This document shows, piece after piece, positions 1-64,000 of a DNA stretch of 64,000 nucleotides. The notes beneath the pieces were generated by a model. The model saw only the letters and a list, made by a program, of their open reading frames with translations. It searched no databases and was not told where the DNA came from. The stretch spans positions 4,271-68,270 of the IMG/VR virus record IMGVR_UViG_3300009285_002995. One strand, 5' to 3'. The stretch is from a virus. The translations under genes were made by a program, and so were the position numbers. Position 1 is the first letter of the stretch; every line of letters begins with the position of its first letter.

Positions 1-443
1 AAGTAAATCTAGAACTGTTTCACCCAAGAGTGGCACAGGTAGTAGAAGAAAACCCGCAAAAGTTTGATATAAGGGTCTACAACACCTACCTGAGCAAAGG
101 GCGTCATAAAGTAATCCAATACAGTGGTAGGATCAATAAAACCGAGGTTGGGGAACAGTTGACCATAGACATGGGTTTGTGGCGATATACTGGCAAAATA
201 CTTATCATCTCTCCGGGGAACCACGACACGGTTATAATTGGTCCTTTTGATGCAATCCCTAAAAACAGATTCACAACACCACAATATGCTGGAAAACTAG
301 ACCAAGTGCTGTTGGATGTAACCGAAATTACAAGGTACAGTAACGGGGCGTTCAAGGTTTTCTCTCTCAGAGAGGGGACCCTCTCAGGCTCGCAGATTGA
401 ACGAGCACTCGAATACATAAAGGAGCTAATGGGGTGCAATTAA
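1..443 (+). CDS. hypothetical protein, probably 5'-truncated by the window edge
   Basis: The frame of ORF 30..443 is open back to base 3; no recognisable motif. Confidence 0.55.
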   Translation, partial: VNLELFHPRVAQVVEENPQKFDIRVYNTYLSKGRHKVIQYSGRINKTEVGEQLTIDMGLWRYTGKILIISPGNHDTVIIGPFDAIPKNRFTTPQYAGKLDQVLLDVTEITRYSNGAFKVFSLREGTLSGSQIERALEYIKELMGCN

Positions 444-808
444 TTTATTATGATTTTTATATCAAGTGGTTAAAAAAGATGTTCAAAACATTAAGCCCAC
501 CACTTGATGAAATAATGATAAAATACTACCTTAAAGAGAAGGGGCAGTGGACAATTGCACAGGGGTTTGTTAAAAAAGACGGGACAAAAGTCTGTACTAA
601 TGACTATATATATCAATTAAGGAAAAAAGCTGTGTGGTTGCTTAAAAAACCATATCGTGTAAAAGAGTTTACCAGTAAAAACCCCATAACAGAGGAAGCT
701 TATTTATATTTGTGTGATACACTCTTAGATGCTTATTTTCGAGAAGAAACAAGACATACTAACGCAACAAGAAAAAATGAAGTTATATACAAAGGAGTGT
801 ATAAATGA
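434..808 (+). CDS. hypothetical protein
   Basis: 124-aa ORF with ATGA overlap into the methyltransferase gene. Confidence 0.55.
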   Translation: MQLIYYDFYIKWLKKMFKTLSPPLDEIMIKYYLKEKGQWTIAQGFVKKDGTKVCTNDYIYQLRKKAVWLLKKPYRVKEFTSKNPITEEAYLYLCDTLLDAYFREETRHTNATRKNEVIYKGVYK

Positions 809-1677
809 AATTTGACAAAGCAAAAGGCGGTTTAGGACTTCGCCCGAATCCGTTTACCCTTGTAAAAGATAAATACAAAATACCGCCCATGACTGTGTGG
901 GAACTTGACTATACAAGTAGCTACTTACGTTCATTGAAACAAATAATAGGGGACGATGGTACAACAAGGGGCGAGTTGGCGCAGGAGGCATTTGGGTACA
1001 AAACTGCATTGGGCAGCAGCAATACAGGGGTTAGTATATTTAACCCAATGGTTGTTGTGTGGTTGCTTGACTTTTACGCTCATGGCAAAAACATCGTTGT
1101 ATACGACCCGTTTGCAGGGGGTGGCACAAGGGCTTTTGTCACCGCTGCATTGGGGCATAGGTACACAGGGAAAGAGCTGAGGCAGCAGGAGATTGAGCGC
1201 ATTTATAAACATGCGGGGCAGCATGGGTTGTTGGAGAGGATTGATATACATCTTGGGGATAGCTGTATACACGATGACACTTTTAAAGACAATAGCGCAG
1301 ACCTGTTAATCACTTGCCCACCATATTACAACCTTGAAAAATATAATGGTGGTGAGGACGATTTAAGTATGCTAGACAGCTACACCGACTTCATTGCAAA
1401 GCTTGAGAAGTGCGTGTTTGAGACAAAAAGGATATTAAAACCCGATGGCGTGAGCTGTTGGGTAATGGGTATGATACGTGATAGCAAGGGTGTGTTAATA
1501 CCAATGCACCATGATGTAACGACACTGCACCACAAGGTTGGTTTTCAGCACAAGGAAGAAGTGGCGCTGTATATGAAGAATACAGGCAGTGTGCAACGGA
1601 TAGGGAATTTTGACAAAGGGAACAATTTCCTTATCCGCACTCACGAGTATTGTGAGGTGTACGTAAACAAGAAATAA
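805..1677 (+). CDS. DNA amino-methyltransferase (N6-adenine/N4-cytosine)
   Basis: SAM-binding motif YDPFAGGGT and catalytic motif IV-like TCPPYY; SIFNP motif typical of phage orphan methylases. Confidence 0.85.
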   Translation: MKFDKAKGGLGLRPNPFTLVKDKYKIPPMTVWELDYTSSYLRSLKQIIGDDGTTRGELAQEAFGYKTALGSSNTGVSIFNPMVVVWLLDFYAHGKNIVVYDPFAGGGTRAFVTAALGHRYTGKELRQQEIERIYKHAGQHGLLERIDIHLGDSCIHDDTFKDNSADLLITCPPYYNLEKYNGGEDDLSMLDSYTDFIAKLEKCVFETKRILKPDGVSCWVMGMIRDSKGVLIPMHHDVTTLHHKVGFQHKEEVALYMKNTGSVQRIGNFDKGNNFLIRTHEYCEVYVNKK

Positions 1678-1713
1678 TATATCCCTTAATTACCCAACAA
1701 GGAGGACAAAACA

Positions 1714-2178
1714 ATGACAACAAAACTATCATCAAAACAAAGGCAGTCGTTTGAAACAACAAACAAAATTCTCCAGTATATTATTAGAAATGGCAATGAG
1801 GTAAAATTCTCAATGCCACAGCTTGCGAAAGTAATGGGCTTAAAATACTGGGTGTTGAACGAATGTTGCCACAAGCTCGAGAGAGCAAAAAAGATAACGA
1901 TAAATAGCTCTGACAAAACGATGGCTGCTACAGAAGACAGCGACCTATTAACGCCAGAGGAGTATGCAAAGGTTTGCAATTACAGGGTAAAAAAAGACAC
2001 GACAAAAACAAAAGAAGGGCTACAAGGGGCGTTAGACAAAACCTTCACAGCAACCCTTGAGAAGATTGACTCTAATGAGATCTTCATCAGTGGGTCGCCT
2101 TCTGCAATAGCAGACCTGTTAAGGCTGTTGGCAAAGGATTCAATAGTAGATTTGTTGAAGCTGTTACCAAAAAATTAA
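1714..2178 (+). CDS. hypothetical protein, possible winged-HTH DNA-binding protein
   Basis: Strong RBS (AAGGAGG); N-terminal FSMPQLAKVMGL...LERAKKI resembles an HTH. Confidence 0.5.
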   Translation: MTTKLSSKQRQSFETTNKILQYIIRNGNEVKFSMPQLAKVMGLKYWVLNECCHKLERAKKITINSSDKTMAATEDSDLLTPEEYAKVCNYRVKKDTTKTKEGLQGALDKTFTATLEKIDSNEIFISGSPSAIADLLRLLAKDSIVDLLKLLPKN

Positions 2179-2190
2179 AAGGAGGGACAA

Positions 2191-2541
2191 ATGGAAATAA
2201 AAATCAAACAAGTTTTTTTAGACACTGACATGCGCAAAGGGCAAATTGCACTGAAAGAACTAAGCGGGGACGAGTATATTGCCGGTGGTGATTTTTACTT
2301 TTTCATCAATAAGCGCAGCGATATAATAAAAATCATAAGTAAAGAGGGTATGTATGTAGAGCGGTTGCCAAAGAACCAAACATACGATCTTACGCTGCGC
2401 AAAGAGAAATTGTTTAAAAAGATAGGGGAACATTGGGGCTTAACTCCAAGCGTTCGCAACGGTGCTTATGAGAATTTACAGAAACAGTTACGGGAGAGAA
2501 AAGTACTGCACGCAGCAAAACGTAAAAACAGAAGTAAATAA
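2191..2541 (+). CDS. IS66 TnpB (Orf2)-like protein, with no transposase nearby
   Basis: TDMRKG...FYFFINKRSDIIKII..G.YVERL follows the IS66 TnpB pattern (DMRKG...FxFxNxxxDxIKIL..G...KRL); strong RBS. Confidence 0.6.
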   Translation: MEIKIKQVFLDTDMRKGQIALKELSGDEYIAGGDFYFFINKRSDIIKIISKEGMYVERLPKNQTYDLTLRKEKLFKKIGEHWGLTPSVRNGAYENLQKQLRERKVLHAAKRKNRSK

Positions 2542-2570
2542 ATAAGGACCAGGTGTAGCATTCATTATAT

Positions 2571-2927
2571 ATGGCAAACCCACAGCAAGACTATAAAGAT
2601 AAGGTAGCGGCGGTTGAGTTTCTTTTGAAAAGGCAACATGACATTATAATGGAAGCTGTTAAGAAGACACCACCGTACTGGACTATAAAGCACTACAAAA
2701 TGCTCATACATTATGCTTTTGAGGACATAATTTGGTTCAGCTACGGTGGTGGTAATAAAAAGAACAGAGAGTTAAGGAAACAGGTGCTGTTAGACATCGA
2801 AACATTAGGACTTTTACCAGTAAAAGGAGGAGTGAGACGTGCAAGTAATAAGAGAAAAGCTATTAGAAGCAATCAAGAAAGCTCAACCGGGAACGAGCAG
2901 CAAGACACCAAGCACACCACAGGATGA
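2571..2927 (+). CDS. hypothetical protein
   Basis: 118-aa ORF overlapping the start of the clamp gene. Confidence 0.5.
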   Translation: MANPQQDYKDKVAAVEFLLKRQHDIIMEAVKKTPPYWTIKHYKMLIHYAFEDIIWFSYGGGNKKNRELRKQVLLDIETLGLLPVKGGVRRASNKRKAIRSNQESSTGNEQQDTKHTTG

Positions 2928-3897
2928 TGCCATAGCAGGATTTGACAACCTGTACTTTGGCAGTGATTATGTCATGACTTATAATGACGCAGTCAGTGTC
3001 CGTGCCCCTATTGCAATAGGGATTGAGTGTGGGGTGAAGGCAAAGGAAATGATCTCATTGGTCAATGCGTTGAAAGTAGAGACGCTTGACATTGATTTCA
3101 AAAACGATCAACTTCTTATAAGCGGCCCTACAAGCCGTGCCGGTATGATAAGCGTGGTGGATTGGAGCGAGAGAATGAAAACCGTAATGGAAACACTGAA
3201 GGTCGACCCTGCTGCGTGGTTGCCAGTACCGTCAGACCTACAGGATGCCATCCGTATTTGCAGCTTCAGCACCAGTAAAGAGTTAATAATGGGTGCGCTC
3301 TGCTGTATTAACATCAAAGACGACAAGGTGTGCAGTTGCGATGATTACCGCATAAGTACATACCAGTTGGGCAGCAGCATAAACGCTAATGTACTGGTAA
3401 GAGGTAATGATATTATAGGGGCAACAAAGTTGGGCCGCTTTGCCTTTTATAATATCACCGATGCATGGCTGCATATTAAGTTTGAGGATGAGACCATTTA
3501 CAGTTGCCGCAGGGTGTGGGACGATTATCCTGATGTTGGTGGTTTCTTTGAGAAGAAAGACGGGCTACCAATTAGTTTCAGTACCGATGTGTTGGCAAGC
3601 TTGGAACGCAACATGGTGTTTGCAGAGGGGGAGAAAGAGACCCAACTGGACACTAAAGTAACCATCAAACCCGGAGGTGCTGGGACACTGCACAGTTACA
3701 AAGACGGTGTAGGCTGGGAAGAGGAGGACATACAAGTAGGGTACGATGGCAAAGACGAGATAGTGTTTAAAGCCAATCCTGTTTTTCTCTCCCAAGTCAT
3801 AAACAAAAGCATGGGTGTCACCTATTGCCCAAATGAGCGAAGGCTGGTGTTTGAGAGTGGGCAGTTCAACCATGTTCTTTCTGTAGTACAAAACTAA
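2839..3897 (+). CDS. dnaN: DNA polymerase III beta sliding clamp-like protein
   Basis: 352 aa; SCDDYRI (ATDxxRL-like), DYPDV (YPDY-like) and FKANPVFL (FNxxYL-like); GGAGGAG RBS before GTG; adjacent to clamp loader and DnaE. Confidence 0.8.
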   Translation: MQVIREKLLEAIKKAQPGTSSKTPSTPQDDAIAGFDNLYFGSDYVMTYNDAVSVRAPIAIGIECGVKAKEMISLVNALKVETLDIDFKNDQLLISGPTSRAGMISVVDWSERMKTVMETLKVDPAAWLPVPSDLQDAIRICSFSTSKELIMGALCCINIKDDKVCSCDDYRISTYQLGSSINANVLVRGNDIIGATKLGRFAFYNITDAWLHIKFEDETIYSCRRVWDDYPDVGGFFEKKDGLPISFSTDVLASLERNMVFAEGEKETQLDTKVTIKPGGAGTLHSYKDGVGWEEEDIQVGYDGKDEIVFKANPVFLSQVINKSMGVTYCPNERRLVFESGQFNHVLSVVQN

Positions 3898-3921
3898 TAT
3901 ATATACGAAGTATATATATTA
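3895..3921. repeat. perfect 12-bp AT-rich inverted repeat with GAA loop
   Basis: TAATATATATAC-GAA-GTATATATATTA. Confidence 0.9.
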
Positions 3922-3930
3922 CTCTCAACA

Positions 3931-4003
3931 TAGGGAGTGGATGTAATGTCAACATCGTTTATCAAATTGGTAAAAGTTGAGGGTTAAAGTCCCTCCTCCC
4001 TTT
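3931..4003 (+). tRNA. tRNA-like cloverleaf (pseudo-tRNA, non-canonical anticodon loop)
   Basis: Acceptor (T)AGGGAG/CTCCCT(T); D-arm GATG-TAATGTCAA-CATC; anticodon arm TTTAT-CAAATTG-GTAAA; variable AGTT; T-arm GAGGG-TTAAAGT-CCCTC; 73 nt with tRNA spacing. Confidence 0.65.
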
Positions 4004-4028
4004 TTAAACCTAACAAAAGAGGTGAAGA

Positions 4029-5003
4029 GTGGTAGAAGAAAGACAGCTATATACTAAATACAGACCACAGTCATTTGAAGACCTGTTTGGTAATATAACA
4101 ACAATAAAGAGTGCCAAACAGGTCTTGAAAAAAGCTACAGGGAAACCTCAAACATATATGATAAGCGGCCCAAGCGGATGTGGTAAGACCACAATTGCAC
4201 GGATTATGGCAAAAGAGCTGGGGTGCAGCGGCAGAGACCTAACTGAGCTGGATGTTGCAACAACAAGAGACATGGCTACCATACGCAACATCATTGACCA
4301 TACCAAATATGCGCCAATCGACAGCAAGTCAAAAGTTTATATATTAGATGAGGCGCAGCAATATAAAACTGACTCACAAAACGCACTTCTTAAAACCCTT
4401 GAATACCCACCACCCAATGTATACTTTTTTATTCTTACAACAGACCCTGACAAACTTATTGAGACAGTGAAAAACAGGTGTGTGCATTGGCGTGTAAATA
4501 CATTAGACAAAAAGGCAATGACAGCCCTTTTAGACAAGGTTTGTGCTGCCGAAGACATTGATTTGCCATCAAACTTGCATTATGAACTGCTTATAAGCGC
4601 AGAGCACTGCCCAAGAAAATTGCTTGTCAACCTTGAGAAGATAAGCGGTATGATTGGGAAAGAAACCATTGAAGACATTGTCGAAGTAATAAAAGGTGTC
4701 TCTGAGGAGTTGCAAAGAGACATAGGAGAATTATACAACAGCATTTGGCGTGGTGAGAAGTGGGAAGTGGCGGCAAGGCAGGTTCAGAAATGGAAAAAGA
4801 AAGAGACAGACGTATTGCGAACCATGTTAAGCTACATGGGCGGCGTACTACTGCGCAGCGGCGATTATCGTGATGCTTTGATAATAAGAGAGACGATGGA
4901 TGCATTCAGGATAATTACTCAACCATACAACAGTGATCGCTTTGCTACTTTTGTCTATGCGTGGTACAAGGTGTGGGAAATATGTAATAAAGAGAGACGA
5001 TAG
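4029..5003 (+). CDS. dnaX: clamp loader AAA+ ATPase (DnaX gamma/tau-like)
   Basis: LYTKYRPQSF N-terminus, Walker A GPSGCGKT, Walker B ILDEA, NALLKTLE, SRC-like NRC. Confidence 0.9.
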   Translation: MVEERQLYTKYRPQSFEDLFGNITTIKSAKQVLKKATGKPQTYMISGPSGCGKTTIARIMAKELGCSGRDLTELDVATTRDMATIRNIIDHTKYAPIDSKSKVYILDEAQQYKTDSQNALLKTLEYPPPNVYFFILTTDPDKLIETVKNRCVHWRVNTLDKKAMTALLDKVCAAEDIDLPSNLHYELLISAEHCPRKLLVNLEKISGMIGKETIEDIVEVIKGVSEELQRDIGELYNSIWRGEKWEVAARQVQKWKKKETDVLRTMLSYMGGVLLRSGDYRDALIIRETMDAFRIITQPYNSDRFATFVYAWYKVWEICNKERR

Positions 5004-5005
5004 CT

Positions 5006-5278
5006 ATGGTCTACACAACAAACACAAATTCATCTTATTCTTATACATATGGTGGGGTTTATGATCAAGATTATGATGATGTCACCGCCGCAAGAACCTA
5101 CACAGATGGTGGATCTTTAGAGGACTATATCACCTATGTAATGCAACCAGAACCAGAACAATGGTTTATTGAAAGACCTATAATTTATGACAGGCTTGAC
5201 TATTTAAAACCTGTTAATTTTCACAAAAACTTTCAACTCAAAAATTTACCAATAAGCAATAAGATTTATGCCAATTAA
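5006..5278 (+). CDS. hypothetical protein
   Basis: 90-aa ORF tightly packed in the operon. Confidence 0.5.
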   Translation: MVYTTNTNSSYSYTYGGVYDQDYDDVTAARTYTDGGSLEDYITYVMQPEPEQWFIERPIIYDRLDYLKPVNFHKNFQLKNLPISNKIYAN

Positions 5279-5301
5279 ACAGCCGTAAGAGGAGAATTAT
5301 A

Positions 5302-5466
5302 ATGGCAGTAAAAGATGTTAAGTTTTTAATAGGTGACGAGAACTCTGACACATACATCGCAGAGTACGATGGCAATTTCATTATTCAAGATTGCGAAATG
5401 AACGAAGAAGGAGATATTATAGGCAAAAAGATTCGTGTTGAGCGTAAAATAGCATCGGAGAGTTAA
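5302..5466 (+). CDS. small hypothetical protein (54 aa)
   Basis: AGAGGAG RBS, ATG at 5302 (MAVKDVKFLIGDE...), TAA 3 nt before dnaE. Confidence 0.55.
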   Translation: MAVKDVKFLIGDENSDTYIAEYDGNFIIQDCEMNEEGDIIGKKIRVERKIASES

Positions 5467-5469
5467 TAT

Positions 5470-8400
5470 ATGAATTTTTGTCATCTGCATGTACACAACG
5501 AGTATAGTATATTAGATGGTTTTGGGAAGGCACAACAATATGCGGCAAGGTTGGCGCAGTTGGGACACAAATTCTGCGCCCTTACAAATCACGGGAATGT
5601 TAACGGAGCAATACAATGGCAAAAGGCTTTAAGCGAAGTAGGGATAACGCCCATTTTCGGATGCGAGCTGTACATAGTCCAAGACGCAGCAGTAAAGCAA
5701 AAAGGGGATGTCAGAAAACACATCACGGCACTCGTGGAAAACGAAGAGGGGTGGCGTAACCTGTTGAAGATGTTAAGCTATGCAAATATTGAAGGATTTT
5801 ATTACAGGCCAAGGGTTGATGTAAAAACTTTTGAGGGGCACATGGGTGGGTTGGTTTTTTTAAGCGGTTGTGCTGATAGTTTGTTGTTGACAAGCTGGGG
5901 GTTGGATGTTGTCTCGAAGCTTTACCACAACAAACAGATTTACTTCGAAGTAATGCCGTTTTGTACAGAACAGCAAAAAACTATCAACAAATTTTGTATT
6001 GACAACTGCGACAATGATATGCTTGTCGCAACAAATGATGTCCACTATATAATGAAAGAAGATGCAGAAGTGCACGATGTAATGCTTGCCATACAGACGA
6101 AGGACAAAATGAGCAGCAAAAGCAGGTGGACGTTTGGCGATGGTGAGCTATATCTTAAAAGCGATTATGAAATGATGAAGGGGTTTAAAGAGCAGGGGGT
6201 ACTAAACAGGGCGCAGTACTTAAATGCAATACAGCAGACGGTACAAATTGCCGAGCGCTGTAAGCAATTTAAAATACTCCGTGTACCTGTTACCCTGCCA
6301 CGCATACCACAGGTTGACGAGGGGAGAGATGAGTTTGCATTTCTACGCAATATTGTTTACCCAAAACTGAACATATTATTAAAGAAAATACCCGAAGACA
6401 AAAAGTGGGAATATGGTGAGCGGCTAGAGGAAGAATTGGAAGCAATTAAGAAGGCTGGGTTTACACGATATTTCCTTATTGTGTGGGAGCTTATACAGTG
6501 GTGTAACAACGAGGGCATAATGGTTGGGCCGGGAAGAGGAAGTGCAGGGGGCAGTTTGGTTGTGTACTTATTGGGGATAACACAGGTAGACCCTATAAAA
6601 CATGGGCTGCTGTTTTTTAGATTCATCAGTCCAGACCGTATTGACCTACCAGATATTGACCTTGACTTTGAGGACACAAAAAGAGAACTGGTGCGCAAAC
6701 ATTTGATTGATCTTTATGGTGAGCACAATGTAGCTTATATCAGTACAGTACAGGAGATGCACGGTCGCAGTGCTATACGTGATGTCGGAAGGGTTTTTGA
6801 CCTACCGGCAAAAGATGTTGATGAGTTTGCCAAAAGCATTGACAAAGGGCTGACAGACAGTACTAATACTGAGGCCGCTGCGCAATTTGCAACCGATCAT
6901 CCAACGCCATATAAAATTGCGTTGCGGTTGGAAGGGCAGCTACGCAGTAGTGGCACACATGCTGCTGCTTGTGTAGTGAGTAATGAAGACCTTACACTTG
7001 GCAACAAAGGGGTCCTTTTAAACGCAAAAAACAATGAACTGGCTATTAACTGGGACAAAGACGATGCCGAGTTTATGGGGCTAATGAAGCTTGACTTGCT
7101 TGGGCTTAAAGAGCTCTCGGTATTAAACAGGGCAAGGAAATTGATAATTGAGAAAGAAAGCAAAACATTTGAATATACCGACATACCACTGGACATACCT
7201 TACGTACTACATGAATTTGCACAAGGGAACACCGTTGGCTGTTTTCAATTTGGCAGCGATGGTATCCGTAAACTGTGCAGAGATGTTGGTGTGAGCAACT
7301 TCGAAGACATTGTTGCTATAAACGCATTGTATAGACCAGGGACAATGCGCAGCGGTATGTTTCGTCAGTACGTTGACGGTAAGCACGGGGTAGCAATACC
7401 TAAAATACACCCAAAGTTTGATGAGATAACCAAAAGCACCTTTGGTGTGGTGGTGTATCAAGAGCAGTTAATGAACGTGACGCACTACGTCGCTGGGTTG
7501 GATTGGGCTACTACCGACAAACTGCGCAAGGTGGTTGCCAAAAGCAAGGGGGCGGCTGAGTTTAATAAGTTTAAAGATATGTTTGTTGCGGGCTGTTACA
7601 AAACAAGCGGTATTGATGAAAACACGGCAGCAAATTATTTTGACAAACTGGCGGCGTTTGCTGGATATGGATTTAATCGATCACATTCTGTACAGTATAG
7701 TATAATCGCCTATTGGGGGATGTGGTTAAAAGTTACACACCCTGCCGAGTTCATAGCCGCATCATTAACCTTTGGTAGCGATTCAAAAACAGGGGTGCTT
7801 GTAGATGAAGCTATACGCTTGGGGTTGAAATTAAAACTGCCAAAATACGGGGTTAGTGATAGCTTTAACTGGGTTGCAAAAGACAACTATCTATACTGCC
7901 CATTCATCGAGGTAAAAGGCATTGGTACAAGCGGTGCTCAAAAAATAAAAGATAGTACAATAGAGTCAAAAAAGCCAAAAAGGTTTTTCACTTCAGGCAC
8001 AGTGGATTTACAAAAAGTGTTGGGTGCGAAAATGTTTGACCTGTTGGTGAAGATAGGAGCGTTTACAGACTATGAAGCAACAGTTGCAGACCTTGAAAAC
8101 ATTAAAGACCTGTTTGACTTTAAGTTCTCCAGTGGTAGTACACCCGAGAAAGCAATTGTAAGGTTGTTTGAGGGCGCTGATGATAAAACACAAACGAAGC
8201 TGTTAGCCGAACTACCCGACATAACAAACGGTGAGTTTGGTGGGTTGAAATTTAAGCTGGGCAAACGGGCCGTGTACCAAAACAAAGAGCTAATTAATTG
8301 TACTGCCTGTGTGTTACGCAAGGGTTGTAATGCGCCTGTGTTGCCGAGTAAAGGGCTGTATAATGTAATGCTGCTGGGGGAAAGCCCGTGGAAAGACGAG

Positions 8401-8829
8401 GACAGAGAGGGTAAAGGATTTGTAGGGAAAACAGGGAAGGAAATACTTTGGCCCGCTCTCCAAAAACACAACCTTCAACGCAATATGTTTCATGTAACTA
8501 ATACAGTGAAATGCGCTCCATTTGCTCAAAAGCTTGATTCAAAAGTTGCTCTACCTTGCCAAAAGTGGTTAACCGAGGAAATACAGCAGTTAAAACCCTG
8601 TCTAATAATGGCTTTTGGTAAGATAAGTTTAAGCTTTTTTGAGGGCGAAGAGGGCAGTATGCTACATTGGAACGGTAGAACTAAGTGGTATGACAAGTGG
8701 AACTGCTGGGTAGTATTTTGCATCCACCCAAGCTATGTAATTTATAAGGGTGGGAAATCGCAGGATTTTGACGATGCTATACAGAAATTTGTTGACCTTA
8801 TGAAGACATTAACTGGTATTATTTTTTAA
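5470..8829 (+). CDS. dnaE: DNA polymerase III alpha subunit (family C) with C-terminal family-4 uracil-DNA glycosylase-like domain
   Basis: PHP motif HLHVHNEYSILDG, GRGSAGGSLV, catalytic PDIDLDF, KLDLLGL, GYGFNRSH; last ~185 aa contain CTAC, GESPWKDEDREGKGFVGKTG, TNTVKC and HPSY. Confidence 0.92.
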   Translation: MNFCHLHVHNEYSILDGFGKAQQYAARLAQLGHKFCALTNHGNVNGAIQWQKALSEVGITPIFGCELYIVQDAAVKQKGDVRKHITALVENEEGWRNLLKMLSYANIEGFYYRPRVDVKTFEGHMGGLVFLSGCADSLLLTSWGLDVVSKLYHNKQIYFEVMPFCTEQQKTINKFCIDNCDNDMLVATNDVHYIMKEDAEVHDVMLAIQTKDKMSSKSRWTFGDGELYLKSDYEMMKGFKEQGVLNRAQYLNAIQQTVQIAERCKQFKILRVPVTLPRIPQVDEGRDEFAFLRNIVYPKLNILLKKIPEDKKWEYGERLEEELEAIKKAGFTRYFLIVWELIQWCNNEGIMVGPGRGSAGGSLVVYLLGITQVDPIKHGLLFFRFISPDRIDLPDIDLDFEDTKRELVRKHLIDLYGEHNVAYISTVQEMHGRSAIRDVGRVFDLPAKDVDEFAKSIDKGLTDSTNTEAAAQFATDHPTPYKIALRLEGQLRSSGTHAAACVVSNEDLTLGNKGVLLNAKNNELAINWDKDDAEFMGLMKLDLLGLKELSVLNRARKLIIEKESKTFEYTDIPLDIPYVLHEFAQGNTVGCFQFGSDGIRKLCRDVGVSNFEDIVAINALYRPGTMRSGMFRQYVDGKHGVAIPKIHPKFDEITKSTFGVVVYQEQLMNVTHYVAGLDWATTDKLRKVVAKSKGAAEFNKFKDMFVAGCYKTSGIDENTAANYFDKLAAFAGYGFNRSHSVQYSIIAYWGMWLKVTHPAEFIAASLTFGSDSKTGVLVDEAIRLGLKLKLPKYGVSDSFNWVAKDNYLYCPFIEVKGIGTSGAQKIKDSTIESKKPKRFFTSGTVDLQKVLGAKMFDLLVKIGAFTDYEATVADLENIKDLFDFKFSSGSTPEKAIVRLFEGADDKTQTKLLAELPDITNGEFGGLKFKLGKRAVYQNKELINCTACVLRKGCNAPVLPSKGLYNVMLLGESPWKDEDREGKGFVGKTGKEILWPALQKHNLQRNMFHVTNTVKCAPFAQKLDSKVALPCQKWLTEEIQQLKPCLIMAFGKISLSFFEGEEGSMLHWNGRTKWYDKWNCWVVFCIHPSYVIYKGGKSQDFDDAIQKFVDLMKTLTGIIF

Positions 8830-8832
8830 AAC

Positions 8833-8865
8833 TTTTCTCATTTCTTGCTACATCAAGTGTATAAT
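8833..8865 (+). promoter_or_regulatory. putative phage promoter, copy 1
   Basis: TTTTCTCATTT-N8-ATCAAGTGTATAAT, intergenic; near-identical copy at 17282-17314; ends in TATAAT. Confidence 0.65.
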
Positions 8866-8899
8866 ATAACATAATGTTAAACACAAAAAGGAGAGAACA

Positions 8900-9427
8900 A
8901 TGACCGAACAACAGGATTTTAACTACCGCAAAGAACTTGAAATTAATATGATGAAACTCGAACACGAATGGTCACAACAACCATTACTTTTTAGTAAATG
9001 GGCCGATGCACACTCCGCCTCTGTACATGAGGTAGACCTGCTGAAACAACAGCTTGAAGTTGAAGAAGAAATGCTTGACCGCACAAAAGCAGAAGTAGAT
9101 CTTGACATACGCACCCATCCCGACAAACTTCCTATAAAACTGACCGAGGCGACTGTGGCTGCATATATAACTACAGACGCAAAGGTACAGAAACAAAAAG
9201 ACAAAATAAACAAAATGAGAAGCGAGCTTGTAGAAGCAAAATATAGAATGGGTTTGCTTGGCAATGCTCGTGATGCCTTTGTGCAGCGCAAGGACGCACT
9301 ACAGGAGCAGGGGCGGCTTTTCCTTGGTAAATACTGGTCAATGCCGAGTGCAAAAGGGTTAACCGACAGAGAGAATGATGCCCTAAAGAAAACCTTAAAA
9401 GAGAAACTTGAAGGCGACAAAGAATAA
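8900..9427 (+). CDS. UvsY-like recombination mediator
   Basis: All-helical; ELEIN..KLEHE....PLLFSKW and AYITTDAKV...DAFVQRKDAL parallel T4 UvsY; lies before SSB and RecA. Confidence 0.65.
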   Translation: MTEQQDFNYRKELEINMMKLEHEWSQQPLLFSKWADAHSASVHEVDLLKQQLEVEEEMLDRTKAEVDLDIRTHPDKLPIKLTEATVAAYITTDAKVQKQKDKINKMRSELVEAKYRMGLLGNARDAFVQRKDALQEQGRLFLGKYWSMPSAKGLTDRENDALKKTLKEKLEGDKE

Positions 9428-9621
9428 TGGATCTTTTCCCAGAATTAATATATAAAATAGGGTTTTTATTTGGTAAAATCCTATTAGGATTGCTTGGGAT
9501 TTTTGTTGGCGGTTTTATAGTCTATTACGTTGGGAGACTATTTGGTTTAGGAATGGCAAAAAGTTTGAAAGAAATGTTTACTAACCGAAAGGAGTATAAA
9601 GATGGCAAGCGACCTAGATAG
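9427..9621 (+). CDS. small membrane protein
   Basis: One long hydrophobic, Gly-rich segment. Confidence 0.6.
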   Translation: MDLFPELIYKIGFLFGKILLGLLGIFVGGFIVYYVGRLFGLGMAKSLKEMFTNRKEYKDGKRPR

Positions 9622-10657
9622 AAAATTGGCTGAGGCAATTGCAAAAAGTTATAGCAAACGTGACAGTGGCGGGAAGTTTAAAGGCATTTTCAGGGACGAT
9701 GTAGAATTAAAATTCTGGAAATGCTCGGCAGACGAACACCACATTGACATCTTGCCATACCTTACTGCAAAACAGGACCCCGACTATTGGCTGGATGTTT
9801 ATACACACAGCAAGGTTGGGGTGAATGAGAACACCTATGTTTGTATGGCCGACTCATTTAGTAAGCCATGCCCTATTTGTAAATACATCAATGACATTAA
9901 AAAAGACCCTAATGTCAGCGAGGAACAGGCACAAGCTGTTTGGGCGGCGCAGCACGCTGTACGACGCAGTATTTACAACATCATCTGCAATGACAACAAC
10001 AAAGAACAGGACAAGGGAATCCAAATATTTGATGTTGCGTGGTGGAACATGGAGAAGCACCTTGGGGCGCTGTGCAAACGCAAGGACGGTGGGTTTAACA
10101 CACCATTTGCGTTGAAGAATGGCAGCGAGCTGTTTTTTACTCGCAGCGGCAGCGGGCCGAAAAATACAAACTTCTATGGGCATAGGTTTGAACCAAGGGA
10201 TTATAATTATCCAGATGAAATACTTACACAAACCTACCCGCTTGATCAACTTATTGTACTGCCCGAGTATGAAGAATTAAAAGAGATCTTTTACAGTGCG
10301 CTCGACCTCGACCCTACACCTGCAAAGGTTGTTGATATGAAACCGGCAGAAACAAACAGGGTCTTTAGGGAAGCGCAAAGCATGAATGAAAACGCTGGCG
10401 TACGACAGCCGGAAGAAAAACACACTCACACAAGCAGAGCGCTTAAAGAGTGTCCAGCCGGTGGGAAATTCGGCATTGACATAGGTAATTATCCTGAGTG
10501 TAAAACCTGTGATATCTTCGACACCTGTAGTGATGAGAAAGAGTTCTCTAGTGGCAACAAATCTCCACAGGAAGAGAAAACAGAGCATAAAGCTGCAACA
10601 GAACAGCCAGCCGAGCAAAAACAACCGGCGCAGGGAATAAGAAGGATACCTAAATGA
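9602..10657 (+). CDS. gp32-like single-stranded DNA-binding protein
   Basis: H...C...CPIC zinc site (VYTHSK...VCMADSFSKPCPIC), low-complexity C-terminal tail, position between UvsY-like and RecA genes. Confidence 0.7.
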   Translation: MASDLDRKLAEAIAKSYSKRDSGGKFKGIFRDDVELKFWKCSADEHHIDILPYLTAKQDPDYWLDVYTHSKVGVNENTYVCMADSFSKPCPICKYINDIKKDPNVSEEQAQAVWAAQHAVRRSIYNIICNDNNKEQDKGIQIFDVAWWNMEKHLGALCKRKDGGFNTPFALKNGSELFFTRSGSGPKNTNFYGHRFEPRDYNYPDEILTQTYPLDQLIVLPEYEELKEIFYSALDLDPTPAKVVDMKPAETNRVFREAQSMNENAGVRQPEEKHTHTSRALKECPAGGKFGIDIGNYPECKTCDIFDTCSDEKEFSSGNKSPQEEKTEHKAATEQPAEQKQPAQGIRRIPK

Positions 10658-11733
10658 TCGAGAAAATAGATACAAAAAGGATAGCAAAGCAGGTTGAGGA
10701 GAGTGTTACTAACAAAGGGGACGATGAGATTCCTTTACAAAAGGCCTCTATCCCTACTGGTTCAACACTCCTCAACCTCGCCTGTTCCGACAACCCCTTC
10801 TTTGGCTACAACGCTGGGAAGGTAGTAAACATCGTTGGTGATAGCAGCAGCGGGAAGACACTACTGGTGTTAACGATGTTGGCTGAGATGGCACGCAACA
10901 GCGATTTCGACGAATATGAGCTTATTTATGACGATGCAGAGGTAGCGTTAGAATTTGATATCGAAAAGCTATTCGGCGTAAAAACAGCAGAGCGTGTGCA
11001 ACTCGAGACAAAAAGCAACAAGGTTGGAGAGTTTTACAGCAATATTCTCAAGGTGATAGCGAAAGGAAAACCATTTGTGTACGTCCTTGACAGCCTTGAT
11101 GCTTTAAGCACAGATCAAGACGAGGAAGCTGCAAAGCAGTTTGCTAAAAAAGGAGAGGCAGAGGGGAGTTTCAAACTTGAAAAACCCTCTCTTGTAAGCC
11201 AAATATTACGCTATATCATTGACGACATAAAAGACTTACAAGCCCTTGTTGTTGTTCTCTCACAGACACGACAGAACATAGGCGTTATGTTTGGCGAGAA
11301 GAAGCGCAGGAGTGGCGGAGATGCACTGCGCTTTTACAGCACCATTGAGACGTGGCTTGCAGTGAAGAGTAAAGAGAAATACAAGGAGCGGGAGATTGGC
11401 AGCAACGTAATCGCCAAGGTGAAGAAGAACAAACAGACAGGGAAGCTGCGGCATGTAGAGTTTACAACATATTATGATTATGGTGTAGATGATATAAACA
11501 GTTGCATTGACTTTCTTGTCTCTGAGAGCTACTGGAAAAAAGTAAACGGCAAGATAACAACAGCAGAAGCAGACAAAGACATCTTTGGTGTACACACTGC
11601 TGTTGCCCAAAGTGCTCTCGTGGAAGCAATTGAGGAGTCAAACCTTGAACGCCAGCTACAGGCAATTACTGGTGACGTATGGCTTGCCGTTGAGAAGAGT
11701 TTGAAACTAGGAAGAAAACGAAGATTTGAATAG
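10654..11733 (+). CDS. recA: RecA/UvsX-family recombinase
   Basis: IPTGSTLLN, Walker A GDSSSGKT, Walker B VLDSLDAL, SQTRQNIGVMFG, SGGDALRFYST, KVKKNK. Confidence 0.9.
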   Translation: MIEKIDTKRIAKQVEESVTNKGDDEIPLQKASIPTGSTLLNLACSDNPFFGYNAGKVVNIVGDSSSGKTLLVLTMLAEMARNSDFDEYELIYDDAEVALEFDIEKLFGVKTAERVQLETKSNKVGEFYSNILKVIAKGKPFVYVLDSLDALSTDQDEEAAKQFAKKGEAEGSFKLEKPSLVSQILRYIIDDIKDLQALVVVLSQTRQNIGVMFGEKKRRSGGDALRFYSTIETWLAVKSKEKYKEREIGSNVIAKVKKNKQTGKLRHVEFTTYYDYGVDDINSCIDFLVSESYWKKVNGKITTAEADKDIFGVHTAVAQSALVEAIEESNLERQLQAITGDVWLAVEKSLKLGRKRRFE

Positions 11734-11759
11734 GTAAAGAGAATGGCTTTGCCAAACCG

Positions 11760-11803
11760 AACGTACAGCACTGGATTATCCCTTTTGTTCGGTGCTGTAC
11801 GTT
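11760..11803 (+). other. intergenic 16-bp stem-loop
   Basis: AACGTACAGCACTGGA pairs with TTCGGTGCTGTACGTT (two G-U pairs), 12-nt loop. Confidence 0.75.
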
Positions 11804-11819
11804 TACGTGAAAGAGTAAA

Positions 11820-12209
11820 ATGCCTAATAAAAATAAGATAAAAGGAAGTAAATTTGAACTTGACATTGTAAAATACGCCCAACAGTTTGGTTTTGAAGCG
11901 AAACGTGTCCCTTTATCGGGTGCGTTGCCAGACCTTCCTGAGGACGTTGTTATAGATGGAGGGTTATACCAATGCAAAAAGAAGAAAAAACTTCCACTGT
12001 GGCTGGAATATCCAAAAGCAGTGGGGGTTATTATGGCGCAGGACTATGGGCAACCAATGATACTATTGCCACTGGCTACATACCTTGGACTATTAAAAGA
12101 GTTAAAAGAGGCACAGAATGGCGCTGTTGAAAATACAAAACTCACAGATACCATGCGAAGAGAATACACACCTATTGTTACAGAGCCTAGCAAAAGTCCA
12201 CTTGATTGA
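11820..12209 (+). CDS. Holliday junction resolvase (Hjc-like PD-(D/E)XK nuclease)
   Basis: KGSKFE...GFEAKRVPLSGA...D...QCK pattern. Confidence 0.75.
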   Translation: MPNKNKIKGSKFELDIVKYAQQFGFEAKRVPLSGALPDLPEDVVIDGGLYQCKKKKKLPLWLEYPKAVGVIMAQDYGQPMILLPLATYLGLLKELKEAQNGAVENTKLTDTMRREYTPIVTEPSKSPLD

Positions 12210-12366
12210 AGAGGAGTTTACACTAATTGAATACAATGATTTTCTTCGTCTAATGTTTTTAGATGCTGAGTTTATTAGCGGGACATATCAACAATACAAA
12301 ATAGTAGAAGCAATTTGTGGTTGTTTGGGACATACAAATGGACTTTTTAACAGAAATAATCATTAA
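12118..12366 (+). CDS. hypothetical protein
   Basis: 82-aa ORF filling the gap between resolvase and SbcC-N. Confidence 0.4.
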   Translation: MALLKIQNSQIPCEENTHLLLQSLAKVHLIEEEFTLIEYNDFLRLMFLDAEFISGTYQQYKIVEAICGCLGHTNGLFNRNNH

Positions 12367-13405
12367 AAACTTCCAGAGCCATAAGCATACTGTATTACCC
12401 CTTACCAGTGGCTTTAATGTTATTAGGGGGCAAACTCGCAGCGGTAAAACGGCAATTATAAGGGCTTTAAACTGGCTGTTAAATAACCGCCCACAGGGTT
12501 TTAAGTTCAAAAGCACTTTTGCTACCCCAGCGCAACAAACAAGGGTTGTGATAAAAACCGACAGCGGCAGTGTAATTGAACGCATACGTGATGAAAATGC
12601 AAATTGTTACCTGTTGGCGGGCAAAAAGTTTGAAGCATTAAAAGGTGATGTACCAAAAGCAATCATTGATGAACTAAACATAACAGATATTAATTTTCAA
12701 ACCCAGCACGAAGGTTTCTTTTTATTGCAAGATAGTGCTGGGGACGTTGCCCGTAAATTCTCCAAGCTTGTTAACTTAGACATAATTGACAAGTGTATAA
12801 AATGTGTTAACAAGATCATAAATGATTATGACTCAAAAAAGCAGGTAGCCGAGGAATATATTGAGAAAAGTAAAGACCTGCTTGCCCCATATGCGTCTAT
12901 AGACGAGCAAGAGAAAGAATTGACAGCGTTAGAGGTGCAACAGGCAGAATACCAAAACTTAAAAGCCGAATTTGAGCAGTTACAAACCCTGTGTTTAAAT
13001 GCCACCACGCAGCGAGAAAGGGTTGAATTTTGGTCGCAATGGCTAAAGTGCGAGCAATCATACCTCTCACTTAATTCTGATATTCAAGAGTATAACAAAC
13101 AGGCCCAAGATTATAAAAATGGGGTAGAGTTCTACAACCTTTGCTGCACACAAAAACAAAAGGTAGAGGCTTATACAGATTGGTTAAGTGTTGAAGGACC
13201 TCACTCTATAATTGAAAAAGATATAGAGCAATATAAAAAACTCTCTGTAGAAGCAGTAGATTTAAAAAGAAGTATTGACAGTGTAATTCTCAGCCAAAAC
13301 CTCCTTAACAAAATAGAAAAAGAACTTCAAAGAGACATTGAAATGTTGCAGAAATCTTTTCCTGCAACATGCCCTTTGTGTGGACAGCCCGTGGGTGAAA
13401 ACTGA
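12338..13405 (+). CDS. SbcC/Rad50-like ATPase, N-terminal half
   Basis: IIIKNFQSH, Walker A GQTRSGKT, Q-loop NFQTQ, coiled coil ending in zinc-hook CPLCG; no Walker B. Confidence 0.85.
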   Translation: MDFLTEIIIKNFQSHKHTVLPLTSGFNVIRGQTRSGKTAIIRALNWLLNNRPQGFKFKSTFATPAQQTRVVIKTDSGSVIERIRDENANCYLLAGKKFEALKGDVPKAIIDELNITDINFQTQHEGFFLLQDSAGDVARKFSKLVNLDIIDKCIKCVNKIINDYDSKKQVAEEYIEKSKDLLAPYASIDEQEKELTALEVQQAEYQNLKAEFEQLQTLCLNATTQRERVEFWSQWLKCEQSYLSLNSDIQEYNKQAQDYKNGVEFYNLCCTQKQKVEAYTDWLSVEGPHSIIEKDIEQYKKLSVEAVDLKRSIDSVILSQNLLNKIEKELQRDIEMLQKSFPATCPLCGQPVGEN

Positions 13406-13495
13406 TGCTAGATATTAACGCCACCTAAAGGTCACGTCGACGTTTAGCCTCTTGTTTTGTACAAACACCCACGGGCTATCTTTTAAAGGTACTAA

Positions 13496-13672
13496 ATGAG
13501 TACAGACCACAAAAACAAATCAATAGTAAGCGACATGGTTAACTCCAAAGGAGAAGTTGTAAGTTTTACATTAACCGAGCGTGATGGGAAATTGATATTA
13601 CAGACAAGCAATGGGCATTTAGAGATAGTGCCAGTAAACACCAACGAACTGTGGATTGAGATAAAGAAATGA
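13496..13672 (+). CDS. small hypothetical protein (58 aa)
   Basis: MSTDHKNKSIVSD...; ATGA overlap with the next ORF. Confidence 0.5.
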   Translation: MSTDHKNKSIVSDMVNSKGEVVSFTLTERDGKLILQTSNGHLEIVPVNTNELWIEIKK

Positions 13673-13842
13673 AAAAATGCCCTGTTTGTAAGCGTACAAT
13701 CAACGGGAGGAAAAAGTTATGCCACAAATGCGCACACGAGGGTGGCCTTAGCTATCGCCTTAGCTATCAGAGAACATACCATATATGGAAAAAGGTTGTA
13801 TACAGATGGTTAGCACAATGGTTTATGGAGGGTAAAATATGA
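13669..13842 (+). CDS. small Cys-rich putative zinc-finger protein (57 aa)
   Basis: MKKCPVCKRT...LCHKC; ATGA overlaps at both ends. Confidence 0.5.
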   Translation: MKKCPVCKRTINGRKKLCHKCAHEGGLSYRLSYQRTYHIWKKVVYRWLAQWFMEGKI

Positions 13843-14804
13843 AAGTATTAGCATTGCCTGATTTGCATATTGATGAAAAGAGACCACAGTGCAGGACAGA
13901 TGAAGATTACTTTGCTACGTGTCTTAGCAAGATTAAGTTTTGTGTCGAACAAGCAATTACAAATAAAGTAGATGTTGTATTACAACCTGGAGATTTTTGG
14001 AACCGCCCACGAATCAGCTATAACGCCTATGCACAAATAGCTAACCTGTTGACTATCCTTCAAACCTGTAAAATACAAGTATATTGTGTGTATGGGCAGC
14101 ATGATCTTGATTTTAGAGACAAAAACAACACTATGATGAATAGCCTTCAAAAGAGCGGGCTTGTATATATTGCTGGAGAAGGGCAGAGGATTTTTATTAA
14201 CGACAAAGACTCTCCCGGTAAAGGCGTATACATTTACGGTTGCAGTTATGATAGTCCTGTGCCGACTGTACAAGAGCGTGACTGCCCTTCCATACTAATG
14301 TATCACGGGATGGTGTTAAAGGACGAGAATAGTAAGTTGTGGGCTGAACAGACTGGGTATAAAACCATAAAAGATTTTCTCGAATGGGACTTGGTGATTA
14401 GTGGAGACAACCATACAAGCTTTAATATTGATTGTAGCAGTGGGCATAGCACCACAGGTATTGCAAAGGTAATTAATTGCGGCTGTATGATGCGCAATAC
14501 AATTGATATGTTTGACTATAATCCAGTTATATCATTTATTGAAATTACCAGCAACAATATTTTATCAATGCCAATAGCAGTACCAGTACAGGCGGCAGAA
14601 AAATGCTTTTGTAATGTTGAGGCGATAAAAAAGAAAGACGAACAAGATGAGAAAATAAAAGAATTTATTAAATCACTGTCTGGCGACATAACTATTAATG
14701 ATATAGACTTTGTAAAAAACCTGACAGAGTTTATAAAGACGAATGAAATAACAACCGAGGTTCAAACAGCAATTCAAACAGTGTTAAAAAATGCTGGAAA
14801 GTGA
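13839..14804 (+). CDS. SbcD/Mre11-like metallophosphoesterase nuclease
   Basis: PDLH, PGDFW, GQHD, YHG and SGDNH calcineurin-like motifs. Confidence 0.88.
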   Translation: MKVLALPDLHIDEKRPQCRTDEDYFATCLSKIKFCVEQAITNKVDVVLQPGDFWNRPRISYNAYAQIANLLTILQTCKIQVYCVYGQHDLDFRDKNNTMMNSLQKSGLVYIAGEGQRIFINDKDSPGKGVYIYGCSYDSPVPTVQERDCPSILMYHGMVLKDENSKLWAEQTGYKTIKDFLEWDLVISGDNHTSFNIDCSSGHSTTGIAKVINCGCMMRNTIDMFDYNPVISFIEITSNNILSMPIAVPVQAAEKCFCNVEAIKKKDEQDEKIKEFIKSLSGDITINDIDFVKNLTEFIKTNEITTEVQTAIQTVLKNAGK

Positions 14805-15234
14805 CATAATTGATCTGTTAAAGGCAATTAAATTGACATTAAATCTAAAAGACATTAAACATTTAGATGCACGATTAGATTGTCTTTTAGACCCAAGTCA
14901 AATAATAGAACATGAATGGAGGTATAGTGCAAATCGTGACGACTATCGAGAATTCTATATAATTTTTTACGACTATACAAAAAATGAAGTGCTTAAATTG
15001 ATAAGTGGTTTTCCTCTTGTAGATGAGCTTGAAATTATAACAAAAAAGGGAATGCAAACGATTTTCTCTATTAACGAATTATCTCAAAGTATATTCAACC
15101 TTGAGGGCGGTATGTTGGCAACGGTTGGCATATCAGACAGTTATAAATTAACACGCATTATTACAGAGTATATTACAAACGCATTACAAGAAAGAAATAA
15201 CAAAATTGCAATAGGAGAGATATATGCTCGATGA
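14791..15234 (+). CDS. hypothetical protein
   Basis: 147-aa ORF overlapping both neighbours. Confidence 0.55.
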   Translation: MLESDIIDLLKAIKLTLNLKDIKHLDARLDCLLDPSQIIEHEWRYSANRDDYREFYIIFYDYTKNEVLKLISGFPLVDELEIITKKGMQTIFSINELSQSIFNLEGGMLATVGISDSYKLTRIITEYITNALQERNNKIAIGEIYAR

Positions 15235-15469
15235 AAAGATTATAAAAGACTTGACAACATTGAAGCAAAAAATTGACAACGGAAAAAGTGAGCGGGACAA
15301 AACAAAAGGTGCATTAGAGGAAAACCTTAAAAGGCTACAGCAAATGTTTGGTGTTGAAGCTATTGAGGAAGCCGAGAAGCAACTAGAGAAACGCAAAGAA
15401 GCGTTGCAAAAACTCGAGGAGAAGATTAATAAAGGTTACGAAACGCTGAAAGGTAAATATGAGTGGTGA
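15224..15469 (+). CDS. coiled-coil protein, possible middle piece of split SbcC
   Basis: Heptad-rich 81 aa directly before SbcC-C. Confidence 0.6.
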   Translation: MLDEKIIKDLTTLKQKIDNGKSERDKTKGALEENLKRLQQMFGVEAIEEAEKQLEKRKEALQKLEEKINKGYETLKGKYEW

Positions 15470-16055
15470 TTTTCAAACCCTGCGTAGCAAATTAAACGAG
15501 CGCAAAGCGGCAAGAGATGTTATCCTTGGCACTGTTCAGTACAACAAACAACAGCTAAAAGAGATAGGGGCTGCTGTAGATACGTACCTACAGGCACGTA
15601 CAGTTATACAAACAGTGGGCGAGCGCACACAGCAAAACTTGGAGCACGAGCTGGAAAGCATTGGACAACTGGCATTAAACAGTATATTAGATGACCCGCC
15701 AGTGTTCAAGGTTAAATTCGTACAAAGAAGGAATCAAACAGAGTGTGACATAACACTTGACGGACAAGCACCGCTGGATGGTGATGCAGGTGGGGCATTG
15801 GATATAATAAGCTTTGCCCTGCGCATATCCTTTTGGTGTATTAACAAAAGTAGACATGTCTTTATCTTAGATGAACCATTTCGCAACCTATCACCAGATT
15901 TACATAATAAAGCAGGGGAACTATTGAAACAATTGTCTAAAGAGCTGGGGTTGCAATTTATTATAATTAGTCACTCAGTTGATATTAATGAGAATGCAGA
16001 TAGGGTATTCTCAGTACGTAAGACCAACGGAGTATCATTAGTAACTAAACTTTAA
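15459..16055 (+). CDS. SbcC/Rad50-like ATPase, C-terminal half
   Basis: Coiled coil, degenerate signature DAGGALDIISFALR, Walker B ILDEPF, H-switch IISH. Confidence 0.85.
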   Translation: MSGDFQTLRSKLNERKAARDVILGTVQYNKQQLKEIGAAVDTYLQARTVIQTVGERTQQNLEHELESIGQLALNSILDDPPVFKVKFVQRRNQTECDITLDGQAPLDGDAGGALDIISFALRISFWCINKSRHVFILDEPFRNLSPDLHNKAGELLKQLSKELGLQFIIISHSVDINENADRVFSVRKTNGVSLVTKL

Positions 16056-16122
16056 CGAAATTTACGATACGTAAAGGAGGTGATGTAGCACTTAGTATCA
16101 TAACTAACATAGGAGGACACGG

Positions 16123-16521
16123 ATGAGGAAAATACTCATCGTCGCCCTAATATGCTTGGCTATGACCAGTCAAGTTCAGGGAAAAGAGATAAACATAAAA
16201 TGTAGAGTAACAAAATACACAAAAAAAGAGTGCCCTAACAAATACACGGCCTCGGGTAAAATACCAAGAGAAGGGTTTGTTGCATTAAGCAGAGACTTAT
16301 TAACAGAATATAAAATTCCTTGGGAGGCAGAACTTGAAATTAAGGGGCTATTTAAACAGAAGACAAGGTTTTCAGTCGAGGACTCAACAGGCGATAAGAT
16401 CAAGAAGAAGGATGGCACGTTTTTTTACATTAGAAGAACAGTCGACTTCTTCGAAGAACACTACAAAGACAGAAGACTCAGTGGTGAATACTGGGTCACA
16501 ATCAGATGGAGGACAAAATAA
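16123..16521 (+). CDS. secreted 3D-domain (MltA-like) peptidoglycan-active protein
   Basis: Signal peptide; VTKY...TASG...VALSRD...VEDSTG...RTVDFF three-Asp pattern. Confidence 0.7.
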   Translation: MRKILIVALICLAMTSQVQGKEINIKCRVTKYTKKECPNKYTASGKIPREGFVALSRDLLTEYKIPWEAELEIKGLFKQKTRFSVEDSTGDKIKKKDGTFFYIRRTVDFFEEHYKDRRLSGEYWVTIRWRTK

Positions 16522-16543
16522 TGATAATTAATGGAGGTTAGAA

Positions 16544-16867
16544 ATGACTGGTAAAGAAATGGATGACTTTTTAGAAGCACACCAAGAAATAAGATGGGCA
16601 ATAGAAGACGACAAAAAGGCCATTCGTTTTCGCAATGTTAACCTTCAGTGGTACAAAGAGGATGAAAACGCCGTAACAAGGATTACAATGGTTAAGCTTG
16701 ATCAGCTTACCACAAACGAATTGTTGATGGCAATAAATAAAGGTTTAGACGTTGAACAAATAACACGAGTAACTGGGTACTTTGGCAAGGTAAAATCATT
16801 TAATCCGGGGAAGATTGGGGAACTTGTAGACAGAAAAACCCAAATACGTGAGAACAGAAGCTTTTAA
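16544..16867 (+). CDS. stand-alone class III ribonucleotide reductase (NrdD) C-terminal glycyl-radical domain protein
   Basis: ITRVTGYFGKVKSFNPGKIGELVDRK matches the NrdD RxxGY...FNxGKxxExxxR terminus; only 107 aa with its own RBS. Confidence 0.8.
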   Translation: MTGKEMDDFLEAHQEIRWAIEDDKKAIRFRNVNLQWYKEDENAVTRITMVKLDQLTTNELLMAINKGLDVEQITRVTGYFGKVKSFNPGKIGELVDRKTQIRENRSF

Positions 16868-16886
16868 ACACAAAAGATGGACTTGT

Positions 16887-17051
16887 ATGCAATGGATTTG
16901 CTGCAACAACGTGTGGCAATTATTAATCTCTATCAGCTATTCAAACAGGGCATTTTGGAAACCAATTTGCCCTGTTTGTGGTCGCAAAGGAGAAAGTTAT
17001 GATGAAACTTTACGTAAAGCATCATCCAAAAATACGTTGAATTGTGTGTGA
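16887..17051 (+). CDS. small putative zinc-ribbon protein
   Basis: MQWICC...CPVCG; 3' end overlaps the redoxin gene in another frame. Confidence 0.4.
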   Translation: MQWICCNNVWQLLISISYSNRAFWKPICPVCGRKGESYDETLRKASSKNTLNCV

Positions 17052-17280
17052 CGAGGCAGTTAGCATCGTAAAAGGCAAAGACATTGATTGTAGTATTGTG
17101 GCTGTGGATTCTACAATTTTTAGCGAACAGGTCGACGCTCTTGTAGATATTTGTTACTATGGGTTAACAAGTAAAGGTTTAGAAATTGAAGTGCCTATAC
17201 TTGTGGTTGAAGATGATGAAACAGAGAGGTTTGAGATAAAAACTGGGGAAGATGTTATTTTAGCATTAAAAAGTGCGTAA
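16999..17280 (+). CDS. glutaredoxin/NrdH-like redoxin with in-frame TGA (candidate selenoprotein, UxxC)
   Basis: RBS AAGGAGA, ATG 16999, MMKLYVKHHPKIR-TGA(17038-40)-IVCDEA...VPILVVED; in frame with ORF 17044..17280; cis-Pro VP motif of the thioredoxin fold. Confidence 0.7.
17051..17069 (+). promoter_or_regulatory. candidate bacterial SECIS hairpin
   Basis: ACGA-G-GC-[AGTTA]-GC-A-TCGT; loop begins after a 17-nt spacer from the TGA and has GU at loop positions 2-3. Confidence 0.5.
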
Positions 17281-17281
17281 A

Positions 17282-17314
17282 TTTTGTCATTTTACATATA
17301 ATCCAGTGTATAAT
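17282..17314 (+). promoter_or_regulatory. putative phage promoter, copy 2
   Basis: TTTTGTCATTT-N8-ATCCAGTGTATAAT, matching 8833-8865. Confidence 0.65.
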
Positions 17315-17415
17315 GCTATATAGCTGGGTAAGTAAGCACTTATAAAAAATTAAGAGCAAAAACGTCTGGCGCTGCTGGACAACAGAAGTAACAATAGCAG
17401 AATGGGAGTGAAAAT

Positions 17416-17535
17416 ATGTCAGTTTCTATACCTGAAATATTACGAAGAATTGAGTATTTGGAAGACAGAGTAGAAAAACTGGAAAAAAGACTTGAGGAAT
17501 TAATTGAAAAAATAGTCAATTTAAGGCATAAATAA
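17416..17535 (+). CDS. small coiled-coil peptide (39 aa)
   Basis: GGGAG RBS; RRIEYLEDRVEKLEKRLEEL heptads. Confidence 0.45.
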   Translation: MSVSIPEILRRIEYLEDRVEKLEKRLEELIEKIVNLRHK

Positions 17536-17560
17536 AATAATAATATAGTGGGAGGAAAAT

Positions 17561-18346
17561 ATGATAACAAAACTACAGGCACTATTGGAGTCAATGGTTT
17601 TATGGGAGGATATGGCAGAAACTGGGAAGGCTAACAAAAAAGACAGTAAGGTGTGGGACATAAATGGTGGAACCATACCTAGCCGTAGCAATGATTGTCC
17701 CTGCTGTGAGTATGTAATACAACAGGAAGGGGACGTTGAAGATGAGATGTGCAAGAAAAGCTGCCCTGCTTACGCAATATGGGGAAATCAAAGATGTGAT
17801 GCGCGTTCTTCTATTTACCGGAAATGGCGAGAAGCAAATACCTCTGAGGAAAGAAAGTTATACGCAAGCGAGATTGCACAAGGGTTTCGTAGGTTATATG
17901 AAGAAGAATTGTCGTACATCAAACAAAAGGAGAAAAAGGACATGAACAGACCATTTGAAGTAGGCGAACCGGTTTATGATGATGTGTTTATGGAGTGGGG
18001 GGAAGTGGACACGATTACACCAGGGTTGTCTTTCCCGGTAAGAATGAAGGCTCTCTCAAATGAAGTAAGACGTACATATACAGAGGATGGCCGGTATTTA
18101 CTTTCTGACAACCGACCCCAACTTCACCACGCTGACGAGATAGTGAATAATAGGTTGGTGATAGAAGTCCTGCCACCCCCGAAGAAGAAGGTCAAGAAGT
18201 TGGTATGGCTGAATTTCTATAAATTTAGACTACACAAATCGGTGGATGGCCCCTTTGACACCGAAGGAGAAGCAGGGGAAAATATAAGCTCTGCGAAAAA
18301 TTATACTGGCACCTTCCCTGCGGAAATTGAGGAGACAGAGGAATGA
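17561..18346 (+). CDS. two-domain hypothetical protein (Cys-rich N-terminal half)
   Basis: CPCC...C..SCP..C motifs; internal RBS and in-frame ATG at 17942. Confidence 0.6.
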   Translation: MITKLQALLESMVLWEDMAETGKANKKDSKVWDINGGTIPSRSNDCPCCEYVIQQEGDVEDEMCKKSCPAYAIWGNQRCDARSSIYRKWREANTSEERKLYASEIAQGFRRLYEEELSYIKQKEKKDMNRPFEVGEPVYDDVFMEWGEVDTITPGLSFPVRMKALSNEVRRTYTEDGRYLLSDNRPQLHHADEIVNNRLVIEVLPPPKKKVKKLVWLNFYKFRLHKSVDGPFDTEGEAGENISSAKNYTGTFPAEIEETEE

Positions 18347-18708
18347 CACAATTAATAGCCGACTTCAAAAAGTGGCTCACAGGCGAGCTTGGTGAGTGCT
18401 CACATGAATTTAGACCACACGCTTATGCAAAATCAATAAAAGTTTGCATTGCTTGTGGTAAGAGCTTTAATGCCCTTGTTAATCCACAAGAAGGAAACCG
18501 CACCTTCACCACATGGCAGGACTTCGGGGATGTGCTAATAGCAGCGCAGAAGAAGAAATGGTGGGGGAGTTTTGTAAGAACGCTATGGAATGACGGGGAT
18601 TATGGGATTTTATCATGTTCTGGATTATTACCTATCTACTACATCAACCCCTCAACCTTCTTCTGCGCCCTGCAAGAGTTTTGGGAGATAAATGTGAAGG
18701 AGAAATAG
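18343..18708 (+). CDS. hypothetical protein (GxCxH...CxxCG family)
   Basis: LGECSHE...CIACG; resembles 19548..19874. Confidence 0.6.
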   Translation: MTQLIADFKKWLTGELGECSHEFRPHAYAKSIKVCIACGKSFNALVNPQEGNRTFTTWQDFGDVLIAAQKKKWWGSFVRTLWNDGDYGILSCSGLLPIYYINPSTFFCALQEFWEINVKEK

Positions 18709-18709
18709 T

Positions 18710-18946
18710 ATGCCAATGGATTTTCCAGACTTAAAGAGTTTAAAGGGAGCAGCAAAAGTTCATAAATTTAGAGACATTAACGAAAACGAAACCGAGAAAG
18801 AATATCGAGAAGCGTTGGCTAACCATGTGCTCTCAATAGACAGAATAGAATCAGAAGAAATACGAAATGGAGTCGGTTGGGATAGATTTTCAACGGAACA
18901 AAACAAAAATATGTTGAGAAGGTGCGGCCTTAAAATGGAGGAATAG
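18710..18946 (+). CDS. hypothetical protein
   Basis: 78-aa ORF with RBS. Confidence 0.6.
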   Translation: MPMDFPDLKSLKGAAKVHKFRDINENETEKEYREALANHVLSIDRIESEEIRNGVGWDRFSTEQNKNMLRRCGLKMEE

Positions 18947-18962
18947 TTATGAAGGATGATAA

Positions 18963-19340
18963 ATGAAAGAAGATTTTCGTTTCATAAGAAAAAGGAAGGG
19001 GAATATTCTACATATATATGACCCCATTTTTAAGATTAACTACTACTATGTGTGTTGCCCGACACATAAGCGATTTCGTGAAATACTAGAAAAGGAAGCA
19101 AACATTACTGGACTTGCCGAGAAGAAAGGAACTGCGGGAGGGTGTGTAGTCAGTTATGATATTGGTGAGGTTTGTTGTATCTGGACAAACAAGAAGTGTG
19201 CTGGCCTTGTGGCACACGAGGTCTTGCACGCAATAACAATGCTAATTCGAGATGGTCACAAAATAGAGTTCAATGACCATACCGAAGAAATGTACTGCCT
19301 TGCGATGGAATATGCTGTCAAGGCGATAATGACAAAATAG
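18963..19340 (+). CDS. putative zinc metallopeptidase-like protein
   Basis: HExxH motif (AHEVLHA) and downstream EE. Confidence 0.55.
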   Translation: MKEDFRFIRKRKGNILHIYDPIFKINYYYVCCPTHKRFREILEKEANITGLAEKKGTAGGCVVSYDIGEVCCIWTNKKCAGLVAHEVLHAITMLIRDGHKIEFNDHTEEMYCLAMEYAVKAIMTK

Positions 19341-19358
19341 AAGTGTAAAGGGGGAGAA

Positions 19359-19532
19359 ATGAAACTGACCTGTAAACGATGTGGTGGTGTCACAAATTCA
19401 GTCTTGTCTGACCATGATTATCATGGCGAGGAAGCAAATTTCTGTTATCTACGATACGAGAATGGTGAGTGGGTAGATGGGTGTGCAAAGAAAGAAGAAA
19501 CCGACCCATCTGTTCTAATAATGGTTAAATGA
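19359..19532 (+). CDS. small CxxC protein (57 aa)
   Basis: GGGGAG RBS; MKLTCKRCGG. Confidence 0.5.
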   Translation: MKLTCKRCGGVTNSVLSDHDYHGEEANFCYLRYENGEWVDGCAKKEETDPSVLIMVK

Positions 19533-19547
19533 TTTAGGGGGTGTGAA

Positions 19548-19874
19548 ATGACCAAGACACAGACACAATACATCTATGGATTACTTGGGCGCTGTTACCA
19601 TGATGAAGCAGATGCTACGCCTTTTAGGGTTGGTGGTAAGCCAGAGATATGCTTGGAGTGTGGATTTGCCTTATATGAGGCGCATAGATTTAATCAAGAA
19701 ATAAATGGCAACGACTTCTTTGCGCTGGTGGGGGTGCTGGATGATATTGCATTGTCGTCCATAGAGGGGAAATTAATTAATGAATACCCGCATCTATTGC
19801 TATGGAAGATGCAGCAACCAGACTTCATCGAGCGTTTCTGCATTGAGGTCTGTAAGATGAAAGGGGTGGAGTGA
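19548..19874 (+). CDS. hypothetical protein (GxCxH...CxxCG family)
   Basis: LGRCYHDE...CLECG; probable paralogue of 18343..18708. Confidence 0.6.
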   Translation: MTKTQTQYIYGLLGRCYHDEADATPFRVGGKPEICLECGFALYEAHRFNQEINGNDFFALVGVLDDIALSSIEGKLINEYPHLLLWKMQQPDFIERFCIEVCKMKGVE

Positions 19875-20082
19875 TATGAGAACCTTACGAGAATATTTAA
19901 AGACTAATCATGTAGCGCATTGTAAATCCCACGGGTGGTTAGACATAGATGAAATAGAGGATAAGAAGTTTTGTAAATATTGTAAAAGGGGCTTATAGTG
20001 AAAGGGGTGTAATGATGGTATCAAATATTGATTGGTACATTTTTTACCGCAACCACGTTATGCGGAAATATTATTCGTATGA

Positions 20083-20391
20083 TTGGTGTTATGTTTTAAG
20101 TTTTTAATAATAAAAGGAGCCACCATGCAAATAGTCCCATCACAAGAACTGATAGATAGAATGATTGTCCTCGGATACCCTGCTGAAAACGGTTTCCATG
20201 TTGAGGAGATGGTGGAGTGGCTGAGAAGTAGAGTGTGGGTTAAAATATATGCCGATTTCTTAACCCAAACAATAGAGGCTGAAAATCCAAATTATAAATA
20301 TTCTCCGTCTGAGTGTTTAAAATCCATGTTGTTTAATTCAGACACCCTGTCAAACGCCGTAGCTCAGGCTGTGATATGGGTGCTTGAGTAG
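20083..20391 (+). CDS. hypothetical protein (true start probably MQIVPS, about 20125)
   Basis: AAGGAG RBS before the internal ATG. Confidence 0.55.
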   Translation: MVLCFKFLIIKGATMQIVPSQELIDRMIVLGYPAENGFHVEEMVEWLRSRVWVKIYADFLTQTIEAENPNYKYSPSECLKSMLFNSDTLSNAVAQAVIWVLE

Positions 20392-20405
20392 GAGGAGGAG
20401 TAGAA

Positions 20406-20630
20406 ATGAAAGGAAGGCAGTTTAAGAAAAACCTTAAAAAACTTATTATGATTATGGGCAGTGACGAGATGCCAGAACAATTTAAATCCTTAGCTTTTGG
20501 ATTTGCTTCTATGGCAAAGGAGCTTAAAGGTTTCCTTTCTGTTCATAAAAAAGAATGGATTGACAGTCAAAGTTATGACTGCTACGGTGGCAGCAAGCAA
20601 GAGAGTGGGGGTGGGAGAAATGAAAGTTAA
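20406..20630 (+). CDS. hypothetical protein
   Basis: GGAGGAGGAG RBS. Confidence 0.55.
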   Translation: MKGRQFKKNLKKLIMIMGSDEMPEQFKSLAFGFASMAKELKGFLSVHKKEWIDSQSYDCYGGSKQESGGGRNES

Positions 20631-20778
20631 AATCGAACAAAAACTAATTGACCCGGATTGTTGTTTCGGATGCCAAGTAAAAATTGGTGGGCCTATGCCT
20701 CAATGTGCGCTTGGTTATTGGTATGCCAACCCCGATGCAAAAAGGCCACAAATCTGTAAAGACAAACAAGGAGAGTAG
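20620..20778 (+). CDS. small Cys-rich protein
   Basis: MKVKIEQ...CCFGC...C...RPQIC; GGGAG RBS. Confidence 0.5.
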   Translation: MKVKIEQKLIDPDCCFGCQVKIGGPMPQCALGYWYANPDAKRPQICKDKQGE

Positions 20779-20781
20779 ACT

Positions 20782-20955
20782 ATGAAAACACGAACCAAAA
20801 GATTTATTTGTGATGATTGCGGGGCAGTAGAATTTGACGTAACAGTTGAGCCAGCATTTGAAAACCAGCCAGTTACAAAAGACCAACAAGAGTGGTTAGA
20901 TGATATTAGCTATTGCCCTGTTTGTGGTAATAGTAATCTTGAGGAGAAGAAATGA
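20782..20955 (+). CDS. small zinc-ribbon protein (57 aa)
   Basis: FICDDCG...YCPVCGN; AAGGAG RBS. Confidence 0.6.
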   Translation: MKTRTKRFICDDCGAVEFDVTVEPAFENQPVTKDQQEWLDDISYCPVCGNSNLEEKK

Positions 20956-21107
20956 GTAAATGGCCTTTCATAGCCTTGGGTGTATATCTGTTTATTATTA
21001 GTATTTTGAAACTGATTATAGATGGAAAAACGAATGATGCAGTAACAGTTGGCTATTTGTTCTGTGCTGCAATAGCCTTTGCAATTTATTGGAAGGAGAA
21101 GAAATGA
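20952..21107 (+). CDS. small membrane protein with two hydrophobic segments (51 aa)
   Basis: MSKWPFIALGVYLFIISIL...VGYLFCAAIAFAIYW; ATGA-coupled at both ends. Confidence 0.55.
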   Translation: MSKWPFIALGVYLFIISILKLIIDGKTNDAVTVGYLFCAAIAFAIYWKEKK

Positions 21108-21406
21108 CTGTCCCAAATGAAGGCAGCTCAATAAATTATGAAGTTCCTCCAATCTCTATATTTGACCTCGTGCCATATAAAAATTGTGTGGGGGAACAGG
21201 TTGTATGTGTTGACGATTATGGGAGCAACAAAGTGAAGAGAGGGGAAATTTATACAGTAACAAAATTTAAAAATGGGCATATCTGGATTGATAAATTTAA
21301 AGACTATCAAGCAATATGGTTCTCTGGTTCCCGTTTTAAAAAATATAAGGCTGTCTATAACAGAATTGAATATACATTACAAATAAATGTGAAGGAGAGA
21401 AAATGA
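21104..21406 (+). CDS. hypothetical protein (SH3-like)
   Basis: VGEQVVCVD...RGEIYTV...FSGSRF pattern. Confidence 0.5.
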   Translation: MTVPNEGSSINYEVPPISIFDLVPYKNCVGEQVVCVDDYGSNKVKRGEIYTVTKFKNGHIWIDKFKDYQAIWFSGSRFKKYKAVYNRIEYTLQINVKERK

Positions 21407-21612
21407 AAACAACAATTACATTACGAATGGACGAGAACCACGGTAAAAAATATCGTCAAATGGTCAGAGGTTCAAAGAGTTTTGAGGTAGCTCCTACAAG
21501 ATTGGAGCGTTGTAAAAACCTGCCGTTGAAATTGTCAAGAATAGATTATTTGATATTAGGCATTGTTGCTGCCATGAGTTTCATGGCGTATTTTATAGGA
21601 GGGACAAGATGA
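21403..21612 (+). CDS. small protein with C-terminal transmembrane segment
   Basis: ATGA-coupled; hydrophobic C-terminus. Confidence 0.5.
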   Translation: MKTTITLRMDENHGKKYRQMVRGSKSFEVAPTRLERCKNLPLKLSRIDYLILGIVAAMSFMAYFIGGTR

Positions 21613-22073
21613 ATTTAAAAGACATGACAGAAGAAGAATTACAAGCTTACAAGTGTCCCAGCCCCAAAACATTGGAAGAACTTACAGATATTATTAAACA
21701 ATTAACAGAACGTGAACATGACTATGGAACCTGTGTCTATGCCATGAGCATAGCAGCATTGGCAACTTTTTACTATGTTTCCTATCGTTTAGGGGTTACT
21801 GGATTTCAGGCTTCTTGTGCTGACTTGGAATTCTTAAAAAGGTCACGCAATATGGAATCTGGATTTAGGATTATAAATTACCATTACCTTCTCTATCCTC
21901 AGTGTTTAAATTCAGAACATTTCCCAACCATTGAAAAACTTGAGGCAGAAAACAAGGAAGAGTTGGGTAAAAAGGCATTAGAATTGTTAAATAAAAACCC
22001 TAACGCACACCCTAATGTATTGGCAAGATGGAGATGCCTCTACGAGGCGTCTTATAAGGGGGCAGGAGAATGA
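21609..22073 (+). CDS. hypothetical phage protein
   Basis: 154 aa, HDYGT...GVTGFQA; ATGA-coupled. Confidence 0.65.
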   Translation: MNLKDMTEEELQAYKCPSPKTLEELTDIIKQLTEREHDYGTCVYAMSIAALATFYYVSYRLGVTGFQASCADLEFLKRSRNMESGFRIINYHYLLYPQCLNSEHFPTIEKLEAENKEELGKKALELLNKNPNAHPNVLARWRCLYEASYKGAGE

Positions 22074-22591
22074 AAAAGCACCAAAGATACGATAGCCTAA
22101 TACAATGGTATACACAATGTTACCCCTCTACATTTGATGCAGATTGGCTTTGGCGTAAGGCTCAGATAGCACAAGAGAGTGCCTTTGACTCTGATGCAGA
22201 GAATAAAAGGAGCCATGCCAAAGGGCTTTCTCAGTTTATGGATGCCACTTGGAAAGAGTGGTGGGATGGAACTCCTGGAATACAAGACCTGCCCATTAAC
22301 CCTCTACACATCAACCAGTTTGACCCTGAGGATGTTATAAAGGCTCAGTGTGCCTATATGAGTTGGATTGAGAAGTGGGTAGGGGCTAAATTTTTAGTAT
22401 ATGCTGACCCAGTTTTAAGAGATAGGCATGTATTACAACATGCTTTATACTCTTACAATTGGGGTATAGGGAACTGGCTGAAATGGTACAGGGTGGGTGG
22501 TAAAATAGCTCTACTGCCAGAGGAGACAAAGGACTATTATGACCGAATACTTAAACTCTATATCGAGGGGTATGATGAAACATGGAAATGA
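22070..22591 (+). CDS. SLT-family lytic transglycosylase (possible endolysin)
   Basis: AQESAF (catalytic Glu), AKGLSQFM, SYNWGIG, ETKDYY. Confidence 0.88.
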   Translation: MKKHQRYDSLIQWYTQCYPSTFDADWLWRKAQIAQESAFDSDAENKRSHAKGLSQFMDATWKEWWDGTPGIQDLPINPLHINQFDPEDVIKAQCAYMSWIEKWVGAKFLVYADPVLRDRHVLQHALYSYNWGIGNWLKWYRVGGKIALLPEETKDYYDRILKLYIEGYDETWK

Positions 22592-22803
22592 AAACAGAAC
22601 TTGAGAAGATGGAATGGATTGCCTATACTACCACTTGGGCATCTTTGAATTTACTTCATGAGTTTGATGGAATGACATATTAGAAAGTATCATGGACCAA
22701 TGGTGGAGGGGCAAGAGGAAAGACTGCTCATGAAGCTCTGGATACAGCCATAGAATATATAAAAGAACATCCTGAATATATATTAAGAAAGGAGAAACCA
22801 TGA
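22588..22803 (+). pseudogene. 71-codon gene interrupted by an in-frame TAG at 22681-22683
   Basis: MKTELEK...GMTY*KVSWTNGGGARGKTAHEALDTAIEY...EKP; ATGA overlaps with both neighbours. Confidence 0.55.
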
Positions 22804-22994
22804 TAAACACTAAGCAAGAAGTTAAAACAAATAAAGGTGAGCTATTAACAAGGATTAGGGAAGTTATTACCGAGTTCAGAGAAACCACAGGGGTAAGAGT
22901 CACACACGTAAAACTTGAATGGTATAATAGTGCTACATCGGCTGATTTAGTTCCAAACCTTGTTCATGTTGAGGTGGCCGTTGAAATAGAATAA
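22800..22994 (+). CDS. hypothetical protein, tandem paralogue A
   Basis: MINTKQE...EFRETTGVRVT..K..W...PN.V. Confidence 0.7.
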   Translation: MINTKQEVKTNKGELLTRIREVITEFRETTGVRVTHVKLEWYNSATSADLVPNLVHVEVAVEIE

Positions 22995-23011
22995 AACTTG
23001 AGGAGGTGAAA

Positions 23012-23182
23012 ATGATAAACACCAAACAGGAATTAATAGATAGAATTTCCGAAGCCATAGAGGAGTTCAAAAAAACCACAGGCGTAAGAGTTACAAACAT
23101 AAAGATTGTGTGGGATAATGCCACAGCAATTGGTTTATCCCCAAACCATGTTCAATTAGGAATAGACATTGATATGAAATAA
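23012..23182 (+). CDS. hypothetical protein, tandem paralogue B (56 aa)
   Basis: MINTKQELIDRISEAIEEFKKTTGVRVTNIKIVW...; GGAGGTG RBS. Confidence 0.7.
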   Translation: MINTKQELIDRISEAIEEFKKTTGVRVTNIKIVWDNATAIGLSPNHVQLGIDIDMK

Positions 23183-23200
23183 AAACTTGAGGAGGGAAAA

Positions 23201-23434
23201 ATGGTAAAGAAGATAAAATATTTTTGTAACACCTGTAAAATGTTCATAAATGAAGTACATCAGAAAAAGGTATACGTTACTCTAAGAATTTGGAAACCAT
23301 TTAAAGGGAAAGCCTGTCCATATGTTATTAAAAAAGAGAGTAACATAGAAACGGTAGAAGGGAAAATGTACTGCCCAAAATGTAATCTTCCAACAATAGA
23401 GGTAAGATTTTTCCCAAGTGGGGAGAAGTTTTAA
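23201..23434 (+). CDS. zinc-ribbon protein
   Basis: YFCNTC...YCPKCN. Confidence 0.6.
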   Translation: MVKKIKYFCNTCKMFINEVHQKKVYVTLRIWKPFKGKACPYVIKKESNIETVEGKMYCPKCNLPTIEVRFFPSGEKF

Positions 23435-23443
23435 GAAGGAAAT

Positions 23444-23479
23444 AAAAACCCTTCTATACCATTTAAGATATAGAAGGGT
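23444..23479 (-). terminator. intrinsic terminator where the two arms converge
   Basis: 11-bp stem ACCCTTCTATA/TATAGAAGGGT with a U-tract on the - strand. Confidence 0.75.
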
Positions 23480-23503
23480 GGGCTTTAACTCTCCTTTACT
23501 TCT

Positions 23504-24010
23504 TTATTTTTCAAGCCCTATCAGTGTACCATTAATATAATCTGGAATTTCCCCCGGCCTGATAGCTATATCAGTTTGCACAACCCCGGCGTTCCGGTAG
23601 CAGTCAATCACAAATTCCGAGCAGTAATACCGGGCGGCGTTCAGCGATACCCGACCAAACAGGTTAAACACCACCCCCTGCACATCATAACGTACATGCT
23701 CAAACAGCTTGCACAAGGCAAAAATTCTCATCAGCTCACGCTTTTCGTGTGGCAGTGTGGTTTTATATAAAAACGCCTCACCGTGTTTGCCTCCAAGCAT
23801 TGACGATAACCGGGACGGCTCAAGATGAGGCCATACCGCCTCTATGATACAAATACGATTATCATCACCGCAAAACTCATCCATGCGCACCACCAGAGAT
23901 GCGTGAGAATACTCTGAAAACAACCGAATTACCCTGCTGACAAGACTATTTCCTTTCCATAGAATAATGTCGCCAGTCTGTATCCATGGGCGAGCGTCAG
24001 AGTAAAGCAT
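23504..24010 (-). CDS. permuted papain-like NlpC/P60 enzyme (YiiX/YebB-like)
   Basis: QTGDIILW, YSHA (His before Cys), RYD, YYCSEFV. Confidence 0.8.
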   Translation of the reverse strand: MLYSDARPWIQTGDIILWKGNSLVSRVIRLFSEYSHASLVVRMDEFCGDDNRICIIEAVWPHLEPSRLSSMLGGKHGEAFLYKTTLPHEKRELMRIFALCKLFEHVRYDVQGVVFNLFGRVSLNAARYYCSEFVIDCYRNAGVVQTDIAIRPGEIPDYINGTLIGLEK

Positions 24011-24012
24011 GA

Positions 24013-24231
24013 TTATACCGGGTTAGCCGGGTCAATATCATCGTCCGGCACACAAAGTAGCTGCCGCACCAGTTTTAAAATGGGGACGAGTTTAGGGTTT
24101 TTCAGTTCAACCGCATCAAGAATTGCGTCAACGGTATCTGTGGGGAATAGTTTCTTGATGTGTTCCACGAAGTTAAGTATCTGGATTGCTTTGGTGATTG
24201 TTGCCATGATGTTTCTCCTATCTGCTGACAA
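24013..24231 (-). CDS. small hypothetical protein (likely start MATITK)
   Basis: AGGAG RBS before the internal ATG; amphipathic. Confidence 0.5.
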   Translation of the reverse strand: MSADRRNIMATITKAIQILNFVEHIKKLFPTDTVDAILDAVELKNPKLVPILKLVRQLLCVPDDDIDPANPV

Positions 24232-24841
24232 GGGTTAAAAGTTTTATGTCTTTGCTTGCGACTCCATAGTGCGTCCACTTTTTATTGAAGTAGGCCGCAA
24301 CATCTTTGTCGCTTTTCCCGGAGAGTTTATTGACGATGCCTGTTGAGTCCTTCAGGTGGCTCCATACGTCACCTGCGGCGGTAATAAAGTACACATGCCA
24401 GCCTTTCATATTGGTGGTATCTGCGACAAATGCAAGCTTTCCGCCGGGCATAAAATAATCACAGAGCAGCGCATAATCCCCACAAGAACCGCCGTTTATA
24501 ATAAAGGTTGCCCACGGCTGTATAACAGGGTCAAACCCACTGTTGCCGCCGATAAGCGGAGTGTCATAGCGAAGGTTGTCAAGAAGTTTCTGCCACTCCT
24601 GAGGCTTATTCTTAATAGCTTCCATATTTTTTTTAGTGGTTGAAACAATGCCTGCCGGGACAAAGGCACTAATGATTCCCTGTATGATTTCACTGCCGGT
24701 TTTGAATAACTGAAACACCACCTTTACTTTTTCATCTGGCGGCAGATTGCCCATCAGTGTCTTGTCTGACATTTTCTGAAAGTTGTTTTTCGCTGCTCTT
24801 ATTTGCGCTAACTTACCCTGCGGTACTTTAAAAAGTTCCAT
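24218..24841 (-). CDS. transglutaminase-like cysteine enzyme
   Basis: LRYD...GGSCGDYA...WHVYF. Confidence 0.55.
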   Translation of the reverse strand: MELFKVPQGKLAQIRAAKNNFQKMSDKTLMGNLPPDEKVKVVFQLFKTGSEIIQGIISAFVPAGIVSTTKKNMEAIKNKPQEWQKLLDNLRYDTPLIGGNSGFDPVIQPWATFIINGGSCGDYALLCDYFMPGGKLAFVADTTNMKGWHVYFITAAGDVWSHLKDSTGIVNKLSGKSDKDVAAYFNKKWTHYGVASKDIKLLTLVSR

Positions 24842-24866
24842 AATTTCTCCTTATTTTATTTATTCT

Positions 24867-25514
24867 TTACCAAGTCACATTACAATTTACAAGTTGGTGT
24901 ACAGAAGGTTGAAGCATATAAGCCTTTGTTATATTAGTCACAGGATCGAACGGGCCGAGTGGCTCAAGATAATCAATAAAGACTATCATCTCTGGGTTGT
25001 CCTTACAAATCGCCCAAGTCCATCCGTGGTTTGCTTTCCCATCAGAAATAGATGGACAGGGTTTCACTCTAAGCTGTCCCTGTATCATACCTATAATAGC
25101 CAGATACCATTCAATATTGACAGCCCCAAACAAACCAAGAGCCAGCTTCTCTCCCATCAGCCCCGTAGCATAATCAGCACACTGGTAGTCAAGGAAGGAC
25201 TTACCTAAATGAGAGGTAGCCATTTGCAAGAAAAGCCGTAAGTCTTTATACAGGGGGGCATAGTAAGACCGTGACAGGTTGTGCTGTCTTTCCATAGGCA
25301 CGCCATAGCTTGCCCACAGCCTTTGTATGTGACTCTCATCAAGTTTAAGCCCTGCTACTTTAAGGTCAGGAAGTCCATAAGCGGCAGAGTCATGCTCCTG
25401 ATACCTCTTGATAAGAGCATCCCTTTCGGCTATTTGCTGGTTACAACTGGTATGCAGAAAATCAAATAAAGCCATCTTAACCTCTATGGAAGCCCTCAAA
25501 CTAAGGGCATCCAA
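24867..25514 (-). CDS. papain/transglutaminase-like cysteine enzyme (likely start MALFDF)
   Basis: YQCADYA...NHGW...IDYLEP resembles the DCDDFA...HA family. Confidence 0.5.
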   Translation of the reverse strand: MDALSLRASIEVKMALFDFLHTSCNQQIAERDALIKRYQEHDSAAYGLPDLKVAGLKLDESHIQRLWASYGVPMERQHNLSRSYYAPLYKDLRLFLQMATSHLGKSFLDYQCADYATGLMGEKLALGLFGAVNIEWYLAIIGMIQGQLRVKPCPSISDGKANHGWTWAICKDNPEMIVFIDYLEPLGPFDPVTNITKAYMLQPSVHQLVNCNVTW

Positions 25515-25521
25515 AAAAGAA

Positions 25522-25878
25522 TCACTTAATAGTAAGTAGCAAATTCTTTATAACTGTGAGTGGTCTCCTGTAACTTACCTCGTTACTTGGAGGACTTTCA
25601 AATCCATCAGTTTCGTCATAGGCAGTGAGTATAAAATAATACTTCTTCTTTGGATAGGTGCTCTGAAAGGCGGCAATCGTATAGGTAATGGCAGACGGAT
25701 TAGGTATCTCAATTACAGCGGTGCTATATGGCCCTCCAGCAGTTTCTCCTATCTTGAGCCGGAAGCTGGATATGTCTGCCTTGTCAATATAATCGTCCCA
25801 AGCCAGTGTAATATCCGTTGCATACGACATGGAAACGGAGCATAGAAAAACCAATACAGTTAAAAGTATCTTCTTCAT
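25522..25878 (-). CDS. secreted fibronectin type III domain protein
   Basis: Signal peptide ending SYA; ITLAWD...YYFILTAYD..GFESPPSNEV. Confidence 0.8.
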   Translation of the reverse strand: MKKILLTVLVFLCSVSMSYATDITLAWDDYIDKADISSFRLKIGETAGGPYSTAVIEIPNPSAITYTIAAFQSTYPKKKYYFILTAYDETDGFESPPSNEVSYRRPLTVIKNLLLTIK

Positions 25879-25887
25879 AGAACCTCC

Positions 25888-26106
25888 TTACTTAATTATA
25901 ACCGAGTGTTGTGGTCCAAGATTAATGCCCCCAAGATAGTTAAACACACCACACCAATACAGGATATAGACAACCAGAATTATTGGCACAGCTATATTTA
26001 AAATCTGGAGAATAGTTCCTTGCATATAAGGGCCAAGAAACTTATTCACCGCCCACAGTAAAACTCCTACAGCAACAATAATAACGATTAATTGAATTAA
26101 TGGCAT
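25888..26106 (-). CDS. small two-TM membrane protein (Thivi_2564-like, possible holin)
   Basis: MPLIQLIVIIVAVGVLLWAVN...ILNIAV; two hydrophobic helices. Confidence 0.6.
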   Translation of the reverse strand: MPLIQLIVIIVAVGVLLWAVNKFLGPYMQGTILQILNIAVPIILVVYILYWCGVFNYLGGINLGPQHSVIIK

Positions 26107-26135
26107 ATCGTCCTCCTTACGTTATTTGATTAAAC

Positions 26136-26600
26136 TCATTTCATGTTACTCCAAAAGTGTAGAGCTATTTGACATATTATAAAAAACACCCCTATTGCTA
26201 CCGTCCAGACAACTGACCTTGTTTCAAGAACAAGAATACGATTCCCTATCACATTAATTCTGTCAGTAGTTAAATTAGTCATAAGCTCCAAAGACTTGTG
26301 ATTTATCATGTATGTGTCTTTACGCACAAATTCCTCTCTATCTCGTACCACATCAGCCCTGAGTTGATTCAATCCTTCCAACCTTCGTTCAAGTTCTATT
26401 GCTTTTATATTCAGGGCTTTGTCCATCCCGTCCAGCTTGGCATCGAGAGCATCCTTTCTTAAAACGGTAGCCATATCTATGGCGTGGATGCGTTCACCAA
26501 TTGCAGAAACATGTAAAGCTATTTTCTGCTCCAGTTCCTTGTGTTTAGTTTCACAGAGCTTAACAAACATGTGCTTGTCAGAACATTTCTCATCACTCAT
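26136..26600 (-). CDS. coiled-coil protein with C-terminal TM (lysis-region membrane protein)
   Basis: Heptads followed by VVWTVAIGVFFIICQIAL. Confidence 0.55.
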   Translation of the reverse strand: MSDEKCSDKHMFVKLCETKHKELEQKIALHVSAIGERIHAIDMATVLRKDALDAKLDGMDKALNIKAIELERRLEGLNQLRADVVRDREEFVRKDTYMINHKSLELMTNLTTDRINVIGNRILVLETRSVVWTVAIGVFFIICQIALHFWSNMK

Positions 26601-26660
26601 TTCAATCCCTCCTTTTCAAGCACATTGTATCTAAGGTCACAGAACTCATGTCATAACTCC

Positions 26661-27110
26661 TTATGGCATGTCTGCCTTAGAGCAGTTTTTTAGTTTTACC
26701 CGAAGTTCCCTTACCTCTTTTACCAGAGCTTCAGACGCAGCCAATCTTTTAGCGTGGTCTTTCTTGACATCCTTAATTTCACACTTCATTTTATTGAGTT
26801 CTTTTAAATATAAAGTCTGGGCAATATAGCGTTCTTCCCTTCCTGTCGTTACTGTGTCAAGCGTGGTCTTGTCTTGCTTTAGAGAATTATCTAACTTCTT
26901 TTGTATTTCATCAACCATCAGCTTGGCTACCACAGCGGCTTCCTTTGCAATAATGGCTTCCTTTTTGGTCTTTACTATTTCCTCTGTATTCTGCTGCATC
27001 ATTTTTCCTACATCAATAACTCGTCCACCTTGAGAATATAGGATTATGCCCAAGACAATGGCTCCGCCAATCATAATGTAACTTAAAAAGTCCAGAAACC
27101 GAACGCTCAT
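26661..27110 (-). CDS. N-terminally anchored coiled-coil protein (i-spanin-like architecture)
   Basis: Single N-terminal TM plus long coiled coil with Cys residues. Confidence 0.45.
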   Translation of the reverse strand: MSVRFLDFLSYIMIGGAIVLGIILYSQGGRVIDVGKMMQQNTEEIVKTKKEAIIAKEAAVVAKLMVDEIQKKLDNSLKQDKTTLDTVTTGREERYIAQTLYLKELNKMKCEIKDVKKDHAKRLAASEALVKEVRELRVKLKNCSKADMP

Positions 27111-27463
27111 TAATGACCTCCTTTTGCCATTTGTGTTTTGTGGCTACCATTCAGTTCGTGAAACTCCTTGGAAAGTTCTGCGTAATCACCCTCTATCTTT
27201 CCTATGTCTCTTTTTACTTCACAAATTTGGGAGTCGAGGCTTTTAATATTACGGCTTATAGACCAGCACAGAACTCCGTAGCTTATCATTATCACCAAGC
27301 CAAACAGGTATAAAGGGTCAACAAGTTTTTCCATTGTAGTTTTCTCTGTGGTTACTGCTTCGGCAGAACACCATATCATTGAGAATGCCATAAAAGAGGC
27401 GACACAAAATTTAAGAATGATAATTTTTCTTTTAAGCCATCTGTACATGGACGTGGCCCTCAC
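27110..27463 (-). CDS. membrane protein with coiled-coil tail (holin-like)
   Basis: Two hydrophobic segments, then heptads. Confidence 0.45.
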   Translation of the reverse strand: MRATSMYRWLKRKIIILKFCVASFMAFSMIWCSAEAVTTEKTTMEKLVDPLYLFGLVIMISYGVLCWSISRNIKSLDSQICEVKRDIGKIEGDYAELSKEFHELNGSHKTQMAKGGH

Positions 27464-28155
27464 TTACAATTATAAACCGTCCCCATTGTGGCTTCATCAT
27501 GTACCCAATCCATGTCCTCGCATGACGAAAGAGTGCGGTACACACTTCCCACATTTCCAATAATTATTTTAGTTCCAATTAATGCCCGTATTTTCTTAAT
27601 TGTGGCATTTACTCCCTGCCTCCAGCCATCCATAAGGTACTGCGGCATGGGAGCCGAGTACCTGTTCGCATAGTTAAAGGCCGCAGCTTCATCAAGATAG
27701 ATACCATCCCAATCTTTCAGCATCTTGCTGATTTCATAGGCGATAAGGTCTTGACAGGCCGGAACCGTCAGGTCAAGCAGATACATATATGGGTATGTCT
27801 TATCATAGATTATATTCCCCGTAGTATCTTTAACAATCCACTGTTTGATAACAGGGTAATCAGTCCAGCCGCCAGCCATTTCAGTTTCCCTTGTCGTTCT
27901 TACGTCTCTGTAAAACAGTAGTCGACATTTGGGAGCAAGTTTTCTAAAGCGTACTCTGCTGGCGGGGTCTCCTATTACTGCATAGGTGGTCTTGCAGGCG
28001 GAAATCTGTGCATCGGTGTAGTTCGTTGTTCGCTTAAAAAAGAACGATAGCGTGTCTGTGTAGGCTTCGACAGAACTGCCCACCATAAAGATTAAAGCCA
28101 CCACCAACAATATTTTCCAAACTATACCCATGCCTGACTTTCTATAAATTGACAT
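27460..28155 (-). CDS. secreted putative glycoside hydrolase (TIM-barrel-like)
   Basis: Signal peptide; YLLDLT...WDGIYLDE...IIIGN pattern of GH-like TIM barrels. Confidence 0.6.
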   Translation of the reverse strand: MSIYRKSGMGIVWKILLVVALIFMVGSSVEAYTDTLSFFFKRTTNYTDAQISACKTTYAVIGDPASRVRFRKLAPKCRLLFYRDVRTTRETEMAGGWTDYPVIKQWIVKDTTGNIIYDKTYPYMYLLDLTVPACQDLIAYEISKMLKDWDGIYLDEAAAFNYANRYSAPMPQYLMDGWRQGVNATIKKIRALIGTKIIIGNVGSVYRTLSSCEDMDWVHDEATMGTVYNCK

Positions 28156-28268
28156 CTTCCTACCTCCTATCTAACATTAAGTCCTATAATTTGCTTTCTG
28201 CAAACAGGGGGCACATAAAATAACATTCATTATATATAGTTTCTCTGTGGCATCGCTCTCATTTTATC

Positions 28269-30176
28269 CTAATTGAAAGTAAACGGTTGTGCCACATACG
28301 CCCCTATGTCCCAAGTAACATGGTCGTCCCGGTCAGTGGTGCGAACATCAGAAGGCCACGAGGATGCTTCTGCAAGACCGTCGTCCCAAGAACTTCCTAA
28401 ATTAGCGCCCGTGCCGATAGCCGGTGAGCCAGAGATGGGCCATAAAAAGCCGTTTGTTGTGTCAAATAAATCAGGGTTGTCAACGCTTGAATCGGTATCT
28501 GTTACATGAACGTCCCAATCAGCAAAAGAATGGTCGTCAACACCCAAATGGCTGAAGTAAGGCGCATTACCCCAACAATAATAAATATTGTTAGAGAATG
28601 TCGCGCTGCATCCCACGCCTACAACAACCATCTGCACGTTTGCCGCTGCTGCGGTTGTGCTTGGAGTGACAACAATATTATTCTTGACAAAGTTCCCGGT
28701 AGCGGCTTCAGAGTCATCGCCAAGTTCAATCCTTATTCCAGAAGCAACATCATTCTGCGCTGCCGTATTCACGCAGGTGTTGTTATATATAGGGACTCCA
28801 CAAGCCCCCTTAGCCGAAATAAATCTTGATACCGCTGCGCCTTGTACATTAGTTATTAGATTTCCATATATTCCACCAACTCCGCCCCAATCGTAATCCT
28901 CACCAGCTTCCTGCCCGCTTTTAGCGATAATCCCAAGCCAAAAGCCAGTAAGAGTATTATTACGTATGTGGCATTGCTGCTGCCCAATCGTGGCAATTCC
29001 GTGTACTCCATTGGCTGCTCCGCCAGTACAGGTTAATTTATTGTCTTCTATAATCGCACCATCCACTAAATTATTCCCTGCTCCGGTAGAGTTTTGTAAT
29101 ACGATACAATAAATTGCACCTGTGCCAGCAGTGGAAATCGTGTTTCGCAGGACTTGCACATCTGGCATTGCATTGGTATGCCCGGTAATTCCTACAGGAG
29201 TCATGGAAGATGCTGAAGCATAAGTAACAACATTGTCTGAAAATATTAACGATGAAATGGTTTTTGCAAAGGACAGGGCTGTAGTAAAAGTACCCGCTGT
29301 TGCAGCAGCGGTTGAAGCAAAGGTATTTCCGTCTATAAGAATTGCCGGTATTACGCCCTGTTTAACAGCGATAATCCCACCGTTAGATGAAAGTGCTATG
29401 GATAAGTTAAAGGTGCTGCCCTGCACGGTCAGCGATTGCGTGGCGGTTGCCGCAGCAGCAGATGTCAGATATATACACGCTTGAGGGGTACTATTAGCAA
29501 CAGTCCATGTGCAGCTTGAGAATGTCGCAGCCCCTCCGCTTCCGGTAAGATTGACATACCTAGCATTAGCCGCAGTAAAACCGTCCGCATCATTGGTAAA
29601 GGTACACCCACTAAAAGTAATGGCATTTCCCCAATCAGTAGATGTATTCACTACATATTGACAACCATTTGTTCCCCCAGCGGTGGCTTGGAAGGTACAG
29701 TTTGTAAAGGTAGTTGGAGAGGCTGTTGCATTAGTCGGGTCAAGATATGCTGTCGTTGACACTCCACCATCACCCACATTATCATCGTCAAAAACAAACC
29801 CGGTGAAAGACCTCGTACCGGTAGCACTTGCGGCAGGAGTAAGTGTAAATGCAATTACGCTTCCAGCTGCGCCGTTTATTTCACACGAGCCAACCGTAGC
29901 GGTATAGGTAGTATCAACCTTAGCGCAAGCAACATACGCAGCAGGGAACGTAGATACAACGGTATCATCACAAGTGCCAGTAACATTAACTGTATCTCCA
30001 GCCACAAATCCTTTCGCAACTGCCTCAGCCTCAAACTCAGCAAAAGTAGCCCACGGGTCAACGTTAGTGCCCTCAACTCCTCCATCTGCATCCCCACAGT
30101 CAATGTGCCACGGCCCCGCAGCCCACACCGGAGCAGCGCATAAAATAAATATCAGTATCAATAGTAACTTTTTCAT
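28269..30176 (-). CDS. secreted right-handed parallel beta-helix protein (pectate lyase/depolymerase-like)
   Basis: Signal peptide ending VWA; repeated xFxNCTF/IxNN turns; C-terminal SPAIGTG...DIGAY. Confidence 0.75.
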   Translation of the reverse strand: MKKLLLILIFILCAAPVWAAGPWHIDCGDADGGVEGTNVDPWATFAEFEAEAVAKGFVAGDTVNVTGTCDDTVVSTFPAAYVACAKVDTTYTATVGSCEINGAAGSVIAFTLTPAASATGTRSFTGFVFDDDNVGDGGVSTTAYLDPTNATASPTTFTNCTFQATAGGTNGCQYVVNTSTDWGNAITFSGCTFTNDADGFTAANARYVNLTGSGGAATFSSCTWTVANSTPQACIYLTSAAAATATQSLTVQGSTFNLSIALSSNGGIIAVKQGVIPAILIDGNTFASTAAATAGTFTTALSFAKTISSLIFSDNVVTYASASSMTPVGITGHTNAMPDVQVLRNTISTAGTGAIYCIVLQNSTGAGNNLVDGAIIEDNKLTCTGGAANGVHGIATIGQQQCHIRNNTLTGFWLGIIAKSGQEAGEDYDWGGVGGIYGNLITNVQGAAVSRFISAKGACGVPIYNNTCVNTAAQNDVASGIRIELGDDSEAATGNFVKNNIVVTPSTTAAAANVQMVVVGVGCSATFSNNIYYCWGNAPYFSHLGVDDHSFADWDVHVTDTDSSVDNPDLFDTTNGFLWPISGSPAIGTGANLGSSWDDGLAEASSWPSDVRTTDRDDHVTWDIGAYVAQPFTFN

Positions 30177-30188
30177 AAGGTCTCCTTA

Positions 30189-31052
30189 TTAAGCATCGTT
30201 GTCTACTTTTGCTAAGGTTCCATAACTGCTCGTTACAACCCAAATATTTGCGCTAACAGCCATCACGGTCACAGTATCGCCCACAGTGTCTAAGCTTACG
30301 CCATCACCGGCATCGTCAGTAGCGCCGTAGATATAGTCCGTAGCATCATTTGGATTAACGATAACATCAAAATCTGCAATAGCTGCAAAGCTTACTGACT
30401 GTCCCAAAACTGTAGAAGCTTCCGGTAGCGTCATAATGTTTGCTTCAGCATCTTCCCCTTCATTTGTGAGCATCTTGCCCATGTCTGTAAAGAGTACAGG
30501 GTAAACAGCTACTTTAGCCTCTATCGTTTGGTCAATTATTTTATTGGTAAGTGTTTGTGTTCCGGTAAGGGTGGCTAACGTGCTTACCCCTATCCATGTC
30601 TGCGCTGACTGCCCGCCAGACGGTGCGCCGAATGACATGATGGATGTGGCAGGGTCAGCATCGCAAAACTGGAATGTGTAGCTATTAGTGATAGAATCGG
30701 GAACTTGAAAGCCTCTGTAGCCCACACCGTTATCGCTTAATTCTCTCCCACGCCAATACTGCGCCTGTACGTCTGATTGCTCTATCGTTATCCCAGTAAA
30801 CCAAGCATCCTTTGCCGTTGTATAGCCGATTATATAATCATCTATATGCCCATCACCAATTCCAACAGCGGAAGGGGTGTAAACAAGTATACCATTAGAG
30901 TCAACAACTGTACCGCTTGGGAATCTAAAACTTCCAAACTTCCCCAGCAAAGTACCTCCGTTCCACACTTTTACTTTTGGTATACCGACCTGAGCATGAC
31001 ATACGCCAGCAATAAACAATATCATCATTAAACATATGATAAGTTTCTTCAT
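30189..31052 (-). CDS. signal-peptide protein with tail-fibre-like segments
   Basis: Signal peptide ending CHA; TQTLTNK fibre motif; C-terminal TLP..G...W beta domain. Confidence 0.6.
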   Translation of the reverse strand: MKKLIICLMMILFIAGVCHAQVGIPKVKVWNGGTLLGKFGSFRFPSGTVVDSNGILVYTPSAVGIGDGHIDDYIIGYTTAKDAWFTGITIEQSDVQAQYWRGRELSDNGVGYRGFQVPDSITNSYTFQFCDADPATSIMSFGAPSGGQSAQTWIGVSTLATLTGTQTLTNKIIDQTIEAKVAVYPVLFTDMGKMLTNEGEDAEANIMTLPEASTVLGQSVSFAAIADFDVIVNPNDATDYIYGATDDAGDGVSLDTVGDTVTVMAVSANIWVVTSSYGTLAKVDNDA

Positions 31053-31063
31053 TGATATCTCCT

Positions 31064-31423
31064 TTACTTTCGATTTAATTCAGCCGTTACAACAACCGCT
31101 GTAGGGCCGTTATTTGTAACTCGTATCTTCATATACGGAGCAGGTTCATCCACATCAAACTGTTTGTAGTCTGCTGCACCACTTGTAAAATTTTTAATAT
31201 TTGGAGTTGGCGATGCACTAGGCTTTACAAAACTAACTTGGTCAGATGTTTGACCAAGCAAGTAGTCGAAGTCAACATCCAGGTCTGCTCCGGTAATTGT
31301 TGAATATAATGCAATCAATGAGTCACGCCCTATATAAATTGCATCACTTAATTCGCTTGCGCCAGCGGCTACAGATTTATCTGTAAATAATCTATCTGTT
31401 TCACATTTATAGGTATTATTCAT
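31064..31423 (-). CDS. hypothetical beta-rich protein, probably virion-associated
   Basis: APYMKIRVTN-type C-terminus; AAGGAG RBS. Confidence 0.55.
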   Translation of the reverse strand: MNNTYKCETDRLFTDKSVAAGASELSDAIYIGRDSLIALYSTITGADLDVDFDYLLGQTSDQVSFVKPSASPTPNIKNFTSGAADYKQFDVDEPAPYMKIRVTNNGPTAVVVTAELNRK

Positions 31424-31504
31424 GGCTTTTTCTCCTTTAGGGCTTTATATTATACATTTTATATCATAGTCTACTGAGGTTGTGATGCTGAATTAATTAT
31501 ATGA

Positions 31505-34500
31505 TTATGGAGGTGGAATCCCCCACCAGGGAATCCAATTTGCTCCATCATCAGTTGTTTTTTCAAAACTAATGCTCGTACCACTGGCAACTAATCTAAA
31601 ATTGCCCATATAAAGAGCTTCCGGCTCTATATCTCCTGTATGTTGAAACGCATCTGAGCAAATCCCTGCCCGTGGTCTATAAATTGTCCCTCCTACACCT
31701 GATACAGCTTGCCAACTATATCCCACAACTTTAAAATATATGGCATCTGGTGCACATATTCTGCCAACAACATGAGTGCCATCATATACCAAAAACGGAA
31801 CATGGACATTTACAGGGTGGTCATCAGTATTTGCATTTTCACGCCATGAGTACCCTATACACGACCTTCTGCGGTCTGCCGCATATTGAGTAGGGTCTGA
31901 AGCATTAAATAATGGTATATCACTTTTAAGTGCATGTACTGTCCAGTGAGAGAAGTTGTCTGGGTAATCATAGGAATCATTAACAATATCAACTTGGAAA
32001 AATCTCCCTATTCCTAACAACTGTGTAGCAGTAGGGGTTATTGCTGGAAAACTTTCATTTGGCGGTTCTACATTATATATTGCTCCACTTGCCGCACCAG
32101 CAGGAAAATGATTCCAAGTAGCTCCGGGGTCTGTGTCATCCCAACTATCTTCCCCCTGCAAAGGGGTTCCTGCTTTCCCTTGAAATAAAGCCCTTACATT
32201 CACTCTAAAACCAGAGTCGTCCCCAATCGCCTCATTAGAAGGTCTAAAAACCAATGGTATGGTAGTTTCCTCTGTAATAGGAGTTCCATAGGTTTCATCT
32301 AAATCAGGTATTGATGCATTATTAAAAAACACAACATGAGTAAACCATCTTTCAGCTCCAACTCCAGGAACTGTAATTTCTCTGGCTATTTTTATCTCAT
32401 AATTGTATGCAATTCCCTCACAAGTCTCTGGCAGCGTCCATTGCAAATGTATGTTATGCTGGTTTTGCTTAAACCATCTCTTAGTCATAGCAAATACTTC
32501 AGCACTAAATGCAGTAACCTTTGTCATATCCAGTACAAGGTCAAAAAGAGTAGTAAACTCATATTCACTTGTCCAATCACTCTTTTTACCGTTGTATCCA
32601 ATGTACTTCATTTTAATTGTATAATCTTTTTCCTGTAGCAGATTATCCAGTTTCATAAGATAATACAATTTAGTTATGTCTGGGTTCCCTGGAAATGGGG
32701 CGTCAACTAATTGCTGTACATCTTGTGGACGTAGAACATAATTGAAAATTTGTATATCGTCAACTCTTCCAAATCCTACTTGTGCATTACCACTTATATG
32801 CCCTAAAAGTATAGGGCCTGCATTGGACAGAGAACCATAGTTTTCTACATCATACATATCATAAGTTATTTCTTGTTTAGAAACACCACCAACATCATCC
32901 TCTACCCATATCTCATTTTCAGTACTGTCTTGGCGTAATTCTACAACATTTACAACAACTCGTTTCCATGTCAAAGTGCGAGGGAACGCACACCTAAATC
33001 GAAGGGTACTAATGCTACCATCCATAGTAGCAAATAATATACTATTTGCCATAAAAATGTTATAACCATGCCCACCAGATTCTTTAGCTACAAAAGTTCC
33101 ATATCTCAAGCCGCTTGTGAATATGTCTTTATACCTAAAACTTATTGAAAATGGTGGGTAGGCAAAATCTAAAGCAGGCACATCATCCCCACTACTAAAA
33201 GCATTTATAGTGCTATCTGGGCTTGTATGAAAATCTAAGCAATTCCCCCATCCACCTACTTCCCCACTAACTACTGATGCATCATTCACAGCAGTTAATT
33301 GAAGAATACCACTAATATCATCAACTATTTGTGTTGCTCCTTCTCCTTCTTTACAACTCCAGCTTGCTAAACATAATTCTCCAGAAGAAGCATACAGGCT
33401 TGAACCTGCAATTGTTTCCAATGCCTCAACATCCTGTATGATGTGCTGAGAAATTAATCTGTTTTTCCTCTTTAATGCTATATGTATTTTTGCTATGTTT
33501 TGGTCGTCAATGTGCTCTTGCTCAAACCCTATGGTTTGAAAAGCATGTCTGCCATACTTACCTCCCTCAGTACCAATATAATCAGTATCAGTAGCAATTA
33601 TTACATTGGTGTCGTTGTCTGGTGCAGCGGTATCAACTATTGTACCACTTGCTATGTTCCCCCATTCCCCAGCACCAGCAATAGTATGAGCATGTACCCT
33701 AAATACCTGTTCGCTACCAGCAGGCAGCCCTCTAATAGTCCCAATAGGTTGTGATTCAGTACCCTCATTTAACTTTCCGCTTACAGGATGTCCATGCCAA
33801 ACAGCATTAGGGTCACTTGCATAATCATCAGCATCACAATGTTGTAAATTATACCAAAGGAGTTGACCACTTGCTAAAGCTGCACCATTAGCATCAACAG
33901 TAGGAGCATCCCATTGTAATTTCGCCCATCCAAGACGAGTAAAACGAATTGGATTAACCCCTGTAGTTAATACCTGTAAATTAGTGGGGACACCTGGAAT
34001 TTCTACATCATCATCTCCTTCTGCGTCTGTGTAACCAAAATCTGTGTAATCGTATTCTCTACCAAATTTATCTACAGTTGTAATAGTTGGCTTTATTTGC
34101 ATCCGTCCATTAGTAAGCCATAATCCTTGTTCCCTATATTCAGTCCAAGTCAATGCACCACTATTAAGGGTTATTTCATCCGGGTCAAGTTTAGTAAACA
34201 GCATCGGGATATTGCCGTCAGTAGAAATATCCAATGCCCCTGAGTATGCATCATTAGGAGACTTAAAATCCAGGTGAACATTATAATGGTCAACAGATTT
34301 CCACCATTTAGGATAATGCCATCGCAGAAAATACATATTATAGAGACGAAAATCCCAAGGCAAAATAACTTTGTCTGGTCCAGGATACGAGCAAAATAAA
34401 GTAGCTGGGTCGCTTGCAAACATATCATCTGTAAGTGCCCTGACCTCAACTTTATAAAATGGGTAATTTATAGTTTGGTATTGCTCTCCAGAAACAGCAG

Positions 34501-37500
34501 TTACGTCCGCTACTTCGTCTAACTGTATTTTAAACCTGTTTTGCACACTACTTACATAATGCAAACCATGACCGCTTGGCAGTATTGTCCACCCCTCGTC
34601 TTCCTGACCTGGTAAATAAGTACCAGATGGTATATTATCTGTATATGCACCCTCTAAAGACGTTCTATATAATGCAATTTCATACTCTTTTACAAACCGC
34701 TCTTGTGGGTCGATAAGCCAGCTATTTTTGCCAAAAATATTTCTTGCATTAACCCTGTCCCAAACCACTTCAATAAAATTATTACCTAACTCGCGAGCTT
34801 GATCATTGCCAAACTGTAGTGGATATCTTTTGCACCACTCGCTTAACCTTAAATTAGTAGGTACTGGTGGCTCAAACCCAGCACTTGATGATACACCAGT
34901 AACTCTGATATGCTCCTCGTCTGGCGCACTAACAGCACCAGAGGTATAAACGGCACACACTTGTATATAGTTGTCAATACCAAGCGTAGCGCCCATTGCT
35001 TTTGTAACCCTTGCCATAGTCCCAGGATATTTTACCTCACAGACCTGAACATAGTTTGAACCATCTAACGAGAGACTAACAATAGCGTGGGAATACCCAT
35101 TGGCAATAGCGCCAGTGGGAAGGGCAAACGTTACCTTTATACCAACCTCCCCTGCAAGTTCCTCTAGTGGGGATAACACTACTGGGTTAGGACCAATCCA
35201 CCCAGTTAAAACATTAGTTATTACGTCTGATCTTGTATCTACTAAACAGTCATCATAAGTAACATACTGTGCAGTTCTACTGGTGTCCAACGGGGCTACT
35301 TGACGCAATGTGCCAAAAACACTATTTGTCTTAATACCATTTACATCTGTTGTGTCAACCCCCCAATTAACAGCCCCTATCTCTGCTTCGCCAGCACCAT
35401 TTGGCTGTACTGAGAGGATTTTATAGTTTTCTGTAATATAATCAACCCTACCTATTGCATAATTATCAAAGTTACTCGGTACAAAACCGTCCAACCCAGT
35501 AACAACAATGGCATTCTCGGTAACGCTGCTAACTGAGAATTCACCAACAACCTCGTAATATTCTTCTGCATTTATCTCGTCTTGCACTACTTGAGTTATT
35601 TGTATTTTCCAAGTCTCACCACCAGATTTTACTAATGGCTGATCAATATATATAGTGCTATCCCCATCAAAACTAATTATACGCCCACTGTAACTACCCA
35701 ACGTCAATATATCATGTGTAAAGGCAATTACCTGTCCTGCATGAAATGTCAGGTGTTCAATGCCCATAGAGAAAGTGATTACTTTTATTCTCTCTTGATA
35801 AGTATTTAACCTGTATGTTAACTCTCGCTCAAGCTGTGACGGTCGGGTTATACCTATGAGTTTGGAGGACTCTCTGCGTATTGTTTTTGTAATATCGCTA
35901 CTGTAAGCAAGATCTACATTTGCAGCTATTTTTACCCTTGTATCTTTATCAAAATCTAATTCTTCATTAGAGAATTGACACTCTAAAACATTAGGTGTTT
36001 TCGATAATGGAGTGTAAACCAGCGAGAATGAGTCCTGAATTATATTACCCATCCCAACAACAGCAACGGGGTATTCCCATTTATCAATAATGGGAAACAC
36101 CGTGCCATTCATCCACACTGGGGCACAACGAAAGGTATCACAAATTGTCTTTATTATGTCTGGCGCAGAACTTCTTTGGTCAATATTAATATCAAGACGG
36201 AAGCGTTTTTGTCCAAGTTGATATGATTTACTACTACCTAGAATTGGAACATCATTAGACCAATATACTCCATTAGGATAACTTGCTCCAATAGTAAACT
36301 TTGCATTGCGAAGGACACCAAGTGGGAAAGTTACTCTGTCACAATCGCTTATTACTGCTTTAGTCCATCCCCCATCTGTCTTTCTTGCAAATACAGCCTC
36401 GCCAATTAACTTTTTAATATAATTATAAGCATCACTACCATATTCTGTATCCCAGTCATCTGTAGAACCTATTTGTCTATAACTGGCGTCTGAGCTATAT
36501 CGTGAACGTTCTTTTTTAAATAAATCACTGTCTTGCCCATTAATTTCAGTCTCTGTAATAGTAGATGCTGTACGGTTAACACCATCTGGGACCATTTGGT
36601 CGCAGTAGTGAGCCATTTCTAAAAACTGTGCTATGTCTGTATCGGCTTGATTAATATAGTTGCCAACCCCAAATCTTCTATTAATTAAAAAATCATACAG
36701 ACACCAAATAGGATTATCAGAGAACTCATATACCCAATCAGTTAAGTCCTCTGTACATAAAGCACCTCCGTCTTTCATACTTCTGTAAGCACCATACACT
36801 CCAGCACTTACATAAGCATCTTCGTCCCACCAAGCAAATTCTCGATATACCCTAGTGCCTCCAACTGTTAAGGTTAGTTTTGGAGCACGAACTTTCCTCC
36901 CTTTAACATTATACATTACCTCTGGTGGCGAGCTATTAAACTCATTTGTTGCCCGTATTGCTAAAGCACCCATTGCGGTATTGGGGTAATCATACTCTAC
37001 ATAGCTAACCTCTGTGTACCCTTTAACTATCATATTATCGGTATATGTAGGGTGTCTATCATCGTCTATTGATGTTAGGCGCACTACCTTTACTGCTAAT
37101 TTTTTCCCTGTGTTGATAAAAAGGTTATTCATAGCATCACGAATTAAATTCGTAACACTATCTCTATATTCTGTTTCTGCTTCAGCGGCATACATTTCTT
37201 CATCAAAATCAATCCCAACCATGTTGCAAAACTGATACATACCTGAGATTTTACTAAAACGATCTCCTATATTGTAATCTTTTAGAGCAGTCTCAATAGT
37301 AAAATAGTTGCCTGCATCTGCCAGTACTTTACGCATATTAAAGCGGTATTCTGACTCAGCTTCATACCTAGCAGCATCAAAACTGATACTCAAACTGTTA
37401 GCCATCTCTGCCGCATTTTCTGCCTCAAATCCATTACCAAAATAAAACAATATCCACTCGATTACTTTTGTTATCCATCCAAGCAGCTCAAAAGCATAAT

Positions 37501-39646
37501 AGGATTTATGACAGAGAACTGTTGAACCACCATAGAAGTCGTATACCCTTACCATACATTTTGTATTTTTTATCAGGTCTAATGTAATAGAAGACACATC
37601 ACTCATATAAGTATCTTCCATTGTAATATTATCGCTTAGCCCTGTCATAATGGCAAACTGCATTGGGTAGTCGCCAAGGTCTTCAACTTTTCCCTTCTTT
37701 GTCATATGGTAGGCGGTAAAGTCAATCTTTATCTCTACATTGTTACACTCTGCAACGCTGTTAAAATTTGAACAATCCCCTATCTCCTTCAATTCATCAT
37801 TTACTGATTTCTCAATACCTGCTTTTTGATACCAACGCATAGTGTCAACATATTGTGCGTCCTCAGCAGAAAATCTTTGTGTGTTACGCCCATCAAAGAA
37901 AACAAAATCTGTACCCGGAACAGTATTAATAGGTGTCTTATTAATTGTTACCTTGTCAATCCCTGCCATCTCCCCTTCGCCAAGTGCAGTAAGTTGATGT
38001 AATATCTGTTCTTCGCTTAACGGGACCTGAGGGAAGTGCCAAGTTGAATCACCAATTTTCCAATCCCCTGCAACCCAAACAAGGAAATTCATATTACTGA
38101 TATACCACTTAGCAGTAGGTATCGTCCCGCTAAGCAGCTCTGTTACCATCTCTGGTGTCCACGCAACAAGCAAAAGAAAATAACAACCCATATTATCGGC
38201 AGTTGTAGAGTAACTGTCAAATATATGTGCAAACCGCCCACCATTTAAACCAGTGGCAATCAATGGCGTCAGCGTAAATCTAGCTCTATACCCAGTTTCT
38301 TGTACTAAAGCATCCCACCAATCTTTTACCGCATTGGCAAGAGCTGCAAGGTTTGTATCATCATAATCCTCTCCGTATTGTGCATTATATTGTGTGTCGC
38401 CGGGGTCTGAGTCACCATCTAAAACCATTGTGTTTGTTGCATTGACTATAGCAGCGGAAGAGTCCACTGCCGTATCTCCTGTGGCATCTACTAAATTAAA
38501 TATTCCATCGTGTATCGCAGCAGAATCAGCAGCGGCGTTTTTAACTAAATCCCTTATCCTACCTATTAAACCACCACTATGCCCCCATTGGGCTTGTGTG
38601 TTGATTTGGTACATCGCATGACGAGAAAAGGCTTGCATAAACCTTTGTATAACATTACCGTGGTTTTTCATCCCAGTAAAATTATTAGGCGTAGTTACGC
38701 TTTCGATGATTTGATTTACGATCCACGCAACAAGACGTTTTAAATCAGCAAAACACCACAACCTAAAATATATGGCACTATAAGCCATAACGCTTTGGTC
38801 TAAATCACAGGCGAATCCACGTATAGGAGGCCATAAACCAATTATGCCCATATTTACATATGGTATTTGTCCAACAAACTGGATATCAGACGGACATAGC
38901 GGTAACGCAATAAGGTTAGGGATACCAGTGCCTTGCATATCTATGTCTTTTGCACCAGTCCACGTATAACTGAGTTGCAGTTTACTTTGTGTGGTGATGG
39001 AGACAATATTACCGCCAGTTTTATACCTTCCATATCCAACGGCTACAGGCAAACCCTCATTTGCCATCTGTTTTACAGACCAACCATATGTAGGAGATGC
39101 ATCACCAAGTCCACCACTATCACTACCCATATTTGGTTTATTAGCACTGAAAAGTTTTGAGGCCATAGTAAGTGCAGCCATTGGAGCAAGTGTACCTATA
39201 GCAGCACCAACATACGAAGCAGCCATTATAGCACTGCTCATACCAGCGGATATCCCTACTGTACCACCTACAGTAGCCACAGCAGCGCCAGCAGCCGCAC
39301 CAGTAGCCGCAGCACCAGCCCCTACCCCTACAGGAGCAATTATACCAGCAGCAGCACCAGCAGCACTAGCAGCAGCCTGTATCACAGCCATAATAGCTAC
39401 AGGTACATTAATATTAGGATATATTAAAACGGTGTCGTTGTTCTTTAATAATGTAGTTTCAATTTTATCAAGTTCAATGAGTTCTTTGTTCAATCTAATC
39501 GAGTGGCGGTTGTATAATAAATAATGGGCTAACTCAGGCTGAACCATTAAGAACTTTGTTATAATGTCTGGTATTGTGTCAACACTAGCAGTAAAATTTA
39601 CTTTATCACCGGTCAACGGATTCGTGATGATTATCAAGTGAGCCAT
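31505..39646 (-). CDS. tail tip/host-specificity protein (lambda gpI+gpJ-like) with FN3 and LamG-like domains
   Basis: 2713 aa; N-terminal ubiquitin-like domain then Ala/Gly stretch; SPTYGW, GLPVAVGYG, LGEGEMAGI, YPNTA, VKGRKV, SDNPIWCLYD; FN3 (PGVPTNL..WDAP); LamG-like (GRVDDIQIFNYVL). Confidence 0.85.
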   Translation of the reverse strand: MAHLIIITNPLTGDKVNFTASVDTIPDIITKFLMVQPELAHYLLYNRHSIRLNKELIELDKIETTLLKNNDTVLIYPNINVPVAIMAVIQAAASAAGAAAGIIAPVGVGAGAAATGAAAGAAVATVGGTVGISAGMSSAIMAASYVGAAIGTLAPMAALTMASKLFSANKPNMGSDSGGLGDASPTYGWSVKQMANEGLPVAVGYGRYKTGGNIVSITTQSKLQLSYTWTGAKDIDMQGTGIPNLIALPLCPSDIQFVGQIPYVNMGIIGLWPPIRGFACDLDQSVMAYSAIYFRLWCFADLKRLVAWIVNQIIESVTTPNNFTGMKNHGNVIQRFMQAFSRHAMYQINTQAQWGHSGGLIGRIRDLVKNAAADSAAIHDGIFNLVDATGDTAVDSSAAIVNATNTMVLDGDSDPGDTQYNAQYGEDYDDTNLAALANAVKDWWDALVQETGYRARFTLTPLIATGLNGGRFAHIFDSYSTTADNMGCYFLLLVAWTPEMVTELLSGTIPTAKWYISNMNFLVWVAGDWKIGDSTWHFPQVPLSEEQILHQLTALGEGEMAGIDKVTINKTPINTVPGTDFVFFDGRNTQRFSAEDAQYVDTMRWYQKAGIEKSVNDELKEIGDCSNFNSVAECNNVEIKIDFTAYHMTKKGKVEDLGDYPMQFAIMTGLSDNITMEDTYMSDVSSITLDLIKNTKCMVRVYDFYGGSTVLCHKSYYAFELLGWITKVIEWILFYFGNGFEAENAAEMANSLSISFDAARYEAESEYRFNMRKVLADAGNYFTIETALKDYNIGDRFSKISGMYQFCNMVGIDFDEEMYAAEAETEYRDSVTNLIRDAMNNLFINTGKKLAVKVVRLTSIDDDRHPTYTDNMIVKGYTEVSYVEYDYPNTAMGALAIRATNEFNSSPPEVMYNVKGRKVRAPKLTLTVGGTRVYREFAWWDEDAYVSAGVYGAYRSMKDGGALCTEDLTDWVYEFSDNPIWCLYDFLINRRFGVGNYINQADTDIAQFLEMAHYCDQMVPDGVNRTASTITETEINGQDSDLFKKERSRYSSDASYRQIGSTDDWDTEYGSDAYNYIKKLIGEAVFARKTDGGWTKAVISDCDRVTFPLGVLRNAKFTIGASYPNGVYWSNDVPILGSSKSYQLGQKRFRLDINIDQRSSAPDIIKTICDTFRCAPVWMNGTVFPIIDKWEYPVAVVGMGNIIQDSFSLVYTPLSKTPNVLECQFSNEELDFDKDTRVKIAANVDLAYSSDITKTIRRESSKLIGITRPSQLERELTYRLNTYQERIKVITFSMGIEHLTFHAGQVIAFTHDILTLGSYSGRIISFDGDSTIYIDQPLVKSGGETWKIQITQVVQDEINAEEYYEVVGEFSVSSVTENAIVVTGLDGFVPSNFDNYAIGRVDYITENYKILSVQPNGAGEAEIGAVNWGVDTTDVNGIKTNSVFGTLRQVAPLDTSRTAQYVTYDDCLVDTRSDVITNVLTGWIGPNPVVLSPLEELAGEVGIKVTFALPTGAIANGYSHAIVSLSLDGSNYVQVCEVKYPGTMARVTKAMGATLGIDNYIQVCAVYTSGAVSAPDEEHIRVTGVSSSAGFEPPVPTNLRLSEWCKRYPLQFGNDQARELGNNFIEVVWDRVNARNIFGKNSWLIDPQERFVKEYEIALYRTSLEGAYTDNIPSGTYLPGQEDEGWTILPSGHGLHYVSSVQNRFKIQLDEVADVTAVSGEQYQTINYPFYKVEVRALTDDMFASDPATLFCSYPGPDKVILPWDFRLYNMYFLRWHYPKWWKSVDHYNVHLDFKSPNDAYSGALDISTDGNIPMLFTKLDPDEITLNSGALTWTEYREQGLWLTNGRMQIKPTITTVDKFGREYDYTDFGYTDAEGDDDVEIPGVPTNLQVLTTGVNPIRFTRLGWAKLQWDAPTVDANGAALASGQLLWYNLQHCDADDYASDPNAVWHGHPVSGKLNEGTESQPIGTIRGLPAGSEQVFRVHAHTIAGAGEWGNIASGTIVDTAAPDNDTNVIIATDTDYIGTEGGKYGRHAFQTIGFEQEHIDDQNIAKIHIALKRKNRLISQHIIQDVEALETIAGSSLYASSGELCLASWSCKEGEGATQIVDDISGILQLTAVNDASVVSGEVGGWGNCLDFHTSPDSTINAFSSGDDVPALDFAYPPFSISFRYKDIFTSGLRYGTFVAKESGGHGYNIFMANSILFATMDGSISTLRFRCAFPRTLTWKRVVVNVVELRQDSTENEIWVEDDVGGVSKQEITYDMYDVENYGSLSNAGPILLGHISGNAQVGFGRVDDIQIFNYVLRPQDVQQLVDAPFPGNPDITKLYYLMKLDNLLQEKDYTIKMKYIGYNGKKSDWTSEYEFTTLFDLVLDMTKVTAFSAEVFAMTKRWFKQNQHNIHLQWTLPETCEGIAYNYEIKIAREITVPGVGAERWFTHVVFFNNASIPDLDETYGTPITEETTIPLVFRPSNEAIGDDSGFRVNVRALFQGKAGTPLQGEDSWDDTDPGATWNHFPAGAASGAIYNVEPPNESFPAITPTATQLLGIGRFFQVDIVNDSYDYPDNFSHWTVHALKSDIPLFNASDPTQYAADRRRSCIGYSWRENANTDDHPVNVHVPFLVYDGTHVVGRICAPDAIYFKVVGYSWQAVSGVGGTIYRPRAGICSDAFQHTGDIEPEALYMGNFRLVASGTSISFEKTTDDGANWIPWWGIPPP

Positions 39647-39648
39647 AA

Positions 39649-40068
39649 TTATATTTTCCTTTTTACTGCGTAATAGCCCTCAGTCCTATTCATAATCAAC
39701 GGGCTGTATAAATTCCCTCTCATAACGCCACCACGTAATGATTGAATTATTATATTTGGTTCCTCTACTAATATAGCAACATGGTTTGGTATCTTAATGT
39801 TAATATCGCTACAAATAAGTAAAACATCATGCCGTCTTGGTTTTTCAATCCTGTAAGCATAACCGCTATAATTGTTGGTGAAATAGTCTTCACCTTTTTT
39901 GCTCCAGTTCTCTTCATACCACCAATCTGGTAATTCTATCCCCAGCATCTCTTTCATATACAGTATAAGCAACCCATAACAATCTAGCCCGTCCCATCCT
40001 CTACCAAGATGCTTATAAGGGATCCCCAAAAAACGCTGCCAGCCACAAAGAGGATTTGGTGATTTCAT
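39649..40068 (-). CDS. NlpC/P60 tail tip protein (lambda gpK-like)
   Basis: LGIPYKHLGR..GLDCYGL...NHVAI. Confidence 0.85.
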   Translation of the reverse strand: MKSPNPLCGWQRFLGIPYKHLGRGWDGLDCYGLLILYMKEMLGIELPDWWYEENWSKKGEDYFTNNYSGYAYRIEKPRRHDVLLICSDINIKIPNHVAILVEEPNIIIQSLRGGVMRGNLYSPLIMNRTEGYYAVKRKI

Positions 40069-40070
40069 AT

Positions 40071-41051
40071 TTATGTCGTCGGTGGTATAGTCGGAAACCC
40101 ACCGAACCTCAATGTGTTATCGTGTGCCAAACAACCATTTGGCCCTCTTAATGTATGGTCACAGCTAGTCTCTGACGCTAATGGAAATAGCTCAGCATTT
40201 ACACCGCTGCCAAGATAATAAGCAAAATCATACCCACACTCAGGACTCTTATAAGTAAAGCCACAAAAGTCTCTATAATACATCCTTAACGGTACTTGTA
40301 CGTCTAAGATATTGAACTTACTCTCTAATTTTATATTTACCTCTGTTGGAGTTATAGTTATCGCATCTATATACATTATGTCTTTTATGCAACACGATTT
40401 AAGTGTCAATAACTCATTAAAAACTTTTAAATGATAAACCCTATTGCCCCGTAGCCCGTTTGCTTGCTGCACAGCATTGCCAAGAACTTTATTAATATTT
40501 GATACATTAACATTCATGTCCATTATTTCAAAACTGATATTTGTCCCAATAGGCTCAACCTGCATAGGAAAAGGTTAATAACTAATCTCTTGATTAAAAT
40601 TAGTTGATACGTCAGGTACAAAGAAATTAACCTTTTCATTGCGCACAGCTAAAAATAAATATTTCGAAATTCTTACTCTGTCAGGATTATCTCCTTCACA
40701 AACAAAATTATATGGGGTTTGACCGGAGAAAACAATAGCGCCACTGCTATATTCAGTAATTAACCTGTTTACTCCAGCGTTTTGCCCCTCGTCACACCCA
40801 AGCACCCAAGCTGCACCAGAACCCAATTCGCTAATACAACTCCCTATATCTGTATTTAACACAATGTCGTTATCAGCTTCCCAATCTGTCAATGCTTGTG
40901 TTGTAATAGGGTCAAGGCTAACGCTCTGTCCTGTAGTCCCGGCCCTGCAATAACTAGTAAAACATGGCGTTACCTCTACAGCTATAAGATCTATAGGGGT
41001 ATTTGTTTGGCTTTTAATTACATCGATAAAATCGCTTGGTAATTTTCTCAT
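40071..41051 (-). CDS. lambda gpL-like minor tail protein, interrupted by an in-frame TAA at 40575-40577
   Basis: ORFs 40575..41051 and 40071..40565 share a frame (ISY*PFPMQVEPI); C-terminal four-Cys motif FCGFTYKSPECGY...SCDHT...GC...FGGFP. Confidence 0.75.
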
Positions 41052-41671
41052 TAAGAACCACCAATGTCTTCAATAAATGTAATCTCTTTGTCCCATGCAA
41101 AAGGGGTATTCCAAGAGCGTTCCAGTTCATCACTTTCAAAATAAACCTTATATGCTTTCATCACTAGTGCGGTTGTACCGTATGTGCCAGTAAGTGCAGT
41201 ATCCACAGTAATACTATTTGTGCCCAATGCAGTAATCCTACGTACCTCTGCATTACCACCCCACTTATCACAAACACAAACATAGTTTCCCTGTGCCCCA
41301 AGAGTGGTAGAGAAACCCAGCTTGGTCATATCGCCAGAGACACCCTCTGTAGTTGTTGTAACAGTTATAATCCTGTTAGTACCATCTCTTTCTACGTACC
41401 TGCATTCATACTCCCAGCTTGGCAAATAAAAGTTATCATAACTACCTTTGCGTGCTTTAAAAAAGGCAATAATACTATCCTGTAACCGCAGCATTGCAGT
41501 GGAAGAGATGAGTGCCATTTGGTATGTAAATTTCCACGTACCTATCTCACGCCCAAACCTGTTCCTTCTCTGTGTCATCCCATTTTCAAATTGGCTAATC
41601 AGTGTATTATATTTAGTAGAGTTAGAACTAGATGCTAAGTTTGGTTGCCAGCGAAATACCTCAGAACTCAT
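41051..41671 (-). CDS. distal tail protein (gpM/DUF2460-like)
   Basis: Follows the tape measure; QRRNR...AFFKARKGSYDNFY..W. Confidence 0.75.
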   Translation of the reverse strand: MSSEVFRWQPNLASSSNSTKYNTLISQFENGMTQRRNRFGREIGTWKFTYQMALISSTAMLRLQDSIIAFFKARKGSYDNFYLPSWEYECRYVERDGTNRIITVTTTTEGVSGDMTKLGFSTTLGAQGNYVCVCDKWGGNAEVRRITALGTNSITVDTALTGTYGTTALVMKAYKVYFESDELERSWNTPFAWDKEITFIEDIGGS

Positions 41672-41674
41672 AAT

Positions 41675-44600
41675 TTAACCTTTCTTTATTGCTCTTCTTA
41701 GCGGTGCATTATGACTCAATTTGCTCAACACCCCCTGTGCTATCATCTCCTGCGCAGAGCGAGTGGAAAGTAGTTGTGCAAAACTTTTTGCATCTGTTGC
41801 GCTTATCATAAAATAATTGGATGTTGGCTGGGCTTGTCGTGTTCCAACACCTTGAATACTGTCGGCTTTATCGCCAAATAATCCACTAACAACACTCTTA
41901 TCCCCTTTGTTAATTTTATTTAAAAGGGCATCCCCAACTATTTTAGTGCCACTCTTTTTAACTATAAATTCATCCTCATTAAAGCGCCCAAGGATATTGT
42001 CTTTCCTTCCACCAAGGCCACCAAGTATCCTCCCGCCCCCTGCGTACCCACGCACTTTGCCGCCTTCAGAGAACCACCCAGCTATACTTGAGAAAGCACT
42101 TGTAATACCACCAAAAGACCCCGTTGCACTTAACATCATGTCCTGCATCAACTTAATCATACGTGGCATGTCCATAACCATCTTCGCCACCATATTAGAC
42201 TCTGATTGCATGTCCTGCATAAGCATCATACTGTTACCAACAGATGCCGAGACCTCGTTTGCTGCCTGTTTTGCCTTGTCTATATCGCTAGGTACTGTTG
42301 TAGTCCTGTTCCAAAGCACGTCTTTCTCTTTTGTACCAACAGGCTCTACAATAGATGTAGTAGCTGGTATAGAGGTAGTAGAAGTTGATGGAACCGTAGT
42401 GCTAACAGACGGTATAGTAGTTGGCACTGTAGATGGCATTTGTGTCATTGTTATTGGGCCGGTAGCAAGAATTGGTATGGAGGTGCTAGTAGTTGTAGGC
42501 ATACCAGTAGCTTGTTCCACCACCCCACCCTCTTTACCAATGCTCGTTGTGGTAGTTTCAAAGGAACGGGAAGCACCACTGGGTCTTTTAGGCTGCTCAC
42601 CAGTTGTCTGTGTTGTTGTGGTCGTAGTCGTAGTCGGCGCTTCGCCAGCCTTCTTCTCTACCTTTGAAACTGCCGGTACTTCGGCCTTTCTTGAACCTGC
42701 CGCAATCTGCCTGTCAAGTTCAATTGTATTATTCGTAACAGCGGTTGTTAACTCTGCCAATGCAGCAGTGTTAACTTTTAATGTTTCTGAGTTTATCTCA
42801 ATTTCAGGTATCTTTAAAGATTCTTTAAGTTTTGCAATTGACTCTTCACTTATCGGGACTGCGTTTGCGTTCTTTTGAACCTGTTCCAAATCAGATGTTT
42901 TTCTTCTCTTTAACGGGCTCTCGAGGCCAAGAGTATTCTCAAGGAAACGCTTACCACGGTCTGTCATCCCTATAGTACCAAAAAGAGCATTCAACACAAG
43001 AGTGCGGGCTATAACACGCATTATCTCGCTGCGTATACTATTCCCCATCTCTAAAAACGCATCCTTTACCGTCTTTGTGGTATTAGTAATGTCACCAAGT
43101 TTATTGCTTACTGTGTCTATTACGCTTGAACCCAACCCTTTCCAAGTTTTTGCCCAGTAATCAGCAGTATCACCAACATCTCGTGCAACATTGCCCAATT
43201 GCCCTTTAAGGTCAACTATCTTTTCTTTTAATTTACCAACCTCTGTAGCGTTAATGCGAAGCCTTTCAGCGTTGTCAATGTAAAACTGTGCGACAGTTAT
43301 TTGCAGCGCAATATACTCTGCTTTGAGATCAGCAACAGCTAATTTCTGATCTATTATCTGACTCTTGCTATATTTCCCACTATTAAGTTCCATATCGGCA
43401 AGAACCAGCTTCTCTTTTATATAAGCATCATATGCAGCATGTACCTGTTTATTTCCTTCAATGTCTGCCTCGACAATCTCTGCCCTTATTTTGCTTTGAC
43501 GCTCCAAAGAAGTGCTAACATTATTAACAGCGGTGGTGACATCATCATAATCTTGTTTGCTTATTAAAGCACCCTTCTTTACATTGTCATTATATTTTTG
43601 AATGATAATAGAGTGGCGCTGGATTTTCTCATTAAGGTTATTGTATTCATTTTGTAATTCAGTAACCCTATCTGTTTCCCCTTTGCGTGCAGTAGAAAGA
43701 CGGGATTGTGCGTCAGAGAGGTCGATCTGTGCTTCTGTAAGACTTCTTGTCCATTTAACACCAGTCTCTTGCAACTTTGCCAGCTCTTTTGTGTGCCTTT
43801 TACTCTCTTGTTCTATTTTAACCCTCTTGCTGTCTTGTATATCTGCCGCCTGTGCTGGTGTTTTACCGGCAATCTGCTCTTGTGTCTCTGCCTCGATTGC
43901 AGCCATTTTGTTCTTGTGACGCATGTTCTCTAAATTCATTGCGTCTTTAAGTCGGTATATCTCTTTTGCTGTCAGTGCTTCCCACTTCGCCTCAATACGC
44001 AGCAGTGCTATCTCAGCATCATTTGCAGCAACTAAATCCGGCCTTGCAGTAACAGGTTTTGCTTCTTCTTGTTTTTTATCCTGTTCTTTTATTGCATATA
44101 TTTTTCTTAATACTTCAGTTAGAAGACTCGATAATACTTGCATTTTTTCAGGGTTTAAATATCCCTCTTGTTCCATAAGAGAGTCATTAATCCACTGATT
44201 CATTTTAAGGCGCATCTCATCTTGTGAGACTACTTGCTTGAGTTTTTCTGCCTGATCTTTATAAAATATAACTTGGGCCTCGAGTGGCTTTAAAATTTCT
44301 TTTGCTTCATCAGAAATTTTAAACTGGTTTTTACTGATTTCTTTAAGGATAGACTGCTCGTCTTTATTTAATATTTTCTTTCTCATCCATATAGAAAGCT
44401 GAGTGGACCAATTATCTAATGCAAGTTTCTTCTCTTGCTTAAATAATGTTCTTTGAAGTTCGAGTGCCTTCTGTTGTTCTTGAACATATTTACCTACATC
44501 CAACACGCCTAACTGTTTTTTTCTTAAACTTTCCCACAATTTATCAATTTCACCAATTAAACTATCAGTTTGTTTTGTTAACCCCTCAAAATCTTTTGCT

Positions 44601-46357
44601 GTTATCACAGCATTGCTACCGGCATCTTCAAGCTGTTTATTTACTTCCTCAATAGAATCAGCAAATTTTTTATATTCAAAATTACGCTCATCATCTTGTG
44701 CCAGAGCAGCAAGCTGCATTTTAAGAGCGCCAACAGCGTCACTGGTTCTTATTATAACCCCCTCTTGCTCTGCCAGCACTTGCATGGATTCTGCCGCACT
44801 CTTTGCAAACCAATTCATTGTCGCAATAGTATATGTAAAATATCCTCCAAGGGCAATAAGAGCAGCACTTATTGCCCCAACAGGAGTTAACAACCAAGCG
44901 AGAGCAGAACCAATAGAACCAATTGCACCCAAAAATGAACCAGATTTTGAAACAATATTAAGAAGAATAAAAGACGCAGTTACTTTTGTTATCCCAGCAG
45001 CAAGCAATGGTAATATTTTTACGGCAACTAATACAGATATAATAAGTGGAGATAAAGAAGTGGTTACAGCAACAGCGGCTTTCCCTATCTGTAGAACGGT
45101 ATTAGACCAAGAGTCTGCAAGTTTTATCAAACTGACTTGTGCAGAATTGAATATTAATTGAAGTTTAACAAGACCCGGTTCAACACTACGGGCAAACATT
45201 ACACCCAATGCAGTGCTATACTTTAACCGCTGTTCCATTAAAGTAAAAGCCTGCGAGGTTTGATTGATAGCAGTAATAAGGGAGCGGGCTGCACGCTGGT
45301 CTAGACCGCCAAAAACAGTTTCTAGCCCAACCCCACTTTTTGCCAAAGTTTGTAATATTTCATTAAGCGGTTTTAGTTTACCGCTTTTTTCCTTTAAGTC
45401 CTCAACTTTTAACCCAATCCTATCAAGCTCAATGCCAAGTTTCCCACCACCCTTGATTATTGCTGTAAACATTGTAGACAAACCAGTACCAATTGTGCTC
45501 ATCCTGATACCGGCGTTTGCCATGACAGCAATCATGGCAGCGGTTTGTTCCATTGTATACCCTGCCTGTGCAGCAGTAGGAGCGAGGTAGCTAAAAGCAA
45601 CGCTCAGACCCCCAATAGTTGTCTTGCTATAGTTTGCAGCACCAGCCATGACATTTGTAATGCGTGCTACATTCTCCGCTTCAATACCCCAAACACGCAT
45701 GGCGGTAGTTACAAGGTTTGAGGATTCATCAAAGGTAGAACCTGATGCACGGGCGAGTCTGGAGATTTCCATCATGGATTCCCCAACCTCTTTTGCGTTT
45801 AAACCAGCCTGTGCCAAGACACGCATACCTTTAGCCACCTCTGCCAAATTCATGCCTGTCTCTTTGCTGACCTTATATGCAACGTCTTTCAGATGGTCTA
45901 GTTCGTCTGCCGTTGCCATAACAACGCCAGCCGTTTGCCCCATCTCAACACTGAATGCGTGTGCTGCCTCAATGCCTCTTTGAAAGAAACCAAATATAGC
46001 CCACATCCCACGCCACACGAGGAAGAACTCGCCAATGCGCATTAGGAAACTATCAAAACTGCTTTTTGTTTTTTTGGTTTCCTCACCAAGACGTTTCATA
46101 GCACCAACACCTTTTAGGTCGATGCCTTTTAAACCCTCAGCAAGTTTTAGGATAGAAGCTGCAAGCGCATTGATTTGCGTTGCTGCGAGCTGAACATTTT
46201 TAGAGGAGTTGCTCCCGATTTGATTAAGATTGGCATTGGTAGTACCTGCTGCTTTGCCAACATTTTCAATCTTTGTAATAAATTCGTCGATGCTTTTCTT
46301 TAAAGCATCGTCGACTTTGCCTTTAAATATTACGCCAAGCTCGAGATCTGTTGCCAT
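41675..46357 (-). CDS. tape measure protein
   Basis: 1560 aa; TP901-type core (LAQAGL, FSYLAPTAAQAG, MANAGI..STIGTGL), coiled coils, C-terminal GYAGGG...EFIVK. Confidence 0.92.
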   Translation of the reverse strand: MATDLELGVIFKGKVDDALKKSIDEFITKIENVGKAAGTTNANLNQIGSNSSKNVQLAATQINALAASILKLAEGLKGIDLKGVGAMKRLGEETKKTKSSFDSFLMRIGEFFLVWRGMWAIFGFFQRGIEAAHAFSVEMGQTAGVVMATADELDHLKDVAYKVSKETGMNLAEVAKGMRVLAQAGLNAKEVGESMMEISRLARASGSTFDESSNLVTTAMRVWGIEAENVARITNVMAGAANYSKTTIGGLSVAFSYLAPTAAQAGYTMEQTAAMIAVMANAGIRMSTIGTGLSTMFTAIIKGGGKLGIELDRIGLKVEDLKEKSGKLKPLNEILQTLAKSGVGLETVFGGLDQRAARSLITAINQTSQAFTLMEQRLKYSTALGVMFARSVEPGLVKLQLIFNSAQVSLIKLADSWSNTVLQIGKAAVAVTTSLSPLIISVLVAVKILPLLAAGITKVTASFILLNIVSKSGSFLGAIGSIGSALAWLLTPVGAISAALIALGGYFTYTIATMNWFAKSAAESMQVLAEQEGVIIRTSDAVGALKMQLAALAQDDERNFEYKKFADSIEEVNKQLEDAGSNAVITAKDFEGLTKQTDSLIGEIDKLWESLRKKQLGVLDVGKYVQEQQKALELQRTLFKQEKKLALDNWSTQLSIWMRKKILNKDEQSILKEISKNQFKISDEAKEILKPLEAQVIFYKDQAEKLKQVVSQDEMRLKMNQWINDSLMEQEGYLNPEKMQVLSSLLTEVLRKIYAIKEQDKKQEEAKPVTARPDLVAANDAEIALLRIEAKWEALTAKEIYRLKDAMNLENMRHKNKMAAIEAETQEQIAGKTPAQAADIQDSKRVKIEQESKRHTKELAKLQETGVKWTRSLTEAQIDLSDAQSRLSTARKGETDRVTELQNEYNNLNEKIQRHSIIIQKYNDNVKKGALISKQDYDDVTTAVNNVSTSLERQSKIRAEIVEADIEGNKQVHAAYDAYIKEKLVLADMELNSGKYSKSQIIDQKLAVADLKAEYIALQITVAQFYIDNAERLRINATEVGKLKEKIVDLKGQLGNVARDVGDTADYWAKTWKGLGSSVIDTVSNKLGDITNTTKTVKDAFLEMGNSIRSEIMRVIARTLVLNALFGTIGMTDRGKRFLENTLGLESPLKRRKTSDLEQVQKNANAVPISEESIAKLKESLKIPEIEINSETLKVNTAALAELTTAVTNNTIELDRQIAAGSRKAEVPAVSKVEKKAGEAPTTTTTTTTQTTGEQPKRPSGASRSFETTTTSIGKEGGVVEQATGMPTTTSTSIPILATGPITMTQMPSTVPTTIPSVSTTVPSTSTTSIPATTSIVEPVGTKEKDVLWNRTTTVPSDIDKAKQAANEVSASVGNSMMLMQDMQSESNMVAKMVMDMPRMIKLMQDMMLSATGSFGGITSAFSSIAGWFSEGGKVRGYAGGGRILGGLGGRKDNILGRFNEDEFIVKKSGTKIVGDALLNKINKGDKSVVSGLFGDKADSIQGVGTRQAQPTSNYFMISATDAKSFAQLLSTRSAQEMIAQGVLSKLSHNAPLRRAIKKG

Positions 46358-47106
46358 TTATGATACCCCGCTGGACCATAGCTTTGTGACCTGCGCCATG
46401 TGTTCTTGCATCATGTTTTTAGTTAGGTCCTCACGTTGTGCTGGGGTGAGTTTGGCGTACTCATCTGCGGGCTTAAACTGTTTGTCAGTATACTTTGTTT
46501 TCTTCTTTTTGCTTTTCTTATCACTTGGCCTTTCACCAAAATCAACGCCAAGCGCCCGAAGGATAAGTTCGTAACCCTTAAAGAAACGTTCCTCTGATTG
46601 GAGAAACATTAACTCTATTTGCCCAAATGTTAATCCTCCCTGTCTAAAGCTGGAGAAGATAGTTTTTAAGGGGATGTTATATCGCTCTGAGACTGCGGTA
46701 ACGATGTAGTCAAGCGAAACGCCTTCTGCATCTTCTCCAGAAGGTTCTTTCCCTTCTTCTCCAAAGGGTCTTCAAAATTTACCTCCCAGATGACACCAGC
46801 AATATCCATTAGCTGGTCGTTGGTTGTGTCTTCAAGGAGTTGTTTGATTGGTTCTGTATCTGTGTCTACAACCTTCCCCAATATCGTCTCAATATTATTA
46901 ATGATTAACTCTTTAGCATCATTAACAATATCGACGTTCTGCTTGTTAGGCCATGCGGTAACAACGGTGGTAATAGCCTGCACAAGCATTGAGGCTACTG
47001 TGGCTTGGTCTGTAAACGAGAGGGGGTAAATTGAGATTTGTCTCAATTTTCTTTTACCTACTTCAACTATTCTTGTCGTGGGATTAAGCTTTTCGATATT
47101 TTCCAT
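46358..47106 (-). CDS. tail assembly chaperones gpG (46666..47106) and gpGT (via -1 frameshift, ending at 46358)
   Basis: RBS AAGGAGG before MENIEK at 47106; the -1 frame from the slippery site is open and joins ORF 46358..46609. Confidence 0.8.
46747..46753 (-). promoter_or_regulatory. programmed -1 ribosomal frameshift slippery site G GGA AAG
   Basis: Same heptamer as the lambda G/T site, in X XXY YYZ register (Gly-Lys). Confidence 0.85.
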
Positions 47107-47134
47107 CTTCTTGTCCTCCTTGTGGCTTGCAGTC

Positions 47135-47251
47135 AGACCCAGTTGGGTTCTCGTATGGAATTCTTCCCAACTGGGTCTTCTGCTGTCAATCCGCACAGGG
47201 CGTTAGTGCGGTGTTATGCTCTGGGTGGGGTGTTTTCAGGGAGCCCAGAGC
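47135..47251 (-). other. three tandem stem-loops between the tail tube and chaperone genes
   Basis: Stems 47135-47147/47166-47178 (13 bp), 47191-96/47206-11 (6 bp), 47218-25/47244-51 (8 bp). Confidence 0.7.
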
Positions 47252-47264
47252 GGGTAATCAATTG

Positions 47265-47894
47265 TTATGTACCCCAGTAAATTCTGCCCAGCGGCATGGA
47301 ATCCCATGCTGCACTTCCAGCGCAAGCAGAAATACCACTATCTGAACGGGTCGCTTTAAAGGTAACACTTACCTTCGCAACCTCTTCTTTTTGCAGGTCA
47401 ATTTCAGTGTTACTGAGCACCTGTGCCCTTGGGAAAATAACAAACATCTTGTCTGTGTTATTCGGATAAGTGTAGTGCGCCTCCATACGGAGAAAAGCAG
47501 GGGTGCTCATTGCACCGATGTTTACACTACCACTACCGTCTGTCCACGGGTCTTTACCGGCAGCAAGTGCCATAGTGAAGCCATTAATTTCCTCAAAAGC
47601 ACACTCCAGTGATGCGTTTTCACGGATAGGAATCTGTGTGTCTTGAAGTAACGGAAACCCAGCTTCATGTGTGAAGTACTGACGCTCAATAGTTAATTTC
47701 GTACTGGCGAGTGCGCCAAGGCTGTAGGGGTTGCCTGCGGGGTTAGGAATGCCCCATGCAGTTGTCCCGAAGTAGCCATATTCTGCTGCGGTCGCACCGC
47801 TTGACGCAGTGAATGGCGCAACACGGATCTGCGCTAAACCTAGCGCAAGGTTCGCTGTGTTTTTGGTTAATGGTCCAGTCTGTGTGACAGCCAT
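47265..47894 (-). CDS. major tail tube protein
   Basis: Position before chaperones and tape measure; SLGAL...LECAFEEI...IFPRAQV...VTFKA beta pattern. Confidence 0.8.
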   Translation of the reverse strand: MAVTQTGPLTKNTANLALGLAQIRVAPFTASSGATAAEYGYFGTTAWGIPNPAGNPYSLGALASTKLTIERQYFTHEAGFPLLQDTQIPIRENASLECAFEEINGFTMALAAGKDPWTDGSGSVNIGAMSTPAFLRMEAHYTYPNNTDKMFVIFPRAQVLSNTEIDLQKEEVAKVSVTFKATRSDSGISACAGSAAWDSMPLGRIYWGT

Positions 47895-47973
47895 GTTTAA
47901 ATCCTCCGTCTATAAAAATAAAGTTAATTGTTTCACTTGTTATCTAAACTAAACTTGTTTACTTGTAGTCCTG

Positions 47974-48201
47974 TCAGGTATTGGGAAACTTGTTAAAGAT
48001 GTTCTCTGCACCACACTGAACGTTGATGCATTTCATTCTCATATCACCATTTATTTCAATTTTAACCCTAGGCTGAGCATCTTTGTTATCTCTCTGCCTC
48101 CCGAATTGAAAAACAAATAAACCGTTGCCAAGTCTCTTAGCCAGCTTCTTATTACATTTGTGGCAATATAACCATTTGCCTCCATTACTTTGGTCCGACA
48201 T
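47974..48201 (-). CDS. Mu Com-like zinc-finger protein
   Basis: LYCHKCNKKLA...IEI..KC...CGAEN; GGAGG RBS before MSDQ. Confidence 0.6.
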   Translation of the reverse strand: MSDQSNGGKWLYCHKCNKKLAKRLGNGLFVFQFGRQRDNKDAQPRVKIEINGDMRMKCINVQCGAENIFNKFPNT

Positions 48202-48215
48202 AGTACTTGCCTCCG

Positions 48216-48671
48216 TTATAACTTTGCACCCCATTTAAGCTGGTAGTTGAGAACCATTAGCTTTGATTTGTCAGGCGCTGGTTCTTGTTGTCCAGATGGC
48301 ATTCGCTTTACATATATACCCCCTATCACACGCCAAGGGTCTGTACTGGTGTCAAACAAGGTAATGTAAAAATTATCACTCACATCACTCACTATACTAT
48401 TCATAATAGTATCATGAAGTCTACTGATTTTAAAGCCTTCTGGGTCTTCTTGTGTCCTTAATATTATTGTTAAATCAGCAGTGCTTAACCGCTCAAGGTG
48501 TACGTTTGAGAGATTTATAGAAACCCATTGCTTCGCCGTGGTAAATTCAGCCTTATTTTCATCAAGCCAATCGTCAAAGGTGATTGCAATACCGCTAATG
48601 GTCTCTATATTGTCGACAAAATGTTTAGTAACAGATTTTTTTAAATTCTCATATTTTATGGTAGCGTCCAT
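48216..48671 (-). CDS. putative tail terminator
   Basis: Size and position upstream of the tail tube gene. Confidence 0.5.
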   Translation of the reverse strand: MDATIKYENLKKSVTKHFVDNIETISGIAITFDDWLDENKAEFTTAKQWVSINLSNVHLERLSTADLTIILRTQEDPEGFKISRLHDTIMNSIVSDVSDNFYITLFDTSTDPWRVIGGIYVKRMPSGQQEPAPDKSKLMVLNYQLKWGAKL

Positions 48672-49231
48672 TACTTCCTCCAGAGCCTTGGTCCTAAGTC
48701 AAAGAGAAAGTCTCTCCATTTAGTTATTGGTGTAGTGGCTGTTTTCCACCATGTTACTTCAAACGCACTGCGACTCGGTACTGTATAACCACTTGTCAAG
48801 ATACTATACCCATACTCAATAAGCCTTGCATACCAAGTGCCTTTGGTCATTTTGAATTTCTTCGTCCCATAGCCACTGTATGTATCAGAGTTATTTTTTT
48901 GAAGCCCAGCAGCAACGGCAGAACTAGCACCTCTTGCAATGCGCCAAGATTGCAGATTCGCAAGCACAGAACCAGTAAAAATCCAAAATTTTCTATGCCC
49001 AATCTTTTTCATTTTCCAGTTCCCGTACCGTTTGCTATAAGCGCCCCAATATGCAGCATACTTTTGATATACAATTGTCTCACGCACTTCACGCACGTAA
49101 TCATTAGCCAACTCTCTCATCAAGCCGTGGCTGTCACTGGTTACAGAACTATAGATCTCATTGTATATCTTATTAGCTGCCGCCTTTACTTTCCGTATAT
49201 CATTTTTATTAACTTCACATCTAATTGCCAT
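48671..49231 (-). CDS. putative neck/tail completion protein (HK97 gp10-like)
   Basis: Basic; FTGSVL, YARLIEYG, VPSRSAF motifs. Confidence 0.6.
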   Translation of the reverse strand: MAIRCEVNKNDIRKVKAAANKIYNEIYSSVTSDSHGLMRELANDYVREVRETIVYQKYAAYWGAYSKRYGNWKMKKIGHRKFWIFTGSVLANLQSWRIARGASSAVAAGLQKNNSDTYSGYGTKKFKMTKGTWYARLIEYGYSILTSGYTVPSRSAFEVTWWKTATTPITKWRDFLFDLGPRLWRK

Positions 49232-49607
49232 CTATATAACCTGGATTTAAAATATGTTCGTGTTTAGTCCCAATGCTTGGATAAAGTTCCGAGTTACAAT
49301 CTGCATCTTTATGAAACAGCCTAAATTCTTTTCTTATATTGCCATCCTTTTTTACTTTTACGCTCAGCACGTCCCACTCTTTTATCATGGCAAAGATGCA
49401 CATTGCTTCAACAAGGTCAAGCATTGGCTGTTCATCGTCGTACATCAAAATAAACCAGTCATAACCATCGTTGCCAGTAGTTAAACACCCAACATCAATC
49501 GATATGTCTACCCCGTCAACAATTGTTTTTAGACCGGTAATCTTTGAGTGCGTTTTCGATCTTTGCAGGTAAATCGCTTTCATTTTTGGTATTAATAATT
49601 GTGTCAT
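49221..49607 (-). CDS. short GT-A (GT2)-like glycosyltransferase fragment or domain
   Basis: DWFILMYDDE...RLFH resembles the GT2 DWilxlDaDE...RlF pattern; overlaps the upstream GT gene. Confidence 0.4.
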   Translation of the reverse strand: MTQLLIPKMKAIYLQRSKTHSKITGLKTIVDGVDISIDVGCLTTGNDGYDWFILMYDDEQPMLDLVEAMCIFAMIKEWDVLSVKVKKDGNIRKEFRLFHKDADCNSELYPSIGTKHEHILNPGYIDGN

Positions 49608-51624
49608 AAATAGCCCTTACAGAACTTGTTATAATTTCTGGGTTGATACTTTTTATACAATTATAATTACAGTCATTATAATTCCCGGAGCATGGGCCTA
49701 TAATTGGACAAACAAGAGAGTAGTTTGGTCTTATGTCGACAGTTATATACTCTGGCTTTATTATCCTGCGGGATTGACTTGAGTAAATAATAATCCCTAC
49801 TTTATGCAAACAAGCTGCAAGATGGGCTGGGAAACTATCTACACCGATAAACATTTTTGCATTAGCCATTACCCACGCTGTTTCACGGAATGATAATTTA
49901 CCCCTCAGGTCAACAGCACAATTAACTTTTGGGTCTTTCCCCCCACCGACCTGCACAAAAATTAAACCCTGACGACACAAGCTTTCAAGTGATTTGTCCA
50001 TGAATGGATAAAACCTATGCGGCGTACCACCATTGTTGTGTATCACAATATAATTTTTACCCTCCAATACATCAACAGCTTGGTTTTTTGGTCTTACAGT
50101 GTCTATAAACATTTCTGTATATTCAACACTACACAGGTCGGAATAAAGTCTTGAAAGCGGTGTGTCACCAGCACCCCAATTACCACGACGTATTACTTGG
50201 TGAGGATAATAAACATGGGCGTAGTCCTTGACAATCTCTGGGTCCCACTTCACTATCTCATTTATATACAGATTGTTTTCAACGATGTCTCTGTAAATGT
50301 CAGACGTCATATAGTCAAGTAACATACCGGGATGTTTCTCGCGAAGATTTCTCAGAACCCCAGTAGTAAGCAATACATCGCCAGCAGACTCATGCTGCAT
50401 AAACAAAACTCTTGTTTTTCTTTCTGGTACTTCTTTTTTCCCATCTCTTATCTCTTGCATCAGCGGTTCCATAATTTCAGCAAACTCGCCAGCCTTTGTA
50501 TATTCCTGTGCGTGCTCATACCCACGCTTGATTATATTTTTATCAGCCCCTTTTGTATAGATTTCTTCTAAAAACTCTACCGCACGATCTAAATTACACC
50601 GCCTACGGGGGACATACATATTTTTACCCATAGAACTTATTGGGATATAAAGCATCTCATTTGTAGCCCTAACAGCATATGCCTTGCCGTCATTTACAAG
50701 CTGCCGCATACCAGTGGATAGTGGAGCAACAACAGGACACTCACAAAGTTGAGCTTCCAATATAGGCACACACAACCCCTCAGCAACACTTGTTACCAAA
50801 AGAACATCAACAGCGTTATAAAGCCTTACCATTGTATTAACATCTTGGTGTTTAATGGCCTGTTTAAAAGCTACACGGCCTTGCAAACCGTATTGATCGA
50901 CTAACTGCCCTAAATCCATACCAAAATGATCATTTATTTCTGTATGTAAATATAAAAGAGTGTCGTTGTGTTTTTTACTGAATTTTTTAAAAATAGCAAT
51001 TGCTCTTTCAAAGTCCTTTCTTATCATGTTTTTGCCAACACAGGCAACAATAAATTTATCGTCAAAGCCAAACAGTTCTTTTTTTATCTCTGATCTTGTT
51101 TTTTCACTCTTTTTAAACACACTTCCATCTACAAAATATTTGTAATACTTCAGCTTCGGCACACGATCTTTATACAGCTTATAACCGTTATAGCTGTAGG
51201 TAATTGGCAGATCGGTGAGTTTCATTATCTGAAACCACTCTTCTACAAACTCATCACAATCAACGGGGAACATTTGTGCCCATTTGAAACCAGTCCTCTC
51301 ATGATAAACATTACTGTTTTTTGCAATATTGTAGAGCCTATAAATATCGTTGTTGCTATAAAATAAATTATATTTGCTAGCAGCCATAAAATCCATCAGA
51401 TCTTTATTCCCAATGGGGTCCATCATTGGATTCCCAATTGGAGTTAAATGAAGTCTGTTAGGCATTTTAAAACTTTTGTCAAGGCTGAATGAATTGTAGC
51501 AGAGAGCAACAACGCTTGTATCTTCGTTGGCATTTAGAAGTTCTTCAATGTTTACCCTATTGATGTTTGCGTTTGCAGAGTTGCTGGCAGGATTATCACC
51601 ATAGAAAATTGTGTTGATATTCAT
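49516..51624 (-). CDS. two-module glycosyltransferase (GT4-like fused to GT9 heptosyltransferase-like)
   Basis: GT4: RKD, LYNAVDVLLVTSVAEGLCVPILEA; GT9: SAGDVLLTT, DLRGKLSFRE, FIGVDSFPAHLA. Confidence 0.85.
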   Translation of the reverse strand: MNINTIFYGDNPASNSANANINRVNIEELLNANEDTSVVALCYNSFSLDKSFKMPNRLHLTPIGNPMMDPIGNKDLMDFMAASKYNLFYSNNDIYRLYNIAKNSNVYHERTGFKWAQMFPVDCDEFVEEWFQIMKLTDLPITYSYNGYKLYKDRVPKLKYYKYFVDGSVFKKSEKTRSEIKKELFGFDDKFIVACVGKNMIRKDFERAIAIFKKFSKKHNDTLLYLHTEINDHFGMDLGQLVDQYGLQGRVAFKQAIKHQDVNTMVRLYNAVDVLLVTSVAEGLCVPILEAQLCECPVVAPLSTGMRQLVNDGKAYAVRATNEMLYIPISSMGKNMYVPRRRCNLDRAVEFLEEIYTKGADKNIIKRGYEHAQEYTKAGEFAEIMEPLMQEIRDGKKEVPERKTRVLFMQHESAGDVLLTTGVLRNLREKHPGMLLDYMTSDIYRDIVENNLYINEIVKWDPEIVKDYAHVYYPHQVIRRGNWGAGDTPLSRLYSDLCSVEYTEMFIDTVRPKNQAVDVLEGKNYIVIHNNGGTPHRFYPFMDKSLESLCRQGLIFVQVGGGKDPKVNCAVDLRGKLSFRETAWVMANAKMFIGVDSFPAHLAACLHKVGIIIYSSQSRRIIKPEYITVDIRPNYSLVCPIIGPCSGNYNDCNYNCIKSINPEIITSSVRAIYDTIINTKNESDLPAKIENALKDYRSKNNC

Positions 51625-51659
51625 AACTTGTCTCCTTGTACTTGTATTGTTTTGTTTTG

Positions 51660-52259
51660 TTATCTTGTATCTTCTATCAGTTTAAGTATACTACAACCAC
51701 TTAAACTGATATTGTCTATCGTCTCGACTATATAATTGTTGGAACCATTTGTAAATCTGTCTAAGCGTTTTATATTTTCGTTAAAAGACGTATAAAAAAA
51801 GTAGTTGTTGTCCTCAATTGGCATAGCGTGAAAGCTTGACACATCAATACGAGCTGGTACAATACAACCAAATACGCCGGATGCATATGCTGGATATGTA
51901 ATTGCTGGTTCCAACGTAGCTGCGTCCCGTGTATTTGTGATTGCTCCAAAAGTACCAGTTGTAATATTACAAACATATAGATTACCAATATTTGTTACTA
52001 TCTGATTTAACAAATAATCGGCATTCTTTGTTGCTATAAGAAAATACTCATCTGGTATTGTACTTACGGAAACGATGTCGCCAGCAATAAACGGTGTGTC
52101 TGATTTAACACCGTAGCGTCTTAAATACTTCCCTTGCCAACCAACAATATTGCTTGGGCTTTCTATGTCAATATAGTCATTCACCAAGTCGCTTACTCTA
52201 GTACATATCACCCCTATTTTTTTATAGACTTTCGTAAAAGACTTAGCAATAGAAGACAT
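51660..52259 (-). CDS. putative head closure/head-tail joining protein
   Basis: Position after the adaptor; beta-rich. Confidence 0.5.
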   Translation of the reverse strand: MSSIAKSFTKVYKKIGVICTRVSDLVNDYIDIESPSNIVGWQGKYLRRYGVKSDTPFIAGDIVSVSTIPDEYFLIATKNADYLLNQIVTNIGNLYVCNITTGTFGAITNTRDAATLEPAITYPAYASGVFGCIVPARIDVSSFHAMPIEDNNYFFYTSFNENIKRLDRFTNGSNNYIVETIDNISLSGCSILKLIEDTR

Positions 52260-52714
52260 TAACTATTCTTTCCATTAACAAGAACATTACCAGTTGACTC
52301 ATATGTTATGTCCTCGCCGGTCAGTTTATCATTCAAAAACCCACTGCCAACAACAGTGCCAAACATAGCCCCTTTTGTATCAGCAAGCCCAAACTTGTCA
52401 GGGTTCTCAAGCTGTGCAAGTTGATATTCGTCATCCATGTCTTTCAAGCGTTCTTTGTAATTGACAACGATCTGATTAAGGCTCGCTTTTGGGACATTAA
52501 AATTATCCATAGATGAATTATATTTATAGGAAAACAGCCAGCGTTTCATACGCTCTTTAAGCCACTTTAGTTTAAAAACATCAGTGTCGTCACAGGTAAA
52601 ACCAGTCTCGTCCACTGCTTGATCATAGGCAAGCGCATAATGGGCTGCTTCAAACTCAGTGCTTAAATCCATCAACTCTAATTCTACTTCGTCAATGATT
52701 GCTTCTTCTGTCAT
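52259..52714 (-). CDS. putative head-tail adaptor
   Basis: Helical 151 aa, downstream of the capsid gene. Confidence 0.5.
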   Translation of the reverse strand: MTEEAIIDEVELELMDLSTEFEAAHYALAYDQAVDETGFTCDDTDVFKLKWLKERMKRWLFSYKYNSSMDNFNVPKASLNQIVVNYKERLKDMDDEYQLAQLENPDKFGLADTKGAMFGTVVGSGFLNDKLTGEDITYESTGNVLVNGKNS

Positions 52715-52717
52715 CTC

Positions 52718-52981
52718 TTACCCCATATCTGGCATAGGTTTATTACCAAAATACTTTGCCCAAACTTTCGGAGTAATAAACTGCGCAATCAGCATACCCT
52801 TAATCCTGTCCAACCGCACGGCAAAATCGTGGTACTTGTCATACCACGGCTCACCCTCTTTTAATATCATTAAATGCTTGCCACCAAGGATAGGGTTTAA
52901 TACAACGATTGCTTTTTTCTGGATTGCGTTTTTTGGTTTTTCGATAGGTTTGATTTGGTTCATAATACACCCCTTGTACAT
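52718..52981 (-). CDS. hypothetical protein
   Basis: Short ORF after the capsid terminator. Confidence 0.45.
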   Translation of the reverse strand: MYKGCIMNQIKPIEKPKNAIQKKAIVVLNPILGGKHLMILKEGEPWYDKYHDFAVRLDRIKGMLIAQFITPKVWAKYFGNKPMPDMG

Positions 52982-52988
52982 TCTTGTG

Positions 52989-53030
52989 AAAAAATAGGCG
53001 GGTCCTCCAACCGAGCGAAGACCCGCCTAT
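52989..53030 (-). terminator. intrinsic terminator after the major capsid gene
   Basis: 11-bp stem ATAGGCGGGTC/GACCCGCCTAT followed by a T-run on the - strand. Confidence 0.8.
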
Positions 53031-53064
53031 ACATTTGTGGAGGGATAGTGCCTAACTATACATT

Positions 53065-54378
53065 TTACTCGTCAGGCCACAGCACACCGTTTGTGGTTGC
53101 GCTCACTCTCATTACCATCCAGTTTGCCTCGGAGATTTTCGGCCCACCGCTGATGCCAGCACCTACCTCAAGATTGTAGGGCGGGCGGTCGGTGTCGAAG
53201 TGGTTCCATGTGTAACGTCCGGGCTGCGGGCTAGAAATAGAGCTACTCTTCACGAGCGATGGCACAGATACCCAGTTGTTATTACCAAGCCTGTTGTTCT
53301 TCTGCCCTTGGAATACAAGGTAATTCGTGGGCAGGAGTTTGCGGGTGGCAACAACACGATCTCCGACGTTGAAAATAGGGTTGCTGTTTGCGCCGATAAC
53401 AATGGCGTTATTTGCAGCAGAGGTAATGGTATTGAAATATTCGTTCATACCAGTTGCGCTGCTCTTTATAACGATATCGTCATTGGCAGCAAACACGCTG
53501 CTATCTTCTACATACAGAGTGGTATCTGATGCAGCAGAAGTTGCTGAAATGCGACTCTCGTCGTGATAGATGCGGGAGTCAATTTTGATCTTTACTCCCT
53601 TCAGACCAGTCAGTAACGAAACCAGCTCTTCGTTCTCAATACTCATGCGAACGAGCTGCTGATTAAGTTTCATAAGGGTCTGAAACTCAGTTGAGGCCTC
53701 AATCTTGGCTGCGGTTATGTCGTTAATCCACACAACAACGGTCTCGTAACCGAGTTTGCGGAAAAACATAACAGCTTGCTTGATGTCCTCAAGCGGGGTA
53801 CAAGCAGCAGCAGTATCCCATGTATTACCGGTAGTCCAACGCACCTGATGGTTGCCACTTGATTTGGTTATGTCGATGTACCGGAAGTAAGGTATATTAG
53901 GATTAAAGGTGTAGTTAGTACCCCACCTGTCTTCCTTATACATTGCTTTCAGCACAAGGTCCATACTCACCCGCTCGATGAGATTACTAATTCTCACGTC
54001 GAGAAGGTTAAGAGCATCGGTCACCAGTCCTTCCGCCATACGGGTCAGCGGGGCAGCGGGGTTAACGGCACGAAGCAATACTTCTTCGTTGAAGATCATT
54101 CCTTCACGCCAGTGCCCTGAGCCATACTGTTTATAGGCGAAGCCCGGAAGCTCGATTCTCATGTGGTCTGCGCCAAGACGCACCGGATAGGTCTTGCCGT
54201 ATCCGCCGAATTTAATCATGTCGATTACGTCGAGATTGTCAACTTCTTTGAACGGGAGAAACGTATCAGTAAAAAGATACTGATTTGGCTCCGGCTCAAA
54301 CTCGTTAACAATACTGTCCATAACCGTCGGACGGAAAATGTTAAGGTCTTTAAGTTTTAAAAGCAGTTCACCAGCCAT
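53065..54378 (-). CDS. major capsid protein (lambda gpE-like) with inserted beta domain
   Basis: 437 aa; perfect SD; follows scaffold and decoration genes; LDVRISNLIE, WDTAAACTPLEDIK pattern; terminator downstream. Confidence 0.8.
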   Translation of the reverse strand: MAGELLLKLKDLNIFRPTVMDSIVNEFEPEPNQYLFTDTFLPFKEVDNLDVIDMIKFGGYGKTYPVRLGADHMRIELPGFAYKQYGSGHWREGMIFNEEVLLRAVNPAAPLTRMAEGLVTDALNLLDVRISNLIERVSMDLVLKAMYKEDRWGTNYTFNPNIPYFRYIDITKSSGNHQVRWTTGNTWDTAAACTPLEDIKQAVMFFRKLGYETVVVWINDITAAKIEASTEFQTLMKLNQQLVRMSIENEELVSLLTGLKGVKIKIDSRIYHDESRISATSAASDTTLYVEDSSVFAANDDIVIKSSATGMNEYFNTITSAANNAIVIGANSNPIFNVGDRVVATRKLLPTNYLVFQGQKNNRLGNNNWVSVPSLVKSSSISSPQPGRYTWNHFDTDRPPYNLEVGAGISGGPKISEANWMVMRVSATTNGVLWPDE

Positions 54379-54399
54379 TCGTATTCACCTCCTTTACAA

Positions 54400-55077
54400 T
54401 TAAGTTATAATGTCTACAAAATGTAGAGAAGAATTGTTAACGGGGTTGAAAATACGATAGTCAGTGCCGCTCACCGTATGATACAAGCCTTTAACCTTCG
54501 ATTTCACAAAGGTCCCCTGTATATACGCTTTTGTGCCCTGCTCAATGCCCCGAGTCAATATAACATCTTCAAGCACCACACAAGCATTTTCAGAATAAGT
54601 CGCAATGTCTGCGCTGCCGGAAGTAGTTATGCCAATGCCAACACCACTTGCCACAAACACAAGGTCACCACCAGTACCAAGGCTGGTCAACGCTGCGGTA
54701 GTGGTAATCTGTGTATCACTGTCGATACTTGCAACAGTGGTATTAACCGCCGAGAAAGCATTTGCACTCACGTCAAAGAAAGTGACCTGGTCACCAACTC
54801 TAAAGTGTCTTGCAGCTCCAACGGTATCAAACACTACGGTGGTACTGGATGTACCTGTCGTGGTCTTACCGCCAAAGCAAAACGGTATAATGCTTTTCTT
54901 GTCGGCTGATCTTATCCACAGGGAAGGTCCCTTTATGGTCTCATAGCCGATCCCTGAGGAAACACGGTCACTGGGGATTGTAGCTGGCAAAGCCGTAAAC
55001 TCATTGCCAATTAAACAATCCAGAGCACGTCCCTCGTTGTAACCGAAATTAAGCTGGTTTGGAAAATTTTCAGACAT
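54400..55077 (-). CDS. head decoration protein
   Basis: Directly upstream of the capsid gene with an identical translation start region; Ser/Thr-rich insertion. Confidence 0.65.
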   Translation of the reverse strand: MSENFPNQLNFGYNEGRALDCLIGNEFTALPATIPSDRVSSGIGYETIKGPSLWIRSADKKSIIPFCFGGKTTTGTSSTTVVFDTVGAARHFRVGDQVTFFDVSANAFSAVNTTVASIDSDTQITTTAALTSLGTGGDLVFVASGVGIGITTSGSADIATYSENACVVLEDVILTRGIEQGTKAYIQGTFVKSKVKGLYHTVSGTDYRIFNPVNNSSLHFVDIIT

Positions 55078-55091
55078 TCGTATTCACCTCC

Positions 55092-56264
55092 TTACTTTTT
55101 ATTTTTTTTACCAAAGCGTTCTTCGAACACTTTTTTGCCGTAATCAACATCCTGTTTAAACTGCGTCTCTTCCTCTTTCGTGGGGGCGATAAATGATTGC
55201 CCAATCACAACAGAGGGCATCTCCGGCATCCTATTTTCCCAGTCTTCGATCTCTTTGGAGAATGCAGCACGAAATGCAGCTTCATCCAGAACGTCATCCT
55301 TTACATGGTCGGCATAGTTTACATGCTGCTCAACCTTGTCCCACAGTGTTTTGGGGAGTTTGCTGGCCTTCAACAGTTCTGCCTTGATAGTCGCCGCCTG
55401 TGCCATGCGTTTCTCTTCCTTCATGATTGCAAGCTGCTTGCTATCCTCTTTCCTCTCGGTCACAACAGTGTCAAGCTGTTGGCGCAGAGCTTTAATCTCG
55501 TCGCTCTGGTCTTTCGGCTGGTTCTTCAGCGCATCAGCAACAGCCTGCTTGATGGCATCTGCTTTCTCCGCCTCAAACTTCGTGGAAAGCTCTTGTTTGA
55601 TTTGTTCTACACCTGTAGTGTATTCATCAGGGTGCAGTTCTTTAAACTCGTTAAACTTCATAGTTTTCACCTCCTCTAGTTCTTGCGATAGATTTTTTGA
55701 GAACTTCTGAAACAGAAGCCCTGCATCTTTAGCAGCCCCATACGTAACCCAATCTGTAGAATTATACCCAGCAACGCTATCCAATACCTGAATTATTTTG
55801 TCACCGCTCTTGATGTACTTGACGTCTTTTCTGCTCACAGCAACGTCAACAGAAAAGTCTACAGATTTTGGCGCTTGTTTGATTGAGCTACGAAGTGCTT
55901 CTCTTTTCTCAGTACCTGACAGTACTTTAATATAGCCTATAAGGGCATAATTCTCATCATCGGTTTGTATTACTTTTAATGTATCGAGGTCTATATTTGC
56001 AACCCAGTCAGCAGGGTCTCTGCTACCAGCACCAAAACTAAAAAAGTCCATGCCATGACCGGAAAACATTTTCTCATTGCTAGTCTTTTGCATAACCTTG
56101 CGCAAATTCTGTATAGCTTTTGCTTCCCACTTGACGTCATTGGCTGTGACCTTGGTGTCTGCAAAGCAAATAGGCAGCATGTCTTTATCGAAGTCGAAAT
56201 TTTCGTAATCAATTACTGCTTTTTTATCCAAGCCTGAGAAGAAAATATAGCGTTCTGTGCTCAT
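55092..56264 (-). CDS. prohead protease-scaffold protein
   Basis: N-terminal GH...DFSVD...STDWVTYGA herpes/HK97-type protease pattern; C-terminal coiled coil with internal RBS and ATG (MKFNEFKELHP). Confidence 0.7.
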   Translation of the reverse strand: MSTERYIFFSGLDKKAVIDYENFDFDKDMLPICFADTKVTANDVKWEAKAIQNLRKVMQKTSNEKMFSGHGMDFFSFGAGSRDPADWVANIDLDTLKVIQTDDENYALIGYIKVLSGTEKREALRSSIKQAPKSVDFSVDVAVSRKDVKYIKSGDKIIQVLDSVAGYNSTDWVTYGAAKDAGLLFQKFSKNLSQELEEVKTMKFNEFKELHPDEYTTGVEQIKQELSTKFEAEKADAIKQAVADALKNQPKDQSDEIKALRQQLDTVVTERKEDSKQLAIMKEEKRMAQAATIKAELLKASKLPKTLWDKVEQHVNYADHVKDDVLDEAAFRAAFSKEIEDWENRMPEMPSVVIGQSFIAPTKEEETQFKQDVDYGKKVFEERFGKKNKK

Positions 56265-56306
56265 ATATAGACTCCTGTTAAACTCAATATAATTCGTTCA
56301 TGTCTA

Positions 56307-56966
56307 CTAAACAAATGTCAGGTGTTTGTTGCTACCACCATAAAGTGTCTTTGCCCCAGCTTTGCTGCTTGGCATGTAGATACGCCTGCAAACGTATTTA
56401 TCTATAAAACACCCGCTTATATATATTTTTATGGGGAGTATCTGGTCACGTTTTATAAAAATCTCTCCGCAATTAACAACGGTATTTTGGTCTGCTGTAT
56501 CGTCATCAACTTTTGGCCCAACAACACCATCTGTGTCTGTCTTGTATAAAAATAATAAATCCCCAGCCTCTAACCCCGTAAGCGCAGATTTTAAAACAAC
56601 CTGTTGTGCTGTTGTATCCACACTATTCACAATAGCTGTATGTGTGACAAAACACCCCGCACTGTAATCATAATACGTCACAGTGTCGTTATTTAAAAAG
56701 TGTCCAGCCTCCACAGAATCTATAAGTGTTATGGTTACACCATCAACCTCAAACACTTCCCCGCCCAAGCAATATGGAAAACAATGGTATGGAGATTTCT
56801 CTGCCCTTACCATCAACATTGGGCCATAAACAAACTCTCCATAATCCCTGTACCTATTACCCTTAACAGTACCATTTATGTCAACAAAGGTTTTACCCAC
56901 TACTGGGCAAAACTCCCTTGCAATCTTTCCGTTAAATTGTGCTGGGTATAAGTTGTCATATTCCAT
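56307..56966 (-). CDS. second head decoration-like protein (paralogue of 54400..55077)
   Basis: YPAQFN/FPNQLN, GP, PYCLGG/PFCFGG, HF..D.VT.YD, K.YI.G.F and L.FV are shared. Confidence 0.7.
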   Translation of the reverse strand: MEYDNLYPAQFNGKIAREFCPVVGKTFVDINGTVKGNRYRDYGEFVYGPMLMVRAEKSPYHCFPYCLGGEVFEVDGVTITLIDSVEAGHFLNNDTVTYYDYSAGCFVTHTAIVNSVDTTAQQVVLKSALTGLEAGDLLFLYKTDTDGVVGPKVDDDTADQNTVVNCGEIFIKRDQILPIKIYISGCFIDKYVCRRIYMPSSKAGAKTLYGGSNKHLTFV

Positions 56967-56977
56967 GTTGTTCTCCT

Positions 56978-57592
56978 CTAAGATAGTTCAAAGAAGCCGT
57001 TCCCAGTAGCATGTTCGGCCCAATTATCTTTTATACCATGTTTCCTATAACAAAACTCTTTCAACGTCCAGCCATGCTTTGTAAACATTTCCATCCACCA
57101 CTCTGGCGGCTGTGCTATTATGTGTGTTTTGTCGAGATCATATGCCGGTACATTAAACCTTTTTCCATCGCCTAATGGGATTACAGCAAATAAGTGCCTG
57201 CACTTCTTGCGAAGTTTATATACAACAGCCTCAATGTTTGGTATGTGTTCAAAAACATCTTTTGCAATACAGATATCAAAATCAAAGTCCCAAGGTACTG
57301 GCTCATTCTCGTTACATTGTATAACATATTCTTCCACTTGTGGGTCACAGTTTTGTATAGCATATCTACTCAAGTCTACCCCATAGGCATCACGCCACAG
57401 GATACGTAATGCCTTAACCAGATAACCTTTTGCACAACCAAAATCCAATATGCGGCTTTGTCTGCCTATACACAGTTTGTCTATTAATGCCATCGCAAGA
57501 CTTATTGTCTGCTCCGGCATCCATCTGTAATTTGTGTACAGACTAACCCCAGTCTCAATCCCTCTTTCAAAGTATGCTTCATTATATTTCAT
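56978..57592 (-). CDS. class I SAM-dependent methyltransferase
   Basis: ILDFGCAKGYLV, GVDLS, DVFEHI. Confidence 0.85.
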   Translation of the reverse strand: MKYNEAYFERGIETGVSLYTNYRWMPEQTISLAMALIDKLCIGRQSRILDFGCAKGYLVKALRILWRDAYGVDLSRYAIQNCDPQVEEYVIQCNENEPVPWDFDFDICIAKDVFEHIPNIEAVVYKLRKKCRHLFAVIPLGDGKRFNVPAYDLDKTHIIAQPPEWWMEMFTKHGWTLKEFCYRKHGIKDNWAEHATGNGFFELS

Positions 57593-58359
57593 AATTGTCC
57601 CATGAAGCTTTTATTATGTTCTATAAAAGCATACATTTTTTGCATAATGGAGTTACGCCGTTCATTTTTTTCATTTTCTTTATGTATTCCGTCTAAAACA
57701 TGCAAAGATGCCTCCCCAAGGTGTCGATAAAATTTCCAATATTCATATTCAATAAACCCCCATCCTAAATCTTGCATCTCTAACCTTGTTAGAACGCCCA
57801 AATCTAAACCATCGACAGATTCTTTTCCAGAACCTGTAAATGGGTCCTTTAATGAGTATAACCTCAAAATATTATCTCCGCCCCTACACACACAAGGAGA
57901 TACAATATTCCAAAAACCAAAATGACAATTACTATATGCGTATGTATTAATTATCGTCATTCCGATTCGCCAATCTCCAATCATACCAACTTCTGCATCA
58001 CATTGTTGCATTAACATAGGCCAAACACTGTCCGTCATACAAATATCTGCATGTGTAAGTATAACCCATTTGTTTTTACAACAATTTTTTATCATCCAAT
58101 CCATTCTATTACTACAATCTCTACCACCTTGATTTACACCAGCACCATTTACCGTTTTTTGCACATATTTATCTAGTGAATAATATTTAACGCCAAGACC
58201 ATTGCAAACATTTATTATATTATCATTGTCTACAGTTGGGACACTAACATGATAATCAACATCTTCGGTGCCGAGAAATTTCTTCGCACTTTTTATATTT
58301 AAAGGTAACAACTCGGCCTCATAATCATTAATTACAAATGTACAATAGTCTATTTTCAT
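57589..58359 (-). CDS. GT-A fold glycosyltransferase
   Basis: WVILTHADIC (DxD-like), DLG and HLG motifs; cluster context. Confidence 0.55.
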   Translation of the reverse strand: MKIDYCTFVINDYEAELLPLNIKSAKKFLGTEDVDYHVSVPTVDNDNIINVCNGLGVKYYSLDKYVQKTVNGAGVNQGGRDCSNRMDWMIKNCCKNKWVILTHADICMTDSVWPMLMQQCDAEVGMIGDWRIGMTIINTYAYSNCHFGFWNIVSPCVCRGGDNILRLYSLKDPFTGSGKESVDGLDLGVLTRLEMQDLGWGFIEYEYWKFYRHLGEASLHVLDGIHKENEKNERRNSIMQKMYAFIEHNKSFMGQL

Positions 58360-58360
58360 A

Positions 58361-59560
58361 TCAACTTTCAGCTATGTCTATTATATAGTTTATCATGTTT
58401 GTATTTAAAAGATAATCCCTTGACTTTATCCATCTATTATACAGGTTAAAACAATTCTCTGTAATATGTTGATATTTTTCTTTACTAATATTATTACATA
58501 CAACACTAAGATCGCTAAAATCCTCAGCAAATGTTATATAATGATCATTTTCAACTAATACAGGAAAATTACTTTGATCATTCATCCTTCTAGGGACTAA
58601 ACTAATCGTTTTCATTGCAGCCGCTTCCCAAAAACGAGGAGGAGCGTATATAGAAAATAACCATTTATAATCTGCGTAAAACAAATACGAACTAAGCGTA
58701 CTAAAAAAATTATTCTCCGGCAAACCATAACCATTAAGAGCATGTTCCAACAAACCAATATCTATTTTTGAATTCATTTGGTTGAATTGTTTAGCTAATT
58801 GAAAATATCTTGTTGTACAACTATTGTTCCAATTTGGGCAATTATTAAAATAATTTTCTTGTTTTTTATCAGGTAACGAACATGAAGATTTTAAATTTTC
58901 CATTATGTCATATGGAAATTTGCCATATTTATTAAAAATTTCTTTACACTCCCCACAGTATTGAAATAAATATGCGTGGGTGTTAAACTGTGAAGAATTA
59001 TCGACAAGCCCTTTTGCAAGTAGATTTAAATAAAGATGAACTCTTTGATAATGATGACCACCACGAACGAGAGCGAGTTTAATACGCTGATCGTATTCAG
59101 AAACCGATATACTTGGCGGGTTAAACCAAAGTACATACGGCAATGAGTGAAGACGGTTTTCGTTCAACAACCTATTATATATTGCAGTATTTATTTCATC
59201 CATAAAACATACATCTATAGTAGAATACTCGAGGTTATTACTTATACTTATTTCTTTAGATGAAACAGTCCTCTGTAACCCTGCAATTTTAAATATATGG
59301 TCTATTTCTAATATTTTTTCACTCCCGTAATAGGAACAACAAAACGCACTATTATCATTAATGTCAAACGCTATTATTTTATTAGAATTATTCTTAATAA
59401 TATCTATAGTGTCTGGTGTAAGATAAATAGCATCTATAAGAACGGTAGAATTCTTTACATTTAATACATTGTCAATTATTGGTATTTGTTTACATAGTGA
59501 AATTGGTTCGAAAAACCTTTTTTGAAGAAACTCGTTTTGTGCAGTTACTATAACGGTCAT
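58361..59560 (-). CDS. GT-B fold glycosyltransferase
   Basis: PRFWEAAAMKTISL...ENDHYITFAEDFSDL C-terminal motif. Confidence 0.65.
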   Translation of the reverse strand: MTVIVTAQNEFLQKRFFEPISLCKQIPIIDNVLNVKNSTVLIDAIYLTPDTIDIIKNNSNKIIAFDINDNSAFCCSYYGSEKILEIDHIFKIAGLQRTVSSKEISISNNLEYSTIDVCFMDEINTAIYNRLLNENRLHSLPYVLWFNPPSISVSEYDQRIKLALVRGGHHYQRVHLYLNLLAKGLVDNSSQFNTHAYLFQYCGECKEIFNKYGKFPYDIMENLKSSCSLPDKKQENYFNNCPNWNNSCTTRYFQLAKQFNQMNSKIDIGLLEHALNGYGLPENNFFSTLSSYLFYADYKWLFSIYAPPRFWEAAAMKTISLVPRRMNDQSNFPVLVENDHYITFAEDFSDLSVVCNNISKEKYQHITENCFNLYNRWIKSRDYLLNTNMINYIIDIAES

Positions 59561-60213
59561 AAAACCCCCATTAAATAATCAAATAGCTTTTTGTGTCCAG
59601 CTTGCGTCAAATGATTCCCGTCTATACAATCACTGTTACAAATATTCCATACATCTACATGCACCATATCAAACTTCATACAAACTTCCTTTAAAATTTC
59701 ATCATATTGATATGTTTGTTCAAATACATAGTCTTTACAAATACTATTTGGCTTGCTAAACCCCATAATTATTGGTTTACTTCCATATAACATTTGTCCG
59801 AAACATTCCCACATAAATCTAAATTCAAATGGTTCTAAAAATCTATAATAATTATTTACCCCTTTTTGTATATCATTAGCAGCAGCAAACATTTTTGGTG
59901 CAACAAAAGTTTTATACTCAGGGCCAAGGTCCCAACAATTATAATGATAAGTTGCAAGGACCAGAAAATTAATTGCAGGTGATGTAACAGCCTCATTTAT
60001 TCCAAGATGAATAATGATTTTATTATCCCTTCCAGATAGAAGATTTAAAAGATTTGTTTTTGCATGAAAAATCATCATCCCATCTTTTGTATAGCCATTA
60101 ATATTTTGGAATTTTTCATAAAGCATATCTATATAACTAGAATTAATTAAAGTCCCACCACATTGTTGAAACGCACAGTTTCCTGTAGAATTTGAGAAAA
60201 CAGTTAACTTCAT
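59557..60213 (-). CDS. SGNH/GDSL-family protein (O-acyltransferase or esterase)
   Basis: FSNS block I, LGINE block III, DGNHL..AGH block V. Confidence 0.7.
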   Translation of the reverse strand: MKLTVFSNSTGNCAFQQCGGTLINSSYIDMLYEKFQNINGYTKDGMMIFHAKTNLLNLLSGRDNKIIIHLGINEAVTSPAINFLVLATYHYNCWDLGPEYKTFVAPKMFAAANDIQKGVNNYYRFLEPFEFRFMWECFGQMLYGSKPIIMGFSKPNSICKDYVFEQTYQYDEILKEVCMKFDMVHVDVWNICNSDCIDGNHLTQAGHKKLFDYLMGVL

Positions 60214-60215
60214 AA

Positions 60216-60743
60216 TTATTTTACTGCTTCTATATTTAAACTCATTAGTAAACCAAACGTTTTGTCCATATGTGGTAAATATGCTTGTGAGTAATCGTCG
60301 TACATAAAATGTTCAGTTTTCTTCCAGTCCCAATCTCTATAACATATAAATCCTGCATCGCCAATAAATTTTGCCATACTATCCTTGTCAAACACTATAT
60401 GGTGGTCGTTAAATAATGACTCTTGCCCACCATAAAGTAAACCCATTAACTCATTTAAATCGCCAGTACTTCTATATCTCTCTACGATTGCGGTAAAATT
60501 AGGTACTGACAATCTTAATATCCCACCTCTCTTTAATAAACTATACCAATATGTCAACACTGCTCTTACTGTATGTCTATTAAAGTGTTCAAGTACGTGC
60601 GAGGCATATATAATATCAAAACTCTCCATAGGATATGGTATTGCAATAGCATTGCAATATAGATCTGCTTTATTCAAAGAACTAATGTCTAAATTTAACC
60701 ACCCAGGAATATAACATTTGCCACACCCAATATGTAGTTTCAT
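60216..60743 (-). CDS. SAM-dependent methyltransferase (type 11-like)
   Basis: LHIGCG, GWLNLD, SHVLEHF, LKRGGILRLSVP. Confidence 0.85.
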   Translation of the reverse strand: MKLHIGCGKCYIPGWLNLDISSLNKADLYCNAIAIPYPMESFDIIYASHVLEHFNRHTVRAVLTYWYSLLKRGGILRLSVPNFTAIVERYRSTGDLNELMGLLYGGQESLFNDHHIVFDKDSMAKFIGDAGFICYRDWDWKKTEHFMYDDYSQAYLPHMDKTFGLLMSLNIEAVK

Positions 60744-62029
60744 TTTCTTAGTTCCCTACTCCTATCCCCTATTACATCTTTTAAATAATTATATCTATCT
60801 ACAACCTTTTTATCATTGCATTGGTATACACTTCCTTGTTTTCCTATTGTGTGATAATTACTAAAATCAGTATTTTTATCTATTTTGTACTCATATTTTT
60901 CTGGGTTTTCCCAAACATCACATCCAGGGAAAGGTTGAAAAATATGCAACCCAAAAGTATCTACGTCTGGGTTAGTTTTAATAAAATTTGCTGTAGCCTC
61001 AATATCTTCATCGGTCTCAGTAGGTAAACCAACCATTAATTGACCGTTTATTTTTAAGCCAGCGTTAACAGCGCTCTCTATTGCCTTATTACCTTGTTCT
61101 ACTGTTGCCCTCTTATTCATAAGTTTTAATAGTCTATTACTACCAGTCTCAAAACCTATTGCAAGAGATAGACAACCGGCTTTCTTCATCAACAAAAGAA
61201 GATCAATATCTGTTTTATCTACTCTTGTTAAACAAAACCATTTCATATCTACCTTATTATCAATCAACAGATTACATATATTTCTAACTCTATCATAATC
61301 TAATAAGAAAGTGTCATCTAAAATATTAATCATACCTACGCCAAATTTATTACGCAGGTATACTATTTCATCATAAACATTTTGAGAGCTTACTAACCTA
61401 ACTTTTCCTCCGTGCATTTTATTACTAGCACAAAAAGCACAGTTAAAAGCACACCCCCTACCAGTAATAATAGATGCCTCAGGTAGATTGGCTAAATAAC
61501 CAAATGTTCTAGGCACTAAATAACTAAAGTAATCTATTGTTTCCCTGTCTGGGAATGGGAGAAGGTCTACGTTACATAAACAATTATTTGGTTTATATTC
61601 AAATCTAGTTTTTATACCATCTATTCTGCTATAAATAATACCGGACATTAGTTGTAATAATGGCAGTTCTCCCTCGCCTACGACACAGGCGTCAGCAAGT
61701 GTGTTAATTAGAATATGGTCTGGGTATGTAGTAGCATGAACACCACCAACTATAACCAATTTATCAGGTTCTCTAATCTTTAATTTTCTAATTATCTTCT
61801 CAATATAAATATACTGAGGGCTAACCCCTGTTACACCATAAATATCTCCTACTGGTATATACCAATCCTCTTCTTTAAGACTAGAAAGGTCACAAACAAC
61901 AACCTCGCATTCCTTATTATTCGCCTTTAAATAAGAAGATAGATAAAGAACACCCATCATAGGTATGTCTCTATCACTAATCAACCAAGGGCTAGGTGGG
62001 ATTATTAATACCAGTTTCATTTTATGCAA
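60740..62029 (-). CDS. cobalamin-dependent (class B) radical SAM enzyme
   Basis: B12-binding N-terminus (GVLYL, VGGVHAT, VGEGE), RGCAFNCAFC, GFETGS, MVGLPTET. Confidence 0.9.
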   Translation of the reverse strand: MHKMKLVLIIPPSPWLISDRDIPMMGVLYLSSYLKANNKECEVVVCDLSSLKEEDWYIPVGDIYGVTGVSPQYIYIEKIIRKLKIREPDKLVIVGGVHATTYPDHILINTLADACVVGEGELPLLQLMSGIIYSRIDGIKTRFEYKPNNCLCNVDLLPFPDRETIDYFSYLVPRTFGYLANLPEASIITGRGCAFNCAFCASNKMHGGKVRLVSSQNVYDEIVYLRNKFGVGMINILDDTFLLDYDRVRNICNLLIDNKVDMKWFCLTRVDKTDIDLLLLMKKAGCLSLAIGFETGSNRLLKLMNKRATVEQGNKAIESAVNAGLKINGQLMVGLPTETDEDIEATANFIKTNPDVDTFGLHIFQPFPGCDVWENPEKYEYKIDKNTDFSNYHTIGKQGSVYQCNDKKVVDRYNYLKDVIGDRSRELRK

Positions 62030-62981
62030 ACTCGTTAAATGTAGTTTCTGTAAGAACGTCTTCTAATACTATTTGTTGTTTAACATATTTACAATATGAA
62101 CACTCTATCTTTTTTGGTTGCAGTGCTTCAGCACTAGAATAAAAATTCTTTACTTCATCATATCTACATATTTTTGAGCCTGAAAATATTTTACTTTTGT
62201 TTTCTACAGCAAGTTCACTACTTGGACAAGCATAAACATTCCCGTCCGTATATAAACATGGTTTAATCATAAAAATACGACAATCGGTATTTGGTCTAAT
62301 AGTATCTATGTTAAAATCAGATAAAAACACATACTGATTATTTTTATACCCTGCCAATAATTCCCTTAACATATCTACATTGTCGTTTATAGATTTTACT
62401 GGGACAATACAATCTGGTGCCACCCTACACGGTATTTTAAACGAATTAGCTATTGAAATAACATTATCAAAAATATCTTTTGTAGACATTTCATTCCAAA
62501 TATAACAAAACGTAACAGTAGTACCGGATTTTAATATTCCTTCTACGTTAACAGTAGGTAAATAATCTAAAACATTTAAAGATAATCTAACCCAGTCACA
62601 ATATTCCCAACATTCTACCTTGTCATAATCTATTCCGTTTGTATTTACACCAATTTTCATCCCAAGTTTATGCAAAAAGGAAATGTACTCATTTATATAA
62701 GGATATAAGGTTGGGTCTCCACCACCAGTTATTTCTACTGCTCTTGTACCTATAGAGTAAAATTGCAATATACCTTCTGTAAGTTTGTCAAAACTGAGGT
62801 CTAATGTTTTATCCTCTCTGTTTTTAAAGCAACAATAAGCACAATTTAGCTGGCATCTGTGGGTAGGCATAGTATGAACCATAATAGGAGTCACCTTACC
62901 AAATTGTAAATCACTTAATATATCTAAATGTTTAAACAATTTTACATTATTTGACGTGCAACTAAATTTTATTTGACTCAT
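62022..62981 (-). CDS. radical SAM enzyme with SPASM/twitch-like C-terminus
   Basis: CQLNCAYC, TGGGDPT, NTNG; C...DGNVYAC...CSYC. Confidence 0.88.
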   Translation of the reverse strand: MSQIKFSCTSNNVKLFKHLDILSDLQFGKVTPIMVHTMPTHRCQLNCAYCCFKNREDKTLDLSFDKLTEGILQFYSIGTRAVEITGGGDPTLYPYINEYISFLHKLGMKIGVNTNGIDYDKVECWEYCDWVRLSLNVLDYLPTVNVEGILKSGTTVTFCYIWNEMSTKDIFDNVISIANSFKIPCRVAPDCIVPVKSINDNVDMLRELLAGYKNNQYVFLSDFNIDTIRPNTDCRIFMIKPCLYTDGNVYACPSSELAVENKSKIFSGSKICRYDEVKNFYSSAEALQPKKIECSYCKYVKQQIVLEDVLTETTFNEFA

Positions 62982-63900
62982 AATTTTCCCTATAATCTTT
63001 GTATGTTTGTACTAATCCGTCCTCTAGTTTTTTTGTATAATGCCAACCAAGGTCGTTAATCTTTTTAACATCAAGTAACTTTTGATAAGTACCGTCCGGT
63101 TTGCTAAAATCCCATTCTATATTTAAAGAAGGGCAAATAATACTTTTCAACAACATAACTAAATCAAAAATACTTATATCTTCCCCAGTACCAACATTTA
63201 TTGTTTCTATACCATCATAATTATTCATTAAGAATAAACATGCTTCGGATAAATCATCAACAAATAAAAATTCCCTCTTTGGTTTCCCAGTGCCCCAACA
63301 AACCATAGCACCATTGTCTTTCATGCATCTATACATACGTTGTATAAGCGCCGGGATAACGTGAGAGTTTTTATCATTGTAAGTATCACCAAACCCATAT
63401 AAATTAGTAGGCATCGCAGATATAAAATTGCAACCATATTGTTTTCTATATAATTTGCACATCATAATACCTGCTATTTTAGCTATAGCATACCCATCAT
63501 TAGTACTCTCTAAAGGACCAGTAAGTAAATATTCCTCCTTCATTGGTTGAGGACATTCTTTTGGATATATACAAGAAGAACCTAAAAATAAAAGTTTATT
63601 AACACCAAACCTATATGCGTTATGAATTACATTGGTTTCCATAACCAAATTTTCATATATAAAATCGGCAGATAAAGTGTCGTTTGCATAAATACCCCCT
63701 ACTTTAGCAGCAGCACAAAATACATATTCAGGTTTTTCATTTTTAAAAAAATATTCAACAGCTTTTTGATTTAAAAGGTCTAATTCGGCATGAGTTAAAG
63801 TTATTATATTCTTATATTCTTTTATAAGAAGAGATCTTACTATTGCACTCCCAACCATGCCTGTACTACCAGTAATAAATATTCTACTATTTTTTTTCAT
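62962..63900 (-). CDS. fcl: GDP-L-fucose synthase
   Basis: GSTGMVGS, AAAKVGGIYAN, LGSSCIYPK, YAIAK, MPTNLYG, SHVIPAL, WGTGKPKREF. Confidence 0.93.
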   Translation of the reverse strand: MKKNSRIFITGSTGMVGSAIVRSLLIKEYKNIITLTHAELDLLNQKAVEYFFKNEKPEYVFCAAAKVGGIYANDTLSADFIYENLVMETNVIHNAYRFGVNKLLFLGSSCIYPKECPQPMKEEYLLTGPLESTNDGYAIAKIAGIMMCKLYRKQYGCNFISAMPTNLYGFGDTYNDKNSHVIPALIQRMYRCMKDNGAMVCWGTGKPKREFLFVDDLSEACLFLMNNYDGIETINVGTGEDISIFDLVMLLKSIICPSLNIEWDFSKPDGTYQKLLDVKKINDLGWHYTKKLEDGLVQTYKDYRENYESNKI

Positions 63901-64000
63901 TTAGTTCATACTCCATCATTATTTTAACAAGTTCTTTAAATTTAATATTTGGATGCCACCCAAGAGCATTTTTTGCTTTATTAGCATTGCCAATTAATAA
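63887..64000 (-). CDS. gmd: GDP-mannose 4,6-dehydratase, 3' end only
   Basis: LLIGNANKAKNALGWHPNIKFKELVKIMM matches the Gmd C-terminus; overlaps the fcl start. Confidence 0.7.
   Translation of the reverse strand, partial: LLIGNANKAKNALGWHPNIKFKELVKIMMEYELNEKK

Follow-up and report, generated by a model that had tools for sequence, protein, structure and literature searches.

Selenocysteine (Sec) insertion is regarded as a cellular trait. A UxxC glutaredoxin (Grx, PF00462) figures among the prokaryotic selenoproteins in the accessible portion of a 2026 review of prokaryotic selenoproteomes, a portion that holds no mention of phages or viruses (PMC13188914), and in the available part of the GOS survey viral sequences are described as absent or very scarce in the metalloprotein and selenoprotein families under study, three metalloprotein families excepted (PMC9402790). 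Full-text literature searches retrieved no published case of a selenoprotein gene in a virus of bacteria, in agreement with the original prediction on the DNA studied here, which had supposed that few or no phage selenoproteins have been characterised. This DNA is a stretch of 64,000 nucleotides (the window) from an uncultured groundwater phage, and it carries a small redoxin gene interrupted by an in-frame TGA. Like the bacterial selenoprotein Grx, the gene would specify a small thioredoxin-fold protein with Sec, as proposed here, in the first position of an N-terminal U/CxxC motif, a stem-loop follows the UGA within the ORF and Cys-containing homologues exist; unlike it, the window gene falls outside Pfam PF00462, is phage-borne and has a hairpin far weaker than the SECIS elements that we tested, its Sec insertion being a candidate one. 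The resemblance extends to clostridial cGrx1, with which the modelled structure of a full-length homologue of the window protein, P0003, aligns at Z 9.0 (7c12) and Z 8.6 (7c10).

The NrdH-redoxins (E. coli 1h75, C. glutamicum 4fiw and M. tuberculosis 4hs1) are likewise CxxC redoxins of about 75-100 residues with a glutaredoxin-like fold, to which P0003 aligns with Z 8.7 to 9.4 over nearly whole chains (Z 9.4 for C. glutamicum NrdH, the 76 aligned positions being its whole 76-residue chain). They also share a ribonucleotide reductase neighbourhood, represented here by an NrdD-type glycyl-radical domain. The NrdH motif is CVQC, and known NrdH proteins use Cys, whereas the window motif reads (U)IVC. 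Another small phage-encoded CxxC redoxin is the glutaredoxin/thioredoxin of phage T4 (NrdC, PDB 1aaz), which matches P0003 with Z 8.6 over the whole of its 87-residue chain (87 aligned) but has two cysteines and no UGA. As for the stem-loop, the prototype bacterial in-ORF element, the E. coli fdhF SECIS, also lies directly 3' of its UGA, has a G in loop positions 1-2, a loop spacing of 18 nt (17 nt in the candidate) and short pairing under the loop (3 pairs versus 2 in the candidate) broken by a mismatch or bulge; in the 53-nt test, however, it forms 15 pairs at -14.9 kcal/mol compared with 6 pairs at -9.9 kcal/mol for the candidate. The features of the locus are the following.

16544-16867, plus strand: 107-aa ORF with a C-terminal match to the glycyl-radical end of the anaerobic ribonucleotide reductase NrdD.
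16887-17051, plus strand: 54-codon Cys-rich ORF (C..CC...CPVC) in another frame, a candidate gene without Shine-Dalgarno (SD) motif.
16987-16993, plus strand: SD sequence AAGGAGA, from the SD core search of the listed starts.
16999-17280, plus strand: glutaredoxin-like gene of 93 codons plus TAA with an in-frame TGA as codon 14, from translation, BLASTP and alignment.
17038-17040, plus strand: TGA opposite the first CxxC Cys of the homologues, candidate Sec codon (U-I-V-C).
17042-17078, plus strand: extended minimum-free-energy (MFE) stem-loop, with a lower stem UUGU/GCAA and one more pair.
17044-17046, plus strand: GTG, start of the database call and possible re-initiation site if the TGA terminates.
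17047-17049, plus strand: TGT, residue 17, second Cys of the U/CxxC motif, from translation and alignment.
17051-17069, plus strand: candidate SECIS hairpin of 4 bp, a 1x1 mismatch and 2 bp, with loop AGUUA.
17191-17196, plus strand: Val65-Pro66 codons, the 'VP' that precedes strand beta-3, from the 6-sequence alignment.

The database call for this gene (P0002, beginning with V) starts at GTG 17044 and yields a 78-aa product. No SD motif precedes this GTG, whereas a strong one lies 5 nt upstream of ATG 16999 (the first codon of ATGATG, 16999-17004), both as originally described. SD cores are present at 45 of the 77 start sites considered in the window, which comprise 76 crude genes and alternatives; ATG 16887, the start of the Cys-rich ORF, has none. 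From ATG 16999 the redoxin frame runs through 13 codons to the TGA, continues with ATT GTG TGT (I-V-C) within a further 79 codons and ends at TAA 17278-17280, the readthrough product having 93 residues. Because the full-length relatives align from Met1 without gaps, the start that we derive from sequence is ATG 16999 rather than GTG 17044. On the coding strand of the window this is the sole SD-led frame broken by a TGA, and no other interrupted gene was seen among the roughly 76 crude genes. Two other in-frame stops announced for the window were not found, the in-frame series at 18963-19874 being made up of three distinct genes that each have a ribosome-binding site. An extra TG in the (TG)4 run at 17043-17050, fusing the Cys-rich ORF to the redoxin frame, was also considered and rejected, since the frame opened by ATG 16999 has N-terminal homology of its own; such a fusion would be expected to yield CxC instead of CxxC and to lack strand beta-1.

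A phmmer search against 1.84 billion representatives retrieved six proteins at E <= 0.001, including the window's own call, and a profile search for the family returned the same six. Two of the five homologues are full length, P0003 (E 9e-9; 37% identity to the window protein) and P0006 (E 2.6e-4), and with an X placed at the TGA, BLASTP aligned residues 1-60 ungapped to both of them, Met1 to Met1. In this alignment from residue 1, Cys14 of their CxxC motifs (residues 14-17, CVAC in P0003 and CQGC in P0006) stands opposite the TGA in 2/2 cases, as the original prediction had placed it and as its proposed homologue search with the 93-aa readthrough protein bears out: homologues exist and carry Cys in that column. 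Homology is thus found on both sides of the TGA. The 13-residue peptide that precedes it resembles the N-termini of P0003 and P0006 with a score reached by 15 of the 69,406 stop-free 13-mers in the six frames of the window (p about 2e-4), and among the 1,371 M-initial 13-mers a single one scores as high, namely the peptide itself. Downstream, V65, P66, I67, L68 and V69 are invariant in 6/6 family members, and the window protein keeps 11/11 of the residues invariant in the 6-sequence alignment, in which it is itself included. Judged on sequence, the TGA therefore replaces the first cysteine of CxxC, the classic position of selenocysteine; only decoding of this codon as Sec or Cys would give the window gene a complete motif. 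On the other hand, the called sequences of three of the five homologues (P0004, P0005 and P0007) lack CxxC, which indicates that the motif is not essential to the whole family.

The family is very rare and phage-associated. All five homologues are singleton clusters, and the window gene is the one TGA-bearing member whose DNA was inspected. Searches of 50,697 phage records by tblastn and blastn gave no match to the redoxin gene, a word-index protein search recovered the window's own call only, and a search for longer, fused forms of the redoxin found none. IMG/VR yielded no true relative when queried with the protein and the alignment, with P0003 or P0004, with either of the two neighbouring ORFs or with an exact pattern of 39 nt, and two metagenome scans found none; one IMG/VR match to the protein (L002) proved to be a response-regulator receiver domain with 'PILVVEDDE' alone in common, a chance resemblance. 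A six-frame search of 401 genomes from the phylum of one Desulfobulbia genome was likewise empty, a result that is uninformative there.

The model of the window protein itself is poor (pLDDT 56.8, with uninformative Foldseek matches), and therefore the fold was examined on the AlphaFold model of P0003 (pLDDT 85.2), so that the structural reading of the window protein rests on its 37% identity to this homologue. The P0003 model follows the order beta-alpha-beta-alpha-beta-beta-alpha (E2-6, H15-26, E31-35, H41-62, E67-71, E81-85, H87-101), with Cys14 just ahead of the helix 15-26, whose first turn contains Cys17. Its top listed Foldseek matches are thioredoxin-fold proteins (Spx, NrdH, GST N-domains, glutaredoxins and the T4 glutaredoxin), and the listed fold matches score Z 8.3-10.5 in VIA-align, with Z 9.9 for a Grx/FDR fusion. 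The 'VP' before strand beta-3 we take to be the position of the thioredoxin-fold cis-proline; the proline is conserved, V65-P66 followed by ILV in all six sequences. At the level of families, PHROG 22 'thioredoxin domain' matches P0003 (E 1.1e-4) and P0006 (E 1.7e-3) and is not reached by the window protein, whose single PHROG match is to an unnamed family at E 0.022. Pfam Glutaredoxin PF00462 gave no match for the window protein; at E <= 10 it matches two of the six family members, P0003 with 15.7 bits and P0006 with 17.6 bits, below the cut-off of 22.9. NCBIfam NrdH PRK10329 matches P0003 only (E 0.15, 12.1 bits for a cut-off of 131) and leaves the window protein unmatched, and the family profile against PDB sequences produced weak, meaningless matches, the best being a designed TIM barrel at E 0.014. 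Among the clusters nearest to P0003 in the ESM Atlas are viral 'Glutaredoxin domain' proteins (cosine 0.92), a lead only. From the predicted structure we confidently assign the family to the glutaredoxin/NrdH-type thioredoxin fold.

The in-frame TGA originally noted at 17038-17040 is retained in a Logan contig, made by a second assembler from the reads of the source sample, which covers 15973-17500 with 0 differences at a mean word depth of about 7.7. That the true codon is TGT or TGC, miscalled in sequencing or assembly or displaced by a minority allele that the assembler fixed, would be conceivable in a metagenome assembly of such modest depth, the more so as the two holders of the entire stretch derive from the probable source sample and are not independent. 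Nonetheless, the agreement of the two assemblies, the absence of a homopolymer at the site and the presumably low probability of a consensus substitution at this depth make such an artefact very improbable indeed. A second sample (X3 and X4) also holds pieces of the phage, which leave 16999-17280 uncovered, and hence the TGA is confirmed from source-sample reads alone; no RNA datasets holding the stretch are listed. A genome-wide reassignment of TGA (code 4 or 25) was ruled out, since TGA terminates 23 of the 76 crude genes of the phage, and reading with code 11 leaves long ORFs whole, up to 2,713 aa.

UGA is the leakiest stop codon in bacteria, and this can be invoked in favour of readthrough without selenium, by a near-cognate tRNA (Trp or Cys) or a host suppressor, giving a low yield of full-length protein and possibly limiting its expression. 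The conservation of the frame on both sides of the TGA would be explained in this way, and so weak a hairpin makes no strong case for SelB. Nevertheless, Trp in place of the first Cys of CxxC would destroy the redox site retained by P0003 and P0006, the phage record encodes no tRNA, and a strong TGA suppressor would be costly because of the 23 crude genes out of 76 that end in this codon. We consider readthrough of this kind quite improbable.

The hairpin ACGA-G-GC / AGUUA / GC-A-UCGU is present at 17051-17069 as first reported, its loop beginning 17 nt past the TGA with G in loop position 2, followed by U. Its description as SECIS-like can be upheld in part. According to the accessible portion of the review cited above, bacterial SECIS elements have a loop of 3-9 nt, a stem of 4-16 bp, a G in loop positions 1-2, a spacing of 16-37 nt and an MFE of -7.5 or below (PMC13188914, Fig. 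2 legend). We applied these published limits with a stem mismatch allowed (loose test) or with four contiguous pairs demanded under the loop (strict test), and the candidate passes the former and fails the latter. It amounts to -4.5 kcal/mol alone, with 6 bp in total and 2 bp directly beneath the loop, to -9.2 kcal/mol for 17042-17078 alone and to -9.9 kcal/mol in its 53-nt context. Ten positive controls, one SelD and six FdhA from three bacterial genomes plus E. coli fdhF, fdnG and fdoG, all pass the loose test and nine of them the strict one (E. coli fdhF being loose only); every control has 7 bp or more and lies between -14.6 and -23.4 kcal/mol, the candidate thus being weaker than 10/10. 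Against background, 250 of the 2,118 TGA triplets of the record (11.8%) pass the loose test and 170 the strict one, of 200 dinucleotide shuffles, 31 equal or surpass the hairpin in fold stability (z -0.92), and 8.8% of 4,000 synonymous recodings pass the loose test, the native fold lying in the best 8%. Rfam gave two chance-level matches around the redoxin gene and no SECIS family. The hairpin is not beyond chance and is statistically undistinctive.

These figures bear on a recent nonsense mutation, TGT or TGC to TGA in the Cys codon of an accessory redoxin gene, that would have left a young pseudogene or crippled remnant. Translation would then stop after 13 residues and at best re-initiate at GTG 17044, one codon downstream, giving a 78-residue fragment devoid of strand beta-1 and the first Cys, with the hairpin there by chance. 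A single transversion suffices for this, the hairpin does no better than 11.8% of TGA contexts and stays below all ten SECIS controls, and the gene stands alone, no relative found having the TGA conserved; the unstable N-termini of the family, with three of five homologues devoid of CxxC as called, the position of GTG 17044 just 3 nt beyond the TGA and the failure of our literature searches to find a published phage selenoprotein point in the same direction. However, the Cys14 codon offers one of the 36 single-base routes to a stop in the redoxin gene, so that a random nonsense mutation would fall there, exactly where Sec is expected, about 3% of the time. No other decay accompanies it: the SD and the start codon are intact, the N-terminus has kept its homology and each of the 11 invariant residues is in place. 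Among about 76 crude genes no other interrupted one was seen, and a fragment without the central strand beta-1 would, by the P0003 model, be unlikely to fold. A nonsense mutation is therefore a serious contender, to which we give rather less than an even chance.

We tentatively put close to an even chance, if slightly under it, on the alternative that the redoxin gene at 16999-17280 encodes a selenocysteine protein with the active site U-I-V-C. The locus holds either a rare virus-encoded selenoprotein gene or a freshly broken one, and the data cannot yet tell which. If Sec is inserted, the ribosome would start at ATG 16999 behind its strong SD sequence, the stem-loop 13-31 nt past UGA 17038-17040 would recruit host SelB with Sec-tRNA(Sec), a Sec residue would be incorporated and translation would run on to the TAA that ends at 17280. 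A selenol/thiol redoxin would result, with a role probably in anaerobic nucleotide or radical-enzyme metabolism during infection, as suggested by the free NrdD-type glycyl-radical domain among its neighbours and by the radical-SAM enzymes encoded elsewhere in the phage. We count this anaerobic signature, the NrdD-type domain next door and the radical-SAM genes, in favour of Sec, together with the homology on either side of the TGA, the fold, the position of the stop, the SD-led start, a hairpin inside the loose limits, the ordinary use of TGA as a terminator elsewhere and the retention of the codon in the second assembly, and against it the weak hairpin, the singleton status, the record's lack of tRNA, selA, selB and selD genes, the three homologues of five without CxxC and the lack of phage selenoproteins in the literature searched, the GOS survey included. 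The original proposal of a phage Sec redoxin made with the host SelABC machinery is supported in part: it keeps its Cys column, its fold and its TGA, and loses the support of a distinctive hairpin.

The genomic surroundings invite a broader speculation. The 107-aa ORF matches Pfam NRDD with E 5e-05 and 22.6 bits, under the cut-off of 26.2, NCBIfam NrdD with E 9.9e-05 over model positions 550-580 of 581, and PHROG 487 with E 0.0032. The Cys-rich ORF, which extends 53 nt into the redoxin gene, has no meaningful family match in Pfam, PHROG or NCBIfam. Both a radical-SAM and a B12-radical-SAM gene occur elsewhere in the phage. It can be envisaged that in this phage of an anaerobic groundwater bacterium a UxxC redoxin of an orphan glutaredoxin-like family, made by host SelB via a minimal in-ORF hairpin, joins the NrdD-type domain and the Cys-rich ORF as a phage-supplied, selenium-dependent module that supports ribonucleotide reduction under anaerobic conditions or else a different glycyl-radical enzyme, a scenario that we regard as unlikely in this full form.

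If Sec insertion is true, the phage would exploit host SelABCD for an auxiliary redox enzyme, its host range would be tied to selenium metabolism, and standard gene callers would truncate such genes, as happened here with a call that begins at GTG 17044. A fresh nonsense mutation would be an ordinary finding, of value mainly for the corrected start and the identification of the family.

The phage record comprises 68 kb and is 69% complete by CheckV; in this portion no tRNA genes and no selA, selB or selD were found. Genes from mixed phyla share 44-59% identity with the GDP-sugar epimerase gene of the phage (59% in Cyclobacteriaceae, 53-58% in Desulfobulbia and Desulfobacterales, 51% in Nitrospirales, with others besides), and no host assignment follows from them. 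SelB scored over the cut-off in three of five bacterial genomes hand-picked from the 80 retained epimerase matches, by which the host is not identified. The DnaE polymerase of the phage is at most 33.5% identical to that of any cultured phage.

The candidate redoxin gene is preceded by a strong Shine-Dalgarno (SD) sequence and carries an in-frame TGA, as laid out below.

16987-16993, SD sequence AAGGAGA, 5 nt upstream of ATGATG at 16999-17004
16999-17280, redoxin frame, reading MMKLYVKHHPKIR, then TGA at 17038-17040, then IVCDEAV... up to the stop codon TAA at 17278-17280

Read-through of this frame yields a product of 93 residues; the database gene call (P0002, first residue V) starts at GTG 17044 and comprises 78 aa. 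The original prediction had placed the ribosome-binding site and start at ATG 16999 instead, and this holds: the SD is strong there and absent at GTG 17044, and the homologues align Met1 to Met1. An SD core was found at 45 of the 77 start sites listed in the window. Word-index and phage-database searches retrieved no relatives of the redoxin, phmmer against 1.84 billion representatives identified five (P0003-P0007) besides the window's own call, and a profile search returned the identical set of six proteins. All five relatives are metagenomic singletons, two being full-length: P0003 (103 aa; N-terminus MLILFVKKYGNFA-C-VAC) and P0006 (134 aa; MNHLFVRKYGKFI-C-QGC). When the TGA was entered as X, window residues 1-60 aligned to both in BLASTP without gaps, Met1 against Met1 and X14 opposite Cys14, so that the anticipated position of the TGA at the first cysteine of CxxC, and the search for homologues with Cys at this site, were borne out in both full-length relatives. 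The 13-mer upstream of the TGA is matched in score by 15 of 69,406 six-frame 13-mers. The gapless alignment from Met1, the X14/Cys14 match and this upstream likeness show that the gene starts at 16999 and that the TGA takes the place of the first CxxC cysteine. The called sequences of P0004, P0005 and P0007 contain no CxxC; the first two seem to have lost their 5' ends, close to or at the point where the TGA cut the window's own call, and helix alpha-1 is apparently missing from P0007. Collection scans for the DNA of these three proteins found none.

Pfam gave no matches for the window protein, whose own structure model is poor (pLDDT 56.8). P0003 and P0006 showed weak matches to Pfam Glutaredoxin (15.7 and 17.6 bits; cut-off 22.9) and matches to PHROG 22 'thioredoxin domain' (E 1.1e-4 and 1.7e-3, respectively). 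For P0003 a confident model was obtained (pLDDT 85.2, pTM 0.78), with the order beta-alpha-beta-alpha-beta-beta-alpha and Cys14 immediately preceding helix 15-26. Thioredoxin-fold proteins were the best among the Foldseek matches listed for this model, and VIA-align Z scores were 9.9 with a glutaredoxin/FDR fusion, 9.4 with C. glutamicum NrdH, 8.7 with E. coli NrdH and 8.6 with T4 glutaredoxin, the entire C. glutamicum NrdH and T4 chains being aligned. Together with the VP-ILV ahead of strand beta-3, invariant across the family, the P0003 model, its fold matches and the weak profile matches identify the family as a divergent glutaredoxin/NrdH-like redoxin; the curated cut-offs of PF00462 and the NrdH model were not reached by the family.

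We place the decoding of TGA 17038-17040 as selenocysteine (Sec) just short of an even chance. It is favoured because the stop, on one of the 36 one-step nonsense routes possible in the redoxin gene, falls where a thioredoxin-fold CxxC canonically carries Sec, because both TGA flanks are conserved while the start signals and all invariant residues are intact, and because no second interrupted gene occurs in the window and the downstream structure is admissible. The position, the conserved and intact sequence around it and the lack of other interrupted genes likewise weigh against a recent nonsense mutation or a remnant, to which we nonetheless assign a considerable probability, somewhat below even: a single transversion would be enough, the hairpin is unremarkable, the TGA-bearing case is a singleton and three of the five relatives show that parts of the family can do without the CxxC. 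Moreover, according to published surveys, selenoprotein families contain few or no viral sequences (PMC9402790), and phages go unmentioned in a 2026 review (PMC13188914). A sequence error at the TGA is very improbable. An independently assembled Logan contig from the probable source sample, a groundwater metagenome, spans 15973-17500 with zero differences from the window at a mean word depth of 7.7, which argues against an assembler artefact, although the sample is not an independent one. A second sample contained fragments of the phage, the redoxin gene not among them.

The proposed decoding would follow the ordinary bacterial SelB/SECIS mechanism. A hairpin is indeed present downstream of the TGA, at 17051-17069 (4 bp, then a 1x1 mismatch, 2 bp more and the loop AGUUA); its energy is -4.5 kcal/mol when it is folded by itself and -9.9 within 53 nt of context. 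The bacterial SECIS limits given in the 2026 review allow loops of 3-9 nt, stems of 4-16 bp and a spacing of 16-37 nt, and call for G in loop positions 1-2 and MFE <= -7.5 (PMC13188914). The predicted SECIS likeness stands if a stem mismatch is tolerated (loose test) and fails if 4 contiguous pairs are required under the loop (strict test). As background, 250 (11.8%) of all 2,118 TGA triplets of the record pass the loose and 170 (8.0%) the strict test, 31 of 200 dinucleotide shuffles reach a fold as good as the candidate's, and of 4,000 synonymous recodings 8.3% reach such a fold and 8.8% satisfy the loose test. Seven Sec-type TGAs (one SelD and six FdhA) from three SelB-bearing genomes, recognised by homology and a single internal TGA, served as bacterial controls; all passed both tests at 53 nt and six at 60 nt, and none of the four other TGAs in their read-through frames did. 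E. coli fdhF, fdnG and fdoG all passed the loose test and two the strict one, fdhF being the failure. Each of the ten positive controls has 7 pairs or more and an energy between -14.6 and -23.4 kcal/mol, and the candidate is weaker than any of them. We regard this hairpin as compatible with a SECIS but, as evidence, nearly neutral.

The source record (68,270 bases, CheckV 69% complete), most of which is the window, belongs to a tailed phage encoding DnaE-type polymerase, clamp loader, gp32-like, RecA-like and SbcCD-like proteins, with long structural genes and a sugar/radical-SAM gene block on the opposite strand. The closest cultured phage DnaE is at most 33.5% identical, and no cultured relative is close. 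TGA ends 23 of 76 crude genes, against 40 for TAA and 13 for TAG, and intact ORFs reach 2,713 codons; therefore, the phage uses the standard code. Read-through of the UGA without Sec is improbable. TGA 17038 marks the only SD-led, TGA-interrupted frame on the coding strand of the window, where no other interrupted genes were seen. A one-frame series at 18963-19874 was rejected as a single interrupted gene, since its three small genes, with TAG/TGA between them, each have their own G-rich ribosome-binding site; the first carries the motif HEVLH, resembling that of metalloproteases, and the second and third are rich in cysteine.

Frequent strong SDs, radical-SAM genes and an adjoining NrdD-type glycyl-radical domain suggest an SD-using anaerobe as host. 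The 69%-complete record contains no tRNA genes and no selA, selB or selD. The phage epimerase gene is 44-59% identical to genes from several phyla, and SelB scored above cut-off in three of five sampled genomes with epimerase likeness, a count that carries no firm information on the host. UxxC glutaredoxins and thioredoxins are described as known bacterial selenoproteins in the 2026 review (PMC13188914). In agreement with the expectation of few or no characterised phage selenoproteins, full-text searches of the available literature found no published one. If the Sec reading, at about even odds, is true, the novelty would lie in a phage as carrier, in anoxic groundwater as habitat and in an orphan redoxin family.

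Several other loci of the window deserve mention. The last ~30 residues of a 107-aa ORF at 16544-16867 match the glycyl-radical C-terminus of NrdD (anaerobic ribonucleotide reductase) weakly, with E 5e-05 in Pfam, which is under the cut-off, and E 9.9e-05 in NCBIfam. The catalytic body of NrdD is absent from the vicinity, and the ORF may represent a stand-alone 'spare-part' glycyl-radical domain. A 54-codon cysteine-rich ORF (C..CC...CPVC) at 16887-17051, in a different frame, runs into the redoxin gene for 53 nt, across the TGA and the foot of the hairpin; it lacks an SD and matches no family, and a (TG)4 run at 17043-17050 spans its stop. Across 17558-17989 a diverged relative is represented in the source sample by a contig of 1,060 nt, which shows 29 differences within 17558-17717 and has 224 other letters in place of 230 nt. 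Upstream of 17558 this contig does not resemble the window. A sister phage therefore has the downstream gene in common but, at the 80% likeness applied, gives no match to the redoxin locus described here. Radical-SAM and B12-binding radical-SAM enzymes at 60740-62981, on the structural-gene strand and adjoined by an NAD-dependent sugar epimerase/dehydratase (62962-63900), suggest an anaerobic host and glycan tailoring. Finally, the DnaE-type polymerase at 5470-8829 has a C-terminal uracil-DNA glycosylase superfamily domain (residues 965-1106; Pfam UDG E 6.7e-20).
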